64,000 nt of DNA. Source: Bacteroidales bacterium (GTDB lineage Bacteria; Bacteroidota; Bacteroidia; Bacteroidales; UBA1402). The stretch covers positions 81,997 to 145,996 of the forward strand of contig JAZQNO010000025.1 of NCBI GenBank assembly GCA_045627385.1, read 5' to 3'. Positions within the stretch are counted from its first letter, which is position 1, and every line of letters starts with the position of its first letter. Both the position numbers and the translations under genes were made by a program. The notes beneath the pieces were generated by a model. The model saw only the letters and a program-made list of their open reading frames with translations. It was not told where the DNA came from and made no database searches. Positions 1 through 64,000 of this stretch are shown piece after piece.

Positions 1-145
1 TGACGTGTTCGGTGACAAAATTAAGTTTGTCATCTTTGAGCTCTTTGAACTTCTCTTTGGGTTGACGGCACTGGGGGCATCTTTCGGGAGCCTCGTCACC
101 TTCGTGTACATAGCCGCATACGCTGCAGATCCATTTTTTTGCCAT
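1..145 (-). CDS. rubrerythrin-family protein, N-terminal rubredoxin-like domain (5' part only; the gene runs off the window start)
   Basis: The reverse complement of 1-145 reads MAKKWICSVCGYVHEGDEAPERCPQCRQPKEKFKELKDDKLNFVTEHV. It has two CxxC pairs at the N terminus, as in 'reverse' rubrerythrins. The ATG is at 143-145. It is absent from the ORF track because there is no stop inside the window. Confidence 0.75.
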   Translation of the reverse strand, partial: MAKKWICSVCGYVHEGDEAPERCPQCRQPKEKFKELKDDKLNFVTEHV

Positions 146-177
146 AGTTGTAATTTTTAAAGGGTTATAATAGAATA

Positions 178-630
178 TCAAACTTGTCGGCAGTTCTTGC
201 ACAAACCGTAAAAACTGACCTCGGAGTGGTCGGATTCTTCCGGACAGGACGCTTTCAGACTCTGAGAGAGTTTCTCGTCCAGCCAGATGTCTTCAATGCT
301 GTGGCACTCGTTGCAGATGAAATGACCATGGAAACTCGTGTCGGCATCGAAATGCACATTTTCGCTTTCCAGATGAAGGCTCTGAATCAGCCCGTGGTCT
401 TCCAGGGTTTTCAGCGTGTTGTAGACCGTCGTTTTGGACAGGGTGGGCATCTCTGGAGATAGCGCGGCGTAGATGGCGTCTGCCGTAGGATGCACAGGGT
501 GTGTCGAAAGCCATTCCAACACGGCTGTCCGTTGGGGAGAGGGTCTGACTCCCGCTTCTTCCAACTGTCTGCGTATCGTCTGGGAATCGCAGGCATGCGG
601 GCCGGCTTCGTTTTGATAAGTTGTAATCAT
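178..630 (-). CDS. Fur-family metalloregulator, PerR-like by context
   Basis: The ORF track gives 178..681. The product has a winged-helix segment (TVYNTLKTLEDHGLI) and two CxxC pairs (CNECH, CKNC) typical of Fur/PerR. I prefer the internal ATG at 628-630 (MITTYQ...) because an 18-bp perfect palindrome sits just upstream of it. The gene lies directly upstream of rubrerythrin on the same strand. Confidence 0.8.
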   Translation of the reverse strand: MITTYQNEAGPHACDSQTIRRQLEEAGVRPSPQRTAVLEWLSTHPVHPTADAIYAALSPEMPTLSKTTVYNTLKTLEDHGLIQSLHLESENVHFDADTSFHGHFICNECHSIEDIWLDEKLSQSLKASCPEESDHSEVSFYGLCKNCRQV

Positions 631-640
631 TTTAAATTTG

Positions 641-658
641 TAATCGTTGCAACGATTA
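641..658. promoter_or_regulatory. 18-bp perfect palindrome TAATCGTTGCAACGATTA, candidate Fur/PerR operator
   Basis: The sequence is its own reverse complement. It lies 11-28 nt upstream of the preferred perR-like ATG and downstream of a -7-like box at 692-699. Confidence 0.45.
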
Positions 659-691
659 ATCTGATTTTCCGGATTTGTCAAGTCCTTTTTG

Positions 692-699
692 CAAATTTA
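692..699 (-). promoter_or_regulatory. Bacteroidetes-type -7 box (TAAATTTG on the minus strand) for the perR-like/rubrerythrin operon
   Basis: The plus strand reads CAAATTTA, whose reverse complement matches TAnnTTTG. Confidence 0.4.
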
Positions 700-798
700 T
701 TTGTTTCTGTGGCGGCGAATGACTATCTTCGAAGTGCCAATGAAGGCTGAAAAACCGCCTTCGACAATGACTGAACAAATTTCAATCAGAACAAGAAT

Positions 799-2280
799 AT
801 GACAATCAACGATCTGCAGCCAAAGAACGTTTTCGCCAACTTCTATGGCATGACGCGTCAGCCGCGTCCTTCCAAACACGAGGAAAAAATCAGGGCCTAT
901 CTCTTGGATTGGGCCAAGCAGCGGGGCATCGAATGCTTTGCCGACGAAACCGGCAACGTTATCATGCGCAAACCGGCCACTCCGGGCTATGAGAACCGCA
1001 AAGGGGTGATCATGCAGGGCCACATGGATATGGTCCCTCAGAAAAATGCCGATGTGAAGCATGATTTCGAGAAAGATCCCATTGAAACCTATGTGGACGG
1101 AGACTGGCTCAAAGCAAAGGGAACCACGCTTGGCGCCGACAACGGTTTGGGCGTGGCCTTGGCGCTTTCCGTGTTGGAATCGGACAGTTTGGAGCACGGT
1201 CCGCTCGAACTGCTGGTCACTTATGACGAAGAAACTGGCATGACAGGCGCGCAGGCGCTCAAGCCAGGTGTGCTTCAGGGAGAGATTCTGCTCAATCTCG
1301 ATTCCGAAACCGAAGGCGAAATCTATGTCGGATGTGCCGGCGGTCTGGATGCGACCGCTTCAGGCACCTATCCTCGTCTGGAAGAACCGGCCGGATGGCT
1401 CTGCTACTCGGCCAATGTGCTGGGATGTCAGGGAGGTCACTCGGGCATGGATATCATTCTCTGCCGTGCCAATGCCAACAAGGTCGCGGCTCGTCTGCTC
1501 TATGCCTTGCTGACCGAAGCCGATGTCAAGTTGCTGGATATGGAAGGCGGAACGCTTCGCAACGCCATTCCCCGCGAGTGTTTTTCGACTGTCTATGTGG
1601 CTCCCGACAAACTGTCCAAGGCACAAGAAGTGGCAGCGCGTGTCGCCGCCGAAGTCAAGGCCGAATATGCGGCCACCGACCCGAATATGAAAATCGTGTT
1701 TGAGCCCTACGCCTGCGCTGAAGGCGAAGTCTGCGACCCGGACGAATGCCTGTATGCCGCCGATGCCGCCGCCTTGAACATGCTGCGTGCCATCATCGCC
1801 TGCCCCGACGGAGTGGAGCGTATGAGCGACCAGATGCCCGGTTTGGTGGAAACCTCCAACAATATGGCGATGGTTCGTATTTTCAAAGGGGAATTCTTTG
1901 TGAAAAGCCTGCTGCGCAGTTCGGTCGATTCGGCTAAAGAACAACTGGCCGGCAAAATGTCATGCGTTTTCGCACTGGCCGGCTACGAGGTGGCCTTCAC
2001 GGGCGGCTATTCGGGATGGGCGCCCAATGCGGCTTCTCCCATCCTTCGCATCATGAAGGACGTCTATCTGAAAATGTTCGGCAAGGAGCCGCTGGTGATG
2101 GCCATTCACGCCGGTTTGGAATGCGGCATTCTCAGCGGGGCCTATCCTCATTGGGATATGGTTTCGTTCGGTCCTACGCTGATGAGCCCCCATTCGCCCG
2201 ACGAACGCGCCTTCATTCCCTCCGTTCAGAAGGTTTGGGACTATCTGCTTGAAGTGCTGAAAGCTGTCCCTGTCAAGTGA
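799..2280 (+). CDS. pepD: aminoacyl-histidine dipeptidase (M20 family, PepD-like)
   Basis: 493-aa ORF with M20 metal-ligand blocks QGHMDMVPQKN, LGADNGLGVALAL and TYDEETGMTGA. Confidence 0.85.
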   Translation: MTINDLQPKNVFANFYGMTRQPRPSKHEEKIRAYLLDWAKQRGIECFADETGNVIMRKPATPGYENRKGVIMQGHMDMVPQKNADVKHDFEKDPIETYVDGDWLKAKGTTLGADNGLGVALALSVLESDSLEHGPLELLVTYDEETGMTGAQALKPGVLQGEILLNLDSETEGEIYVGCAGGLDATASGTYPRLEEPAGWLCYSANVLGCQGGHSGMDIILCRANANKVAARLLYALLTEADVKLLDMEGGTLRNAIPRECFSTVYVAPDKLSKAQEVAARVAAEVKAEYAATDPNMKIVFEPYACAEGEVCDPDECLYAADAAALNMLRAIIACPDGVERMSDQMPGLVETSNNMAMVRIFKGEFFVKSLLRSSVDSAKEQLAGKMSCVFALAGYEVAFTGGYSGWAPNAASPILRIMKDVYLKMFGKEPLVMAIHAGLECGILSGAYPHWDMVSFGPTLMSPHSPDERAFIPSVQKVWDYLLEVLKAVPVK

Positions 2281-2324
2281 GCCGGTCGTTCGGGCGCCCC
2301 GCCGTTCAGGCAGACAAAACGAAA

Positions 2325-2351
2325 GCGTCCGGGCCCCCGGGGACCGGGCGC
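2325..2351. terminator. GC-rich hairpin between convergent pepD and gdhA (bidirectional terminator candidate)
   Basis: GCGTCCGG...CCGGGCGC forms a stem of about 8 bp. It is flanked by AAAACGAAA upstream and TTCTTT downstream. Confidence 0.55.
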
Positions 2352-2381
2352 TTCTTTATGCATAAGCCCTGAGGCTCGGAA

Positions 2382-3719
2382 TTACATGACACCCTGAGCC
2401 ATCATGGCTTTGGCGACCTTCATGAAGCCGGCCACGTTGGCACCCTTCACATAGTTCACATAGTCGCCGTCGGCACCGTACTTCACGCAGGAATCGTGAA
2501 TGTCGCGCATGATGTTCTGCAGTTTCTGGTCGACTTCTTCGGCGCTCCAGCTGTAACGCATGGAGTTCTGGCTCATTTCCAAACCGCTGACCGATACGCC
2601 GCCGGCGTTGGAAGCCTTGCCCGGAGAATAGAGGATCTTGGCGTTGAGGAATTCGGCGATGGCTTCGGGGGTCGAAGGCATGTTGGCACCTTCGGCGACG
2701 GCGATGACACCGTTCTTCAGCAGCGTGCGGGCAGCTTCACCGTCCAGTTCGTTCTGAGTGGCGGACGGCATGGCGATGGTGCACTTTTCGCCCCAAGGAC
2801 GGGCACCGGCCACATACTTGCAACCGTATTTCTCGGCGTATTCGCGGATACGTCCGCGTTCGACCATCTTCAGATTGTAGATGTAATCGAGTTTCTCGCG
2901 GTCGATGCCGTCAGGATCGTAGATGTAACCGTCAGAGTCGGACATGGTGATGACCTTGCCGCCCAACTGCAGCACCTTTTCAGCCGTGTAGTAGGCGACG
3001 TTTCCGGCACCGGAGATGGCGACCACCTGACCCTTGAGGTCGGTGTAGCCGTATTTGCGTTTGAGCATGTTCATCAGGAAGTAGCAGTTGCCGTAACCGG
3101 TGGCCTGCGGGCGTACCAGAGAACCGCCGAATTCGAGACCCTTGCCTGTGAAGGTGCCGGTGAATTCGTTGCGCAGTTTCTTGTACATTCCGAACATGTA
3201 GCCGACTTCGCGTCCGCCTACGCCGATGTCACCGGCGGGAACGTCCGTGTCGGGACCGATATGTTTGTTCAGTTCAAGCATGAAAGCCTGGCAGAAACGC
3301 ATGATTTCAGCATTCGACTTGCCGCGGGGTGAGAAATCCGAACCGCCTTTACCGCCGCCCATGGGGAGAGTGGTGAGCGAATTCTTGAAAGTCTGCTCGA
3401 AAGCGAGGAACTTCAGGATGCCCAAGTTGACGGAGGAGTGGAAACGGATACCGCCCTTGTACGGACCGATGGCATTGTTGTGTTGTACACGGTAGCCCAT
3501 ATTGGTCTGCCAGTTGCCCTTGTCGTCCATCCATGTGACACGGAAAGAGAATACGCGATCGGGAATGCAAAGGCGTTCGATAAGATTAACGCGGTCGAAT
3601 TCGGGATGTTTGTTGTACTCTTCCTCGATCGTATTCAACACTTCAGTAACAGCCTGGATATATTCCGGTTCGTTCGGAAATCTGCGCTCCAGATTGGCAA
3701 TAACGTCTTTAGTTTTCAT
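2382..3719 (-). CDS. gdhA: NAD(P)-specific glutamate dehydrogenase
   Basis: 445-aa ORF with the GDH signatures GPYKGGIRFH and LPMGGGKGGSDF and the dinucleotide fold ISGAGNVA. Confidence 0.95.
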   Translation of the reverse strand: MKTKDVIANLERRFPNEPEYIQAVTEVLNTIEEEYNKHPEFDRVNLIERLCIPDRVFSFRVTWMDDKGNWQTNMGYRVQHNNAIGPYKGGIRFHSSVNLGILKFLAFEQTFKNSLTTLPMGGGKGGSDFSPRGKSNAEIMRFCQAFMLELNKHIGPDTDVPAGDIGVGGREVGYMFGMYKKLRNEFTGTFTGKGLEFGGSLVRPQATGYGNCYFLMNMLKRKYGYTDLKGQVVAISGAGNVAYYTAEKVLQLGGKVITMSDSDGYIYDPDGIDREKLDYIYNLKMVERGRIREYAEKYGCKYVAGARPWGEKCTIAMPSATQNELDGEAARTLLKNGVIAVAEGANMPSTPEAIAEFLNAKILYSPGKASNAGGVSVSGLEMSQNSMRYSWSAEEVDQKLQNIMRDIHDSCVKYGADGDYVNYVKGANVAGFMKVAKAMMAQGVM

Positions 3720-3752
3720 TTACGTATGATAAATTGGTTTTGAATTGTGACG

Positions 3753-3760
3753 CAAAGATA
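3753..3760 (-). promoter_or_regulatory. -7 box (TATCTTTG on the minus strand) for gdhA
   Basis: The plus strand reads CAAAGATA, about 34 nt upstream of the gdhA ATG. Confidence 0.4.
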
Positions 3761-3927
3761 ATGCAAATGGAAATAGGTTGTACAATTTTTTTGAATATTA
3801 GTAAAAGAAAATTGTAAAATATAGAAATACAGCGTGTTGTAAAATGTATAATTCTGCATAAATACATAATTTTAGGGGTTTTGAGCAGATAAGTCTTAAA
3901 AAAATTTTCTCTTTGGATGGAATGATG

Positions 3928-3935
3928 TACTTTTG
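3928..3935 (+). promoter_or_regulatory. -7 box TACTTTTG for the 4014-14195 operon
   Basis: It matches TAnnTTTG and lies about 79 nt upstream of the ATG at 4014, inside an AT-rich 290-bp divergent intergenic region. Confidence 0.4.
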
Positions 3936-4013
3936 CCCCTGCACTCCGATGTCATTTCAGCGGAAAAGTCTCGATGTGCACGTTAAGAGGAAATTTTTCA
4001 ATACCTAATTATT

Positions 4014-5276
4014 ATGAAGGATATTTTTGAAAGAATTGCAGCCACACCGGGTCCACTCGGTCAGTACAAAGGAAATGCCGACGGCTATTTCATGTTCCCC
4101 AAACTCGAAGGTGAAATCGGACCGCACATGCGTTTCAACGGTAAGGACGTTCTTGTCTGGAGTCTCAACAACTATCTGGGTCTGGCCAACCGGCCCGAGG
4201 TCCGTGAAGCTGATGCACAAGGTGCCATTAAATATGGTATGGCTTCTCCCATGGGTGCCCGAATGATGTCGGGCGACACGGTCTACCACAAGAAACTCGA
4301 ACAGGATCTGGCCGATTTCGTAGGCAAGGAAGCCGGTTATCTGGTCAATTTCGGCTACCAGGCCATGATTTCCATCATCGACTGTCTGGTCAGCCGTCAC
4401 GACGTCATCGTATACGATTCCGAATCTCACGCCTGCATCATGGACGGCCTTCGCGTCGTGCTGGCCAAGCGTTTCATGTATATGCACAACGATATGGACA
4501 GCCTGCGCAAGCAGTTGCAGTCAGCTGCAGCTTTGGCTGAAAAGCAGGGCGGCGGTATCTTGGTCATCACCGAAGGTGTGTTCGGCATGGCCGGCGACTT
4601 GGGAAAACTCGATGAAATCGTAGCTCTTAAGAAGGAAGTACCCTTCCGCCTGCTCATCGACGACGCACACGGTTTCGGCACTATGGGCAAGACAGGTGCC
4701 GGTACTGGTGAACATTTCGGCGTGCAGGACGGTGTCGATGTCTATTTCGCCACTTTCGCCAAGAGTATGGCCGGTATCGGCGGTTTCGTCGCATCGCACC
4801 GCTATGTCATCGACAACCTCCGCTTCAACATGCGTTCCCAGATCTTCGCTAAATCACTACCTATGCCAATGGTGCTGGGCGCCCAGAAACGTCTCGACCT
4901 CATCAAGGCACAGCCCGAAATCCGCGAGCATCTTTGGGCAATCGTCAAAAAGCTTCAGAGCGGTCTCAAGGAACTCGGTTTCGACCTTGGCAACACCAAT
5001 TCGCCTGTCACTCCCGTCTATCTGAAGGGCGAGATGAACGTAGCCACCAACTTGGTCGTCGATCTCCGCGAAAACTACAACATCTTCTGTTCCATCACGG
5101 TCTATCCTGTGGTTCCGAAGGGCATCATTATGTTGCGCATCATTCCGACAGCCGCCCACAGCTTCGAAGATGTCGACTATACCCTCAAGACTTTCGCCAC
5201 CATCAAGAAAAAATACGACAATGGCGAATACGACAAGGAAATGCCCAATATGAACCTCATCAATAAGGAAGCCTGA
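4014..5276 (+). CDS. PLP-dependent alpha-oxoamine synthase, cysteate-C-fatty-acyltransferase-like (SulA/CapB type; could alternatively be a serine palmitoyltransferase)
   Basis: 420-aa ORF of the AONS/SPT/KBL family, with the PLP-lysine block ATFAKSMAGIGGF and DDAHGFG. Its stop overlaps the start of a cysteate-synthase-like gene (TGATG at 5274-5278). Confidence 0.75.
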   Translation: MKDIFERIAATPGPLGQYKGNADGYFMFPKLEGEIGPHMRFNGKDVLVWSLNNYLGLANRPEVREADAQGAIKYGMASPMGARMMSGDTVYHKKLEQDLADFVGKEAGYLVNFGYQAMISIIDCLVSRHDVIVYDSESHACIMDGLRVVLAKRFMYMHNDMDSLRKQLQSAAALAEKQGGGILVITEGVFGMAGDLGKLDEIVALKKEVPFRLLIDDAHGFGTMGKTGAGTGEHFGVQDGVDVYFATFAKSMAGIGGFVASHRYVIDNLRFNMRSQIFAKSLPMPMVLGAQKRLDLIKAQPEIREHLWAIVKKLQSGLKELGFDLGNTNSPVTPVYLKGEMNVATNLVVDLRENYNIFCSITVYPVVPKGIIMLRIIPTAAHSFEDVDYTLKTFATIKKKYDNGEYDKEMPNMNLINKEA

Positions 5277-6502
5277 TGAACTACGTGATCCGCTGTCCGA
5301 AATGCGGTCGGGCCATCGAGTCCTTCGCCGAGTGGTTTTCGCTCGGCCAGGCCTGTCCCGACTGCGGCTGCAAGCAGGGTGAAATCGAATATGCAGCCGA
5401 CTATTCCCGTCTGCCCGACTATTTCAAGGGCAATCCCGAGAGTTTCTGGCATTATTTCGAGTTCCTTCCTCTGCAGCATAAGGAAAACATCGTCAGTTTC
5501 GGTGAAGGTGCCATTCCCATTGAAGAATGGGATTTTCTGGAGCGTTTTGCTGAAGAAAAATACGGTGTCAGCTGCAAGGTCAATGTCTATCGCAACGATC
5601 TGAACGGCGGCACGCACACCTTCAAGGACATCGCCGCCTCGCTGGCCGCCTCGCTCTTCAAGGAAAACGGAATCAAGGAATTCTGTGTGGCCTCGACGGG
5701 CAACACGGCTACCGCCTACAGCAAGTATCTGGCCAAGGCGGGTGTCCATTTCACGGTATTTGTTCCGAACGATGTCTGCCCCGATTCTGTGGCCGAAATG
5801 CGTTCCTACGGACAGACTGTCGTCATCTCTAAGGGCAATTACGCCCAAGCCAAAAAGGAAGCCGCCGATTTCAGCTCCTCCAACAAGGTGCTGATTTCGG
5901 CCGGCAATATCGATCCCATCCGAGTGGAGGCCAAACGCACCATGGTGTTCGAGTATCTGCGACAGTTGGGAAAAATGCCGGACATGTATTTCCAGGCTGT
6001 TGCCGGCGGTACAGGCCCCATCGCCCTTTACAAAGGATATCGCGAACTCAGGAAAACCGATCCGTCGCTGAAATTGCCTCGTATGGTGCTGGTTCAGCAG
6101 GATTTGTGCGACCCCATGGTTCAGGGCTGGGAGCGTGCCGTACGGGAAGGCTTCCCCAATGGATACGAAAAGAATTATCCCGTTATCGAGGAACCCAAGA
6201 CAAAGATCTCGATTCTTTCGACGGGCAATCCGGGCATGTTCCCGATCATTGCGCCCATCGTCAGGGAAAGCGGCGGCACTTTCGTGCGCGTCGCCGAGTC
6301 TGAACTGGTCCGTCTGGGCCGTTGGGTGCTCGATGAAAAAGGCGTTCTGCTGGGTCCCGCTTCCATCGTCTGTCTGGCCGGTTTCTGCCAGGCATTGGAA
6401 GAAGGTCTGGTGGCCGACGGACAGACCGTTCTGCTCAATACGGGCGAGGGCTGCGGCCGCAACCGGGTATTCGGAGATGCAGTGAAGGCCTTCAAGGCTT
6501 GA
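5276..6502 (+). CDS. threonine-synthase-fold PLP enzyme, cysteate synthase-like (CapA type)
   Basis: 408-aa ORF with an N-terminal Cys4 ribbon (CPKCG...CPDCG), the PLP-lysine block GGTHTFKDIAAS and the STGNTATAY block. It is translationally coupled to the acyltransferase upstream. Confidence 0.7.
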   Translation: MNYVIRCPKCGRAIESFAEWFSLGQACPDCGCKQGEIEYAADYSRLPDYFKGNPESFWHYFEFLPLQHKENIVSFGEGAIPIEEWDFLERFAEEKYGVSCKVNVYRNDLNGGTHTFKDIAASLAASLFKENGIKEFCVASTGNTATAYSKYLAKAGVHFTVFVPNDVCPDSVAEMRSYGQTVVISKGNYAQAKKEAADFSSSNKVLISAGNIDPIRVEAKRTMVFEYLRQLGKMPDMYFQAVAGGTGPIALYKGYRELRKTDPSLKLPRMVLVQQDLCDPMVQGWERAVREGFPNGYEKNYPVIEEPKTKISILSTGNPGMFPIIAPIVRESGGTFVRVAESELVRLGRWVLDEKGVLLGPASIVCLAGFCQALEEGLVADGQTVLLNTGEGCGRNRVFGDAVKAFKA

Positions 6503-6505
6503 CAT

Positions 6506-7183
6506 ATGGGTAACCTGTACAATCTGATTGCTGAAGACGAACGTTTTGACGAATGTCTGAAAGCGTGCATGAACTGCGGCATGTGCACGGCCGTCTGTCC
6601 GGCGGCCGAGTTCTACCGTTACGATCCGAGACGCATTTGTGACATTGTCCAAAGACGCAACGAAGACGAAATCGAGAAGCTTCTCCGCAGCGATACCATC
6701 TGGTACTGCGGCCAGTGCATGTCGTGCAAGCCGCGTTGCCCGCGGGGCAACGCGCCGGGCGTGTTGATCTCCATTCTGCGCAAGGTCTCCCAGCACTTGG
6801 GTTATTTCGCTGAAAGCGAGAAGGGCAGACAGCAGTTTGCCCTGAAGGAAACGGTCGCCAAGAACATCCTCGACATCGGCTATTGTGTCCATCCCGACAG
6901 AGTGGATCCCGCGCTTCACCCCGAACAAGGTCCCATCTGGGAGTGGTATCTGGAGCACATCGAGGACGTGGCGCCTAAGATGGGCGCCAACTACCACGGC
7001 GACGGACCCGGTGCTTTGCGCAACATCCGAGAGGAAAACCTGCAGGAAGTGCGGCGTATCTTCGAAGCCACCGGCGGCAAGCGTCTGCTGGAGGAAATCG
7101 ACGCCTTCACGCGTAAGGAGACCGGCATATCGGACAGCGGAGAGCTGTTCCACAAGACTTTCACTGAAAATACCTCCGAATGA
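6506..7183 (+). CDS. HdrC-like 2x[4Fe-4S] ferredoxin subunit
   Basis: 225 aa with CMNCGMCTAVCP and CGQCMSCKPRCP. It starts 3 nt after the previous stop. Confidence 0.8.
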   Translation: MGNLYNLIAEDERFDECLKACMNCGMCTAVCPAAEFYRYDPRRICDIVQRRNEDEIEKLLRSDTIWYCGQCMSCKPRCPRGNAPGVLISILRKVSQHLGYFAESEKGRQQFALKETVAKNILDIGYCVHPDRVDPALHPEQGPIWEWYLEHIEDVAPKMGANYHGDGPGALRNIREENLQEVRRIFEATGGKRLLEEIDAFTRKETGISDSGELFHKTFTENTSE

Positions 7184-8232
7184 AAAGATACTGGAACGAA
7201 TATCAGAAAGAAATCGCTGACGACCATTATTTTTATGAGCGCAGCTGTATCCGCCAGACCTTCTTTCCCGGTTCGGAAGCCGCTTTTCTGCGCATTCTCA
7301 AGGATGAACTCGGCAAGGATGTCAAGGACGAGATGAACCAGCACACCTGTACGGGAATCGGTTATCATGCCGATGTGGTGCCTTTCGAGACGACGATGAC
7401 CGTTGTGGCGCGTCTCTTCTCGCTGATGACCGAGGACGGCTACGAAAATTATGTGCCTTCCTGCGTGACATCGTTCGGCATTTTCACCGAAATCGTGGAG
7501 ACTTGGAAGGAAAAGCCCGAACTGTTGGAGAAAGCGCGTCGGATTCTGCGTGAAACGACGGGGCGCGAATTCCAGATACCCAAAAACATCGCCCATCCTT
7601 CTGACATCATCTACAAATTCCGTTTCGAACTGAAATCCAAGATGAAATATCAGCTGGTAAACCGTTTCACGGGCAAGCCGCTGAAGGTGGTCGAGCACAT
7701 CGGATGCCACTATGCCAAGATTTTCCCCAAACATGGGGTGGGCAACGCCGAGTTCCCATACGTTCTGGCCGGAATGATTGAAGCTTGGGGCGGGGAAGTG
7801 GTCGATTATCCCGAACGCCGTCATTGCTGCGGCTTCGGTTTCCGCCAGTATCTGGTCCAGGCCAACCGCGGCTATTCGGTGGCCAACACCAAAAAGAAAT
7901 TCGAATCCATGCAGCCCTACGAGCCCGACTTCATTGTGGCCAACTGTCCCGGTTGCGCTCTGTTTCTCGACAAATGGCAGTATACCATCGCCGAGATGGA
8001 GAACAAAACCTACGACAAGGAAGGTTACGGCATTCCGGTGTTGACCTATGAGGAAATGGCTGGCCTGCTGCTGGGCTACGACCCTTGGGAACTGGGACTC
8101 CAGCTGCATCAGGTGCAGTCGGAGCGCTTGCTCGACAAAATCGGCATTCCCTACAACAAAAACGAGAAGTACAAAGGCGTTTCCGGTAAGGTTCTTCCAC
8201 TTCCAGACCGCCCTCAACACCTGAAGGTATGA
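7180..8232 (+). CDS. HdrB-like CCG-domain subunit
   Basis: 350 aa with Cys-rich CCG-type blocks (IGCHYAK, RRHCCGFGF, ANCPGCALF). It has an ATGA overlap with the hdrC-like gene. Confidence 0.8.
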   Translation: MKRYWNEYQKEIADDHYFYERSCIRQTFFPGSEAAFLRILKDELGKDVKDEMNQHTCTGIGYHADVVPFETTMTVVARLFSLMTEDGYENYVPSCVTSFGIFTEIVETWKEKPELLEKARRILRETTGREFQIPKNIAHPSDIIYKFRFELKSKMKYQLVNRFTGKPLKVVEHIGCHYAKIFPKHGVGNAEFPYVLAGMIEAWGGEVVDYPERRHCCGFGFRQYLVQANRGYSVANTKKKFESMQPYEPDFIVANCPGCALFLDKWQYTIAEMENKTYDKEGYGIPVLTYEEMAGLLLGYDPWELGLQLHQVQSERLLDKIGIPYNKNEKYKGVSGKVLPLPDRPQHLKV

Positions 8233-9335
8233 AACAAGAAGACAAGAAGGCATCCAAAAAGATTCGACTGATTCCCAAGGGACTCAGCCGCCGTTTTTCC
8301 CGGACCGAAACCCAAGAGGTGCCGGCCCAGGTGGCCATTGTCGGCGGTGGACCTGCCGGTATGGAGGCTGCCAGCGTGCTGGCCCGCGAAGGCTGTCAGG
8401 TGCTGCTTTTCGAAGCCCGGCATGACCTGGCCGAAAACATTTTGAACAAACATCGTCTGTTTCCCGATTTTTCCACTTCCAACGAATTGTCATACAGGCT
8501 GATATCCGGCCTTGACAATCCTTTGGTCAAAGTGTTGCCCGATACGGAAATCGTGCATGTGGCCAAGATGGATGTGGGCGATTGGTGCCTGACCGACAAC
8601 AAGGGTGAAAAATATCATGTGGCCGCTGTGCTGCTGGCTTCCGGTTATCAGGTCTTCGATGCCCGCCGCAAAGAGGAACTGGGTTACGGCATCTATCCCG
8701 GCGTGATGACCTCGCTGGAACTGGAGTCCTGCCTGAAGGAACACCGGCTGCTCACTCCGCTCCGTGAAGATCCGAAACGCATTGTATTTCTGCAATGTGT
8801 GGGCTCCCGCGATGAAAAAGTGGGCAACAACTACTGCTCGAAAGTATGCTGTGTGACGGCTGTCAAACAGGCCATAGAGGCCAAGAGACTGCTGCCCGAC
8901 GCCGAAGTGTACCTCTTTTACATGGACCTCCGCATGTGGGGCAAAGGTTTCGAAGAGCTCTACCGCAGCGCTCAGGAACAGTACAACATCCGTTTCGTGC
9001 GCGGCCGCATTTCCGAGGCATCCGGAACCTTCGACAACAAGATTCAGATAAAGGCCGAAGATACCTTGTTGGGACAGCCGCTCAAACTGATTGCCGATCT
9101 GCTGGTGCTGATGGTGGGCATGGAACCTTCCTGCGGCACGCGCAATCTGGCCCAGTGTTGCGGCATTTCGGGCGATTACGGCTTTGTCCGTACGGCCGGT
9201 CCCCATCTGGACGACAATCTGACCGGCGAGCAGGGCCTTTTCGTGGCCGGTACCTGCAAGCGCCCGATGACCATTCAGGACACCATTCACGATGCCCGTT
9301 CGGCCGCTTTGGAAATCATCAACTACCTGTCATAA
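8229..9335 (+). CDS. short HdrA-like FAD/Fe-S flavoprotein
   Basis: 368 aa with VAIVGGGPAGMEAAS (FAD fold) and the CSKVCCVTA motif typical of HdrA. It has an ATGA overlap with the hdrB-like gene. Confidence 0.8.
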   Translation: MKQEDKKASKKIRLIPKGLSRRFSRTETQEVPAQVAIVGGGPAGMEAASVLAREGCQVLLFEARHDLAENILNKHRLFPDFSTSNELSYRLISGLDNPLVKVLPDTEIVHVAKMDVGDWCLTDNKGEKYHVAAVLLASGYQVFDARRKEELGYGIYPGVMTSLELESCLKEHRLLTPLREDPKRIVFLQCVGSRDEKVGNNYCSKVCCVTAVKQAIEAKRLLPDAEVYLFYMDLRMWGKGFEELYRSAQEQYNIRFVRGRISEASGTFDNKIQIKAEDTLLGQPLKLIADLLVLMVGMEPSCGTRNLAQCCGISGDYGFVRTAGPHLDDNLTGEQGLFVAGTCKRPMTIQDTIHDARSAALEIINYLS

Positions 9336-9341
9336 GCGAGT

Positions 9342-9668
9342 ATGCCCGATTTCGGATTCAAAATATCGAAACCACGCAGCATCGAGGTCAGCGAACCTGA
9401 CATCCGCATGCGGCAGTTGGAGGAAATGGAGCCCAGTCTCCGCCGCTGCATGAACTGCGGTTCGTGTGCGGCCACCTGCTCGGCCGGACAGTTCGTCGAA
9501 TTCAACATCCGCCGCATCCAGAACCTCTACCGTTGGGGACAGTATGCCCAACTGGAGGAAGAACTTCAGAAATGCATGCTGTGCGGAAAGTGTACGCTTG
9601 TCTGCCCGAGAGGCGTCAACCTCAGACATCTCATCATCAGCATGCGTGCCGTTTTAGCAGACAAATGA
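9342..9668 (+). CDS. small HdrC-like 2x[4Fe-4S] ferredoxin
   Basis: 108 aa with CMNCGSCAATC and CMLCGKCTLVCP. Confidence 0.8.
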   Translation: MPDFGFKISKPRSIEVSEPDIRMRQLEEMEPSLRRCMNCGSCAATCSAGQFVEFNIRRIQNLYRWGQYAQLEEELQKCMLCGKCTLVCPRGVNLRHLIISMRAVLADK

Positions 9669-9669
9669 T

Positions 9670-11448
9670 ATGAACCCCACCTTATACCATCCTTTCGTCT
9701 GGCCTTTCTGCATCGGAGTGGTGCTTTTGCTCGCCATTCTGGTCATCAAGTACACCCGCTGGATCAAAAGTCTTGACCGCCGGCAGAAGATGTTGGTGAA
9801 CAAACACTTCTTGAAGGGACTGTTCTTCCCGGCCATCTACGAAATGTTCATGGAAGGCCTGCTCCACCGCAAGGTGACGCGATTCCGCCGTCCGCTGGGC
9901 TATATGCACCGCAGCATTGCGCTGGGTTGGTTCCTGCTCATCAGTGTGGGCCTGGTCGAGACGCTGGTCAATTTCTGGGGCGAGCCTCATCCTTTCTGGA
10001 TCGGCATTTTCTACCGCTACTTCGTCCATGCCGACCGCACGGCTCTTTCTCCGGTTTTCGCCCAGGTGATGGACCTGCTGCTGATATACGTGCTCAGCGG
10101 TGTGGGCATGGCAGTGATGAAATCCCTGCATGCCGGCATGGTGGGCATGCGCAAAACGACCAAACTCCGTTTCCGCGACCAGGTGCTCCGCTATTCGCTC
10201 TGGTCCATTTTCCCATTGAGACTCCTGTCGGAGAGTGCTACGGCATGTTTGTACCATAACGGCGGTTTTCTGACACAAACGCTTGGAAATCAGATGAGCG
10301 AGGCGGCTGCATCCTTCCTGGAACTGCCTTGCTGGACGCTCTATTCCTTGGCCTTGGGCATTTTCTTCGCTCTGATGCCTTTCTCGCGCTATATGCACAT
10401 CTTCACCGAGCTGGTGCTGATTTTCTTCCGCAAGTACGGCGTGACGGAGAGCGCGGTTCCGACAGGCTATACCAAAATGGAACTGTCGGCTTGCTCGCGT
10501 TGCGGCATCTGCATACAGAACTGTCCGATGGACAAGGTGCTGGGTATCGACAACATCCAGCCGGTCTACTATTTGGCCGGCATGCGCGAAGGCACGGTCA
10601 AGAGCCTGATCGCCGAAAACTGCCTGATGTGCAACCAGTGCGTGGTCGACTGTCCCGTAGGATTGGACATCCAGTCGCTCCGACGTCTTGGCCGCGACAA
10701 GCATCAGCTCGACACACAGGACAATTACCATTATACCGACAATATCCGTTCCTTCAATGCCATCGGCCGTGTCGCCTATTTCGGCGGCTGTATGTCGCAT
10801 CTGACGCCGGGCATCACCGAATCGATGAAGGCCATTTTCGAAGCGGCGGGACAGAAGTATTGGATGATGGACGAAGACAAGACCATCTGCTGCGGACGCC
10901 CGCTGATGCAGCAGGGATTTTTCAAGCAGGCGGCCGAACTTCGTCGCAAGAACACCAATCTCATCATCGATTCGCGTTCCAAGACGCTGGTGACTTCTTG
11001 CCCTATCTGCTATCAGTCTTTCAAAAAGGAATACAATCTGCCGGTGAAGGTGATGCACCACACCGAATACATCGCGTTGCTCATCAGTCTGGGCAAACTC
11101 AAACTCCAGACTTCCGACCTGAAGGTGGCCTACCACGATCCCTGCGAACTGGGCCGCGGCTGCGGCATCTACGAGGAGCCCCGACAGGTGCTTTCTTCGG
11201 TGGCTCAGATGGTCAGCGTGCGTAAGGAACGCAAGGACAGCATCTGCTGCGGTTACAATTTGGGCAACACGCGCCTGACGGTGGACCAGCAGATGCAGTT
11301 GCGCGACGCTTCCTGGAAAAATCTGACGGCCAACCATCCCGATGTGGTGGCCACCGCCTGTCCGATGTGCAAGAAGGCCTTTGTCCACGGCAATGACCAT
11401 CCGGTGAAGGATATCGCCGAAATTGTGGCCCAACAACTCATCAAGTGA
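9670..11448 (+). CDS. membrane-anchored Fe-S oxidoreductase (multi-TM N-terminal domain + 2x[4Fe-4S] + two CCG domains; HdrD/DsrK/GlpC-like)
   Basis: 592 aa. The N-terminal ~260 aa are hydrophobic with several predicted helices. Downstream are CSRCGICIQNCP, CLMCNQCVVDCP, CCGRP, SCPICY, CCGYN and ACPMC. Confidence 0.8.
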   Translation: MNPTLYHPFVWPFCIGVVLLLAILVIKYTRWIKSLDRRQKMLVNKHFLKGLFFPAIYEMFMEGLLHRKVTRFRRPLGYMHRSIALGWFLLISVGLVETLVNFWGEPHPFWIGIFYRYFVHADRTALSPVFAQVMDLLLIYVLSGVGMAVMKSLHAGMVGMRKTTKLRFRDQVLRYSLWSIFPLRLLSESATACLYHNGGFLTQTLGNQMSEAAASFLELPCWTLYSLALGIFFALMPFSRYMHIFTELVLIFFRKYGVTESAVPTGYTKMELSACSRCGICIQNCPMDKVLGIDNIQPVYYLAGMREGTVKSLIAENCLMCNQCVVDCPVGLDIQSLRRLGRDKHQLDTQDNYHYTDNIRSFNAIGRVAYFGGCMSHLTPGITESMKAIFEAAGQKYWMMDEDKTICCGRPLMQQGFFKQAAELRRKNTNLIIDSRSKTLVTSCPICYQSFKKEYNLPVKVMHHTEYIALLISLGKLKLQTSDLKVAYHDPCELGRGCGIYEEPRQVLSSVAQMVSVRKERKDSICCGYNLGNTRLTVDQQMQLRDASWKNLTANHPDVVATACPMCKKAFVHGNDHPVKDIAEIVAQQLIK

Positions 11449-11451
11449 GCT

Positions 11452-12249
11452 ATGAAACGGCTGGATGGAAAGAATGTCGTCATCACCGGCGCCTCGTCGG
11501 GCATCGGATTGGCATTGGCCAAAGCCTTTGCCGGGCGCGGGGCCAATGTCCTGCTGGCCGCCCGTCGCGAAGACAAGTTGCGGGAAGCCTGCGAAGCAAT
11601 TGCCCGGATGGGTGCCGGCGGTCTCGTGACATACGAAACGGTGGATCTGGCCTCGGAAGAATCTGTTCGGAATCTGTCCGAAAGGCTGCTGAAACGTTTC
11701 GAAGGTCAGCGTCTCGACTATTTGGTCTTGAATGCCGGCATGTCGCAGCGGGCCTTGGCTTTGGACACCTCTTACGAAGTGGACCGCGAACTGATGCAGG
11801 TCAATTTCCTGTCGCCCGTTCTGCTGACCAAGTGTCTCAAACCTTTGTTGCTGTCGGGCTGCCGGCTGGCTGTGACCAGTTCCATTTCCGGCTTGTTCGG
11901 CTTTCCTCTCCGTTCGTCTTATTGCGCTTCCAAATCGGCTCTTTTGGGCTTTTTCGAGGCGCTGGAACTCGAATATCCCCCCATCGGCGTCACCTTCCTC
12001 ATCCCCGGACGCATTCAGACCGACATCAGTCTCAGCGCCCGTCTGGCCGATGGAAAGGCCTACGGACAGATGGATCCCGGCCAGGCCAACGGCATGAAGG
12101 TGGACCGTTGCGCGAAAATTGCTCTGAGAGCCATCCTGAAAGGTCGTCACCGCCGTCTGATCGGTGGAAGCGAACTCTTGATGGTGTATATCCGAAAATA
12201 CATTCCTTGTCTGTTTTACCGTCTGGCACGGAAAGTGTCAGCCAAATGA
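11452..12249 (+). CDS. SDR-family oxidoreductase (candidate 3-keto-capnine/ketosphinganine-type reductase, by context only)
   Basis: 265 aa with TGASSGIG and the YCASK catalytic YxxxK. It starts 3 nt after the previous gene. Confidence 0.85.
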   Translation: MKRLDGKNVVITGASSGIGLALAKAFAGRGANVLLAARREDKLREACEAIARMGAGGLVTYETVDLASEESVRNLSERLLKRFEGQRLDYLVLNAGMSQRALALDTSYEVDRELMQVNFLSPVLLTKCLKPLLLSGCRLAVTSSISGLFGFPLRSSYCASKSALLGFFEALELEYPPIGVTFLIPGRIQTDISLSARLADGKAYGQMDPGQANGMKVDRCAKIALRAILKGRHRRLIGGSELLMVYIRKYIPCLFYRLARKVSAK

Positions 12250-12258
12250 CCAAATACG

Positions 12259-13320
12259 ATGAAAGAAAAGATTATCAGTGGAATACAACAGGTAGGCATC
12301 GGTGTGGCCGATGTGATGGAGGCCATGGCCTGGTACAACCGCATCTTCGGTTTCGACGTGAAAGTCTTCGATGACGAAGGCGTTGCCGAACGCATGTTGC
12401 CCTATACAGCAGGAAAACCTCAGCCACGTCGGGCCATGCTGATGTACAATCTGCGCGGAGGCGGCGGTTTTGAAATATGGCAGCCCAAAGAACGCGAACT
12501 CAACTGGCCGGCCCAGGAAATTTCAGTGGGCGATCTCGGCATTTATGCCTGCAAAATCAAGTCGCCTGACATCTGTGCTTCTTTCAGCCATCTGAAGGCT
12601 GCCGGAGTGTCCATTCTGAATGAACCAATCAGAAACATCGAAGGAAGAATGCATTTCTATATGCGCGATCCTTACGGCAATCTCTTCGATATCGAAGAAG
12701 ACGATTTCGTGGCCGTTCCCGAAAAGAAAGCCTTCGGAGGCGTGAACGGCGTGCTGGTCGGCGTGTCCGACATGGAGCGCTCCATTGCTTTCTATTCGTC
12801 TCTTCTGGCCTACGACAGGGTGGTGGCCGACCGCAGCGGCATCTTCGAAGACCTGAAGGAACTTCCCGGCGGTCTGGGCCGCATGCGCCGCGTCGTGCTG
12901 CGCCCTTCCAAGGCTCCAGAAGGTCCCTTCAGCCAGCTGATGGGGCCCTCCTGCATCGAACTGATTCAGAGTCTCGACACCCAAGCTTCAAAAATATTTG
13001 AAAATCGGCTTTGGGGTGACCCGGGATTTATCCATCTTTGCTTCGACATACGCAACATGGAGTGCATCCGTCAGGAAGCGGAGGCGCTGGGCCATCCTTT
13101 CGTCTGCGACGGTGGGGCGGATTTCGACATGGGCGATGCCAACGGCCATTTCACTTATGTGGAAGATCCCGACGGAATGCTCATCGAATTTGTGGAGACC
13201 TTCAAAGTGCCCATTCTGAAAAAGTGGGGCCTGTACATACGTCTGGCCAAGCGGGACGATCGCAAACCGCTTCCTTTCTGGCTCATTAAAGCACTCCGGT
13301 TCATGCGCGTAAAACTTTGA
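12259..13320 (+). CDS. VOC (glyoxalase/bleomycin-resistance/dioxygenase fold) family protein, two-module
   Basis: 353 aa with two similar modules beginning GIQQVGIGVADVMEAMAWYNRIFGF and GVNGVLVGVSDMERSIAFYSSLLAY. Confidence 0.65.
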   Translation: MKEKIISGIQQVGIGVADVMEAMAWYNRIFGFDVKVFDDEGVAERMLPYTAGKPQPRRAMLMYNLRGGGGFEIWQPKERELNWPAQEISVGDLGIYACKIKSPDICASFSHLKAAGVSILNEPIRNIEGRMHFYMRDPYGNLFDIEEDDFVAVPEKKAFGGVNGVLVGVSDMERSIAFYSSLLAYDRVVADRSGIFEDLKELPGGLGRMRRVVLRPSKAPEGPFSQLMGPSCIELIQSLDTQASKIFENRLWGDPGFIHLCFDIRNMECIRQEAEALGHPFVCDGGADFDMGDANGHFTYVEDPDGMLIEFVETFKVPILKKWGLYIRLAKRDDRKPLPFWLIKALRFMRVKL

Positions 13321-14195
13321 TGATGAGGCTATTCAAAAAGATTTGTCTTGGGGTGCCACTGCTCTGGTGCCTGATGTCCTGCCAGTGTGAGAAGGCGTCC
13401 TTTGTTCCGACCGACAGCTATGCCCAAGTGCTCGAATATGCACGGAACGACGGCCGTTCCGTCCTCTTGCTGTTGTATGACCGCCATACGTCCAAACTCT
13501 CTCAGATAGAAAACTTCGTTTGGGGAGACGAACTCTTGGCCGCTGAGATTCAGGCAGACTTTCTTTGCGTTTCCGGACAGATCCACAGTGAAGCCTGGCG
13601 TCCCTTCTGCCAGGAAAAAGGCATATACAAAGGTCAGGTGCTGCTGTTTCTAAGTCCTGACGGTCAGATTGTCAACGACTTGAAACTGGAAAACGAAGCG
13701 GGTCCGGATGAGTCCGGACTGTCGGCCAGCCGCAAGCGGCTGGCCCGCCAGTGCCGTTTGGCCCAGGCCTTTGCAGAACCCGATGATTCCCTCTTTTTCT
13801 CCTCCGACAATTGGAAAGACATCAACGCCTCTATGCTGCGCATTGACGGGCTGCTTTTCCATCGCATCGTCCAGGCCAAGGAAATGCTGAAAGCCCGTTA
13901 TCCCGAAACCTATCCCATCGTGTTCGACTATGCCATGGCCTGTGCGGCCGTCTCTTTGGTCAGCCACGAAGAAGGACAGTTGCCCTATCTGGATCCGGCT
14001 CTCGACAAAGCCTATTATTATGTGGTCGACAGTATGGACATTGATTTTCAAGGCCGCTACCGCCTGTATGGAGACGTCAACAAAGCTTTCGGCCTGGGGC
14101 AATACGAAAAGGCCCGCCGTGTCGCACAGCAGGCCTTTGACAAGGGAGATATTCAAGAAAACGAGTTCCGCCAGCTGATGGCGAAACTGGAATAG
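13320..14195 (+). CDS. lipoprotein with thioredoxin-like N-terminal region (no CxxC), function unknown
   Basis: It has a signal peptide with lipobox LMSC. The ATG overlaps the VOC stop (TGATG). The track start at 13317 is a TTG. Confidence 0.7.
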   Translation: MMRLFKKICLGVPLLWCLMSCQCEKASFVPTDSYAQVLEYARNDGRSVLLLLYDRHTSKLSQIENFVWGDELLAAEIQADFLCVSGQIHSEAWRPFCQEKGIYKGQVLLFLSPDGQIVNDLKLENEAGPDESGLSASRKRLARQCRLAQAFAEPDDSLFFSSDNWKDINASMLRIDGLLFHRIVQAKEMLKARYPETYPIVFDYAMACAAVSLVSHEEGQLPYLDPALDKAYYYVVDSMDIDFQGRYRLYGDVNKAFGLGQYEKARRVAQQAFDKGDIQENEFRQLMAKLE

Positions 14196-15038
14196 TCACT
14201 TTTTCTTGCTCAGGGGCGAATCCGGCTCCTTCAGCATCATTTTGTACTCTGTACGTCGGGTCAGTCCGGGCATAGCCACCCGGAAGAAATTGACCGTAAT
14301 CTTCCCCAACGGTGTCAGCACCATCTGATTGCGCTTCTGACGCAGTCCGCGCAACATCAGTTGCGCGCACCTTTCGGCGCTCATCATCTTGTCTTCTTCG
14401 CGGGGCGTCTTGCCTTGGGGCGAGCCGTCGGCCGTGAGAGCGGCCAAACGGACATTGGAGGCTGTGAAGTTGGGCGCGAATGTCATGACGTGCAGCCCGT
14501 CATAGAGATGTTCGGCACGCAGCGTTTCCAGAAAACCGTTCAGCGCGAATTTCGATGAAGAATAGCCGGTGCGGCAGGGCAGACCTACAAAACCGGCAAC
14601 GGATGTCACGCCCACAATGGAGCCCTTGCTTTTCAGCAGTTCCGGCAGCGCATACTTGCAGCAGTAGACGCAACCCCAGAAATTCACGTCCATCAGCCGA
14701 TGCAGCACTGAGAGATCCACATCGTCGAAAGCGGCCCGCATCGAAACACCGGCATTGCAGATGAGAATGTCGATTTTTCCGAAACGCGACACGCAGGCTT
14801 CCATCAGCTTTTGGCAGTCCTCTTCGACGGAAACGTCGGTGGGGACGGCCAGCACTTCCGTGCAGCCTTCCTCCGCCAATTCCTGTTTCAGGGCTTCCAA
14901 TTTGTCTGCAGAACGCGCGGCAACCACCAGTTTGGCTCCACATGATGCGAACACTTTGGCCGTTGCCCGACCGATGCCCGAAGAGGCACCGGTGACAATG
15001 ACCACTTTGTCTTTAGGAGAATCAGAGACCTTTGCCAT
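14196..15038 (-). CDS. SDR-family oxidoreductase
   Basis: [11 protein letters not shown] and YSSSK are present. I prefer the ATG at 15036-15038 ([20 protein letters not shown]) over the track start at 15107. Its stop abuts the stop of the convergent lipoprotein gene with no spacer. Confidence 0.85.
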
Positions 15039-18000
15039 GACAGTTTTTGAATTTTTTACCGCTGCCGCAAGGACAAGGATCGTTGCGGCCCACTTTCTGC
15101 TCCACACGGACAGGCTCGAGTTTCTGTGGCTCGCGTTGTGCCTGAGGCGCTCCCGGCTGCTGACGTCCGAATTCGTCTTTTCGGGTCCGCAGCTGGCTGT
15201 AGTCGTTCCGGCGCTGTTCGGCGGCCTGTCTCACATGGTCGGGCTCCTGCGTGTTGATCTGTCCGTGCATCAGCACAGAAATGCTCTTGCGGTTCATGGA
15301 GTCGACCATATTCTTGAACAGATTGTATGATTCCAGTTTGTAAATGAGCAAGGGATCCTTCTGTTCGTAGCTGGCGTTCTGGACCGAGGTGCGCAAATCG
15401 TCCAATTCGCGCAGGTTCTCTTTCCAAGCCTCGTCCAGCATATGCAGCAGGATGGCTTTTTCGAAACTCTTGACCACGTCTTTCGAATGGCTTTCGGCGG
15501 CATCCTTCAGGTTGCAGGGAATCTGGTAGATGCGCTTTCCGTCCGAAATGGGCACGACGATGTTCTGGTAGCGGGCGCCTTCGCGTTCGTAGACCTGCTG
15601 GATGACCGGATCGGCGATGGCCGACATCTTTTCGGTCTTGCGCTTGTAGTTTTCCAGAGCCTGAGAAGTCAGGATTTCGGCGTTGTCGTCGGTGCGGTTC
15701 TTGAAGAATTCCTCGTCGCTGAAAGGCACTTCCATGGCGAAATACTTCATCATGTTGAACTTCAGACCTTCAAAATCCTTGGTGTCCTCGGCTTCTTCCA
15801 CCAGGCCGTGGATGGTGTCGTAGGTGGTGTTGGCGATTTCCATGCCGATGCGTTCGCCCATCACGGCGTGACGGCGCTTGGTGTAGATGACTTCGCGCTG
15901 GTTGTTCATCACGTCGTCGTATTCCAACAGACGTTTGCGGATGCCGAAGTTGTTTTCTTCGACCTTCTTCTGGGCGCGCTCGATGGCCTTGGAAATCATG
16001 GAGTTCTCAATCATCTCACCTTCTTCCAGTCCCATGCGGTCCATGATGGATGTGATGCGTTCGCTGCCGAACAGACGCATCAGGTTGTCCTGTAGGGAAA
16101 CATAGAACACCGACGAACCCGGGTCGCCCTGACGTCCGCTTCGTCCGCGCAGCTGGCGGTCGACACGGCGGCTTTCGTGGCGTTCGGTACCGATGATGGC
16201 CAGACCGCCCAGTTCCTTCACTTCGGGCGTGAGTTTGATGTCGGTACCGCGGCCTGCCATGTTGGTGGCAATGGTTACGGTGCCCTTCTCGCCGGCGTGC
16301 GCGACGATTTCGGCTTCGCGCTGGTGCAACTTGGCGTTCAGCACGTTGTGCTTGATCTTGCGCTGGGTGAGCATGCGGCTCAACAGTTCGGATATCTCCA
16401 CCGAAGTGGTGCCGACCAGTACCGGACGCCCTTCGGCGTTGAGGCGTTCGATTTCCTCGATGATGGCTTTGTATTTCTCACGCTGTGTCTTGTAGAGACG
16501 GTCGTCCATGTCGACACGGGCGATGGGGCGGTTGGTGGGAATGACGACGACGTCGAGCTTGTAGATGTCCCAAAACTCGCCGGCTTCCGTTTCGGCCGTA
16601 CCGGTCATGCCCGACAGCTTGTGATACATGCGGAAGTAGTTCTGCAGCGTGATGGTGGCGAAGGTCTGGGTGGCCGCTTCCACTTTGACACGTTCCTTGG
16701 CTTCGATGGCCTGGTGCAGTCCGTCGCTGTAGCGGCGGCCTTCCATAATGCGGCCCGTCTGCTCGTCCACAATCTTCACCTGGTTGTCGATGACCACGTA
16801 TTCGTCGTCGCGGTCAAACAGACAGTAGGCTTTCAGCAGCTGGGTCACGGTGTGGATGCGGTCGCTCTTGATGGAGAAATTGTTGAGCAGCTCGTCCTTC
16901 TTGTTGAGCCTTTCCTCTTCGCTCAGCGGCTCGTTGTCGAGTTCGGCCAGCTGGGCCGCGATATCGGGAATGACGAAGAATTCGGGGTCTTCCGTATCGC
17001 CGGTGATGAAATCCACACCCTTGTCGGTGAGCTCGATGGTGCGGTTCTTCTCGTCGATGACGAAATACAGCGGATCGGTGACCACATGCATCTCCTGGTT
17101 GTTGTTCTGCATATAGAACTCTTCGGTCTTCTGCATGCTGGCCTTGATGCCCTGTTCGCTCAGGAATTTGATGAGCGCCTTGTTTTTGGGCATGGCCTTG
17201 TGGCTGCGGTAAAGCAGCAGGGAACCTTCCTGCTGTTCCTTGGGGTCCTCACTGGACATCTTCTTCTTGGCTTCCACCAGCAGTTTGGTGGCCATTTCGC
17301 GTTGCACGTTCACGACGCGTTCCACTTTGGGACGGTATTCTTCGAACAGCTGGTCTTCGCCTTTCGGCACGGGACCTGAAATAATCAGAGGCGTACGGGC
17401 GTCGTCGATGAGCACCGAGTCGACCTCGTCCACGATGGCGTAGTTGTGGCGGCGCTGCACCAGGTCGAGCGGGCTGCCGGCCATATTGTCACGCAGATAG
17501 TCGAAACCGAATTCGTTGTTGGTGCCGAAGGTGATGTCGGCCATATAGGCCTGACGGCGTTCTTCGCTGTTGGGGCGGTATTTGTCGATGCAGTCGACGC
17601 TCAGTCCGTGGAACATATAGAGCGGTCCCATCCACTCGGAGTCACGTTTCGACAGGTAATCGTTGACGGTCACCACATGGACGCCGTTGCCGGTGAGGGC
17701 GTTCAGGAAAACGGGCAGGGTAGCCACCAGCGTCTTTCCTTCACCGGTGGCCATTTCGGCGATTTTGCCCTGATGCAGGACGACGCCGCCGAAAAGCTGC
17801 ACATCGTAGTGGACCATATCCCATTTGATTTCGTTGCCGCCGGCAATCCAATGGTTCTGCCAGATGGCCTTGTCGCCTTCGATGCGCACGAAATCGTGTC
17901 GGGCGGCCAGGTCACGGTCAAACTGGGTGGCCGTCACTTCGACAAATTCGTTCTCGGCGAAACGGCGGGCTGTGTCTTTGACAATGGAGAAAACCTCCGG

Positions 18001-18321
18001 AAGTACGGCGTCAAGCTCTTTTTCGAGCCTTTCCAAAATCTGTTTGTCAATCTTGTCGATTTCGGAATAGACTTTTTCGCGCTTGTCCAGGTCCAGTTCT
18101 TCGATGCCCTGACGGAGCTGTTCCATTTTGGCGCGCTCCTCTTTGACCGAGTCGAGCACCTGCTGGTGGAGTTTGGACGAGAGGGCGCGAAGGCCGTCGT
18201 TGTCGAGGGCTGCGACAGCCGGATAGGCCGCCTTGATACGCTCGACGTAAGGATTGATTTCCTTCAGGTCGCGCTGAGACTTGTTGCCGAATATTTTGGT
18301 TAGAAATTCGTTGAAACCCAT
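15022..18321 (-). CDS. secA: preprotein translocase ATPase SecA
   Basis: 1099 aa with [29 protein letters not shown] and the C-terminal zinc motif [14 protein letters not shown]. Confidence 0.97.
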
Positions 18322-18367
18322 ATCTTCTGATGTTTGTTTGCGAATGGTTGTTATTTGATTCTATTGT

Positions 18368-19951
18368 TTAAAAGGCGTTTCCCATCTGTGGCAGAATGCT
18401 GCCCCGGCAAGCCGTCGGAGGCCGGATGTAGAGCAGACGGCAGAGCGATGGGGCCACATCGAAGACGGATATCTGCGAGTGGACATGCTCGGCCTTGATG
18501 CCGCTGCCGTAGAAGGCCAGGAAAGTGTAGGGCTGGGCATAGCGCCGCTGATGGTTCAGCGACGGCATTTTTTCCCAGAGAATGTTGCGTCCGGTTTCAA
18601 TCCGGATGATCAGGTCGCCGCTGCGGCCTTTGCAGAAACCGTTGCTGCAGACGGGGTCGTTGAGGCTTCCGTTGATGATGAAATCCTCTCCGATGAACAC
18701 CTGGCCGATGCCTTCCATCTGACTGAGCAGCTGGGCCGATTTGCGATAGAACTCGTCGGGGTCGATGTCCCGTTCTTCCATGAGGTCGGTGTTGAGATAA
18801 ACGCCGTCTTCAGTGGTCCCCAGCACCCAATGCCCATTGCCGTAGAGGGCGCTCAGATACAGGTTGAGCAGGGCGGTGCAACGTTCGGGATAGAAGTCGC
18901 CCGCGCTGATCCGGCTGTCGGCGGGGTAGCGGGTCTCGCCGGTTCCGACCAGATAGACCAAGGTCTTGTCCAATCCCACGCGGCGGTCAATCTCTTCCAG
19001 CAGACGGCCGATTTCCCGGTCCAGACGGAAATACATGTCCTGCATTTCCAGCGCGTCGCGGGCGTCCACGCCGCTGGCCATGCATCCCGCATTGAAATGG
19101 ATGTTCAGCAGGTCGGGATACCGGTCTTGCCCCAAACGTTCGCTGCCCAGCATCTGCACGGCCAGGTCGCAGAGATGTTCGTTGGCCATGGGCGTCTGCT
19201 TGAAGGCGCCGACCTTTTCGTTGGAAAGGTTGGCAAGCGTATATCGGAAAGCCAGCGAGGTTTTCTGATGGGGCATATAGGTGTAATGGCCGATCGGAAA
19301 CTCGGGCTTCCAGACCATTTTGTCCAAATCCTGGACGAAGAGGCTGTGGTCGTTGATGTTCTCAATCCAGCGCGGCATGTAGTCGTAGCAGGTGCTGCTG
19401 CACCAGTAGCCGCTGCGGTCGTCCATCCAGATGACGCCGTCGGGGTGGTGGCCGCCGCTGATGACGGGCCCTTCAGGATTGAGGCCGATGGAGAACACTT
19501 TAGAATAAGGGCTGGCGCTCTTCAACTCGTCGGCGATGACAGAAACCCTGATGCCGGCAGGCGAACAGGTGGCGTCGGTGTAATTGCCCGAAAAGCGGGC
19601 GTCGAATACGATGGAGAACTGGCGTTCCTGGCGCCGGTCGAAACAGCGGTCGGCAATGACGCCGTGGGCTGAGGGAGCGCTGGCGCTGACCAGGCTGGCC
19701 GTGACGGGAGCGGTTTCCAGGTTGGGAAAGGGACACAGCACCTGATCGTAGACCAAGCCTTTCTTGAGCAGTTCGCGGAAGCCTTTGTCGCCGAAGCCGT
19801 CCATGAACCAATGCAGATAGGTCTCCTGCAACTGGTCGATGTGGATGCCCACTACCAGTTGGGGACCGTCTTGGCCATTGCCTTTCTGGGCTTCCGTCTC
19901 GTGAAACGGAATACCTAAGGCCAACAGTAACAACAAGAGTTTGCGGTTCAT
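18368..19951 (-). CDS. secreted alkaline-phosphatase-superfamily (phosphodiesterase/nucleotide pyrophosphatase-like) protein
   Basis: 527 aa with a signal peptide and an FPN...SAPSAHGVIAD block resembling the AlkP/NPP core. The specific function is not assignable. Confidence 0.55.
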   Translation of the reverse strand: MNRKLLLLLLALGIPFHETEAQKGNGQDGPQLVVGIHIDQLQETYLHWFMDGFGDKGFRELLKKGLVYDQVLCPFPNLETAPVTASLVSASAPSAHGVIADRCFDRRQERQFSIVFDARFSGNYTDATCSPAGIRVSVIADELKSASPYSKVFSIGLNPEGPVISGGHHPDGVIWMDDRSGYWCSSTCYDYMPRWIENINDHSLFVQDLDKMVWKPEFPIGHYTYMPHQKTSLAFRYTLANLSNEKVGAFKQTPMANEHLCDLAVQMLGSERLGQDRYPDLLNIHFNAGCMASGVDARDALEMQDMYFRLDREIGRLLEEIDRRVGLDKTLVYLVGTGETRYPADSRISAGDFYPERCTALLNLYLSALYGNGHWVLGTTEDGVYLNTDLMEERDIDPDEFYRKSAQLLSQMEGIGQVFIGEDFIINGSLNDPVCSNGFCKGRSGDLIIRIETGRNILWEKMPSLNHQRRYAQPYTFLAFYGSGIKAEHVHSQISVFDVAPSLCRLLYIRPPTACRGSILPQMGNAF

Positions 19952-20002
19952 GAATTCTCTGCTTCTTGCAACTTACAAAGTAAGTTACAAAAATAGCATT
20001 TT

Positions 20003-20629
20003 TCAATAGGAATCGCAAATGTCTTTCAAAATGCAGTTCTCACATTGGGGTTTGCGGGCCAGACAGGTGTAGCGGCCGTGCAGAATGAGCCAGTGATGGG
20101 CCTTGAAGAGCAGTTCTTCGGGTATGTTCTGCAGCAGAATCCGTTCGGTTTCTTCGGGCGTCCGCGACTGACGGGTCAGTCCGATGCGGTTGGCGACGCG
20201 GAACACGTGGGTGTCGACGGGCATCGCGGGTTTGTCGAACGCGCAGATGAGCATCACGCTGGCGGTCTTGCGGCCGACGCCTGGCAGGCTGGTCAGCGCT
20301 TCCATCGTGTCGGGAACCCGACCTTCGAAATCGCGTGTCAGTTGGCGGGCCATTTCCACCAGATGGGCGGCTTTGGCATTGGGATAAGAAATGCTCCGGA
20401 TGTATCCGTAAACGGTTTCAGGAGTGGATGCGGCCATTGAAGCGGCGTCGGGAAAGGCTTTGAAGAGGGCCGGGGTGACCATGTTGACCCGTTTGTCGGT
20501 GCATTGGGCTGAGAGCATCACGGCCACCAGCAGCTCGAAAGGATTGCTGTAGTGGAGTTCGGTGTCCGCGTCGGGCATCGCCTCGGCAAAACGTTCCAGG
20601 ACAATCTGATATTTCTGAAAAGTGTCCAT
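20003..20629 (-). CDS. nth: endonuclease III
   Basis: 208 aa with the HhH motif LPGVGRKTA and a C-terminal Cx6Cx2Cx5C cluster (CLARKPQCENCILKDIC). Confidence 0.93.
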   Translation of the reverse strand: MDTFQKYQIVLERFAEAMPDADTELHYSNPFELLVAVMLSAQCTDKRVNMVTPALFKAFPDAASMAASTPETVYGYIRSISYPNAKAAHLVEMARQLTRDFEGRVPDTMEALTSLPGVGRKTASVMLICAFDKPAMPVDTHVFRVANRIGLTRQSRTPEETERILLQNIPEELLFKAHHWLILHGRYTCLARKPQCENCILKDICDSY

Positions 20630-20651
20630 AGTTGGAAGGGGGCGTTTCCAA

Positions 20652-21110
20652 TCAGTCGACTTTGAAGACGATGCGGAAGGAACCGCCGTCGTAACTGGTG
20701 CTGGTGATGCGGAAGGTGCCGATCTCGGCGGTGGATGCCACGTGGTTGCCTATGCAGGGGCATACGTCGTAATCGCCGATGCGCACCAGCCGGAGCGTTT
20801 CGGAAGCGTCTTCGGGAAGGCGGTCCAGATGAACTCCTTCGGGTATGTGGTCCCGGTCGACGAATTCGAAAGTGACGGGCAGGTCGTCTGCAATGAGCTG
20901 GCGCATCCGGGCCTCTATTTCGGCGATTTGTTCCGGAGTGGGGCAGGAGGGCAGTTCGTAGTTGATTTTCGACTTTTTCCGTTCGATGTGCATGTTGCGG
21001 GAGCGGCCGCAGCCGAACATACGGTCCATCGTCTGGTTGAGCAGATGCTCGGCCGTATGGGCAGGCGCGTGCTCGTCCTTGTTGTGCGCGTTCAGGATGG
21101 GTTCGTCCAT
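20652..21110 (-). CDS. AlaX-like tRNA editing domain protein (tRNA_SAD)
   Basis: 152 aa with the HTAEH (HxxxH) and CPCIGNH (CxxxH) zinc motifs. Confidence 0.7.
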   Translation of the reverse strand: MDEPILNAHNKDEHAPAHTAEHLLNQTMDRMFGCGRSRNMHIERKKSKINYELPSCPTPEQIAEIEARMRQLIADDLPVTFEFVDRDHIPEGVHLDRLPEDASETLRLVRIGDYDVCPCIGNHVASTAEIGTFRITSTSYDGGSFRIVFKVD

Positions 21111-21122
21111 GGCGGGCCTTTT

Positions 21123-22142
21123 TTAATAAGCCGACTGGAACTCGTCGAGGAAGCGGACATCGTTTTCAGAGAACATGCGCAGGTCCTTGACCTGATATTT
21201 CAGGTTGGTGATGCGTTCGATGCCCATGCCGAGAGCGAAACCGCTGTAGACTTTGCTGTCGATGCCGTTGGCTTCCAGCACGTTCGGGTCGACCATGCCG
21301 CAGCCGAGAATTTCCACCCAACCGGTGTTCTTGCAGAAGGGGCAGCCTTTGCCGCCGCAGATGTTGCAGGAAATGTCCAGTTCGGCTGACGGTTCGGTGA
21401 AGGGGAAGTACGACGGACGCAGACGGATCTTGGTCTGGCTGCCGAACATCTCTTTGGAGAAATATTCCAGCACCTGAAGGAGGTCCTTATAAGATACGTT
21501 CTTGTCTACATAGAGGGCTTCGACCTGATGGAAGAAACAATGGGCGCGATAGGAGATGGCTTCGTTGCGGTAGACGCGTCCCGGGCAGATGATGCGGATG
21601 GGCGGCTGCGTCTTTTCCATCGTACGGCTCTGCACGGAAGAAGTGTGCGTGCGGAGGATGACGTCGGGATGCGATTCGATGAAGAAGGTATCCTGCATGT
21701 CGCGTGCGGGATGCTCGGGCGGAAAGTTAAGCGCGGAAAAGACATGCCAGTCGTCCTCGATTTCGGGACCTTCGGCCAGTGTGAAGCCGATGTTTTCGAA
21801 AATGCGGATGATTTCGTTGCGGACAATCGACAGCGGATGGCGGGTTCCCAGTTGGGTAGGGTAGGCCGTGCGGCTGAAATCGAAATCCTGGGCTTGTGCC
21901 TGCTTGCTTTCCAGCGAGGCCTTGAGCTCGTTGAGACGGTCTTGGGCCGCGTTCTTGAGCTGATTGAGCTTCATGCCGACTTCTTTCTTCTGTTCGGCGG
22001 CGACATTGCGGAAATCGTTGAACAGTTCGCTGATTTCGCCTTTCTTGCTCAAGTATTTGATACGGAGTTCTTCCAACTCCTGGGCGTTGGCCGGTGACCA
22101 TTTGCCCACTTCTTCAAGCAGTTTTTGAATCTTGTCTAACAT
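21123..22142 (-). CDS. pheS: phenylalanine--tRNA ligase alpha subunit
   Basis: Class II aaRS blocks FPPEHPARDMQDTF, RTHTSSVQ and GMGIERI are present. The true start is MLDKIQKLLEE at 22140-22142 (339 aa). The track ORF extends a further 101 codons into the intergenic region. Confidence 0.93.
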   Translation of the reverse strand: MLDKIQKLLEEVGKWSPANAQELEELRIKYLSKKGEISELFNDFRNVAAEQKKEVGMKLNQLKNAAQDRLNELKASLESKQAQAQDFDFSRTAYPTQLGTRHPLSIVRNEIIRIFENIGFTLAEGPEIEDDWHVFSALNFPPEHPARDMQDTFFIESHPDVILRTHTSSVQSRTMEKTQPPIRIICPGRVYRNEAISYRAHCFFHQVEALYVDKNVSYKDLLQVLEYFSKEMFGSQTKIRLRPSYFPFTEPSAELDISCNICGGKGCPFCKNTGWVEILGCGMVDPNVLEANGIDSKVYSGFALGMGIERITNLKYQVKDLRMFSENDVRFLDEFQSAY

Positions 22143-22163
22143 CACCTTGTTTTTTAGGACGTG

Positions 22164-22171
22164 CAAAGTTA
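22164..22171 (-). promoter_or_regulatory. -7 box (TAACTTTG on the minus strand) for pheS
   Basis: The plus strand reads CAAAGTTA, about 22 nt upstream of the pheS ATG. Confidence 0.4.
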
Positions 22172-22307
22172 GTGCAAGGCGAGCGAAAAACAAAGCCGGA
22201 CGGCTTTGTTTTTCCGAGCCGCAGCCTAACTTCTGCGCCCGGAGGGCGTAAGGCGCGAGCGCAGCGGAGCGCCGCATCGCCCGAGGGCGCAGATGCTCAC
22301 CTTGCAC
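22172..22307. repeat. nested GC-rich inverted-repeat element in the pheS/tilS divergent spacer
   Basis: The outer arms are GTGCAAGGCGAGC (22172-22184) and GCTCACCTTGCAC (22295-22307). Inside are an 8-bp hairpin ACAAAGCC-GGAC-GGCTTTGT flanked by A5/T5 (22186-22213) and a long imperfect GC hairpin (arms 22233-22248 and 22278-22292). Confidence 0.5.
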
Positions 22308-22383
22308 TGATGTTTTTTCGGGAACGCTTGGAGGGCTGACGGAATATTGCGAACTTTGTCCGTCACCAAACAGACGCAAGTCC

Positions 22384-23721
22384 ATGCTGGTCAGAAAAGT
22401 CAGACAATACATCAGCGAACAGTCGCTGCTGGAGCCCGGCGGCAAAGTGCTGGCAGCCTTCAGCGGAGGCCCCGATTCCGTGGCCCTGCTCAGCGTGTTG
22501 CGTGAACTGGGCTACGACTGCCTGGCCGTCCATGTCAATTTCCATCTCCGCGGCGAAGAATCCGACCGTGACGAAGCCTTCGTGCGCGCTTTCTGCCAGG
22601 AGCGTAAGATCCCCCTCAGAGTAGAACATTGCCAGACTTCGTCCTACGCTGAAGAACATCATCTGTCCATCGAAATGGCGGCACGTGAACAGCGTTACCG
22701 TATTTTTGAGCAAATACTATTCGCGGAGCACCTCGACGTCATTGCCGTAGGCCATCATTCCGACGACAGCCTGGAAACTTTTTTCCTGAATCTGCTGCGG
22801 GGAAGCGGCATTGCCGGGCTGACGGGAATCCGTCCGAAAAACGCCCGCACCGTTCGCCCGCTGTTATGCGCAAACCGCTCTGAAATAGAAAATTATCTTT
22901 CCGAGAAAGGACTCCCTTACATCATCGACAGCACCAACTTGGAAACCGTCTGCAAGCGTAATGAAGTGCGCTTGCAAGTGCTGCCTCTGCTCGAAAACAT
23001 CGAACCATCTGCCCGTAAGACCATGGGCCGGAGCCTCTCGTTTCTGGGCGAGACGGCCGCTCTGCAGGCACGCGAAATTCAGGCCGCTCTCAAACGTCTG
23101 CGATTGCCTGTCGCCGGAAAGCTTCCTGTGGCCGATCTGGAACTCGAATCCATCCCTCAGAACATACTCTATGCCTGGCTTTCGCCCTTCGGATTCGGCA
23201 CTCACGCCGTAGAGGAAATCTGGAGGCAGCGCCATGCCCAGACCGGCCGGCAGTTCTTCTCGGAAACCCACCGCCTGCTGCTGAACCGCGGCCAGTGGCA
23301 GCTCGCTCCGCTCGCTGCCCCTTCCGACATCCCCACCTCGGGCTGCAGCCTGCTTCAGGCCGGCTGGCAAATCGAAACCATCCCGGTCGACAGCCCGCTC
23401 TCGTCATCCGAACTGAAAAAACTCATACCGGAAAACCCGCAGGAAGCCGTCCTCGACGCCGACAAACTCCGTATGCCTCTGACGGTAAGACATCCCCAGG
23501 CAGGAGACCGATTTATTCCATATGGTATGAAACAGAGCCGCCTCATCAGCGATTTTCTGACCGACCTGAAACTGTCCCGATGGGAAAAGGAACAGGTGAA
23601 ATTGGTGTCCGATGCCTCCGGAGCTGTCGTTTGGGTAATCGGCTACCGCGTGGCCGACCCCTGTGCGCTCACAAGTGCTACCCAAAGTGTGCTGAAGATT
23701 TCTAAATTGTCGGAATTCTGA
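22384..23721 (+). CDS. tilS: tRNA(Ile)-lysidine synthase
   Basis: 445 aa with the PP-loop SGGPDS near the N terminus. Confidence 0.9.
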   Translation: MLVRKVRQYISEQSLLEPGGKVLAAFSGGPDSVALLSVLRELGYDCLAVHVNFHLRGEESDRDEAFVRAFCQERKIPLRVEHCQTSSYAEEHHLSIEMAAREQRYRIFEQILFAEHLDVIAVGHHSDDSLETFFLNLLRGSGIAGLTGIRPKNARTVRPLLCANRSEIENYLSEKGLPYIIDSTNLETVCKRNEVRLQVLPLLENIEPSARKTMGRSLSFLGETAALQAREIQAALKRLRLPVAGKLPVADLELESIPQNILYAWLSPFGFGTHAVEEIWRQRHAQTGRQFFSETHRLLLNRGQWQLAPLAAPSDIPTSGCSLLQAGWQIETIPVDSPLSSSELKKLIPENPQEAVLDADKLRMPLTVRHPQAGDRFIPYGMKQSRLISDFLTDLKLSRWEKEQVKLVSDASGAVVWVIGYRVADPCALTSATQSVLKISKLSEF

Positions 23722-23801
23722 CAAGTTTTTCCTATCTTCGCGGCACTTAAACAGAGATATGTTCCCCAGTGGAGAACACATCCGCAACGATTATTCCGAT
23801 T

Positions 23802-25433
23802 ATGACGAACAAATTGCTTTTGCTGGGAGACGAAGCCATTGCGCAGGCAGCTCTTGATGCCGGTCTCTCAGGCGTTTATGCCTATCCGGGCACCCCATCG
23901 ACCGAAATCACCGAATATATCCAGAACCGTCAGAAAGTTCTGGCAAAGGAGGGAAAAACGACCATCCATTGCGCCTGGTCTGTCAATGAAAAGACGGCGA
24001 TGGAGGCCGCTATGGGTATGGCCTTCAGCGGCAAACGCGCGCTCGTGTGCATGAAACACGTCGGCGTGAACGTAGCCGCCGACCCCTTGATGAACTCGGC
24101 CATATCCGGCGTGGTCGGCGGTCTGGTCTTCGTGGCGGCCGACGACCCTTCGATGCACAGTTCCCAAAACGAACAGGATTCGCGCTATTACGGCCATTTC
24201 GCCATGCTGCCTGTGCTGGAGCCTTCCAACCAGCAGGAAGCCTACGACATGGTCTACGAGGGTTTCGAACTGTCCGAACGCTTCGGATTCCCGGTGATGC
24301 TGCGCATTACCACCCGTTTGGCCCATTCGCGCGCCGGCGTCGTGCGCAAGGCTGTGAAACCCCAGAATGACATCCGTTTCAGCGACGATCCCAAACAGTT
24401 CGTGCTGCTGCCCGTCAATGCCAAACAGCGTTACAAGGTGGCGCTGAAGACTCAGGAAGACATGCTGGCCAGTTCGGAGAACTCCTCGTTCAACAGCTAT
24501 GCCGACGGTCCCGACAAAAGCAAAGGCATCATCGCCAGCGGCATTGCCTACAACTACCTGATGGAAAACTATCCGCAGGGCTGTCCCTTCCCCCTCCTCA
24601 AAATCGGTCAGTATCCGCTTCCTGTGGCCGCCATCCGCCGCATGGCCGACGAATGCGAGACGCTGGTCGTTCTCGAAGAAGGCTATCCTTTCATTGAGGA
24701 ACAACTGCAGGGCCTCATTTACGACAATCAGAAAGTGCAAGGCCGTTTGAGCGGCCTGCTGCCCCGTGACGGCGAATTCAACCCCGATATCGTCGGAGCC
24801 GCTTTCGGCCTGAAATCGGAAGTGCCTTATGTCAAGCCTCAGGTGGTCATGCCCCGTCCGCCGGCTCTCTGCCAGGGATGTGGCCATCGCGACATGTACG
24901 ACGCCCTTAACGAAGTGGTCCGTCCGCTGGGCGCCGATGCCAAAGTCTTCGGCGACATCGGCTGCTACACGCTGGGTTATCTGCCGCCTTTCCGCGCGCT
25001 CAATTCCACGCTCGACATGGGTGCCTCCATCACGATGGCCAAAGGAGCCGCCGACGCCGGTGTGAAATACCCCGTCGCCGTCATCGGCGATTCCACCTTC
25101 ACCCATTCGGGCATGACTTCGCTTCTCGACGCGGTCAATGCCAATTCGCCCATCACCGTGATCATTTCCGACAACGAGACCACGGGCATGACCGGTGGAC
25201 AGGATTCGGCCGGCACCGGAAAAATCGAATCCATCTGTCTGGGCTTGGGAGTCGATCCCGCCCATCTGAAGGTGCTGGTTCCGCTTAAGAAGAACCACGA
25301 GGAAATGGTGGCTGTCATCCGTGAAGAAATCGCTTATCCGGGTCTCTCGGTCATCATTCCCCGACGCGAGTGCATCCAGACGGCCGCCCGTCACGCCAAA
25401 GAACGCGCCTTGGCGGCTAAAAAGGCAGAATAA
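23802..25433 (+). CDS. iorA: indolepyruvate:ferredoxin oxidoreductase alpha subunit
   Basis: It has TPP-enzyme blocks (GDIGCYTLG, GDSTFTHSG). The ATG at 23802 (MTNKLLLLGDEA) is preferred over the GTG at 23769. It is followed by iorB. Confidence 0.88.
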   Translation: MTNKLLLLGDEAIAQAALDAGLSGVYAYPGTPSTEITEYIQNRQKVLAKEGKTTIHCAWSVNEKTAMEAAMGMAFSGKRALVCMKHVGVNVAADPLMNSAISGVVGGLVFVAADDPSMHSSQNEQDSRYYGHFAMLPVLEPSNQQEAYDMVYEGFELSERFGFPVMLRITTRLAHSRAGVVRKAVKPQNDIRFSDDPKQFVLLPVNAKQRYKVALKTQEDMLASSENSSFNSYADGPDKSKGIIASGIAYNYLMENYPQGCPFPLLKIGQYPLPVAAIRRMADECETLVVLEEGYPFIEEQLQGLIYDNQKVQGRLSGLLPRDGEFNPDIVGAAFGLKSEVPYVKPQVVMPRPPALCQGCGHRDMYDALNEVVRPLGADAKVFGDIGCYTLGYLPPFRALNSTLDMGASITMAKGAADAGVKYPVAVIGDSTFTHSGMTSLLDAVNANSPITVIISDNETTGMTGGQDSAGTGKIESICLGLGVDPAHLKVLVPLKKNHEEMVAVIREEIAYPGLSVIIPRRECIQTAARHAKERALAAKKAE

Positions 25434-25456
25434 CCGTATATCAAGACTTTACGACA

Positions 25457-26035
25457 ATGAAAATAGATATCATTCTTTCGGGTGTGGGCGGACAAGGCAT
25501 TCTGTCCATCGCCACCATTATCGGAGAAGCCGTCGTCAGCGAAGGCCTCTATATGAAACAGTCGGAAGTGCACGGCATGAGCCAGCGCGGCGGTGATGTC
25601 CAGTCCAACCTGCGCATCAGCGACCGGCCCATCCATTCCGACCTTATCGGATTGGGTCAGGCCGATCTGATCCTTTCGTTGGAACCTATGGAAGCCCTCC
25701 GCTATCTGCCCTTCCTCAACAAGGACGGCTGGGTGGTGACTTCTTCGGTGCCCTTTGTCAACATCCCCAATTATCCCGAAACGGAGACCTTGAACCAGGC
25801 GCTCGACGCTGTTCCCAACAAGGTGGTCCTCGATGTGGAAAGCATTGCCAAAGACTGCGGTTCGGCCCGCAGCGCCAATGTGGTGCTGCTCGGTGCCGCC
25901 ACGCCTTTCTTGCCGCTGCCCTACGAAAGCATCGTTCAGGGTATCCGCGCCATTTTCGGCCGTAAGGGCAACGAAGTGGTGGAAAAGAATCTGGCTGCTC
26001 TGGCAGCCGGAAAAGCCGTGGCCGACCAGCGCTGA
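25457..26035 (+). CDS. iorB: indolepyruvate:ferredoxin oxidoreductase beta subunit
   Basis: 192 aa with a gamma-domain-like block (GVGGQGILS). Confidence 0.88.
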   Translation: MKIDIILSGVGGQGILSIATIIGEAVVSEGLYMKQSEVHGMSQRGGDVQSNLRISDRPIHSDLIGLGQADLILSLEPMEALRYLPFLNKDGWVVTSSVPFVNIPNYPETETLNQALDAVPNKVVLDVESIAKDCGSARSANVVLLGAATPFLPLPYESIVQGIRAIFGRKGNEVVEKNLAALAAGKAVADQR

Positions 26036-26053
26036 CCTTAATTCAATCTCCTG

Positions 26054-27589
26054 ATGTCGACGAAGAAGATCCTTCTGTTTATCCTTGCCTGCCTTCTTTT
26101 GTTGGGTGGACTGGCGTACTTTTTCCCTTCGGACGGCATCAGCGTAGGTAAGTTTCATCTGAGTTTTCCATCTCTCAAGGAGGTCCTGACTCCTTCTTCG
26201 GGCGAAAAGGACCTGGCCATCGTCACTCCAGACGACCATCTCCAGCGGATGGAGGAGGCCTTTTATTGGAAGAACCTTTCCGATCTGGCCGATTCTTTGG
26301 ACTATTACGGGAACTTTTTCAAGGAAAGCGACGTCAGGATAGAATTTCCCGACAACGACCCTTCTTTGTTCGATTCGCTTTTCATCCGGCTCGAAAGAGC
26401 GTCGGAAGGGAAGGGAACCGTACATGTGGTGCACTATGGAGATTCGCAGATCGAACAGGACCGTCTGACCGCCACTTTCCGCCGTTCCTGGCAAGACTTG
26501 TTCGGAGGTTCCGGTCCGGGCCTCGTGCCTGCCATCCAACCCATTCCCACACCGACCATATCGCAGTCGTACAGCGGCAACTGGCAGCGATCGCTCGTAT
26601 ACGGCCCCGCTTCAGGAAGAGCTTCTCATCGGCGCTACGGGCCATTGGGCGCGGTCTGCACCTTGGCCGATACCGGGCAGATTGTCGTGGGGCCGCGCTA
26701 CCCCAATCAGCCCGATCCCGTCAAGCGCTTTTCGCATGTCCGTCTGCTGATAGGGCAGCAGAGCGCCGATTTTCAGGCTCAGCTGACGGCCGGCCATTTC
26801 CGTCAGACGCGTCACACCCAAGGGCAGAACAGCCGTTTGGAAGTGCTGGAATGGCAACTTCCGACCGCCCAGCAGCGGGTTCAGCTCCGCATGAGCGGCT
26901 CGGCCGAAATCTACGGCCTCATTCTGGAAGATTCCACGGGCGTGTCGGTCGACAACGTGCCGATGCGCGGCTGCTCGGGCACGGTGTTCACCCGCATCGA
27001 CAAGGCTTTGTTGAAAGCCGTTTACGAAGAGATGGACGTGGCGCTGTTCATCCTGCAGTTCGGCGGCAACCGGGTGCCGATCATCCATTCGGAAAAAGAC
27101 ATCGCCTCTTATGTGGCCAATTTGGAAAAACAGATTCTGATGTTTCAGGAACTGCTTCCCGACGCCGCCATTCTTTTCATAGGACCGGCCGACATGTCGG
27201 TCAGCATCGATGGACAGAAACAGACCTATCCGATGCTGGAGCCGACTATCGAGGCCATCCGCCGGCTTTGTCTGGACAACGGAGTGGCGTTCTGGGACAT
27301 GTACCACGTGATGGGCGGTCACAATTCGATGTTGCAGTGGGTCAAGGCCCAACCGCAGCTGGCCGCCTCCGACTACACGCATTTCACCGTGAAGGGCGCG
27401 CGCCGCATGGCATCGTTGCTGGACGAGAGCCTTTCGGTCTGCTACGACCGTTTCCGTCTTTGCTCTCAGATTGACACGCTGATGTGGCAAGACATCGGCC
27501 ATCTCGACCGCGAACACGACTATCGTGCCGATTATGAGCGGGAAAAAGAATACGCCATCCAGGTGATGGAAGCCACAGACCGGCCATGA
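26054..27589 (+). CDS. membrane-anchored SGNH/GDSL-like hydrolase/acyltransferase (AlgJ/PatB-like partner of the MBOAT)
   Basis: 511 aa with a single N-terminal TM helix and the GDS block VHYGDSQIE. It has a 4-nt overlap with the MBOAT gene. Confidence 0.7.
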   Translation: MSTKKILLFILACLLLLGGLAYFFPSDGISVGKFHLSFPSLKEVLTPSSGEKDLAIVTPDDHLQRMEEAFYWKNLSDLADSLDYYGNFFKESDVRIEFPDNDPSLFDSLFIRLERASEGKGTVHVVHYGDSQIEQDRLTATFRRSWQDLFGGSGPGLVPAIQPIPTPTISQSYSGNWQRSLVYGPASGRASHRRYGPLGAVCTLADTGQIVVGPRYPNQPDPVKRFSHVRLLIGQQSADFQAQLTAGHFRQTRHTQGQNSRLEVLEWQLPTAQQRVQLRMSGSAEIYGLILEDSTGVSVDNVPMRGCSGTVFTRIDKALLKAVYEEMDVALFILQFGGNRVPIIHSEKDIASYVANLEKQILMFQELLPDAAILFIGPADMSVSIDGQKQTYPMLEPTIEAIRRLCLDNGVAFWDMYHVMGGHNSMLQWVKAQPQLAASDYTHFTVKGARRMASLLDESLSVCYDRFRLCSQIDTLMWQDIGHLDREHDYRADYEREKEYAIQVMEATDRP

Positions 27590-29490
27590 CGGAACTGCAC
27601 GACATATTCGGTATGCTGGGACCGTTTCTGAAATCGGTTTTCGCCTTCGACCCCGAATCGCCCCTGCTGTTCACACAGTTCTATTTCTGGGCCTTTTTCG
27701 CCTTGGTTTTCGCTTTGTTCAGTCTGTTGCACAATCGATTGATATTGAGGAACCTGTTTCTGTTTGTCTCGAGCGTGTTCTTCTACTACAAAACCAGCGG
27801 GCTGTGCGTGTTCATCCTGCTTTTCTGCGTGATGTCCGATTTTCTGCTGGCCAAACGGATACACCGTTCTGTAAAAGAGGGTGCCAGACGCTTTTGGCTG
27901 ATTGTCAGTCTGAGCATCAACCTGCTGTTGCTGTGCTATTTCAAATATTCGTATTTCTTCGCCGATCTGCTCCACCAGATGACCGGCATCGAGAGCCGGG
28001 TGTTCAATGTCTTCGCCTGGACGGCCAATCAGACGGTGCATGGCCCGGTCTTCAGCGTGGACCGGATTGTCTTGCCGGTGGGCATCAGTTTCTACCTGTT
28101 CCAGACCATCAGCTATACGGTCGATGTCTACCGGCGGCGTATCGAGCCGGTCGACAATGTCCTCGATTACGGATTTTTCGTCAGTTTCTTTCCTCAGCTG
28201 GTGGCCGGCCCCATTGTCAGGGCATCGGTCTTCCTGCCGCAGATGTACCAGAAGTTCTCCTTGTCGCGCCGGCAGTTCGGACTGGCTGTCTTCTGGATAC
28301 TGAACGGATTGGTCAAGAAACTGGTTCTGAGCGATTTCCTGGCAGTAAACTATATTGACCGCATCTTCGACAGCCCGGTGATGTATACTGGGTTCGAGAA
28401 CCTGATGGCCCTGTTCCTGTATTCGCTTCAGGTATATGCCGATTTCTCCGGATACACCGACATCGCCACCGGCGTGGCCCGTCTGATGGGTTTCCGCCTG
28501 CCTCAGAACTTCAATTCGCCCTATAAAGCCACCAATCCGGGCAATTTCTGGAAACGCTGGCACATCTCCCTGTCGAAATGGCTTCAAGACTATCTCTACA
28601 TTCCGCTCGGAGGCAATCGGAAAGCGACTTTCGGTACCTATTTCTGGCTCATCGCCATGGCCGGTGTCGCCGTCGCCCTCAGTCATAGCTGGGTCTTGGC
28701 CGCCGTGCTCGGAATCATCCTCGCACTTGCCCTTCTGCTGACCCGCCGCAAGGCCGACAGCCGTCGCCGGGTGACCACCGACATGAACTCCCTCACCACG
28801 ATGCTGCTGGGCGGACTCTGGCACGGTGCCAGTCTGAACTTCGTCATCTGGGGCGGCCTGAACGGCGTGGGCACCATCGTCTACAAAATCTGGAAGCGCC
28901 AGACGATGGGGCAGCGGGCATTGGTCATCACTTCGCTGTTTGCAGTGGTGTATGTGCTCGGCACATACGTCTGTCCGGGGCCTTTGCTCAATATAGGACG
29001 TATCTGGCTGGGCGTGATGGCCTTGGGTACCCTCGTCCGTTTCGTGTGGGGTCAGGTCGAAACGCTGTGGCCAGCCCGAAAACCCTGCTTCTTCACTTCG
29101 GCTGACGGTCTTGGAAAAGTCTGGGGCATCACGCAGACCTTTGTCTTCATCACATTCACCCGTCTGTTCTTTCGCAGCGGTTCCAATCTGAATCCGGCCG
29201 AAGCCAATCGACAGGCATGGGAAACAGCCACACAAATGATCGGCCAGATCGGCGGTCAATGGAATACGAGTCTGATACCGCCTGCCATCGTGCAGAATTG
29301 GGAAGTGTTCGCCCTGTTTGTCTTCGGCATGCTCGTTCACTGGCTTCCCGACCGATTCAAGCGCCGTTACCGAGCCCGCTTCGCCACCTTGCCGCTGCCG
29401 CTGATGGCGCTGGCTGTGGTCGCAGTGGTCTTTGTCGTGCGTCAGTTCATCACTTCGGATCTGAAGGCATTTATCTATTTCCAGTTCTGA
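27586..29490 (+). CDS. MBOAT-family O-acyltransferase (AlgI/PatA/DltB-like)
   Basis: 634 aa, polytopic, with the MBOAT blocks WHISLSKWLQDYLYIPLGGNR and GGLWHGASLNFVIWG. Confidence 0.88.
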   Translation: MTELHDIFGMLGPFLKSVFAFDPESPLLFTQFYFWAFFALVFALFSLLHNRLILRNLFLFVSSVFFYYKTSGLCVFILLFCVMSDFLLAKRIHRSVKEGARRFWLIVSLSINLLLLCYFKYSYFFADLLHQMTGIESRVFNVFAWTANQTVHGPVFSVDRIVLPVGISFYLFQTISYTVDVYRRRIEPVDNVLDYGFFVSFFPQLVAGPIVRASVFLPQMYQKFSLSRRQFGLAVFWILNGLVKKLVLSDFLAVNYIDRIFDSPVMYTGFENLMALFLYSLQVYADFSGYTDIATGVARLMGFRLPQNFNSPYKATNPGNFWKRWHISLSKWLQDYLYIPLGGNRKATFGTYFWLIAMAGVAVALSHSWVLAAVLGIILALALLLTRRKADSRRRVTTDMNSLTTMLLGGLWHGASLNFVIWGGLNGVGTIVYKIWKRQTMGQRALVITSLFAVVYVLGTYVCPGPLLNIGRIWLGVMALGTLVRFVWGQVETLWPARKPCFFTSADGLGKVWGITQTFVFITFTRLFFRSGSNLNPAEANRQAWETATQMIGQIGGQWNTSLIPPAIVQNWEVFALFVFGMLVHWLPDRFKRRYRARFATLPLPLMALAVVAVVFVVRQFITSDLKAFIYFQF

Positions 29491-29529
29491 TTTGCAATAA
29501 AAACCGTATTTTTGCGTTTGTCATCTCAG

Positions 29530-30786
29530 ATGAAACGCAAAATGTCCATATCGCATCCTGCCGTCCGTCGGATCTACACATCGATTCTGGCGCTTCTGAT
29601 GACGGCCTTCTGCGCCGCCGCCGAACTGAGGACCGTGCAGGTGCATCCGGCCGGTCATTGGGACAAATCGCCCGTCATAGCTTTGGGCGGTGAGGAACAG
29701 GTGGAAATCTCCTTCGACGAAATGTCGCATGACTATCATCGTTTCGCCTACCGTCTGATTCATTGCGATGCCGACTGGAAACGCTCGCGGATGAACGAAC
29801 TCGAATATATGGAGGGATTCTCCGAAAACGATGTCCCAGATGGAGAAAATTCACAGGGAACGCTTGTCGAATACACTCATTATCAATTGATATTACCAAA
29901 TGAGGATGTGTCGCTGAAACTGTCCGGCAACTACCGGGTGGAAATATTCGACAGAGATGCCGACGATGACAAGGCCATCGTCGAGGCTCGTTTCTCGGTG
30001 CTCGACCGCCAGTTCGGTGTGGAGGCATCGGCCTCGCCCGTCACGGCGCAGGGCTACAGCCAGACGAGCCATCAGGTGGAAGTGGAGGTGAAGACGCCTC
30101 AGGGACAGGTGAAGAGAGCCGACACCGAACTCAAGGTGACGGTCCGTCAGAACCGCCGCACCGATACGCAGGTGACGGCTTCGAAGCCGCAGATGCAGGG
30201 GCCCTCTTCCATCCGCTATCATTTCTGTCCGGAACTGGTCTTCAAGGCCGGCAACGAGTATCGCCGCTGCGAATTCTCCAGCTACAAGATCGGAGGAATG
30301 GGGGTGGACCGCATCCGTTTCGAGCGTCCTTATTACCATATCTGGCTCTACGAAGACGCTCCCCGGCTGAGCGGCTACACCTACGACGAAGATCAGGACG
30401 GCCGTTTCTACATCCGTTCGCAGCAAGCGTCTGACAATACGTTGGAGGCCGATTATTTTCAGGTACATTTCCGTCTGTCCATGCCGGCGGCTTTGCCGGG
30501 CGAAGTCTATTTGGGCGGCGATCTGACCGCCGGTCGTTTCGACGAATCCAGCCGTATGGCGTGGAGTCCGGAAGAAAAAGCCTACGTAGGCACCTTTCTG
30601 CTTAAACAGGGAGCCTACAACTATCAGTACTTTTACAGTGAAAACGGACAATCGCCCTCCGCTTCGCGCTTTGAAGGCGATTACTGGGCCACCGAAGACG
30701 AATACGAAGTCTTTGTCTATTTCCGTCCCATGGGCGGCCAGTACGACCAACTGGTCGGCTACAGCGATTTCAAATCAAAACCCTGA
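29530..30786 (+). CDS. DUF5103 / T9SS-plug-like domain protein
   Basis: It has a signal peptide. The family call is from memory of the N-terminal region (ISFDEMSHDYHRFAYRLIHCDADW). The ATG at 29530 is preferred, and a TATTTTTG box lies at 29507-29514. Confidence 0.55.
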   Translation: MKRKMSISHPAVRRIYTSILALLMTAFCAAAELRTVQVHPAGHWDKSPVIALGGEEQVEISFDEMSHDYHRFAYRLIHCDADWKRSRMNELEYMEGFSENDVPDGENSQGTLVEYTHYQLILPNEDVSLKLSGNYRVEIFDRDADDDKAIVEARFSVLDRQFGVEASASPVTAQGYSQTSHQVEVEVKTPQGQVKRADTELKVTVRQNRRTDTQVTASKPQMQGPSSIRYHFCPELVFKAGNEYRRCEFSSYKIGGMGVDRIRFERPYYHIWLYEDAPRLSGYTYDEDQDGRFYIRSQQASDNTLEADYFQVHFRLSMPAALPGEVYLGGDLTAGRFDESSRMAWSPEEKAYVGTFLLKQGAYNYQYFYSENGQSPSASRFEGDYWATEDEYEVFVYFRPMGGQYDQLVGYSDFKSKP

Positions 30787-30815
30787 CGGACGAATCCGTC
30801 AGGGCTTCTTCTTTT
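30781..30815 (+). terminator. rho-independent terminator
   Basis: A perfect 10-bp stem CCCTGACGGA-cgaa-TCCGTCAGGG is followed by a T-rich tract. The stem includes the stop codon. Confidence 0.7.
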
Positions 30816-30834
30816 ATTGGAAAATGGCTGCCGC

Positions 30835-32103
30835 TCAAGCAAAATTGGCGAGCAGATATTTTTCGGCTTCCAGGTTCCACAAACCCATGTGGGCCTTGCA
30901 GAGGCGGTCGAGTTCGGCGAAACGCGGGTCGTTCTTTCCGAGTTCTTCAAATTGGGCGATGGGCGTCAGCGGCATGTCGATGTGCGTGTAGATCAACTTC
31001 TTGCCACCGGGAATTTCGGGAAGATGGAGTGTGGTGTCGATGACGGCGTTCAGACCGCCGACATGGGTGACCAGTCCGGCGGGATCCATACCCAGACCCA
31101 TCAGATGGAGCGCCTCCTTCATGTCGTCGGTGTTGCCGCCGCTGGTGCCCACCACGTGCGTGTAAGCATAATGGACATTGTAGAAATTGAACATGGCGCT
31201 GAAGTCGGGCTTGCCCGGGCCGGCGAAGAAGTTCAGACAGCCGTCGAAACCCAGAATGGCGTCGGCCTGTTCGGCGACGGCGCGAACGGGAGCGAAACAG
31301 AAGACATCGTCATAGCCCTTGCCTCCGTTGATGGCTTTCAGCTCTTCGGCGGGATTCTCCATCTTGCCGGTGTTGACATAGCGCAGGTCGATGCCTCTCG
31401 AAGCGGCGAATTCAACCGTGTAAAGCGAAGCGGCGCGGTCCAGACGTGCCTGGTCCATGTCGGTGACCACCAGCAGGGAAGGATGACGGTCTTCGCGGTG
31501 CAGCACATAGTTGATGGCGGCCAGTCCCATAGGACCTACGCCGGCCAGAATGGCCATCTTGCCGTTCTCCTTGATTTCCATGTTGTGCACGTAGCAGCCC
31601 GGAGTGATGTGGTAGCAGGCGTGCATGGCGCCAATGACACAGCTCAGAGGCTCGGACAGGGAAGCAGGGTAGTAGCCTTCGCCCTTGAAAGGCAGCAGGC
31701 AGCCCAGTTCCATGACTTCGCGGGGAATGATGACATATGTGGCGTCACCGCCGATGTAGCGGTAGGAATATCCGGGAGCGCTGAGAACGCCCACGGGACC
31801 GTCTTCGTAGTTGAGGGCCGGCTGGATGGAGAACTTGTCGCCGACCTTGAACTTGTCGGCCCAGAACTTGCCGACTTCGACCAGTTCGCCGGCGAATTCG
31901 TGGCCGATGATGACCGGGTTTTCGGCCACGTTGTCGGGGACGCGCTTGTGGTCGGCACCCTGGTTGGAGGCTTTATAAGATGACATGCAGATGCTGTCAC
32001 AGATGACTTTGGCCAGTATCTCGTCGTCTTTGATGGCGGGAAGTTCGTAGCTCTCCAGACGGAGATCCTGTTTGCCGTAAAGGCGTACTGCTTTTGCTTT
32101 CAT
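30835..32103 (-). CDS. zinc-dependent medium-chain dehydrogenase/reductase (sugar/polyol-phosphate dehydrogenase-like)
   Basis: 422 aa with the GHEFAGELVEVG zinc block and the LAGVGPMG nucleotide fold. Confidence 0.75.
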   Translation of the reverse strand: MKAKAVRLYGKQDLRLESYELPAIKDDEILAKVICDSICMSSYKASNQGADHKRVPDNVAENPVIIGHEFAGELVEVGKFWADKFKVGDKFSIQPALNYEDGPVGVLSAPGYSYRYIGGDATYVIIPREVMELGCLLPFKGEGYYPASLSEPLSCVIGAMHACYHITPGCYVHNMEIKENGKMAILAGVGPMGLAAINYVLHREDRHPSLLVVTDMDQARLDRAASLYTVEFAASRGIDLRYVNTGKMENPAEELKAINGGKGYDDVFCFAPVRAVAEQADAILGFDGCLNFFAGPGKPDFSAMFNFYNVHYAYTHVVGTSGGNTDDMKEALHLMGLGMDPAGLVTHVGGLNAVIDTTLHLPEIPGGKKLIYTHIDMPLTPIAQFEELGKNDPRFAELDRLCKAHMGLWNLEAEKYLLANFA

Positions 32104-32177
32104 ATCGGGTCAGATTTTTTTATTGGTTTCGTGCTGCGAAGATACATCAAAATAGATGTGGAAACAAATAATTTGTT

Positions 32178-32185
32178 TATCTTTG
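32178..32185 (+). promoter_or_regulatory. -7 box TATCTTTG for purH-mre operon
   Basis: It matches TAnnTTTG and lies about 59 nt upstream of the purH ATG. Confidence 0.4.
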
Positions 32186-32243
32186 CAGCATTAAGAAAAA
32201 GAGTGGTTTTCCCCATTTGACATAATTGCATAACTACACTTAT

Positions 32244-33767
32244 ATGGCTGAATTGAAAAAAATTAGAAAAGCTCTGATCTCTGTCTTCTATAAAGACGGT
32301 CTGGATGAGATTCTCAAGAAATTGAACGAGGAAGGCGTGGCCTTCATCTCGACAGGTGGTACACAGCAGTTCATCGAGTCTCTCGGTTATCCCTGCGAAA
32401 AGGTCGAAGACCTGACCGGATATCCTTCGATTCTCGGCGGCCGCGTCAAGACCCTTCACCCCAAAGTGTTCGGCGGCATCCTTACCCGCCGCGAGGAAGA
32501 AGGCGACTGCCGCCAGTGCGCCCAATATGAAATTCCCGAAATCGACCTGGTCATCGTAGACCTGTATCCTTTCGAGGCGACCGTGGCTTCGGGAGCCTGC
32601 GCCGAAGACATCATCGAAAAGATCGACATCGGCGGCATCTCGCTCATCCGTGCGGCCGCCAAAAACTTCAAGGATGTCGTCATCGTGGCTTCCAAGAACC
32701 AGTACGGCGCCCTGCTCGACGTGCTCAACAAAAACGGCGCCGAAACCTCCATCGAAGAACGCAAGTGGTTCGCCAAAGAAGCCTTCAAAGTGTCTTCCGG
32801 CTACGACACCCACATCTTCAACTGGTTCGACAACAACGACGCATCTGCCTTCCGCATGGCCGTCGACAGTTCGCGTCCGTTGCGCTACGGCGAGAACCCT
32901 CATCAGAAGGCTGCCTTCTACGGCGATTTCGAAGAAATGTTCGAACAGCTGCAGGGTAAGGAAATCTCCTACAACAATCTGCTCGACATCGATGCCGCCG
33001 TTTCTCTGGTGAACGAATTCGACGACACCACCTTCGTCATCATCAAGCACAACAACGCCTGCGGCGTGGCCACCCGTCCGACCCTGCTCGAGGCTTGGAA
33101 CGCCGCTCTGGCAGGCGACCCCGTCTCTGCCTTCGGCGGCATCTTCGCCTGCAACCGTCCCGTCGACAAGGAGACCGCCGAGGAAATCAACAAACTCTTC
33201 TTCGAGGCCATCATCGCTCCCGACTATGACGCGGAGGCGCTGGCTGTCCTTTCCCAGAAGAAGAACCGCATCATCCTGGTGCAGAAAGAACTGCCCGCCA
33301 TCCGCAAACAGTTCCGCAGCATCTTCAACGGCGTGCTGGTGCAGGACATCGACACCCATACCGAGCAGCCGGGCGAACTGCAGCCCACCACCATCGTCGA
33401 ACCCACCGAAAAACAGGTGGCCGACCTGCTCTTCGCCAACATCATTGTCAAGCATAACAAATCCAACGCCATCGTTCTGGCCAAAGACGGCCAGCTCTGC
33501 GCTTCGGGCGTAGGCCAGACATCCCGCGTGGATGCCCTCCGTCAGGCCATCGACAAGGCCCGCTCCTTCGGTTTCGACCTTCAGGGCGCCGTGATGGCTT
33601 CCGATGCCTTCTTCCCCTTCCCCGATTGTGTGGAAATCGCTCACGACGCCGGTATCGAAGCTGTCATCCATCCGGGCGGCTCCATCAACGACCAGAAGTC
33701 GATCGATTACTGCAACGAGCATCAGATGGCTATGGTCACCACCGGTTTCAGACATTTCAAACACTGA
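32244..33767 (+). CDS. purH: bifunctional AICAR transformylase / IMP cyclohydrolase
   Basis: The ATG is at 32244 (MAELKKIRKALISVFYKDGL). The product has an MGS-like domain followed by an AICARFT domain. Confidence 0.93.
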   Translation: MAELKKIRKALISVFYKDGLDEILKKLNEEGVAFISTGGTQQFIESLGYPCEKVEDLTGYPSILGGRVKTLHPKVFGGILTRREEEGDCRQCAQYEIPEIDLVIVDLYPFEATVASGACAEDIIEKIDIGGISLIRAAAKNFKDVVIVASKNQYGALLDVLNKNGAETSIEERKWFAKEAFKVSSGYDTHIFNWFDNNDASAFRMAVDSSRPLRYGENPHQKAAFYGDFEEMFEQLQGKEISYNNLLDIDAAVSLVNEFDDTTFVIIKHNNACGVATRPTLLEAWNAALAGDPVSAFGGIFACNRPVDKETAEEINKLFFEAIIAPDYDAEALAVLSQKKNRIILVQKELPAIRKQFRSIFNGVLVQDIDTHTEQPGELQPTTIVEPTEKQVADLLFANIIVKHNKSNAIVLAKDGQLCASGVGQTSRVDALRQAIDKARSFGFDLQGAVMASDAFFPFPDCVEIAHDAGIEAVIHPGGSINDQKSIDYCNEHQMAMVTTGFRHFKH

Positions 33768-33773
33768 TCAGAT

Positions 33774-34793
33774 ATGGGTCTTCTTTCATTCTCCCAAAAA
33801 ATTGCGATGGACCTCGGTACGGCCAACACCGTCATTTTCTGCAATGACAAGGTGGTGATCGACGAACCGAGCGTAGTCGCCATGGACAACAAGACGGGCC
33901 GCACCATCGCCGTAGGCGAAAAAGCCCGCCTCATGTACGAGAAAGGTCATGAGAACATCAAGACCGTACGTCCCCTGCGCGACGGCGTCATCGCCGATTT
34001 CAACGCAGCCGAGCAGATGATCCGCGGATTCATCAAAATGGTCAATCCCCGCAGTGGCGGTCTGTTCTCCTCGCTCCGCATGGTGGTCTGCATCCCTTCG
34101 GGTTCGACCGAAGTGGAACTGCGTGCCGTGCGCGACTCTGCCGAACACGTCGGCGGCCGCGAGGTCTATATGATCTACGAACCCATGGCCGCAGCCATCG
34201 GCATCGGCATCGATGTGGAAGCTCCCGAAGGCAACATGATTGTCGACATCGGCGGCGGTACCACCGAAATCGCCGTCATTTCGCTGGGCGGTCTGGTGGC
34301 CAACAAGTCTATCCGCATCGCCGGTGACGATTTCACGGCCGACATCCAGGAATACATGCGCCGCCAGCACAATCTGCGCATCGGCGAACGCACAGCCGAA
34401 CAGATCAAGATCCATGTGGGTTCGGCCATGACCGAACTGGACAATCCGCCGGAGGATTTCATCGTCCGCGGTGCCAACCAGATGACGGCTCTGCCTATGG
34501 AAGTGCCCGTTTCGTATGTGGAAATCTCCCATTGTCTCGAAAAATCCGTTTCTAAAGTGGAGACGGCCGTCTTGAGCGCTCTGGAGCAGACTCCCGCCGA
34601 ACTGTACACCGACATTGTCCGCAACGGCATCTACCTGACCGGCGGCGGCGCTTTGCTCCGCGGCCTGGCCCAGCGTCTGACCAACAAGATCAACATTCCG
34701 TTCATCGTGCCTGAAGATCCGCTCCATGCCGTCGCACGCGGCACCAGCGTGGCCCTCAAACACATCGGAAATTACAACTTCCTGATCCGCTGA
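33774..34793 (+). CDS. mreB: rod shape-determining protein MreB
   Basis: 339 aa with the actin-fold blocks DLGTANT and DIGGGTTE. Confidence 0.95.
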   Translation: MGLLSFSQKIAMDLGTANTVIFCNDKVVIDEPSVVAMDNKTGRTIAVGEKARLMYEKGHENIKTVRPLRDGVIADFNAAEQMIRGFIKMVNPRSGGLFSSLRMVVCIPSGSTEVELRAVRDSAEHVGGREVYMIYEPMAAAIGIGIDVEAPEGNMIVDIGGGTTEIAVISLGGLVANKSIRIAGDDFTADIQEYMRRQHNLRIGERTAEQIKIHVGSAMTELDNPPEDFIVRGANQMTALPMEVPVSYVEISHCLEKSVSKVETAVLSALEQTPAELYTDIVRNGIYLTGGGALLRGLAQRLTNKINIPFIVPEDPLHAVARGTSVALKHIGNYNFLIR

Positions 34794-35614
34794 TGCATTC
34801 TCTGCTGCAGTTCATCTCCAGATACGGCCGTACGCTGCTGTTTCTTGTGCTCGAAGCTGCGGCTTTGGTGATGCTTTTCGCCTTCAACGACTTCCATCAG
34901 AGCGTGGCCTTCACTTCGGCCAGCCGTTTCAACGGAAACATCTACGAATGGCGTCACCGGGCAAGCGACTACTTCCAGCTCCGCGAGAAGAACCGTCAGC
35001 TCTGGCAGGAGAATGCCCGATTGGAAAAGCGCATTGCGCAATTGGAAGCCAACCTGCAAGGAATCGAAATCCGGGATTTGAAAGAATCCTTGGATTTCGA
35101 TTTCATTTTCAGCCGTGTCATCAAGAACGACGTCACCCACAACGCCAACTACCTGACCATCGACGCGGGCAGTTCCGAGGGCGTGAAAAAGGGCATGGGC
35201 GTGATGAGTCCCGAGGGCATCGTCGGAATGGTGGTCTCCTGCTCCGACCATTATGCGCTGGTGGCTTCGGTCCTGAATGTGCGCAACCGTTTCAGCTGCA
35301 TGACGAAAAACAGCCACGTAGTGGGCTCTCTCAGTTGGGACGGATTGGACAGCCGTTATGCCTGGATGGAGGAAATGCCCGGCTACCTGATGTGGAACGA
35401 AGGCGACACGGTGGTCACCAGCGGTTTTTCCAATTCTTTCCCTGAAGGTATACCCGTGGGGGTGATCGAATCGGTAGAAAAGAAGAACAACGACAATTTT
35501 TACCGTTCCAAAGTCCGCCTGTTCACCCGCTTCGAGACTTTGTCGGACGTACGCATCTTTTACCGTCTGCTCGATGACGAGCAACAACTGTTGGAAAAGG
35601 AGGCCAGACTATGA
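34793..35614 (+). CDS. mreC: rod shape-determining protein MreC
   Basis: 273 aa with an N-terminal TM helix and a coiled coil. Its position between mreB and mreD supports the call. Confidence 0.85.
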   Translation: MHSLLQFISRYGRTLLFLVLEAAALVMLFAFNDFHQSVAFTSASRFNGNIYEWRHRASDYFQLREKNRQLWQENARLEKRIAQLEANLQGIEIRDLKESLDFDFIFSRVIKNDVTHNANYLTIDAGSSEGVKKGMGVMSPEGIVGMVVSCSDHYALVASVLNVRNRFSCMTKNSHVVGSLSWDGLDSRYAWMEEMPGYLMWNEGDTVVTSGFSNSFPEGIPVGVIESVEKKNNDNFYRSKVRLFTRFETLSDVRIFYRLLDDEQQLLEKEARL

Positions 35615-36102
35615 ACGCGCGAAGTCTCAAGCACATAGCCATTGCGCTGCTGCTGGTCCTGATCCAGTGTTTCGTGCTGCAGTCGACCAGTTTCCTGTCG
35701 GCTGTGCCGCTTCTCTATGTGTATGCCCTCATCATCTGGCCCAGCGACATGCCTGTCGGCCGTTCACTGCTGGCCGCCTTTGCCATCGGTCTCCTGGTGG
35801 ACATCCTGTCCGACACGCCCGGCATGCACACGTCGGCCTCGGTCCTTGCGGCCTTTATCCGCCAGCCTTTGCTCAGCAGCTCCGGCCGCATCGACAACGA
35901 CGATATCGAACCCGGTGAAAAATCCATGGGATTCATCGACTTCTGGAAATATGCACTCGTGATGGTCCTGTGCCATCATTTCACTCTTTATCTGGTCGAG
36001 TCTTTCTCCTTCTTCAATCTGGTGCATCTGCTGCTGAAGACTCTCCTCAGTTCGGCCATGACACTGGTGCTGGTCTTTCTCCTGGAACGTTTCCGCAAAT
36101 AA
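35611..36102 (+). CDS. mreD: rod shape-determining protein MreD
   Basis: 163 aa, polytopic and hydrophobic, with a 4-nt overlap with mreC. Confidence 0.8.
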   Translation: MNARSLKHIAIALLLVLIQCFVLQSTSFLSAVPLLYVYALIIWPSDMPVGRSLLAAFAIGLLVDILSDTPGMHTSASVLAAFIRQPLLSSSGRIDNDDIEPGEKSMGFIDFWKYALVMVLCHHFTLYLVESFSFFNLVHLLLKTLLSSAMTLVLVFLLERFRK

Positions 36103-36114
36103 GGGCTCCTTACG

Positions 36115-37977
36115 ATGGAACGCGAGAACAATCACGAAGGTCGCAGCACGGTCATCATCGGCATCATCATCGGTGTCGCACTCATCTATCTGCTCCGTCT
36201 GGCCCTGCTCCAGCTCGTGGGCGGCCAGTATGCTGAATATGCCGACAGCAATGCCCAGTACCGCAAGACCATCTACCCCGAACGGGGCATCCTGTACGAC
36301 CGCAACGGCAAGGTGATGGTCTACAACAGCCCGTTCTACGATCTGATGGTGACCGTCCGCGAGATGAAGGAACTCGATACGCTGGCATTCTGCCGAACGC
36401 TCGACATCACTCCCGACTTTTTCGAAAAGCGGATGGGCGAGCTCAAGAACCGTCGTCTCAACCCGGGCTATTCGTCCTACACGCCCCAATGTTTCCTTTC
36501 GCAGCTGACGGTAGAACAGTACGGACCGCTGCAGGAAGCCATCTACGATTTTCCCGGTTTTTCCATTCAGAAAAGGTCTCTGCGGGCCTATACCCGTCCG
36601 ATTGCCGCCCATGCCTTGGGCTATGTCGGCGAGGTCAGCCGCAAGGACATCGAGGACGACGGCTATTATACGGCCGGTGACTACAGCGGCCGTTCGGGCA
36701 TCGAAAAGATGTACGAAAAAGACCTCCGCGGTGAAAAAGGCTACGAAGTGTATCTGCGCGACGTCCACGGCCGTATCAAAGGATCCTACAACGAAGGCCA
36801 CAAGGATCTGGCTCCGCTGTCGGGCCGTGATCTGACACTTTCCATCGACATGGACCTTCAGGAATATGCCGAACAGCTGATGGTGAACAAACGCGGCGCT
36901 GTCGTAGCCATAGAGCCGGCCACCGGCGAAATCCTGACATTCGTTTCGGCCCCGACCTACGATCCCAAGCTGCTGGTCGGTCACGAAAGTTCATCCAACT
37001 ACCGGATGCTCGAGTCGTCTCCCCACAAGATATTCTTGAACCGACCCATTCAGTCGTTCTATCCACCGGGATCCACATTCAAGCCGATGCAGGCGCTGAT
37101 TCTGCTGCAGGAAGGCATCATCACCCCTCAGTCGGAATTTCCCTGTCACGAAGGATACGTTTTCGCTCCCGGCATGAAACTGGGCTGTCACAGCCACCGC
37201 TCGCCTCTGGACCTGCAGGATGCGCTTTCGGCTTCGTGCAACGGCTACTTCGCCGCAGCCTACCGTCAGATGGTGGACAGCCGCAAATACGCCAATGTGC
37301 AGGAATCGATGGATGTCTGGCGGGCACACGTCAGCTCTTTCGGCTATGGAGCGCGTTTGGGAGTGGACATGGCCTACGAACAGCCGGGAATGATTCCCAC
37401 TTCCGCCTTTTACGACAGAATCTACGGCAAGACCGGTTGGAAAGGCTCCACCATCATTTCCAACTCCATCGGTCAGGGCGAAATCCTGGCCACCCCTCTT
37501 CAGATAGCCAATTTTTGTGCCACCATCTGCAACCGCGGATGGTACTGCACACCCCATATCGTCAAGCAGGTCGAAGGAAAGCCTCTTGATGAAAAATACA
37601 CGCAGCGCCACTATGTCACCGTCGATTCGACTTATTTCGATGCCATCGTTAAGGGTATGCGCGGCGCGGTGACTTCACCCATCGGCACTTCTCGGGGAGT
37701 GGCGATACCGGGCATTGAGGTTTGTGGCAAGACCGGCACGGCCGAAAATGCCGGAGTGGACCATTCCATCTTCATGTGTTTCGCTCCCATGGAACAGCCG
37801 AAAATCTGTCTGCTGGTCTTTATCGAAAACGGCGGCTTCGGCGCCACTTGGGCTGTGCCCATGGCCAGTCTCCTTTTGGAGAAATATCTCAAAGGCGACA
37901 TTGCCGCCAACCGCAAATGGATGGAAACCCGATTGTTGAACGCAGATCTGATGAATGTCGAACCTGTCGAGAAATAG
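36115..37977 (+). CDS. mrdA: penicillin-binding protein 2 (elongasome transpeptidase)
   Basis: 620 aa with STFKP (SxxK) and KTGTAE (KTG). Confidence 0.92.
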   Translation: MERENNHEGRSTVIIGIIIGVALIYLLRLALLQLVGGQYAEYADSNAQYRKTIYPERGILYDRNGKVMVYNSPFYDLMVTVREMKELDTLAFCRTLDITPDFFEKRMGELKNRRLNPGYSSYTPQCFLSQLTVEQYGPLQEAIYDFPGFSIQKRSLRAYTRPIAAHALGYVGEVSRKDIEDDGYYTAGDYSGRSGIEKMYEKDLRGEKGYEVYLRDVHGRIKGSYNEGHKDLAPLSGRDLTLSIDMDLQEYAEQLMVNKRGAVVAIEPATGEILTFVSAPTYDPKLLVGHESSSNYRMLESSPHKIFLNRPIQSFYPPGSTFKPMQALILLQEGIITPQSEFPCHEGYVFAPGMKLGCHSHRSPLDLQDALSASCNGYFAAAYRQMVDSRKYANVQESMDVWRAHVSSFGYGARLGVDMAYEQPGMIPTSAFYDRIYGKTGWKGSTIISNSIGQGEILATPLQIANFCATICNRGWYCTPHIVKQVEGKPLDEKYTQRHYVTVDSTYFDAIVKGMRGAVTSPIGTSRGVAIPGIEVCGKTGTAENAGVDHSIFMCFAPMEQPKICLLVFIENGGFGATWAVPMASLLLEKYLKGDIAANRKWMETRLLNADLMNVEPVEK

Positions 37978-39418
37978 TACCAACATCCTCAAGACCCTCG
38001 ATTATCAGGTCTTGCTGATCTATCTGGTCCTGGTCTTCTGGGGCTGGCTGACCATTTACAGCGCCAGTTACAACTACGACAGCGCTCAGATTTTCAGCCA
38101 GTCGCTCGTTTCAGGCAAGCAGTTCGTTTGGATTGCCATCAGCCTGCTGGCCGGTTTCGTGCTGCTGATTGTCGACTCGCGCTGGTATTTCGATATAGCT
38201 GGTTTTCTTTACGTCTTGGTCATGTTCGTGCTGTTGGTGACGGCTTTGGTCGCACCCGACATCAAAGGCTCGCGCAGTTGGCTGGTACTCGGACCGATAC
38301 GCATACAACCGGCCGAGTTCGCCAAGTTCGCAACGGCGCTGGCGCTGGCCAAATGCATCAGCAAGCGCGGTTTCAGCGGGAAAAGTCTGCGTCAGGATTT
38401 CCTGTCGTTCCTGATCATCCTCCTGCCGATGGCCCTCATCGTCATGGAGAAGGAAACCGGCTCGGCATTGGTCTATGTGGCCCTGTTGCTGGTCCTCTAC
38501 CGCGAAGGCATGCCGGGCGGCATCCTGTTGGCCGGTGTGTGCGCAGTCGCCTATTTCATCGTGGGCATCCGATTCGGCAGCCAGGCCATTTTAGGCCAGA
38601 CCAGTCTGGGCCTCTTCATCTGTCTGCTTTTGGTCGAAATACTCACACTGGCCATTTTCGCCTGGTTCAACGCCAAAGAACGCCCGACCATGAAGTGGCT
38701 CGCCCTGTCGTTTCTGGGGGCCCTTCTGTTGGCGGCTCTGGTCTGCCAGTTGATACGTCCTTTCGACCTGTGCTATGTGCTTCTGGCCGAACTGGCGGTC
38801 GTTTTCGCCTACATTTTCATGGGGACCTTCAAACGCCCGCTCCAGAAAGCATGGATCTGTCTGCTGTTTCTCGTGGGTTCGGTCGGCTTCATCTATGCGA
38901 CCGATTACGTGTTCGACCACCTGGCGCCCCATCAGCAGGCGCGCATTCAGGTGCTGCTGGGCGTCATCGACGATCCGAGCGGTGTGGGCTACAATGTCAA
39001 TCAGGCCAAAATATCCATCGGTTCGGGCGGTTTTCACGGAAAAGGCTATCTGAACGGCACTCAGACCAAACTCAAATATGTGCCCGAGCAGAATACCGAC
39101 TTCATCTTCTGCACCATCGGCGAGGAGCTCGGCTTTGCGGGCGCGCTGGTGCTCATCTTCCTGTATGTGTATCTGCAGTGCCGCATCATCCTTATGGCCG
39201 AACGTCAGCGCAACCGCTTCGTCCGCGTCTACGGCTATTGCGTCTCCAGCATATTCTTCTTCCATTTTCTCATCAATCTGGGAATGGTGCTTGGTATTAT
39301 GCCGGTCATTGGCATACCTTTGCCTTTCTTCAGCTACGGAGGTTCGTCCTTGCTCGGATTCACCATACTGCTGTTCATCTTCCTGAGAATGGATGCCGAC
39401 CGTTTCCGATACAATTAA
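37955..39418 (+). CDS. rodA: SEDS-family peptidoglycan polymerase RodA
   Basis: 487 aa, polytopic, with FtsW/RodA/SpoVE blocks (PEQNTDFIFCTIGEELGF, PFFSYGGSS). Confidence 0.9.
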   Translation: MSNLSRNSTNILKTLDYQVLLIYLVLVFWGWLTIYSASYNYDSAQIFSQSLVSGKQFVWIAISLLAGFVLLIVDSRWYFDIAGFLYVLVMFVLLVTALVAPDIKGSRSWLVLGPIRIQPAEFAKFATALALAKCISKRGFSGKSLRQDFLSFLIILLPMALIVMEKETGSALVYVALLLVLYREGMPGGILLAGVCAVAYFIVGIRFGSQAILGQTSLGLFICLLLVEILTLAIFAWFNAKERPTMKWLALSFLGALLLAALVCQLIRPFDLCYVLLAELAVVFAYIFMGTFKRPLQKAWICLLFLVGSVGFIYATDYVFDHLAPHQQARIQVLLGVIDDPSGVGYNVNQAKISIGSGGFHGKGYLNGTQTKLKYVPEQNTDFIFCTIGEELGFAGALVLIFLYVYLQCRIILMAERQRNRFVRVYGYCVSSIFFFHFLINLGMVLGIMPVIGIPLPFFSYGGSSLLGFTILLFIFLRMDADRFRYN

Positions 39419-39431
39419 AAATGTCCTAGAT

Positions 39432-41096
39432 ATGAAGTGCAAATTCTTGACCCTGAGCCTGCTGGCTGCTTTGTGCCTGTCGTTCACACCCGCCAAGGAA
39501 CCCGAAAAAATCACGATTTTCACCATAGGCGATTCCACTATGGCCAACAAACCCCTCGAAAAGAATTCCCTGGAACGCGGATGGGGCCAGGCATTGGGCG
39601 CGTATTTCGACAGCCGCTATGTGACGGTCGACAATCATGCCAAAAACGGCCGCAGCAGCCGCAGTTTCAATCTCGAAGGCCTTTGGAAACCCGTTTACGA
39701 AAAAATCAGACCGGGCGATTATGTCTTCATCCAGTTCGGCCACAACGACGAGAAAGCCGGTGAAGACCGCCACACCGATCCTGGCACGACCTACAACGAA
39801 CAGTTGCGCTTCTATGTGCGGCAGACTCGCGAAAAAGGCGGCATCCCAGTCATCTTCACACCGGTGGTCCGCCGCAAATTCGGAGAAGACGGCAAACTGA
39901 ACGAGACGCACGGACTGTATCCGCAGGCCGCACGCGACCTGGCAGCCGAAGAAGGCGTTGTGCTGATCGACATGAATGAGTCCTCCAAGCAGTTGGTGGA
40001 GAGTATGGGCCCTGAAGATTCGAAGAAACTCTTCATGTGGGTGGAGAAGAACACCAATCTGGCCCTTCCCGACGGCCGTGAAGACGATACGCATTTCCGC
40101 GCCCTGGGTGCCCGCAAGATGGCCAATCTGGCGCTGGACGAAATCGAACAGAAGATTCCGGCCTTGAAACCCTATGTCCGCCGTTACGATCTGGTGGTGG
40201 CTCAGGACGGATCGGGCGATTTCATGACGGTGCAGGAGGCGATCGACGCCGTGCCCGACTACCGAAAATCCGGCCGCACGACCATCTATATCCGCAAGGG
40301 TGTCTATCACGAAAAGTTGAATGTGTCCGCCAGCAAGCAGGCAGTGACCTTCATCGGTGAAGATATGGAGCAGACCGTTCTCTGCTACGACGACTACGCG
40401 CCCAAACGCAATGCCTTCGGGGAAAAAATCGGCACTTCGGGCTCTTCGTCCATCTTCATTTACGGCTCCGATTTCCACGCGGAGAATCTGACTTTCCAAA
40501 ATTCCGCCGGTCCGGTGGGGCAGGCCGTCGCCGCCCATATTTCCAGTGACCGCGCCGTCTTCCGCCATTGCCGTTTCCTGGGATTCCAGGATACCTTATA
40601 TACTTTCGGCACAGATTCCAAGCAGTACTACGAAGATTGCTACATAGAGGGAACCGTCGACTTCATTTTCGGATCGTCGACCGCCTATTTCTTCAAATGT
40701 GAAATCCACAGTCTTGGAAAAGGTTGTCTGACAGCCGCTTCCACTCCTCAGGGGAACCATTTCGGCTATGTCTTCGACCAATGCCGGCTGACGGCTGAAA
40801 AGGATGTGTCGGGCGTCGGTTTGGGCCGTCCCTGGCGTCCATACGCTCAGACGGTCTTCATCAACTGCCTGATGGGCGAACACATTTCCAAGACGGCTTG
40901 GGACAATTGGGGCAATCCCGCCAACGAGCAGACGGCTTTCTACGGCGAAGTGGGCACCCGTACTTTGGAAAACAGGAAAATGTCCATCTCAGGCCGCGCT
41001 TCCTGGTCGCACAAGGTGGATGCCAAAAAATACACAATCGAGCAAGTGCTGGCCGATTCGTCCGCTCCCGACTGGTACAAATCCGAACAGTTCTGA
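39432..41096 (+). CDS. fusion protein: SGNH esterase (rhamnogalacturonan acetylesterase-like, CE12) + pectin methylesterase (CE8)
   Basis: It has a signal peptide. The N-terminal half carries FTIGDSTMAN (the GDS block). The C-terminal half carries the pectinesterase blocks GSGDFMTVQEAIDAVP, QAVAAHISSDR, GFQDTLY, DFIFG and LGRPW. Confidence 0.85.
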   Translation: MKCKFLTLSLLAALCLSFTPAKEPEKITIFTIGDSTMANKPLEKNSLERGWGQALGAYFDSRYVTVDNHAKNGRSSRSFNLEGLWKPVYEKIRPGDYVFIQFGHNDEKAGEDRHTDPGTTYNEQLRFYVRQTREKGGIPVIFTPVVRRKFGEDGKLNETHGLYPQAARDLAAEEGVVLIDMNESSKQLVESMGPEDSKKLFMWVEKNTNLALPDGREDDTHFRALGARKMANLALDEIEQKIPALKPYVRRYDLVVAQDGSGDFMTVQEAIDAVPDYRKSGRTTIYIRKGVYHEKLNVSASKQAVTFIGEDMEQTVLCYDDYAPKRNAFGEKIGTSGSSSIFIYGSDFHAENLTFQNSAGPVGQAVAAHISSDRAVFRHCRFLGFQDTLYTFGTDSKQYYEDCYIEGTVDFIFGSSTAYFFKCEIHSLGKGCLTAASTPQGNHFGYVFDQCRLTAEKDVSGVGLGRPWRPYAQTVFINCLMGEHISKTAWDNWGNPANEQTAFYGEVGTRTLENRKMSISGRASWSHKVDAKKYTIEQVLADSSAPDWYKSEQF

Positions 41097-41675
41097 TCAG
41101 TCGTGGGGAAGCCACAGCCGCAGACCGACAGATTCGATTCCGCTCAAGCGGCTGTCGCTCATCCTTTGGATGATGTTGAATGAAATGGGGAGACTTCCAT
41201 TGGACAAGGATGCCTGCAGGCAACTGTCGGCCAGCATGGCCTGAAAGTCAATCGGAAGAGTGAAAGTCTCCGTTTCGAGGCAGGTGAGCGATCCCCAGCC
41301 TTTTCCCGACCAACGGCCATTGTCGCCGGCGGCCATCACGGCAAAATCTTTAGAAAAAGCGTATTGGGATGTGCCTACCCAAGCCTCCAAGCTGAAATGG
41401 AGGTCGCGGTAGGGATAACGGTCGTCATGTCTGATTTTGAGACTGGCTTCCATTTGCTTGAGCCCTTCTTCGAGTCCGCCCGAAAACAGGTCGGCATAGA
41501 GTCTCAGGCTGTCTGAAAATCGGACGGTATCGCTCTTCTGCCACACGGATTCGGGCAACTGACGGTAGCGGTGGTAGCAGGAGCCGTCATAGGAACAAGC
41601 TCCCAATCCGGTGAGGAGAAGGAGAAGACTGGCAATGAAGCCGCATCTGAAACTCTTGGCGGAAGGCAAGCTCAT
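41097..41675 (-). CDS. GldH-like lipoprotein
   Basis: 192 aa starting from the ATG at 41673-41675, 10 nt after the PSP1 stop. It has lipobox LGAC and a DDRYPYRDLHF block resembling GldH. The track ORF (to 42077) is an artefactual 5' extension. Confidence 0.6.
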   Translation of the reverse strand: MSLPSAKSFRCGFIASLLLLLTGLGACSYDGSCYHRYRQLPESVWQKSDTVRFSDSLRLYADLFSGGLEEGLKQMEASLKIRHDDRYPYRDLHFSLEAWVGTSQYAFSKDFAVMAAGDNGRWSGKGWGSLTCLETETFTLPIDFQAMLADSCLQASLSNGSLPISFNIIQRMSDSRLSGIESVGLRLWLPHD

Positions 41676-41685
41676 AGTGGCGGGC

Positions 41686-43092
41686 TTAAGACTCGGACTG
41701 CTCGGAACGGTTCTGTTGCTGGGGATGGCTCTGCTGCTGGGGACGTTCTTTCCGTTCCGGACGGTTCTGCTGCGGCTGCTGTTGCTGCTGCGGACGGTTC
41801 GGCCGTTGCGGGCGGTCTTTCTGGTTGGGCCGGTTCTGCCCCTGCTGGTTTTGCTGCCTCTGCTGATTTTGCTGTCCCTGCTGGTTGGGGCGCTCATTGC
41901 GGGGTTTGCGGTCGTTCCGGTCGTTGCGAGGGTTGCGGTCTCCCTGAGGCTGATTGCCCTGTTGCTGACCCTGTCGTCCCTGCTGTTCGCGAGGACGGTC
42001 GCGCCTGTCGCCGTGATGCTTGTTTCGACGGTTCTTCTGACGGTCGAAACGCGTATAGTCATCGCCCAGAATGTCACCGAAAGCGCTCTGCTCCTTGACG
42101 GTGACCGTACCGGTGAGCAAATCGGGCTTTTCGCCCCGCTGATTCATCTTGATGATCTGCCAGACCCGCTCCAAAGAAATGCTTTGCAGGTTGGCCATCG
42201 TATCCTTCGAGGTCGAATAGGTGATCGTTTTCTTGAAGAGATCGTTCTTGACCGGGAACCAGGTGCCCTCCATCGTCTCCAGGCAGATGTCTTTCGACGG
42301 GAAATTCTTTTGGGCCTCCACATACATGTCGGTCTCGAAGTTCATGCAGCACTTCAGCTTGGCGCATTGGCCGGCCAGTTTCTGAGGATTCAGGCTGAGG
42401 TCCTGATATCGGGCGGCCGAAGTGGAAACCGATACGAAATTGGTCATCCAGGAGGAGCAGCACATCTCCCGTCCGCAAGGACCGATGCCGCCGATGCGGC
42501 CGGCTTCCTGCCGGGCGCCGATCTGCTTCATTTCTATGCGGATGTGGAAAACATCGGCCAGCACCTTGATGAGCTCGCGGAAATCCACGCGCCCGTCGGC
42601 GATATAGTAGAAAATGGCCTTGTTGCCATCGCCCTGATATTCGACGTCACCAATCTTCATATCCAGACCCAGATCCTTGGCAATCTGGCGACTGCGTATC
42701 ATCGTCTCATGCTCCTTGGCCTTGGATTCCTCATATTTTTCCAAATCGACCGGACGCGCTTTCCGGTAGACGCGTTTCACTTCCTGACCGAAACGGTAGC
42801 GCGTCTTCTTCATCTGCTTCAGCACCAGTTGCCCCGTCAGAGTGACCATGCCGATATCGTGGCCGGGAGAGGCTTCCACAGCCACCATGTCGCCCTTCTG
42901 CAACTGCAGTTTGTTGCTGTTCAGATAGTAGCCCTTCCGCGTGTTCTTGAACTGAACCTCCACGAAATCGGTGGCGCTTTGGGCCTCCGGCAGGTCACAG
43001 AGCCAGTCGAAGGTGTTGAGTTTCTTGATGGTCAGACCGCTGCTTCCCTTGATGTTCATCAGAAAGCCGGTCGGGTTGAGCTTATATTTCAT
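41686..43092 (-). CDS. PSP1 (RicT-like) domain protein with long Q/N/R/P-rich C-terminal tail
   Basis: 468 aa with a PSP1 core (GPCGREMCCSSW...CAKLKCC). The last ~118 aa are low complexity. Confidence 0.85.
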   Translation of the reverse strand: MKYKLNPTGFLMNIKGSSGLTIKKLNTFDWLCDLPEAQSATDFVEVQFKNTRKGYYLNSNKLQLQKGDMVAVEASPGHDIGMVTLTGQLVLKQMKKTRYRFGQEVKRVYRKARPVDLEKYEESKAKEHETMIRSRQIAKDLGLDMKIGDVEYQGDGNKAIFYYIADGRVDFRELIKVLADVFHIRIEMKQIGARQEAGRIGGIGPCGREMCCSSWMTNFVSVSTSAARYQDLSLNPQKLAGQCAKLKCCMNFETDMYVEAQKNFPSKDICLETMEGTWFPVKNDLFKKTITYSTSKDTMANLQSISLERVWQIIKMNQRGEKPDLLTGTVTVKEQSAFGDILGDDYTRFDRQKNRRNKHHGDRRDRPREQQGRQGQQQGNQPQGDRNPRNDRNDRKPRNERPNQQGQQNQQRQQNQQGQNRPNQKDRPQRPNRPQQQQQPQQNRPERKERPQQQSHPQQQNRSEQSES

Positions 43093-43133
43093 TGGAATGA
43101 GTCCTTAGGAGAGAATTTGAATGGCAAAGGTAA

Positions 43134-44297
43134 TTATTTTTTGAATAGCAGAATGGCTTTCAGAGCCAAATCGAAGAACACCATTCTGGCGTTGACATTC
43201 TGCTCGATATGCTGTTCGGCCAGTTGGAATTCGTCCAAAAAAGCCTCGACGTTGTTCTGGTTGATGAACGGGAAGAATCGCGAGGAAAACGCCAGCTCTT
43301 CCTGCGTCAGATAGTTGAGTTGCGGCTGACGGGCGTTCATGATGAAATTTTCGCGGATGAGCCGCTGGCTGTAGCCGAAGAACAGTTTCTGCCGTTCGCG
43401 GCCGATTTTGGCCATCTCTTCCGACCAGGCCTTCAAGTCAATCAGACTGTTCTGCTTTTCAACTCTCCGGTTGGGGCCGAAATTGGCGATGGTGTAGGCG
43501 CCTCTCATGCAGCGCACGAACTGGTCGAGGAAAAACCGCTTGTCTTCGTTCGATTCGACGTCCTGAACGGCTTTCAGCCAATTGCCTTCTGACAGACGCG
43601 CAAAGGACGCCGCCTCGCTTGGCGACAACTGAGGATAGCGCCTGCGAAGCTCCACCTGAAGCGAAACTTCGTCGATACCTCTGATTTTCAAGCGCTGGGT
43701 GCGCGAGAGTATGGTGCCGATAATCTGCAGGCTGTTTTCGCTGACCAGAAAGAAGAAAGTGTTCTCCGGCGGCTCCTCCACAATCTTCAGCAACCGGTTG
43801 GCCGCCGTCGGATTCATCTTTTCGGGCAGCCAGACAATCATCACTTTATAGGGCGATTCGTAGCTTTTCAGCCCCAACTGACGGATGATCTCGTTGCCCT
43901 CCTCGGCATAAATTGTCCCTTGGGCATTGGCATTGTCCACCTTGCCCATCCAGTCGTTGAAACTGAAGTAGGGATCGGCCGACAGCATCTGGCGCCAAAG
44001 AGGAAGAAAATCGCTGCAGAGCGACTTCTTGCCCGATTTGCGGTAAATGGGATAGGCGAAATGGACGTCGGGGTGGGAGAAACGGTTGAACTGCTGGCAG
44101 GCCGGACACTGGCCGCAGGCATCGCCGTCGTGCCTGTCCGTGCACATCAGGTAGCGTGCAGCCGCCATGGCCAGCGGCAGTTCGCCTGCGCCGCCCTGTC
44201 CGTCAAACAGCAGTGCGTGAGGTAACTGCCCCGCGTCGATCATTTGGCGCAGGTGGCTCTTGACCTCTTCTTGTCCTATGATGTCCCTGAAATACAT
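43134..44297 (-). CDS. holB: DNA polymerase III subunit delta'
   Basis: 387 aa with an AAA+ clamp-loader N terminus (HALLFDGQGGAG) and the zinc module CGQCPACQQF. Confidence 0.85.
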   Translation of the reverse strand: MYFRDIIGQEEVKSHLRQMIDAGQLPHALLFDGQGGAGELPLAMAAARYLMCTDRHDGDACGQCPACQQFNRFSHPDVHFAYPIYRKSGKKSLCSDFLPLWRQMLSADPYFSFNDWMGKVDNANAQGTIYAEEGNEIIRQLGLKSYESPYKVMIVWLPEKMNPTAANRLLKIVEEPPENTFFFLVSENSLQIIGTILSRTQRLKIRGIDEVSLQVELRRRYPQLSPSEAASFARLSEGNWLKAVQDVESNEDKRFFLDQFVRCMRGAYTIANFGPNRRVEKQNSLIDLKAWSEEMAKIGRERQKLFFGYSQRLIRENFIMNARQPQLNYLTQEELAFSSRFFPFINQNNVEAFLDEFQLAEQHIEQNVNARMVFFDLALKAILLFKK

Positions 44298-44298
44298 A

Positions 44299-45549
44299 TC
44301 AGTTCTGAATGGGGGTTTCCAGCAGCTTTAGGGTCTGCTCTCTGACCAGATTGAAACTGTCTCTATAGGCTTCCTTCAGCGGTACGGCGGCAGGCGATTC
44401 CATCGTGAGCGGATCGATGGGCTGCCCGTTCTTGTAGACGCGGAAATCCAGGTGCGGACCGGTGGAAAGGCCGGTCGAACCCACATAGCCGATCACTTCG
44501 CCCTGCGACACCTGCTTGCCGACGGCCAGCCCCTTGGCAAAGCCGTTCAAATGCATATAGGTGGTGGTATAGGTGCCGTTGTGCTTGATGGTCACATAGT
44601 TGCCGCCTCCGTTCTTCTGGTAGTCCTTCTTGATGACGGTGCCGCTGCCGATGCTCATCACAGGGGTCCCTGTGGGAGCCGCATAGTCGACCCCGTAATG
44701 GGGACGCCTGATGCGCAGCACCGGATGCATGCGGCCCGAACTGAAGCGGGAACTGATGCGGCTGTAGTGCAGCGGCGCCTTCAGGAAGGCCCGGCGCAGA
44801 TTGACGCCGTTTTCGTCGAAATATTCGCGGTAACCGTCCTGGACGAAAGGAATGGCATAATAGTTTTTCCCGTTGTGCCGGAACAGGGCCGCGTGGATTT
44901 CGCCCAGCCCCACGATGACGCTGTCATCCACCAGATATTCGTCGTAAACGACCTGGAAGCTGTCGCCCTTCTGGATGGCGAAAAAGTCGATCTGCCAGGC
45001 ATAGATGTCGGAAAGCGCCCCGGTGAGGCCGATGTTGTCGCCGTTGTCATGCAACGTGGCCCACAAAGAGGATTCGATGGTGCCGTGCGCTTCGGAACGG
45101 ACCGTATCCACTTCTTTCTGAGCTCGATACACCTGCAGACTGTCGCCCAGGTCGAAGATGACGAAATCGGTCAGACTCTCACTGTAGAGAAAATAGCGCA
45201 ACTGGGGGAGACTGTCTTGGGTAAGCAAGGCATAGTACGGACGGTTCACCTTGATGCGACGCACGTCGAACACTGGTTTGGCGATGCGCGCCAGATTGTT
45301 GGAAGTGAGCGTCGGCACACCGTAGCGGCCCAGGACCACCGACAGGCTCCATCCTTCCCGGATGCGGCCTTCGTCCATCTGAAGCGTGTCGGTGCGGATG
45401 CCCAGAAAATATTCTTCCTGAATCTCTTCTGCCGGTTCTTCCGCCGTCTGGCCGTCCTGCGCGTGGCGCAGCCAAGGCAGCAGCAGGGCAAGTCCCGCCG
45501 CCAGCAGCAGACAAACGGCTGGTACATATACTTTTGCAGGTATTTTCAT
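44299..45549 (-). CDS. M23-family metallopeptidase
   Basis: HYGVDYAAPTGTPV and GSTGLSTGPHLDFRV are present. The real start is MKIPAKVY at 45547-45549 with a signal-anchor. The track ORF extends to 45975. Confidence 0.88.
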   Translation of the reverse strand: MKIPAKVYVPAVCLLLAAGLALLLPWLRHAQDGQTAEEPAEEIQEEYFLGIRTDTLQMDEGRIREGWSLSVVLGRYGVPTLTSNNLARIAKPVFDVRRIKVNRPYYALLTQDSLPQLRYFLYSESLTDFVIFDLGDSLQVYRAQKEVDTVRSEAHGTIESSLWATLHDNGDNIGLTGALSDIYAWQIDFFAIQKGDSFQVVYDEYLVDDSVIVGLGEIHAALFRHNGKNYYAIPFVQDGYREYFDENGVNLRRAFLKAPLHYSRISSRFSSGRMHPVLRIRRPHYGVDYAAPTGTPVMSIGSGTVIKKDYQKNGGGNYVTIKHNGTYTTTYMHLNGFAKGLAVGKQVSQGEVIGYVGSTGLSTGPHLDFRVYKNGQPIDPLTMESPAAVPLKEAYRDSFNLVREQTLKLLETPIQN

Positions 45550-45585
45550 CTGATTTTTCTTTGTTAGCAAAAGTAGTAAAATTAT

Positions 45586-45593
45586 TATCTTTG
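45586..45593 (+). promoter_or_regulatory. -7 box TATCTTTG upstream of the 29-codon ORF
   Basis: It matches TAnnTTTG and lies 24 nt upstream of the ATG at 45617. Confidence 0.4.
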
Positions 45594-45616
45594 CACAAGA
45601 ATCAAGTTGAACTGAA

Positions 45617-45706
45617 ATGAGAAAGAAACAAATTGTGCGTCTGCTCTGGCTCCTGGCCGTCGCTCTTGTCGCCGTCGCCTGCGCCACTCCCTGCAATTGC
45701 GGTTGA
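45617..45706 (+). CDS. 29-codon mini-lipoprotein candidate (MRKKQIVRLLWLLAVALVAVACATPCNCG)
   Basis: Hand translation gives a basic N terminus, a hydrophobic core and a lipobox-like AVAC. The predicted mature part is only CATPCNCG. It has its own -7 box and is below the ORF-track length cutoff. Confidence 0.4.
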   Translation: MRKKQIVRLLWLLAVALVAVACATPCNCG

Positions 45707-45793
45707 GAACTTCCTAAATGCATAATAATCAGATAGATTTTGCGTTTATGCAAAAAATGCGTTTGGGAGGGTGCTTTTTTTATAAAAAAGAAG

Positions 45794-45801
45794 TACTTTT
45801 G
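45794..45801 (+). promoter_or_regulatory. -7 box TACTTTTG for gap
   Basis: It matches TAnnTTTG and lies about 74 nt upstream of the gap ATG. Confidence 0.4.
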
Positions 45802-45859
45802 CCGCGTGAAAAAAAGAAAGTCATTAACCACTGGCCGGAGTTTTTGCGAAGGCCTATAA

Positions 45860-46873
<1,014 letters not shown>

Positions 46874-46895
46874 GTCAATCCCTTCTGACAGCATA

Positions 46896-46938
46896 GAAAA
46901 AAGGATGGTCCCCCTTTGGGAGGCCATCCTTTTGTTTT
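46896..46938. terminator. bidirectional terminator between convergent gap and the GH43 gene
   Basis: The hairpin AAGGATGG...CCATCCTT is preceded by A6 and followed by TTTGTTTT. Confidence 0.65.
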
Positions 46939-46968
46939 ATCCGTTCATCCCGGAAACCGGCGATCGTC

Positions 46969-48447
46969 TTACTCCAGTATCCGGTATTGGAAATTCCTGA
47001 AGGTGGCGTAGCCGTCTCCGCTCACGAAGATGGCAGGCAGCACGCTCTGGAACTGGTACAGCGTGTTGTGGGTGTATCCGGACACGTCCATTCCCCAGGT
47101 TTCGCGCTGCCAGTTGACGCCGTCGAGGCTGTAGTAGCCGGTGGTGATGTGGCGGTCGTTGCGCAGCCTGAGCCAGAGGTGTTCGGCTCCGCTTCGTCCG
47201 CAGCGCGAAGCCGTTCCCTTGCGGTAACGGTAACGGCTGAAACGGTCGAATCCGGTGCCCTGGAAGAAAGTGCTGTCATAGTAGCACAGCAGACCGGCCC
47301 GCACATTGCCGTGGAGCTCGATTTCGGCTTCGAATTCGTAGGCCTTCTCTCCCTGGACGAAGAGCAGGGGATAAGAATCGGAAGCGTCGTGTCCGCGGCC
47401 CTGCATCGTTAGCGCACCGTCTTGGAACTCAAGACGTTCCGGTTCGAAACGACGGTAGAATTTCCATTCCAATCCCACTCTGAACTGCGACAGCAGCGCA
47501 TTGTCCACCAAGTGGTGACCAAGTTCGTACCGACGGCTGGAAACGGGCTCGAACCATCCGTCCTTGTTGAGCCTTACCTCTTCAATCAATGTCTGCCGGC
47601 CCAGGTCGGTGTAGCTGTTTTCGTAGGAATGATAGATGCAGTACCATTTGCCGTCAGGACCGTCAATGAGTGAGCCATGCCCCTTCGACCACCAGCGGTC
47701 GGAATCGTAATACGTGTGGATCAGTGGATTGATGGGAGAGTTTTCCCAAGGTCCGTCCAGACTTTTCGAACGCGCCACCACCACCATGTGGCTGGTCGGC
47801 GGTCCTGCGGTACCGCCTTCGGCATTCAGATAATAGTAGTATTCGCCGATTTTGCGCAGCTTGGGACCTTCCAGACACATGCCTTCGGTAATCCAGTCTT
47901 CGGGGATGGGCCATCCGTCATAGATGTGCTCCATCGTGCCGGGGACGACAGACAGGCCGTCGGGCGCCAGCTTCACGCGGTTGCCGCCGCTCATGTACAG
48001 CCAGCGGGTCCCGTCTTCACCCACCACATGACAGGGGTCGATGTTGCCGACGTGGAGGTCGATGGGGTCGCTCCACGGACCGTAGGGCGAGTCGGCCCAG
48101 ACCACGCAGTTGGTGCGTCCGCGGGTGGCCACTGTGAAATAGATGTAGTACTTGTCACCGTAGCGGCAGATGTCGGGCGCCCAGATGCTGCCCAGATAGG
48201 TTTTCAAACCGTAACTGATCGGTTCCCAGTTCTTGAGGTCCGTCGAATGCCAGACGGTCAGGCCGGGCTGGTAGTCGAAGGCCGAATGGGTCATGTAGTA
48301 GTCGTCCCCGTCGCGCATGACGGTAGGGTCGGGGTAGTCGCCGCCCAGCAGCGCTTCCTGACGCTCATTCCCCCGCGGAGGATTTTGCGGGGTGGAACAG
48401 GCACACAGCAGACAGCAGGCGCCCAAAAGAAAATGGAAATGTCTCAT
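46969..48447 (-). CDS. glycoside hydrolase family 43 (beta-xylosidase/arabinofuranosidase-like) with C-terminal lectin-like domain
   Basis: It has the lipoprotein signal LLCAC and GH43 blocks (GGDYPDPTV, WAPDICRYGDKYYIYF). The start is at 48445-48447 (MRHFHF). Confidence 0.82.
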   Translation of the reverse strand: MRHFHFLLGACCLLCACSTPQNPPRGNERQEALLGGDYPDPTVMRDGDDYYMTHSAFDYQPGLTVWHSTDLKNWEPISYGLKTYLGSIWAPDICRYGDKYYIYFTVATRGRTNCVVWADSPYGPWSDPIDLHVGNIDPCHVVGEDGTRWLYMSGGNRVKLAPDGLSVVPGTMEHIYDGWPIPEDWITEGMCLEGPKLRKIGEYYYYLNAEGGTAGPPTSHMVVVARSKSLDGPWENSPINPLIHTYYDSDRWWSKGHGSLIDGPDGKWYCIYHSYENSYTDLGRQTLIEEVRLNKDGWFEPVSSRRYELGHHLVDNALLSQFRVGLEWKFYRRFEPERLEFQDGALTMQGRGHDASDSYPLLFVQGEKAYEFEAEIELHGNVRAGLLCYYDSTFFQGTGFDRFSRYRYRKGTASRCGRSGAEHLWLRLRNDRHITTGYYSLDGVNWQRETWGMDVSGYTHNTLYQFQSVLPAIFVSGDGYATFRNFQYRILE

Positions 48448-48552
48448 AAGTGAAGGATATTCAGACAAGGACAAAATTAATAAGTATGGCGGAAAAACAA
48501 ATCTCGGGTGCCGATAAATAGTTTTGTCGAGGGAATTGAGTATTTTTGTTGC

Positions 48553-49545
48553 ATGATGATTCCGAACATTCCGACCGACTGCAATCTGCTTGTCGTGCTG
48601 GGGCCGACTGCCTGCGGCAAGACCCGCTATGCCGTCGCGTTGTCGAAGGCCCTCGATGAGGCTTGGCGGGCCGGCGAGTTGCCCGTCCCGTCAGGCGTTT
48701 CCGACCCTTCGGCCTGGAAAGCCGAAGAAATGCCGGTGGAAATCATCAGCGCCGATTCCCGTCAGGTCTATAAAGGCATGGATATCGGCACCGGAAAAGA
48801 CCTCTCGGAGTATTTCCTGCCCGAAGGGCGCCAGGTGCCCTGTCATCTGGTGGACATCTGCCAGGCCGGCACCAAATACAATGTCTACGAATACCAGCGT
48901 GACTTTGTGCGCGTTTTCCGGGAAATCCGTTCCAGAGGCCATTTCCCCATCCTGTGCGGCGGCACCGGCCTCTATATCGAAGCCGTTCTCAAAGCCTATC
49001 CCCTGGTGAGCGTGCCCGAGAACCCCGAATTGCGCCAATCCCTGCAGGACAAGACATTGCCCGAGCTGGAAGCCATCTTGGCGGATTACAAGCACCGCCA
49101 TCAGGATGAATTGCATAACCATACAGATACCGACACGCTCAAGCGCGCCCTTCGCGCCATCGAAATAGAAGCGTATTACGAAGACCATGCCGGTGAACTT
49201 CAGCTCGCCGTCGACACCTATCCCGATCTGCATCCCTGCATTCTCGGCCTGGAGGTCGAGCGTGAGCTTCGCCGCGAGCGCATCAGCCGCCGCCTGCGCG
49301 CCCGTCTCGATGAAGGGATGGTCGACGAAGTGCGTGCCCTGCTCGAAGGGGGCATCCCGGCCGAAGACCTTATTTATTACGGCCTCGAATACAAATATCT
49401 GACGCTCTATCTGACCCATGCCCTCACCTATGAAGAAATGGTGAGTCAGTTGGAAACCGCCATCCACCAGTTCGCCAAACGGCAGATGACCTGGTTCCGA
49501 GGCATGGAGCGCCGTGGCACGGTCATACATTGGCTGAAACCTTGA
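48553..49545 (+). CDS. miaA: tRNA dimethylallyltransferase
   Basis: It has the P-loop GPTACGKT and SADSRQVYKGMDIGTGK. The ATG at 48553 is preferred. Confidence 0.9.
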   Translation: MMIPNIPTDCNLLVVLGPTACGKTRYAVALSKALDEAWRAGELPVPSGVSDPSAWKAEEMPVEIISADSRQVYKGMDIGTGKDLSEYFLPEGRQVPCHLVDICQAGTKYNVYEYQRDFVRVFREIRSRGHFPILCGGTGLYIEAVLKAYPLVSVPENPELRQSLQDKTLPELEAILADYKHRHQDELHNHTDTDTLKRALRAIEIEAYYEDHAGELQLAVDTYPDLHPCILGLEVERELRRERISRRLRARLDEGMVDEVRALLEGGIPAEDLIYYGLEYKYLTLYLTHALTYEEMVSQLETAIHQFAKRQMTWFRGMERRGTVIHWLKP

Positions 49546-49553
49546 GAATTCCT

Positions 49554-50027
49554 ATGAAAGTGATACTCCTTCAGGTGGGAAAGACCACCGACGACTACGC
49601 CCTCAAAGCCATTCAGACCTATGCGGAACGGCTGAAGCATTACGTCAGTTTCCAAATCGAGACCCTTCCCGACCTGAAGGCGACCAAAAACCTTAGCGAA
49701 GCGCAGATCAAGGCCCGCGAAGCCGAGGCCATCCTGCCCTGGGTGAAACCCGACAGCCAGGTGGTGCTGCTCGACGAGCGCGGTCTGGAGCAGACTTCCG
49801 AGCAGTTCGCTTCGTGGATGCAGAAGAAAATGTCGTCGGGCTGCCGCCAACTGGTCTTTGTCATCGGTGGCCCTTACGGATTCGACAAAAGCGTTTACGA
49901 TGCAGTAAACGAGCGTATTTCTCTCTCGAAAATGACCTTTTCGCATCAGATGGTCCGCGTATTCTTCGTGGAACAGCTCTACCGGGCCATGACCATACTC
50001 AACCACGAGCCCTACCATCATTCCTGA
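49554..50027 (+). CDS. rlmH: 23S rRNA (pseudouridine1915-N3)-methyltransferase
   Basis: 157 aa from the ATG at 49554, SPOUT/RlmH-like (FVIGGPYGF). Confidence 0.88.
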   Translation: MKVILLQVGKTTDDYALKAIQTYAERLKHYVSFQIETLPDLKATKNLSEAQIKAREAEAILPWVKPDSQVVLLDERGLEQTSEQFASWMQKKMSSGCRQLVFVIGGPYGFDKSVYDAVNERISLSKMTFSHQMVRVFFVEQLYRAMTILNHEPYHHS

Positions 50028-50076
50028 GAAAAAAATATATCGAGGAATACTTTTTGCATATTCTGCATTTATTACT

Positions 50077-50084
50077 TACCTTTG
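50077..50084 (+). promoter_or_regulatory. -7 box TACCTTTG (with TTTG -33-like element at 50053-50056) for the ilv leader
   Basis: It matches TAnnTTTG, with a 20-nt spacer to the upstream TTTG. It lies 24 nt upstream of the leader ATG. Confidence 0.5.
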
Positions 50085-50107
50085 TCGCCGTCAATAAAAA
50101 CAGACAA

Positions 50108-50173
50108 ATGAATTTCTTCAAGTATCAGGTGAATGTCGTGGTGTCTCTGCCTGTCGTCGTGACAGCGAGATAG
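50108..50173 (+). CDS. ilv leader peptide MNFFKYQVNVVVSLPVVVTAR (7 Val in 21 residues)
   Basis: Hand translation gives Val runs VNVVV and VVV. The stop codon sits at the foot of an antiterminator-type hairpin. Confidence 0.7.
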   Translation: MNFFKYQVNVVVSLPVVVTAR

Positions 50174-50206
50174 GAAAGACGTTTGCCCATACCGGAAGTT
50201 TCGGAC

Positions 50207-50242
50207 GCCTTTCCTGCATCATGGTGGGGAAGGCTTTTTTTT
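50207..50242 (+). terminator. attenuator terminator upstream of ilvD
   Basis: GCCTTTCC (50207-50214) pairs with GGGAAGGC (within 50226-50234) and is followed by T8. The 5' arm can alternatively pair with AGGAAAGACG at 50172-50181. Confidence 0.7.
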
Positions 50243-50266
50243 AATGATTCAATTCGGAATAAGGAT

Positions 50267-52099
50267 ATGAAAATCGCATTGAGAAGCTCGGTTTGTACGG
50301 AAGGTCGCCGTATGGCTGCCGCGAGAGCCCTTTGGGCTGCCAATGGTATGAAGAAAGAACAGGTGGGCAAACCCATCATTGCTGTGGTCAATTCGTTCAC
50401 CCAGTTTGTTCCCGGTCACGTGCACCTGCACGAAATCGGTCAGGAAGTGAAGGCCGAGATCGAACGCCTGGGCTGCTTCGCCGCCGAGTTCGACACCATC
50501 GCCATCGACGACGGCATCGCCATGGGCCACGACGGCATGCTCTATTCGCTGCCCAGCCGCGACATCATCGCCGACAGCGTCGAATATATGGTCAATGCCC
50601 ACAAGGCCGATGCCATGGTGTGCATCAGCAACTGCGACAAAATCACCCCAGGCATGCTGATGGCCGCCATGAGACTCAACATCCCCACCATATTCGTCAG
50701 CGGAGGCCCGATGGAGGCCGGCGAGCTGGACGGAGGCCATCTGGACCTCATCGACGCGATGATCCAGTCGGCCGACCAAAGCGTTTCCGACGCTCAGATG
50801 GCCCGTGTGGAGGCCAGCGCTTGTCCGGGCTGCGGCTGCTGCTCGGGCATGTTCACCGCCAATTCCATGAACTGCCTCAACGAGGCGTTGGGTATGGCTC
50901 TTCCCGGCAACGGCACCATCCTGGCCGACCATGTCAACCGCCGGAAACTTTTCCTCAAGGCGGCCCGTCAGATTGTGAAGAATACCTTCGCCTATTACGA
51001 AGACGGTGACGAGTCGGTTCTGCCGCGTTCCATCGCCACCCGCGAAGCCTTCCTCAACGCCATGACGCTCGACATCGCCATGGGCGGTTCCACCAACACC
51101 GTGCTGCATCTGCTGGCCATCGCCCACGAGGCTGGAGTGGATTTCAGCATGGACGACATCGACATGCTTTCACGTCGGGTGCCCTGCCTGTGCAAGGTGG
51201 CTCCCAATACCAAACTGTTCCACGTGCAGGACGTCAACCGCGCCGGAGGCATCCATTCCATCCTGGGCGAACTGGCCAAGGCCGGACTCATTGAAACCGG
51301 AGTGAAACGGGTCGACGGTCAGACACTGGCCAAAGATCTGGAAGACTATTCCCTGTCGTCGCCGAAGGTGCTGGAGGAAGCCAAAGACTTCTATCTGAGC
51401 GCTCCTTCCCACCGGTTCAATATGAGTTTAGGCTCGCAGGATTCCCGTTTCGACAGTCTGGACACCGACCGCGCAAAGGGCTGCATCCGCGACATGGACC
51501 ACGCCTACACCAAGGACGGCGGTCTGGCCGTGCTCAAGGGCAACATCGCCCTCAACGGCTGTGTGGTCAAGACCGCGGGTGTGGACGAGTCCATCTGGAA
51601 ATTCAGCGGTCCCGCCAAAGTGTTCCATTCACAGGAAGACGCCTGCGAGGGCATCCTCGACGGCAGCGTCCGCTCGGGCGATGTGGTGCTGGTCATTTTC
51701 GAAGGCCCGAAAGGCGGTCCCGGCATGCAGGAAATGCTGTATCCCACCTCATACATCAAGTCGCGCCATCTGGGCAAAGAGTGCGCCCTCATCACCGACG
51801 GCCGCTTTTCAGGCGGCACCTCGGGCCTGTCCATCGGCCACGTTTCTCCCGAAGCCGCTTCAGGCGGAGCCATCGGACTGGTCCGCAACGGAGACATCAT
51901 CGACATCGACATCCCGGCCCGCAGCATCAGCGTGCGCCTGAGCGACGAAGCGCTGGCCCGTCGCCGCCGCGAGGAAGAGGCCAAAGGCCGTCTGGCCTTC
52001 AAGCCCGTCCGCGACCGTCAGGTCTCCCAATCATTGAAAGCCTACGCACAGGCCGTTTCGTCGGCCGATCTGGGTGCAGTCAGAATCATCGAAGACTAA
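50267..52099 (+). CDS. ilvD: dihydroxy-acid dehydratase
   Basis: 610 aa from the ATG at 50267 (MKIALRSS), with the Fe-S ligand block CDKITPGM. The track ORF start at 50183 runs through the attenuator. Confidence 0.95.
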
Positions 52100-52111
52100 T
52101 CAACTACCGAC

Positions 52112-53815
52112 ATGTCAGAAAGAATCAACGGAGCGGAAGCCTTGATGCGCTCCTTCAAGGAAGAGAATGTCAGAACCATCTTCGGATACCCGGGCGGATT
52201 CATCATCCCCGTATTCGATGCCTTATACTCCTATCAGAAAGAATTCGACTGCATTCTGAGCCGTCACGAGCAGGGTGCCGTCCATGCCGCCCAGGGCTAT
52301 GCCCGCGTGACGGGCGAACCGGGCGTGGTCATCGTCACTTCCGGACCGGCCGCCACCAACATCGTCACCGGCGCCGCCGACGCCATGCTCGACAGCACGC
52401 CTCTGGTCATCATCACCGGACAGTCCATCGTGGCCCAACTGGGTACCGACAGCTTCCAGGAAACCGACGTCATCGGCATCACCCAGCCGGTCACCAAATG
52501 GAGCTACCAGATACGCCGTGCGGAAGACCTGCCATGGGCGGTCGCCCGCGCCTTCTACATCGCCCGTGAAGGCCGTCCCGGACCGGTGGTGCTCGACCTG
52601 ACCAAGGATGCCCAGACACAGCTGCTCGACTTCGAATACAAGAAATGCCGCTTCATTCGCAGCTACCAGCCCTATCCGGCTCTCAACCGGACCGAAGTGG
52701 CCGAGGCCGCCCGCCTCATCAACGAATCGGAGAAGCCTTTGGCCGTAGTGGGGCAGGGCGTCATGCTGGGCCACGCCGAACAGGAACTCTATGCCTTTTT
52801 GGAAAAAGCCGGCATCCCGGCTGCTTCCACCCTCATGGGCCTCTCCATCATGTCCGACGATTATCCGCTCAACATGGGCATGGTGGGCATGCACGGCAAT
52901 GTGGCTCCCAACCGCATGACCAACCGGTGCGACGTGCTCATCGCCATCGGCATGCGCTTCTCCGACCGCGTGACCGGCGACATCCGCTCCTACGCTCCCC
53001 AGGCGAAAATCATCCATTTCGACATAGATCCCTCCGAACTCAACAAGAATGTCAAAGTCGACCAGACGGTGCTGGGCGACGTGAAGGCTTCGCTGCCGGC
53101 CGTGACCGCATTGCTGAAGCCGGCCAGACACACCGACTGGATAGAAAGTTTCAAACCTTTCCGCCAGCAGGAAGACCGCGAAGTCATCCAGCCCGAACTC
53201 CATCCTTCGGCTCAGCCGATAACGATGGCCGAGGCGGTGAAATGCGTGTCGGACCAGTCCGGTTCCAAGACCGTTCTCGTGGCCGATGTGGGACAGAACG
53301 AAATGATATCGGCCCGCTATTTCAGCGCGGGCCCCGGACGCCAGTTCATCGCCTCTGGCGGTCTGGGTACCATGGGCTTCTGCCTGCCTGCCGCCGTAGG
53401 TGCCGCATTGGGCGCTCCCGATGCCGAAATCTATGCCGTCTGCGGTGACGGCGGTTTCCAGATGACGGTTCAGGAACTGGGCACCATCATGCAGTATCAG
53501 CTGCCGGTGAAGATGCTCGTGCTCAACAACAGCTATCTGGGCATGGTACGCCAGTGGCAGGAACTTTTCTGGGACGAACGCTATTCGTCCACCCGCATGC
53601 AGAATCCCGATTTTGTCCGCCTGGCCTCGGCCTACGGCATAACCGGCCGTTCGGTAAGCCGCAGAGAAGAACTTTCCGAGGCTGTCGGCGAGATGATTGC
53701 CCACAAGGGCCCCTATCTGCTCGAAGTCAAGGTCGAGCAAAAGGGGTTGGTCTATCCGATGATTCCGGCCGGAAAACCCATCACCGACATCATCATGGGC
53801 AAAGAAACCAAGTAA
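52112..53815 (+). CDS. ilvB: acetolactate synthase large subunit (biosynthetic)
   Basis: 567 aa, a TPP enzyme with the GDGGFQM block. Confidence 0.93.
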   Translation: MSERINGAEALMRSFKEENVRTIFGYPGGFIIPVFDALYSYQKEFDCILSRHEQGAVHAAQGYARVTGEPGVVIVTSGPAATNIVTGAADAMLDSTPLVIITGQSIVAQLGTDSFQETDVIGITQPVTKWSYQIRRAEDLPWAVARAFYIAREGRPGPVVLDLTKDAQTQLLDFEYKKCRFIRSYQPYPALNRTEVAEAARLINESEKPLAVVGQGVMLGHAEQELYAFLEKAGIPAASTLMGLSIMSDDYPLNMGMVGMHGNVAPNRMTNRCDVLIAIGMRFSDRVTGDIRSYAPQAKIIHFDIDPSELNKNVKVDQTVLGDVKASLPAVTALLKPARHTDWIESFKPFRQQEDREVIQPELHPSAQPITMAEAVKCVSDQSGSKTVLVADVGQNEMISARYFSAGPGRQFIASGGLGTMGFCLPAAVGAALGAPDAEIYAVCGDGGFQMTVQELGTIMQYQLPVKMLVLNNSYLGMVRQWQELFWDERYSSTRMQNPDFVRLASAYGITGRSVSRREELSEAVGEMIAHKGPYLLEVKVEQKGLVYPMIPAGKPITDIIMGKETK

Positions 53816-53834
53816 CAGCAAACGATTCAAGGAT

Positions 53835-54389
53835 ATGGAAAAGCAATTGTATACCATCAACGTGTATTCCGAAAATACGGTCGGTATCCTCAATCAGGTG
53901 ACCAATGTCTTCACGCGCCGTCAGGTCAACATCGAGAGCCTGACCGTGTCGCGCTCGTCGATTCCCGGAGTGCATAAATACACCATTACCGCCGAGACCG
54001 ACGAGGAGACCATTTCCAAGATGGTGCACCAGATCGAGCGCCGCATCGATGTGCTGAAGGCGTTCTATTACGTCGACGATGAAATCATTTTCCAGGAAAT
54101 CGCCCTGTACAAGATTTCCACCGACGTGGTGCTCGAACACGGGGCGCTGGAGGAAATCGTGCGCCGCTACAATGCGCGCATTCTCGAGCTGAACCGCACC
54201 TACACGGTCATCGAGCAGACGGGTCATGTGGAGGAAATCGAGCGTCTCTATCAGGAACTGCAACCGCTTGGCATCCTGCAGTTTGTGCGCTCCGGACGCA
54301 TCTCTATCACCAAATCGCCCATCGAGCGCCTGAACGAATTCCTCGAAGAAATGGAGTCCAAGCGCCAGGTCTGCGAACAACAGCCGTAA
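53835..54389 (+). CDS. ilvN: acetolactate synthase small (regulatory) subunit
   Basis: 184 aa with the N-terminal ACT domain YTINVYSENTVGILNQVTNVFTRR. Confidence 0.9.
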   Translation: MEKQLYTINVYSENTVGILNQVTNVFTRRQVNIESLTVSRSSIPGVHKYTITAETDEETISKMVHQIERRIDVLKAFYYVDDEIIFQEIALYKISTDVVLEHGALEEIVRRYNARILELNRTYTVIEQTGHVEEIERLYQELQPLGILQFVRSGRISITKSPIERLNEFLEEMESKRQVCEQQP

Positions 54390-54504
54390 CGGCATAGGTG
54401 AGTTGGGCTGTAAAAGGTTTGTTTGCTGACTTCTTAGCTGAAATGTCTGTCCTGTAATAATGGCGCATTATTTGTATGTTTTGATTACCGGTAGTGAATT
54501 ATAA

Positions 54505-54693
54505 GATTCGATTGGTAATGATTGTGTTACTGCATCGATGTCTGAATTAATAATACCACCAGGCAGAAAAGCAAAATTGAAAATCAATATTTCACCAAAT
54601 GCTGAAGGCGATTTTACGTGGTGTGTAGACATTAAAGGTCTTGATGATGTATCTCTTCAAATTTTTATATCGGCGACAGTGGTTGGTTTATGA
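54505..54693 (+). pseudogene. possible 3' remnant of a DUF1573-like gene
   Basis: The open frame reads DSIGNDCVTASMSELIIPPGRKAKLKINISPNAEGDFTWCVDIKGLDDVSLQIFISATVVGL*. It is bounded upstream by an in-frame TAA. The pattern resembles the C-terminal half of DUF1573 domains, judged from memory. Confidence 0.3.
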
Positions 54694-54721
54694 TATAAGT
54701 TATACTTCATAAAATTAGCAT

Positions 54722-55060
54722 ATGAAAAGACTCCTATTTTCAATTCTATGTACAACAGTGATTATGGCTTTTTTATTCCTGATTCTATGTGTTGTGAGGA
54801 ATAGAACTATTTCTCCAATCGTAATGGTCAATGTCGAGGCATTGGGAGATTACGAATATCCTCACCAGAATAATCGTGGTACTTATGGTGGTATAGATGA
54901 TGATATGTGGCTGATATCAGAATGCTCTTTGCCCAGAGGCGAAGCCGAAAGTTGGTTTATTCTTCATGGGGGAGATTATAGCTGTTCGGGTTGGTGTTGT
55001 GACAGTTGTCATGAAACCTGGTATTGCGGCAATGGTGATATTGTTACTAATTGCAATTAA
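54722..55060 (+). CDS. signal-anchored Cys-rich peptide with NVEAL(G) motif (NVEALA-family-like), copy 1
   Basis: 112 aa with an N-terminal TM segment, NVEALG at residues 37-42 and a C-terminal region with 7 Cys ending GWCCDSCHETWYCGNGDIVTNCN. Confidence 0.85.
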   Translation: MKRLLFSILCTTVIMAFLFLILCVVRNRTISPIVMVNVEALGDYEYPHQNNRGTYGGIDDDMWLISECSLPRGEAESWFILHGGDYSCSGWCCDSCHETWYCGNGDIVTNCN

Positions 55061-55068
55061 TTCAATGA
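55014..55068. repeat. 55-nt block 100% identical to 56609-56663 (peptide 3' end + junction + lipoprotein ATG)
   Basis: By direct comparison, both copies read AAACCTGGTATTGCGGCAATGGTGATATTGTTACTAATTGCAATTAATTCAATGA. Confidence 0.9.
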
Positions 55069-56252
55069 GAAACACGTCCTATTTATTCTTGTTGACTGGC
55101 GTGGTTTTGTCATTGTCGTCCTGTCGGCACCGGGAGGTAGATGACAAAGTGTATATGGCAGACTCGACTGGAATCGTATTCGACTATGATCTGGAAAAGG
55201 CTGCTGCAAATGATTCGATGATCTCTATAAGTCAGATTGTCGATTCTGTCGTTTACATTCCTTTGGAATTTGACATTCTTGCCTCCTTGAGACCCGACTA
55301 CCTGATGACTGTCGAGACTGACGAGGGCTTTGTCGTTTCTTCCAATTCCACGCAGGGTTTCAATGGTGTTTTTCAGTTCGACAAGAACGGCAGATACCAA
55401 AAGACACTTGTCGGAAAAGGCCATGGCCACAACGAATTGGTCCCGTATTTCTACAATTGGTCATACAATGAGACTGAAAAACTGATTGTTTTGAGTGGAA
55501 GGGGTTATTACTGCGAACTCAATGCAGAAACCGGAGAAGTGAGCATGCTGAAAAAGTCAGAATATGCCTATCAGACCATGATTCTTGTTGAAAACAAGCG
55601 GTTTCTGGCTCTTCCTGTGGAGGATGATCCCCAGATTCCATTTCTTGTGCTGACTGACTCGGACGGGAGCACTGTCGCGAAATATTTCACTAAACATAAG
55701 AAAAACGCCTACGCCGAAACTCCGCAATCTGGTTGGAGTCCGACCGAACATCGTATATTGGATCAGGACAAGCAAGGCCGACCGTTGTTCAAGGATATGT
55801 ACAATGATACCGTCTATGCATGGTCGGACAAAGGTCTTCAGCCGGCTTTCTGCCTGAATGCCGGAGACCTGAATCCCAAAGTGAAAGATGCTGGAAAGAG
55901 CGTAAGAAAAGGACAACAGGTGTTTGTCTATCATGTGGCCACAGTTGGAAAGTATCTTCTATGCTTTTATCATTACAACGGCAATCGGGCGGAAAGCGTT
56001 TTCGATATGGAAACTGGAAAACTCGTTGCCAATGAGCGATTGCCCATCCATGCAAGGGGTGTTGATTTGTGGAAGACAAGGTCGCCCCATTTTGTGTCTT
56101 TGGATACTCCGACGGGAAAACGTATCCTGGTCGGTGTCACATGGGCTTCAGGTGATTGCCTGTATGGAGTGGTGAACCCGTCGGACGTTTCGGATTTTCT
56201 TGAAGTGGATGCCGATTCCAACCCGGTCCTGGTGAAAATGTATCTGAACTGA
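55065..56252 (+). CDS. beta-propeller-type lipoprotein (6-bladed propeller / BF3164-like family, from memory), copy 1
   Basis: 395 aa from the ATG at 55065. It has the lipoprotein signal LSLSSC and a GKGHGHNEL block. It starts 4 nt after the peptide stop. Confidence 0.85.
   Translation: MRNTSYLFLLTGVVLSLSSCRHREVDDKVYMADSTGIVFDYDLEKAAANDSMISISQIVDSVVYIPLEFDILASLRPDYLMTVETDEGFVVSSNSTQGFNGVFQFDKNGRYQKTLVGKGHGHNELVPYFYNWSYNETEKLIVLSGRGYYCELNAETGEVSMLKKSEYAYQTMILVENKRFLALPVEDDPQIPFLVLTDSDGSTVAKYFTKHKKNAYAETPQSGWSPTEHRILDQDKQGRPLFKDMYNDTVYAWSDKGLQPAFCLNAGDLNPKVKDAGKSVRKGQQVFVYHVATVGKYLLCFYHYNGNRAESVFDMETGKLVANERLPIHARGVDLWKTRSPHFVSLDTPTGKRILVGVTWASGDCLYGVVNPSDVSDFLEVDADSNPVLVKMYLN
56159..56248. 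repeat. 90-nt block identical except 1 nt to 57779-57868 (3' ends of the two lipoprotein genes)
   Basis: It encodes LYGVVNPSDVSDFLEVDADSNPVLVKMYL in both copies. The single difference is G/A in AACCC[G/A]GTCC. Confidence 0.9.
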
Positions 56253-56310
56253 GATTACTCTGCTAAAATTCTTGAGCGGACAAAACTACAATTTCTAAAA
56301 ATTAAATGTT

Positions 56311-56655
56311 ATGAAAAATAAACTTATTTCTATTATTTGCGCAACAATGATTGTGTCCTGTTTGTTTCTCATCATATGTATTGTGAGAAATAAAATGATA
56401 TCACCAATGGTAATTGCCAACGTCGAGGCATTGGGAGATTACGAATATCCTCATCAAAACAATCAAGGAACTTGTGGTTATGGTGGCATCGATTATGATA
56501 TGTGGTTGATTTCAGAGTGTTCTTTGCCCCAAAGTGTAGCAATTGAGTGGTATAATAATAACCGCGGCAAGCACGGATGTATGGGTTGGTGTTGTGAGAG
56601 TTGCTCTCAAACCTGGTATTGCGGCAATGGTGATATTGTTACTAATTGCAATTAA
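56311..56655 (+). CDS. signal-anchored Cys-rich peptide with NVEAL(G) motif, copy 2
   Basis: 114 aa with the same architecture as copy 1. It has 8 Cys after the NVEALG motif and the identical tail TWYCGNGDIVTNCN. Confidence 0.85.
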   Translation: MKNKLISIICATMIVSCLFLIICIVRNKMISPMVIANVEALGDYEYPHQNNQGTCGYGGIDYDMWLISECSLPQSVAIEWYNNNRGKHGCMGWCCESCSQTWYCGNGDIVTNCN

Positions 56656-56663
56656 TTCAATGA
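56609..56663. repeat. partner of the 55-nt identical block at 55014-55068
   Basis: Established by direct comparison of the two sequences. Confidence 0.9.
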
Positions 56664-57862
56664 AAAAGACTTTCTGTTTGCCCCTGATGATTGGTGCAGT
56701 GCTGTCATTGCCGTCCTGTCGGCACCGGGAGGCTGACAAAGCGGTGTCTGGTGCAGCTGTTGGGCAGTCCGTTGCCGGCATCTGCTCTTTTGACTTGTCG
56801 TCCGCCGTCGTGAAAGACACATCCGTTTTAATCAACGGCATTGTCGATTCCTTTGAATACATACCCTTGGAATTTAATTTGGACGCCTCTTTGCAACTGG
56901 AATATCTGATGACCGCAGAAACGGAAAACGGACTGCTGGTTTCCAACAATTGTGCCAGGTGGTTCAGAGGCGTTTTTCTGTTTGGCAAATCTGGAGATTT
57001 TAAATCAACGCTCATCGGATTGGGCCATGGGCACAACGAATTGTCACCAGACTTCTACGGGTGGGCATACGACAGGTACAAAGGAGAATTGCTGATGCTT
57101 GGCCGAGGCATTTGTTATGTCTTCAACTGCAGGTCGAATGAAGGCAGGCTTCTCAAAGCGGATGACGCTTTTATGGATATCGTCCCGACTGACGGAGACG
57201 TGTATCTGGTCAGGCCGGCAAGCGCCTCAAAGGAAGGAAACCCCTTCCTGAAACTGGTCAGCGGTAAGGGAACCGCAGTCAAGGAATTCCGGTATGAAAA
57301 CAAGATGTCTGTCTACTACGAGGTGCCCACGGCGGATTTCGGTCCGAACGAGCATCGTCTGTTGAAACAAGGAGGAAGTGGAGAAGCCTTGTTCAAAGAC
57401 ATGTTCAACGACACAATCTATGTGCTCGAACACGATGTCCTTCATCCGCGTTATTGTCTGGAAACGGGAAGTAAGCGTCCGAATGTCAAGGATGTGTTGA
57501 ATAAGAAAAAGAAAGCCGGGCAAATTTACCTCTCCGATATCGCGACAGCTGGCGATTATCTGCTATGTCAGTACGAATACGCAGGAGAACCTTTCAATCA
57601 ACTGGTTTTTGAAATCTCCACCGGAAAGGTGGTGGCCGCATCCCATTTCGGGCTGGACATGCGTGGGGCCGGAACGGTTCACGCCTTCAGAAACAGGTTC
57701 CCTTTCCAGTTGCAGACTCCCACCGGACATGTCATCTGGATGGGTATGACAGCTGTCGGAGAAAGCATCCTGTATGGAGTGGTGAACCCGTCGGACGTTT
57801 CGGATTTTCTTGAAGTGGATGCCGATTCCAACCCAGTCCTGGTGAAAATGTATCTGAAATAA
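56660..57862 (+). CDS. beta-propeller-type lipoprotein, copy 2
   Basis: 400 aa from the ATG at 56660. It has the lipoprotein signal LSLPSC and a GLGHGHNEL block. It starts 4 nt after the peptide stop. Confidence 0.85.
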   Translation: MKKTFCLPLMIGAVLSLPSCRHREADKAVSGAAVGQSVAGICSFDLSSAVVKDTSVLINGIVDSFEYIPLEFNLDASLQLEYLMTAETENGLLVSNNCARWFRGVFLFGKSGDFKSTLIGLGHGHNELSPDFYGWAYDRYKGELLMLGRGICYVFNCRSNEGRLLKADDAFMDIVPTDGDVYLVRPASASKEGNPFLKLVSGKGTAVKEFRYENKMSVYYEVPTADFGPNEHRLLKQGGSGEALFKDMFNDTIYVLEHDVLHPRYCLETGSKRPNVKDVLNKKKKAGQIYLSDIATAGDYLLCQYEYAGEPFNQLVFEISTGKVVAASHFGLDMRGAGTVHAFRNRFPFQLQTPTGHVIWMGMTAVGESILYGVVNPSDVSDFLEVDADSNPVLVKMYLK

Positions 57863-57868
57863 TTATTT
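57779..57868. repeat. partner of the 90-nt block at 56159-56248
   Basis: Established by direct comparison of the two sequences. Confidence 0.9.
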
Positions 57869-57889
57869 GGCGTTGTCGGAGACATGTTG

Positions 57890-57897
57890 TATCTTTG
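57890..57897 (+). promoter_or_regulatory. -7 box TATCTTTG upstream of ilvC
   Basis: It matches TAnnTTTG and lies 52 nt upstream of the ilvC ATG. Confidence 0.45.
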
Positions 57898-57948
57898 CAT
57901 AAAATTTGAATATTTAGCGTAAGAATCGCATATAAATTAAATTTTATC

Positions 57949-58992
57949 ATGGCAAAAATGAATTTTGGCGGTGTCATTGAAAATGTTGTGACCCGCGAAG
58001 AGTTTACACTGGCTAAGGCCCGCGAAATTTTGAAAGACGAAACCATTGCAGTCATCGGTTACGGTGTGCAGGGTCCCGGTCAGTCTCAGAACCTGCGTGA
58101 CAACGGTTTTCGCGTGATTGTCGGTCAGCGTCCCGGCAAGACCTACGACAAGGCTGTCGCCGACGGTTGGAAACCCGGCGAAACGCTGTTCGGCATTGAA
58201 GAAGCCTGCCAGAAGGGCAGCATCATCATGTGTCTGCTTTCCGACGCGGCCGTCATGTCGGTATGGCCCACCATCAAACCTTATCTGACCGCCGGAAAGG
58301 CACTTTATTTCTCCCACGGTTTCGCCATCACTTGGAACGACCGCACCGGTTGCGTTCCTCCCGCAGATATCGACGTCATCATGGTGGCCCCCAAGGGATC
58401 GGGCACCTCGCTTCGCACGATGTTCCTCGAAGGCCGTGGCCTGAATTCCTCCTATGCCGTCTATCAGGATGTGACCGGCAAGGCTATGGACCGCACCCTG
58501 GCACTGGGTATCGGCATCGGCTCGGGTTATATGTTCGAGACCACATTCCAGCGCGAGGCCACTTCCGACCTTACCGGCGAACGCGGTTCTCTGATGGGTG
58601 CCATCCAGGGACTGCTGCTGGCCCAGTACGAAGTGCTCCGCGAGAACGGACACACTCCCTCGGAAGCTTTCAACGAGACCGTCGAAGAACTCACCCAGAG
58701 CCTTGGACCGCTCTTCGCCCAGAAAGGCATGGACTGGATGTACGCCAACTGCTCGACCACTGCCCAGCGCGGCGCTCTCGACTGGATGGGTCCCTTCCAC
58801 GACGCCATCAAGCCGGTTGTCGAAAAACTCTATGCCAGCGTCAAGTGCGGCAATGAAGCACAGATATCCATCGACAGCAATTCCAAGCCCGATTATCGTG
58901 TCGGCCTTGAGAAGGAACTGCAGGCTCTCCGCGAAAGCGAGATGTGGCAGGCCGGCGCTGTCGTCCGCAAACTCCGTCCCGAAAACAACTGA
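57949..58992 (+). CDS. ilvC: ketol-acid reductoisomerase (class I)
   Basis: 347 aa with the GYGVQGPGQSQNLRDNG nucleotide fold. Confidence 0.95.
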   Translation: MAKMNFGGVIENVVTREEFTLAKAREILKDETIAVIGYGVQGPGQSQNLRDNGFRVIVGQRPGKTYDKAVADGWKPGETLFGIEEACQKGSIIMCLLSDAAVMSVWPTIKPYLTAGKALYFSHGFAITWNDRTGCVPPADIDVIMVAPKGSGTSLRTMFLEGRGLNSSYAVYQDVTGKAMDRTLALGIGIGSGYMFETTFQREATSDLTGERGSLMGAIQGLLLAQYEVLRENGHTPSEAFNETVEELTQSLGPLFAQKGMDWMYANCSTTAQRGALDWMGPFHDAIKPVVEKLYASVKCGNEAQISIDSNSKPDYRVGLEKELQALRESEMWQAGAVVRKLRPENN

Positions 58993-59006
58993 TTTAACGA
59001 ATTTTG

Positions 59007-59051
59007 CAGCCGGTACAGCTTTTTTATGGGTTGTACCGGCTGTTTTGTTTT
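59007..59051 (+). terminator. rho-independent terminator after ilvC
   Basis: A perfect 11-bp stem CAGCCGGTACA...TGTACCGGCTG is followed by TTTTGTTTT. Confidence 0.8.
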
Positions 59052-59099
59052 CAAATAGCCGTATTTTTGAGAACTGATTACAGATAAATTCTGCTGAAA

Positions 59100-59867
59100 A
59101 TGAAACGGATTGTTCTGCCTTTGCTGTTGGGCCTGTACTGCCTGTCCCTGACGGCTGCCGATTTCGAGCCCGAGTATCGGATGGGCTTCAAGGCCAGCCT
59201 GCGTGAATCGGTCAACAACTCTTTCTACCAATATTTCGAATATCCCGAAATCAGGGAAGACCTGGTCGTGAAAAAACGTTCGCGCCGTCAGATCGTGCAG
59301 TACGACTACGGAGAAGAAGCGCGCCAGGGCAGGGTGACAGTCCTTTTCAGCGTCTATCGAGGCGGCCGTATCACACGCATACAGGTGGTCAAAGGGCTCT
59401 GCCCCGAAATAGACCGCGAAGTGCGCCGTGCCATGAAGTCGGTCGCCTACGACCTCAGACTGGACGACCGTTTCAACGATGCGGAATACATCCAGAGCTT
59501 CTACATCAGTCCCGACGGCCGGAAGCGTACGGAAGTGCTGCGTGAGGAAAAAGTCTACATCAAAGCCGAAGAGCCGGCTGTTCCTCAGGGCGGTCGGGAA
59601 GGTCTGTCGCAGTTTGTCCGCGATCATCTGGAGTATCCCCAGCGGGCATTGGAAAACAATCAGAGCGGAGTGGTCGAAACCAATTTTCTGATTGACGAAG
59701 AAGGAAATGTGGCTGCCGGGTTTGTCTATTGCAGCGGCAACTCCGATCTGGACCGCGCAGCTTTAAGGCTGGTGGCCGAAATGCCGCAGATGACGCCTGC
59801 CCGTCAAAACGGACAATCGGTCAAATCCTGGTGGACCTGGCCGATTGTGTTCAATGTTCGTCGGTAA
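59100..59867 (+). CDS. TonB C-terminal-domain protein
   Basis: 255 aa with a signal peptide and a C-terminal TonB_C-like region (PQGGREGLSQFVRDHLEYPQRALENNQSGVVETNFLIDEEGNV). Confidence 0.7.
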   Translation: MKRIVLPLLLGLYCLSLTAADFEPEYRMGFKASLRESVNNSFYQYFEYPEIREDLVVKKRSRRQIVQYDYGEEARQGRVTVLFSVYRGGRITRIQVVKGLCPEIDREVRRAMKSVAYDLRLDDRFNDAEYIQSFYISPDGRKRTEVLREEKVYIKAEEPAVPQGGREGLSQFVRDHLEYPQRALENNQSGVVETNFLIDEEGNVAAGFVYCSGNSDLDRAALRLVAEMPQMTPARQNGQSVKSWWTWPIVFNVRR

Positions 59868-59872
59868 ATCGC

Positions 59873-61096
59873 TTATTTCAACAAGGCCAAAGCCGCGCTG
59901 ATGCGTCTGACGGCCTCGACGATGTTCTCATCGCTGGTGGCATACGACAGACGGAAGCAATCGGGTGCGCCGAAGGCGGCTCCGCCGACGGTGGCCACAT
60001 GGCCCACTTCCAACAGATACATGGCCAGATCCAGCGCATTGCCGATGGTGCGGGCAGGCAGTTCATTGCCGTCGACCGTTCCGCCGGCAAACTTTTTTCC
60101 AAAATAAGAACTGCATTTGGGGAACACATAGAAAGCACCCTGCGGCTCGCGTACCTCCAGCCCGGGGATTTCGCGCATCAGCCTGACAATCAGATTGCGG
60201 CGGCGTTCAAAGGCCACACGCATGTCTTCCACGCACTGCTGGCTTCCGCTGTAGGCCATGCGGGCGGCTTCCTGAGCCACCGAGTTGGGGCCCGAGGTAT
60301 ATTGGCCCTGCAGCTTGCTGCAAGCCTTGGCAATCCAGAGGGGAGCGGCCAGCCAGCCGATGCGCCAACCGGTCATGGCGTAGGCTTTCGACACGCCGTT
60401 GATGATGATGACACGGTCGCGGATGCTCTCGAACTGGGCGATGCTTTCGTGATGACCTATATAGTTGATGTGTTCGTAGATTTCGTCGGAGATGATGAAG
60501 ACCTGGGGATGTCGCTCCAGCACCTCGGCCAGCGCCTTGAGCTCCTCACGGCTGTACACGCTGCCGGTCGGGTTCGAAGGCGAGCAGAGGATGAGAGCCT
60601 TGGTCTTGTCGGTGATGGCAGCTTCCAGTTGGGCGGCGCTCATCTTGAAGTCCTGCTCGATGCCGGCTTCGACGATGACGTTCTTGCCTTCGGCCAGTTT
60701 GACCATTTCCACATAGCTCACCCAGTAGGGGGCCGGAACGATGACTTCGTCGCCGGGATCGACCAGAGCCAGGATGGCGTTGCAGACACACTGCTTGGCA
60801 CCGTTGGCACACACGATCTGTGCCGGATCGAATTCCAGTCCGTTCTCGTTCTTCAGTTTCTTGCAGATGGCTTTGCGCAGGGCAGGGTAGCCGGGAACGG
60901 GAGAATAGAAGGAAAAGTTGCGGTCGATGGCCTCCTTGGCAGCCTGTTTGATGGCGTCAGGAGTGAAGAAATCCGGTTCGCCGACGCTCATGTTGATGAC
61001 ATCGATGCCTTGAGCTTTCAGTTCGCTGCTCTTTTGGGACATGGCCAGCGTCTCGGAAACGGCAAGACTGGCCAAACGCTTGGAAATAGGGTTCAT
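59873..61096 (-). CDS. class I PLP aminotransferase (aspartate aminotransferase-like)
   Basis: It has the PLP-lysine block SKAYAMTGWRIG. The start could be 61096 (MNPISKRL) or 61105. Confidence 0.88.
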   Translation of the reverse strand: MNPISKRLASLAVSETLAMSQKSSELKAQGIDVINMSVGEPDFFTPDAIKQAAKEAIDRNFSFYSPVPGYPALRKAICKKLKNENGLEFDPAQIVCANGAKQCVCNAILALVDPGDEVIVPAPYWVSYVEMVKLAEGKNVIVEAGIEQDFKMSAAQLEAAITDKTKALILCSPSNPTGSVYSREELKALAEVLERHPQVFIISDEIYEHINYIGHHESIAQFESIRDRVIIINGVSKAYAMTGWRIGWLAAPLWIAKACSKLQGQYTSGPNSVAQEAARMAYSGSQQCVEDMRVAFERRRNLIVRLMREIPGLEVREPQGAFYVFPKCSSYFGKKFAGGTVDGNELPARTIGNALDLAMYLLEVGHVATVGGAAFGAPDCFRLSYATSDENIVEAVRRISAALALLK

Positions 61097-61155
61097 AGCT
61101 TGCATTCTATAAAAAAATGGTCACATGCCCTGAGGCAAATAACCATTCCGTTTTG

Positions 61156-61229
61156 TAGCGAGGCTCGGGATTGAACCGAGGACCTCATGATTATGAATCA
61201 TGCGCTCTAACCAGCTGAGCTATCTCGCC
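61156..61229 (-). tRNA. tRNA with CAU anticodon (Met elongator, or Ile2 if lysidine-modified)
   Basis: The hand-folded cloverleaf has D stem GCTC/GAGC, anticodon stem CATGA/TCATG with loop TTCATAA, T arm CTCGG-TTCAATC-CCGAG and a 5-nt variable loop. The acceptor stem has G1-U72 and an A7/C66 mismatch. No CCA is encoded. Confidence 0.8.
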
Positions 61230-61258
61230 ATCATTGTTATGCTTTCTCAAAAGCGGTG

Positions 61259-61266
61259 CAAAGGTA
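61259..61266 (-). promoter_or_regulatory. -7 box (TACCTTTG on the minus strand) for the tRNA
   Basis: The plus strand reads CAAAGGTA, 30 nt upstream of the tRNA 5' end. Confidence 0.45.
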
Positions 61267-61395
61267 TGTGCTTTTATTGGATTAGGCAATAGCCTGAGCC
61301 TATTTTTTTTTAAACGCAAGCGGCACTTTTGGGACAATCCGTTTGCATGGAAAGGAAATAATGCCTATCTTGGGCAATAAAACATTACCGCTCCT

Positions 61396-61773
61396 ATGAA
61401 ACAGAAATTCACCGTCGAATACGGGCTCAAGAAGGGCTCGGTCCGCGTGCTTTGGACGCTCATCAGCACGGCTCACGGCCTGTCGGAATGGATGGCCGAC
61501 CGCGTCGAGTCACAAGACTCCATCTTCACGTTCACCTGGGGAAAAGGCCAGGAAAAGGCCGAGCTCATCGGCATGGAAGAAGAAAAGCGCGTCCGTTTCC
61601 GCTGGCTGCGCGAACCCAGGGAATCCTATTTCGAGATTGCGCTGGAAATGTCGGAACTCACTCATGAGATGTCGATCATCATTACCGATTTCGCCGAAGA
61701 AGACGAAAAGGACGACCTGATTCTCCTCTGGGATTCCGAAATCGAAAAACTGACCCGGAGAATGGGACTCTAG
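61396..61773 (+). CDS. START/SRPBCC-like small protein
   Basis: 125-aa ORF. The fold assignment is from memory of similar Bacteroidetes proteins. Confidence 0.55.
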   Translation: MKQKFTVEYGLKKGSVRVLWTLISTAHGLSEWMADRVESQDSIFTFTWGKGQEKAELIGMEEEKRVRFRWLREPRESYFEIALEMSELTHEMSIIITDFAEEDEKDDLILLWDSEIEKLTRRMGL

Positions 61774-61817
61774 CATTTTTTCATTAACTTCGCGGCCTTA
61801 AACGTGCAGGTCGGTCC

Positions 61818-63329
61818 ATGTTCCGTGTCAAGAGATTAAATACATTCGTACTGCAGAATTTCCTGCCCATCTTCGTGATGACCTTCTTCATCTGCAACTT
61901 CATCCTGGTGATGCAGTTGATATGGAGGGTGGCCGAACAGATCATGGGTAAAGGACTCTCCCTGACCGTATACCTCGAATTCCTCTATTACGCGTCGGCC
62001 CAGCTGCTGCCGACCACCCTGCCGCTGGCGGTGCTGCTGGCGGCACTGATGACCTTCGGCAACTTCGGCGAACGCTTCGAACTGCTGGCCATGAAAGCCG
62101 CCGGCGTGTCGCTCTACAAAATCATGCGTCCGCTCATCGTTTTCGTGGCCTTCATCTCGGTGGGCTCTTATTTCTTTCAAGACAAATATCTTCCCAAGGT
62201 CCAGGTGAAACTGCTGTCGCTGACGGCCTCCATGCAGCAGAAATCGCCCACTTTGTCCATTCCCGAAGGAGCCTTCTACTCCGAAATCGAGAACATGACC
62301 ATCTACGTCAAAGGCAAGGACCTCAAGCGCAAGTTGCTGAAGGACGTGATGATATACGATTTCTCCGAAGGCTTCGACAAAGTGTCCGTCACACTGGCCG
62401 ATTCGGCCCGCCTGCAGATGACCGAAGACAAGCTGAATCTGGTGCTGACCCTGTATCAGGGCGAGGCATTCAGCAATTTCGACAAACAGCAGGCCGGTAC
62501 CAAAAACATCCCTTACCGTCGCGAGATGTTCGCCTCCAAGACGGTTGTCATTCCCTTCGACGCCAATTTCAACCGCATGGACGAGTCGTACTACGGTTCC
62601 TCGCACATGAGCAAGAACACGCATCAGCTCCGTGTGGCCATCGACTCCATCGGCCATATCATCGACAGCGTGCAGACGCTGAAGAAGAACCAATATGTGG
62701 AGAAAGTCTACATGGGACGCGAAACCACTCCCAACCGCGTGCTCACCACGCGCGACTCCATCGAGACAGCTTCGACGGCCGTGGTCTTCACCCCCAACAC
62801 CGACAGCCTGTTCCTGTCGCTCTCCTACGACAAGGCCCGTTCGGTGGTGGCTTCAGCCGTCAAACGCGTGCAGTCGGCACGCTCAGAGTTCGAGTATCAG
62901 GAATCCACCCTGCAGCGCGACTATTTCAAGTTCCGCCGCAGCGGCATCGAATACTACAAGAAATTCTCGCTTTCCATCGCCTGCCTCATCTTCTTCTTCA
63001 TCGGGGCACCCCTGGGAGCCATCATCCGCAAGGGCGGCATCGGTATGCCGGCCGTGGTGTCCGTGGTGCTGTTCATCGCCTATTATCTCATCGATACGGC
63101 CGGTCAGAAACTCATCAAGAGCGGTGCCTGGTCGGCCCTGGCCGGCATGTCGCTGTCTTCGGCCGTGCTTTTGCCGCTGGGCATTTTCCTCACCTACAAG
63201 GCCGTCAACGACTCCGCCATCTTCAATCTGGATTCCTACATCAACTTCTTCAAAAAAATATTCAAACCGAAACTGATATACCGTTATCTGCGCCGGTGTT
63301 TCTATCATAAACTCCATCATGTCCAATAA
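61818..63329 (+). CDS. LptF/LptG-family permease (YjgP/YjgQ)
   Basis: 503 aa with TM clusters at the N and C termini and a large periplasmic middle domain. Confidence 0.8.
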
Positions 63330-64000
63330 CGAAGATTTGCATCTCGACACCGTCGAGGAGGCAGTTGCTGCCATAGCCAAGGGAGAAATCGTCATCGTCG
63401 TCGATGACGAAGACCGCGAGAATGAAGGCGATTTCATCACAGCCGCCCAACTGATCACCCCCGAAAAGGTCAATTTCATGGTAACCGAAGGCCGTGGCGT
63501 GCTCTGTGTGCCCATCACTGAAGAGCGCTGCCGGCAGCTGGAACTGGACAACCAGGTAAGCAACAACACTTCCCTGCTGGGCACACCCTTCACCATCACC
63601 GTCGACAAGATCGCAGGCTGCACCACAGGCGTTTCGGCCCACGACCGCGCCGAAACCATCCGCGCCTTGGCCGATCCCGACACCCGTCCCGAAGACCTGG
63701 CCCGCCCGGGCCACATCAATCCCTTGCATTCCAAGAGCAAGGGCGTGCTTCGCCGCGCCGGCCACACCGAGGCCGCCGTCGACCTCTGCCGTATGGCCGG
63801 ACTCCATCCGGCGGGCGTGCTCATCGAAGTGATGAACGAAGACGGCACGATGGCCCGACTGCCCCAACTGTGTGAGATAGCCCGCCGCTACGGTCTCAAA
63901 CTCATCACCATCAAAGACCTCATCGCCTATCGTCTCAAGGAAGAGTCCCTCGTGGAAATGGGTCCCAGCGTGCATCTCCCCACCAAATACGGCGATTTCC
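63319..64000 (+). CDS. ribBA: bifunctional DHBP synthase / GTP cyclohydrolase II (5' part; runs off the window end)
   Basis: Hand translation reads [43 protein letters not shown]..., ending in PTKYGDF. DHBP synthase blocks are present. It overlaps the lptF/G-like gene by 11 nt. Confidence 0.88.

Follow-up and report, generated by a model that had tools for sequence, protein, structure and literature searches.

What is known of peptide antagonism among gut and rumen Bacteroidales comes mainly from bacteroidetocins, which are class IIf bacteriocins (Coyne et al. 2019, PMC6671954) and target BamA (PMC8546649). Bacteroidetocin loci encode a Cys peptide, a thiol oxidoreductase, and a transporter, and no lipoprotein; the producers are not immune and carry no immunity proteins, and Bacteroides reportedly have no general disulfide machinery (PMC6671954). 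The locus described here, from a Bacteroidales bacterium, consists of two small peptide genes, pep1 and pep2, each followed by the gene of a lipoprotein, lipo1 and lipo2, modelled as a beta-propeller. The peptides resemble bacteroidetocins as small, Cys-containing, putatively secreted peptides of Bacteroidales, a likeness of description and not of sequence comparison, and, as in bacteroidetocin loci, their relatives have double-glycine (GG) leaders and neighbouring VKOR/thioredoxin and HlyD-type genes. Contrary to bacteroidetocins, however, pep1 and pep2 have no GG leader, each has a dedicated lipoprotein, and tblastn found no homologue of the VKOR/thioredoxin, C39-like, LanC-like, glycosyltransferase, or HlyD proteins of the related loci in the window, that is, in the whole 64-kb stretch of DNA analysed.

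A second point of comparison is given by TIGR04148, TIGR04149, TIGR04150, and TIGR04157, which we take to be Haft's 'GG-Bacteroidales peptide system' and of which, to our knowledge, the propeller is not a described part. Some relatives of our locus share features with this system: in the related locus L017 the propeller gene adjoins that of a TIGR04157-family glycosyltransferase (468 bits, cutoff 400), and several partner peptides have GG leaders. The window peptides differ from it in giving no NCBIfam match to TIGR04149 at E <= 1, the peptides of L019, L020, and L021 give none at E <= 0.1, and no radical-SAM gene was seen in any locus examined. In lantibiotic systems, the LanI proteins (NisI, SpaI) are membrane-tethered lipoproteins encoded beside a secreted peptide toxin, which they bind, protecting the producer. 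These are Gram-positive systems of unrelated fold, and the analogy with the window lipoproteins would be functional only.

At the family level, the peptides are like PF14055 (NVEALA), a family of small Bacteroides proteins, in having a hydrophobic N-terminal segment followed by N-V-E-A-L-(G/S/A), but they carry a 70-aa Cys-rich WCC[D/E]SC core that lies outside the model; NVEALA members are shorter, about 66-85 aa versus 112-114 aa. The lipoproteins belong to PF17170 (DUF5128), a family of six-bladed beta-propeller lipoproteins in Bacteroidetes, exemplified by PDB 4RAA (BF0058 of B. fragilis, from structural genomics). Compared with other DUF5128 proteins they form a very isolated subfamily, since the search for close homologues in 5.8 billion clusters returned only four lipoproteins and one peptide, and an alignment query added one distant match. 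An earlier note on this DNA had considered the family uncharacterised, and this agrees with our search: both domains are of the Pfam DUF type, no paper was found on NVEALA or DUF5128, and neither a peptide partner of DUF5128 proteins nor the peptide/propeller pairing was found described in the literature.

The two gene pairs lie back to back at 54722-57862 of the window, all on the + strand, with the peptide gene first and the lipoprotein gene tightly linked behind it in both cassettes (Table 1). The feature had previously been taken to start at 55065, which is too late: it runs from 54722, or from 54468 if the DUF1573 remnant is counted. This remnant was recognised by tblastn (38% over 55 aa, E 1.7e-9, at 54520-54684) with the protein preceding the peptide gene of L006, itself a Pfam DUF1573 match at E 1.9e-14.

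Table 1. Features of the locus, in window coordinates.
Feature	Position	Strand	Evidence or remark
DUF1573 C-terminal remnant, truncated	54468..54693	+	Lacks an intact N terminus, with stops upstream; left border of the low-GC insert
pep1, 112 aa	54722..55060	+	ORF
pep1/lipo1 junction, TAA-TTCA-ATG, 4-nt spacer	55058..55067	+	Part of a 55-nt tract that recurs unchanged at the pep2/lipo2 junction
lipo1, type-A propeller lipoprotein (predicted fold), 395 aa	55065..56252	+	DUF5128, AF2, Foldseek
pep2, 114 aa, architecture as pep1	56311..56655	+	ORF
pep2/lipo2 junction, TAA-TTCA-ATG	56653..56662	+	Sequence
lipo2, type-B propeller lipoprotein (predicted fold), 400 aa	56660..57862	+	DUF5128, identity to lipo1
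Gene-conversion tract 1	55014..55068	+	Equals 56609-56663 (exact-match scan, codon analysis)
Gene-conversion tract 2	56159..56248	+	89/90 nt identical to 57769-57858

The region of 54.4-57.9 kb is a horizontally acquired insert of two tandem cassettes between ilvN and ilvC, genes of an amino-acid biosynthesis operon, and its composition is foreign, with a GC content of 44.5% versus 57-58% in the flanks. Between the window and L001, the type-B lipoproteins are 60% identical and the adjacent ilvC 92.5%, a sign that the lipoprotein diverges fast. A phage or plasmid origin is without support, because searches of plasmids, phages, and viral contigs gave no matches. A PADLOC search for defence systems gave no hit, an Rfam search found no RNA element within the insert, a scan for sigma-70-type promoters and terminators stayed at background level inside it, and the Bacteroides-type -7 motif was not found upstream of pep1 or pep2.

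The two cassettes are identical, or nearly so, at their conserved ends. Tract 1, exact over 55 nt, spans the C terminus of the peptide, the stop codon, the spacer, and the start of the lipoprotein, and tract 2 takes in the final ~29 codons of lipo1 and lipo2. Shorter identical tracts are found at 54833-54864 (56422-56453), 54988-55002 (56583-56597), and 55117-55137 (56712-56732), the last covering the lipobox and CRHRE. Where lipo1 and lipo2 have the same residue, 25 of 26 codons match at the 3' end versus 63 of 128 in the middle, and the C terminus that they share is unlike the one found in each of the two lineages of orthologues. Since the ends are identical even at synonymous sites, they reflect recent gene conversion and not an additional constraint on the protein. 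The pattern of lipoproteins diverged except at both ends, pointed out in the earlier note, is real, but it is not a functional signature. The same applies to the junctions, both of which do read TAA TTCA ATG as reported. The fixed gene order and spacer had been taken as a sign of stoichiometric coupling, but they are fixed only within the window and do not attest such coupling for the family: the spacer is 82 nt in L006, the closest relative, and roughly 90-220 nt in distant relatives, and elsewhere the lipoprotein also occurs as an orphan. With tract 1 shared and the spacer absent from relatives, the identical TTCA junctions are a by-product of gene conversion.

Upstream of its start codon, the lipoprotein frame remains open across the 3' end of the peptide gene. 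Dual coding was considered as an explanation of why the junctions are identical and was rejected, as L006 combines its longer spacer with no overlap.

Both lipoproteins have a lipobox, LSLSSC in lipo1 (Cys20) and LSLPSC in lipo2, each followed by RHRE, and they have in common the blocks YIPLEF, GHGHNEL, LFKDM.NDT.Y, and YLLC and the identical 29-residue C terminus, all as listed in the earlier note. Their identity is 44% overall and about 39% (131/334) between the conserved ends, rather than the one-third estimated by eye. Both exceed the gathering threshold of DUF5128 (22.9 bits), with 35.7 bits for lipo1 and 27.6 bits for lipo2. An AF2 model based on 32 sequences is all-beta (pLDDT 86.1, pTM 0.84) and supersedes an earlier run with 5 sequences (pLDDT 68). 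The best Foldseek match to the model is 4RAA (E 7e-16, TM 0.62/0.68), with NHL propellers next, and the family profile also matches 4RAA (E 7e-7) and NHL repeats; a single-sequence search of solved structures had returned only noise, so that the profile was needed. The beta-propeller proposed at first sight is therefore borne out, and the fold after the lipobox is modelled as a degenerate NHL-type beta-propeller, presumably six-bladed like the DUF5128 family. Of the 39 full-length family sequences aligned, about 95% carry a lipoprotein signal, and the basic residues after the lipid-modified Cys suggest that the lipoprotein probably faces the periplasm.

Across the divergent family G109, G119, E124, D248, Y367, and N386 are invariant, in motifs such as G.G..E that align to the NHL repeat motif. 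Because these residues map to structural NHL motifs, the propeller is more readily seen as a binder than as an enzyme. A PAL- or lyase-like activity was also considered and, on these grounds, was not adopted as the leading idea.

Judging from sequence, lipo1 (type A) and lipo2 (type B) are old paralogues. lipo1, itself P0001 in the protein database, has the orthologues P0002 and P0012 at 61%, and lipo2 has P0004 at about 58-60%, which in L001 is encoded directly upstream of ilvC. Orthologues of both lineages are present in further metagenome contigs of Bacteroidales and in one goat-rumen MAG, which contains the only locus found in a scan of GTDB genomes.

The peptides are 68% identical to each other. 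In both, a hydrophobic segment of about 19-22 residues (residues 7-25 in pep1), with a mean KD of 2.8-2.9 and basic residues on both sides, is followed by NVEALG; the homologous peptide P0015 has NLEALS, and that of L010 has NVEALS. Matches to the NVEALA model are weak, with an E of about 1e-4 for the L010 peptide, P0015, and pep2: pep2 reaches 20.4 bits (E 4e-4), P0015 22.6 bits, and pep1 10.2 bits (E 0.66), all below the gathering threshold of 27. Similarly, TIGR04101 (CCGSCS) gives 21 bits over 24 residues of pep2, below the curated cutoff of 28, and no match to pep1. The cores follow the pattern GTCG...WCC[D/E]SC..YCGNG. That of pep1 has 70 aa with 7 Cys, an odd number, and ends in GWCCDSCHETWYCGNGDIVTNCN, and it has a homologue in the GG-leader peptide of L023 (E 3e-8); that of pep2 has 8 Cys and ends in GWCCESCSQTWYCGNGDIVTNCN. 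Both are strongly anionic (net charge -10 and -6, respectively), unlike the classic cationic membrane-active bacteriocins, which speaks against a bacteriocin reading.

A profile search for the propeller family returned 283 representative clusters. Among the loci retrieved, a Cys-rich small ORF directly precedes 12 propeller genes on the same strand in 9 loci (two in the window, three in L019, and one each in L006, L009, L010, and L020-L023), even though the propellers of the distant paired loci are only 20-30% identical to those of the window. The WCC motif is present in nine paired peptides, in seven of them as WCC[D/E]SC. At the level of sequence, this recurrence in independent, distantly related loci supports the earlier suggestion that peptide and lipoprotein are a functional pair. 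The co-variation anticipated between them also appears: P0015, a pep2 homologue at 68% and partner of a type-B lipoprotein, shares with pep2 the variable block EWYNNNRGK (SWFILHGGD in pep1), and the pairwise similarities of peptides and propellers are correlated (Spearman 0.57, the pairs not being independent).

The pairing is recurrent but not obligatory. Of the propeller genes examined, about half lack a neighbouring peptide gene, and the lipoprotein occurs without peptide in L001, L005, L007, and L008. In L001 and L008 it stands alone at the same chromosomal site, upstream of ilvC, where L007 has an internally deleted type-B copy adjoining a type-A copy. Independent occurrence of the two genes in other genomes, named in the earlier note as counting against its idea, was thus half confirmed, for the lipoproteins; no peptide without a propeller was seen among loci that, having been retrieved via the propeller, are biased towards it, and a peptide-first scan of metagenomes gave no matches.

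We tentatively regard pep1 and pep2 as Sec-exported, disulfide-rich, bacteriocin-like peptides and their lipoproteins as cognate periplasmic binders, most likely with a role in immunity. The NVEALA-like hydrophobic segment would probably take the peptide through Sec into the periplasm, where a possible cleavage after ...A-L-G would release an anionic core of ~70 residues with disulfide-forming cysteines. The propeller of the downstream lipoprotein would then bind its cognate peptide, giving the producer self-protection, and lipoprotein-only strains would be immune non-producers. The cassettes would go back to two old lineages, A and B, whose ends gene conversion has since made alike, and recombination at these conserved ends (lipobox and C-terminal) may be what allows cassettes to be swapped or deleted. 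The adjacent, co-oriented genes, together with an orphan candidate immunity gene upstream of ilvC in L001, L007, and L008, correspond to the generic toxin-immunity layout, and immunity is favoured over an obligate complex because lipoproteins occur without peptides. The odd Cys count of the pep1 core, the lack in the window of homologues of the related loci's oxidoreductase and HlyD proteins, and the outer membrane that a Sec-exported peptide would still have to cross speak against this reading.

Related loci suggest two modes of delivery. Homologous cores carry GG leaders in L019, L020, L022, and L023, with weak TIGR01847 matches; in L019, HlyD and VKOR/thioredoxin genes lie upstream of the three peptide-propeller pairs, and L020 and L021 have thioredoxin-type genes upstream. 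Together with the gene cluster of L017, these surroundings are bacteriocin-like, recalling bacteroidetocin loci, and favour the bacteriocin reading. Elsewhere the peptide would rely on a GG leader and a dedicated exporter, and in the window on a Sec-type NVEALA-like leader without a dedicated transporter.

The same neighbourhoods bring up a rather unlikely but serious alternative, in which the propeller lipoprotein would be a dedicated maturation, folding, or export factor and not an immunity protein, acting as a periplasmic chaperone that hands the peptide over, for example, to an efflux or outer-membrane route. A Sec-exported peptide does need to exit the periplasm, and few residues are invariant across this very divergent family. 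Even without an adjacent peptide, relatives are found in biosynthesis-like clusters (VKOR/thioredoxin, LanC-like, TIGR04157; L017 and L018), L017 with an additional weak C39-like match, and ORF translations place the propeller gene directly upstream of TolC-, membrane-fusion-protein-, and RND-pump-like genes in L010 and L012-L014. Several peptide-lacking propeller genes, in L010, L012, L017, and L018, adjoin VKOR, LanC-like, or RND/TolC genes, an arrangement that fits maturation or export equally well. Against such a factor, closely related contigs retain the lipoprotein alone at the same site, the invariant residues form no obvious catalytic set, and the use of one propeller per peptide, with the three of L019 only ~22-29% identical to each other, would be unusual for a processing enzyme.

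It is improbable that the peptide instead stays anchored in the membrane by its N-terminal helix, in a stable and non-antagonistic envelope complex with the lipoprotein for ligand or metal capture or for signalling. The long hydrophobic segment flanked by basic residues is more anchor-like than a classic signal peptide, and an acidic, Cys-rich core and a window devoid of transporter or oxidoreductase homologues of the related loci would suit such a complex. However, the cleavable GG-type leaders on homologous cores beside HlyD-type genes imply a released peptide, the lipoproteins exist without peptide, and no signalling genes adjoin the cassettes among the window ORFs.

A collection of 15 billion proteins holds both lipoproteins of this contig and neither peptide, which suggests that the source genome does not annotate the peptide genes. 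Even with this absence and with the identical junctions explained by gene conversion, it is very improbable that the peptide ORFs do not code for protein or that the pairing is a mere residue of local tandem duplication, since the ORFs are intact with conserved Cys positions in three close copies, at least six unrelated metagenome contigs encode a homologous core ahead of a homologous propeller, the leaders and spacers being different, and one such gene (P0015) was called in Logan data.

Returning to immunity, the locus looks like one case of a wider peptide/propeller partnership, which most resembles a bacteriocin paired with a dedicated immunity protein. A more general proposal, which we hold possible with less assurance than the bacteriocin reading of pep1 and pep2, is that WCC[D/E]SC peptides and DUF5128-type propellers make up a polymorphic toxin/immunity system that has so far gone unrecognised in Bacteroidales, in which the propeller lipoprotein would be the peptide-specific immunity protein, delivery would be of the GG or Sec type, and cassettes would be exchanged by recombination. 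Regardless of this, the gene-conversion result means that conserved ends in tandem paralogues need not indicate functional constraint. If true, the proposal would for the first time link a Bacteroidales peptide bacteriocin to a dedicated immunity mechanism, in a compact and easily tested two-gene module. It would also assign a role to one subfamily of DUF5128, might offer a clue to the NVEALA-like small proteins, and would make the orphan lipoproteins markers of strain-level competition.

The 3.5-kb segment between ilvN and ilvC comprises four genes, that is, two small Cys-rich peptide genes (pep1 and pep2), each followed by the gene of a propeller lipoprotein (lipo1, type A, and lipo2, type B), with a GC content of 44.5% against the 57-58% of the ilv genes on either side. 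At the left edge of this low-GC insert, tblastn and frame inspection reveal what is left of a DUF1573 gene, a truncated C-terminal part. In the related locus L006, the homologous peptide gene comes directly after a DUF1573 gene that looks intact, and for this reason the ancestral cassette may have included DUF1573 as a third member. Both lipoprotein frames remain open upstream, overlapping the peptide 3' ends in another frame, which is why the ORF listing gives 428 and 439 aa for these proteins; homologues and database entries support the lengths of 395 and 400 aa. The upstream extension encodes a hydrophobic stretch (..KPGIAAMVILLLIAINS). A collection of 15 billion proteins includes both lipoproteins of the same NCBI contig (P0001 and P0003) and lacks the sequences of pep1 and pep2; the annotation of the source genome probably omits both peptide genes.

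Features of the ilv locus in the window and of the related loci
Feature	Location	Strand	Remarks
ilvD	50183-52099
ilvB	52112-53815
ilvN	53835-54389
DUF1573 remnant	54468-54693	+	C-terminal, truncated
pep1	54722-55060	+	112 aa
Open frame 5' of lipo1	54966-55064	+	~100-117 nt for the two extensions
lipo1	55065-56252	+	395 aa
pep2	56311-56655	+	114 aa
Open frame 5' of lipo2	56543-56659	+
lipo2	56660-57862	+	400 aa
-7 motif	57890-57897	+	lipo2-ilvC spacer
ilvC	57949-58992		followed by TonB_C protein, aminotransferase
Terminator	59006-59043	+	16-bp stem
TonB_C-domain protein	59100-59867	+	3' of ilvC
tRNA gene	61156-61229	-	Rfam RF00005, 63.6 bits
Peptide	L009, contig start		...GYCDCGGSC*, ~125 nt 5' of propeller gene P0016
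Peptide	L010		NVEALS, GWCC motif; 5' of propeller gene
Peptide-propeller pairs	L019		three in a row
Peptide-propeller pair	L020, L021, L022, L023		one apiece
TolC/membrane-fusion/RND-pump-like trio	L010 3214-7083; L012-L014		directly 3' of propeller gene, two unrelated loci; translations only
LanC-like (PF05147) fragments, TIGR04157-family glycosyltransferase	L017 2976-5043; L018 6423-6701		directly 3' of propeller genes
Type-B lipoprotein with in-frame internal deletion	L007 4510-4848	+	signal peptide and last ~40 residues only
HipA_C kinase and HTH (HipB-like) toxin-antitoxin pair	L001 3110-4813; L007 2789-4423; L008 4096-5799	-	directly 5' of orphan lipoprotein

No Bacteroides-type promoter motif was found 5' of pep1 or pep2, and a terminator scan of the insert gave no site above background. 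The lipo2-ilvC spacer contains a Bacteroides-type -7 motif (TATCTTTG), with a TTTG 24 nt upstream, and ilvC may thus have its own promoter; a strong terminator lies 3' of this gene. The single tRNA gene is the sole Rfam match in the 64 kb.

The earlier note described the two lipoproteins as diverged except at their ends, and what it saw is indeed present: the lipoboxes LSLSSC and LSLPSC, each followed by RHRE, the shared blocks, and an identical 29-residue C terminus. Overall identity is 44% between lipo1 and lipo2, falling to ~39% (131/334, summed over alignment blocks) between the conserved ends, and 68% between pep1 and pep2. The lipoproteins belong to two old lineages, lineage A with P0002 and P0012 (61% identity) and lineage B with the P0004 group (58-60%). 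At the DNA level, both units share an exact 55-nt tract that runs from the peptide C terminus through stop and spacer into the start of the lipoprotein gene (TAA-TTCA-ATG at both junctions), an exact 21-nt tract at the lipobox, and 89 of the last 90 nt of the lipoprotein genes. Identical residues use the same codon in 25/26 cases within the last 28 codons, compared with 63/128 mid-gene (summed over alignment blocks), and the common C terminus is unlike that of either orthologue group. Because of these exact tracts, shared codons and deviating C terminus, the conserved ends are recent gene-conversion tracts, one of which contains the TTCA spacer. Their boundaries are also recombination junctions in other loci. 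The type-B lipoprotein of L006 has a different signal peptide up to an SSSCRHK block, and in L007 an intact type-A lipoprotein gene begins 6 nt beyond the end of the internally deleted type-B copy, with the same junction in L005. The spacer, taken as invariant by the earlier note and as a sign of co-expression, measures 82 nt in L006, where the order is DUF1573 gene, peptide P0015 and type-B lipoprotein. The note's observation thus stands and its interpretation is supported in part: gene conversion accounts for the spacer and the conserved ends, and the pairing of peptide and propeller recurs in relatives.

Scanning metagenomes for members of the propeller family retrieved 14 loci, several of which carry a small Cys-rich ORF immediately 5' of the propeller gene. 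The peptides of the window and those of the related loci have a common GTCG...WCC[D/E]SC...YCGNG core (E 3e-8 between pep1 and the L023 peptide). Around half of the examined propeller genes lack a neighbouring peptide; many of these are second copies in tandem arrays, and others adjoin, according to ORF translations, TolC-, membrane-fusion-protein- and RND-pump-like genes. The similarities of peptides and propellers are correlated (Spearman 0.57), the pairs being non-independent, and P0015 has the variable block of pep2, in line with its type-B partner. Such a pattern shows that peptide and propeller are inherited together as modules, and is no proof of co-evolution. The pairing is a property of the family.

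Other relatives lie at the ilvC site itself. L001 and L008, the latter from a goat-reticulum Bacteroidales MAG, encode a type-B lipoprotein immediately 5' of ilvC, with no peptide ORF at this site and a HipA/HTH pair upstream instead; no peptide accompanies the pair of deleted type-B and type-A lipoproteins in L005 and L007 either. The region 5' of lipoB-ilvC has the look of a variable integration hotspot. Compared with L001, the window has identities of 92.5% for ilvC and 81% for the aminotransferase, but only 60% for the lipoprotein. A second envelope gene of the locus evolves fast as well: the TonB_C-domain protein is only 41% identical to the protein in the same position in L001.

Both lipoproteins score above the Pfam threshold for DUF5128 (PF17170), a six-bladed beta-propeller family. 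A profile built from seven close homologues retrieved 283 representative clusters from a set of 1.84 billion proteins, and 26 of these clusters had E <= 1e-30. The AF2 model, obtained with a 32-sequence alignment, is all-beta (pLDDT 86.1, pTM 0.84), and its closest structural match is 4RAA (BF0058 from B. fragilis, a structural genomics entry; TM 0.62/0.68), followed by NHL and WD40 propellers; the sequence profile also matches 4RAA and the NHL repeats of Thin, TRIM2 and Brat. Only the start Met, Cys20, G109, G119, E124, D248, Y367 and N386 are invariant in the 32-member alignment. Cys20 is the lipid-modified cysteine, kept in 95% of a 39-sequence set, and the G.G..E motif of the family lines up with the NHL repeat motif; the invariant residues are probably structural, not catalytic. 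The lipoprotein export signal of Bacteroidetes is acidic. Since mostly basic or polar residues follow the lipobox Cys in the family alignment, the lipoprotein is suggested to face the periplasm.

The peptides match NVEALA (PF14055) below threshold only, with a weak match of pep2 to TIGR04101, and their cores have a net charge of -10 (pep1) and -6 (pep2). These cores are homologous to bacteriocin-like, presumably disulfide-bonded peptides with GG leaders; most related-locus peptides carry GG-type leaders in place of the NVEAL-type N terminus. In the window, the hydrophobic NVEALA-like N terminus replaces this leader and could use Sec, so that no dedicated exporter would be needed. The A-L-G ending of NVEALG fits the -3/-1 rule of signal peptidase I, which might cleave after it, at an unusually long distance from the hydrophobic core. 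Neighbours in the related loci include HlyD, VKOR/thioredoxin, a weak C39-like match with VKOR, a LanC-like protein and a TIGR04157-family glycosyltransferase; tblastn with these proteins against the 64-kb window gave no match. The LanC-like and glycosyltransferase neighbours hint at post-translational modification of some partner peptides.

Peptide and propeller lipoprotein are very probably functional partners. Immunity is the best single reading of the propeller's role, and a tentative one, as we infer this function wholly from orphan lipoproteins at the same chromosomal site, the peptide-then-lipoprotein order, the presence of one propeller for each peptide, the fast lipoprotein divergence and the binder-type fold. 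Against it stand the anionic peptide cores, the lack of an oxidoreductase homologue in the window, the lack of a known outer-membrane route for the peptide and the presence of other propellers in biosynthesis-like or efflux settings. Because of these settings, a chaperone or export role of the propeller is a less likely but live alternative; the TolC/RND-like trio may point to peptide export or to an efflux-immunity link.

Literature searches found no paper on NVEALA or DUF5128, nor any joining propeller, bacteriocin and VKOR in Bacteroides. Bacteroidetocin loci, as described in the literature (PMC6671954), encode a thiol oxidoreductase, a transporter and a 5-TM protein besides the peptide, but neither an immunity protein nor a lipoprotein, and a paper on Bacteroidales RiPP mining found no immunity genes and mentions neither propellers nor lipoproteins. 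From these searches, the pairing appears to be undescribed, both domain families being already catalogued. The feature is best read as a bacteriocin-like peptide that has a lipoprotein partner of its own, a reading whose functional side is putative.
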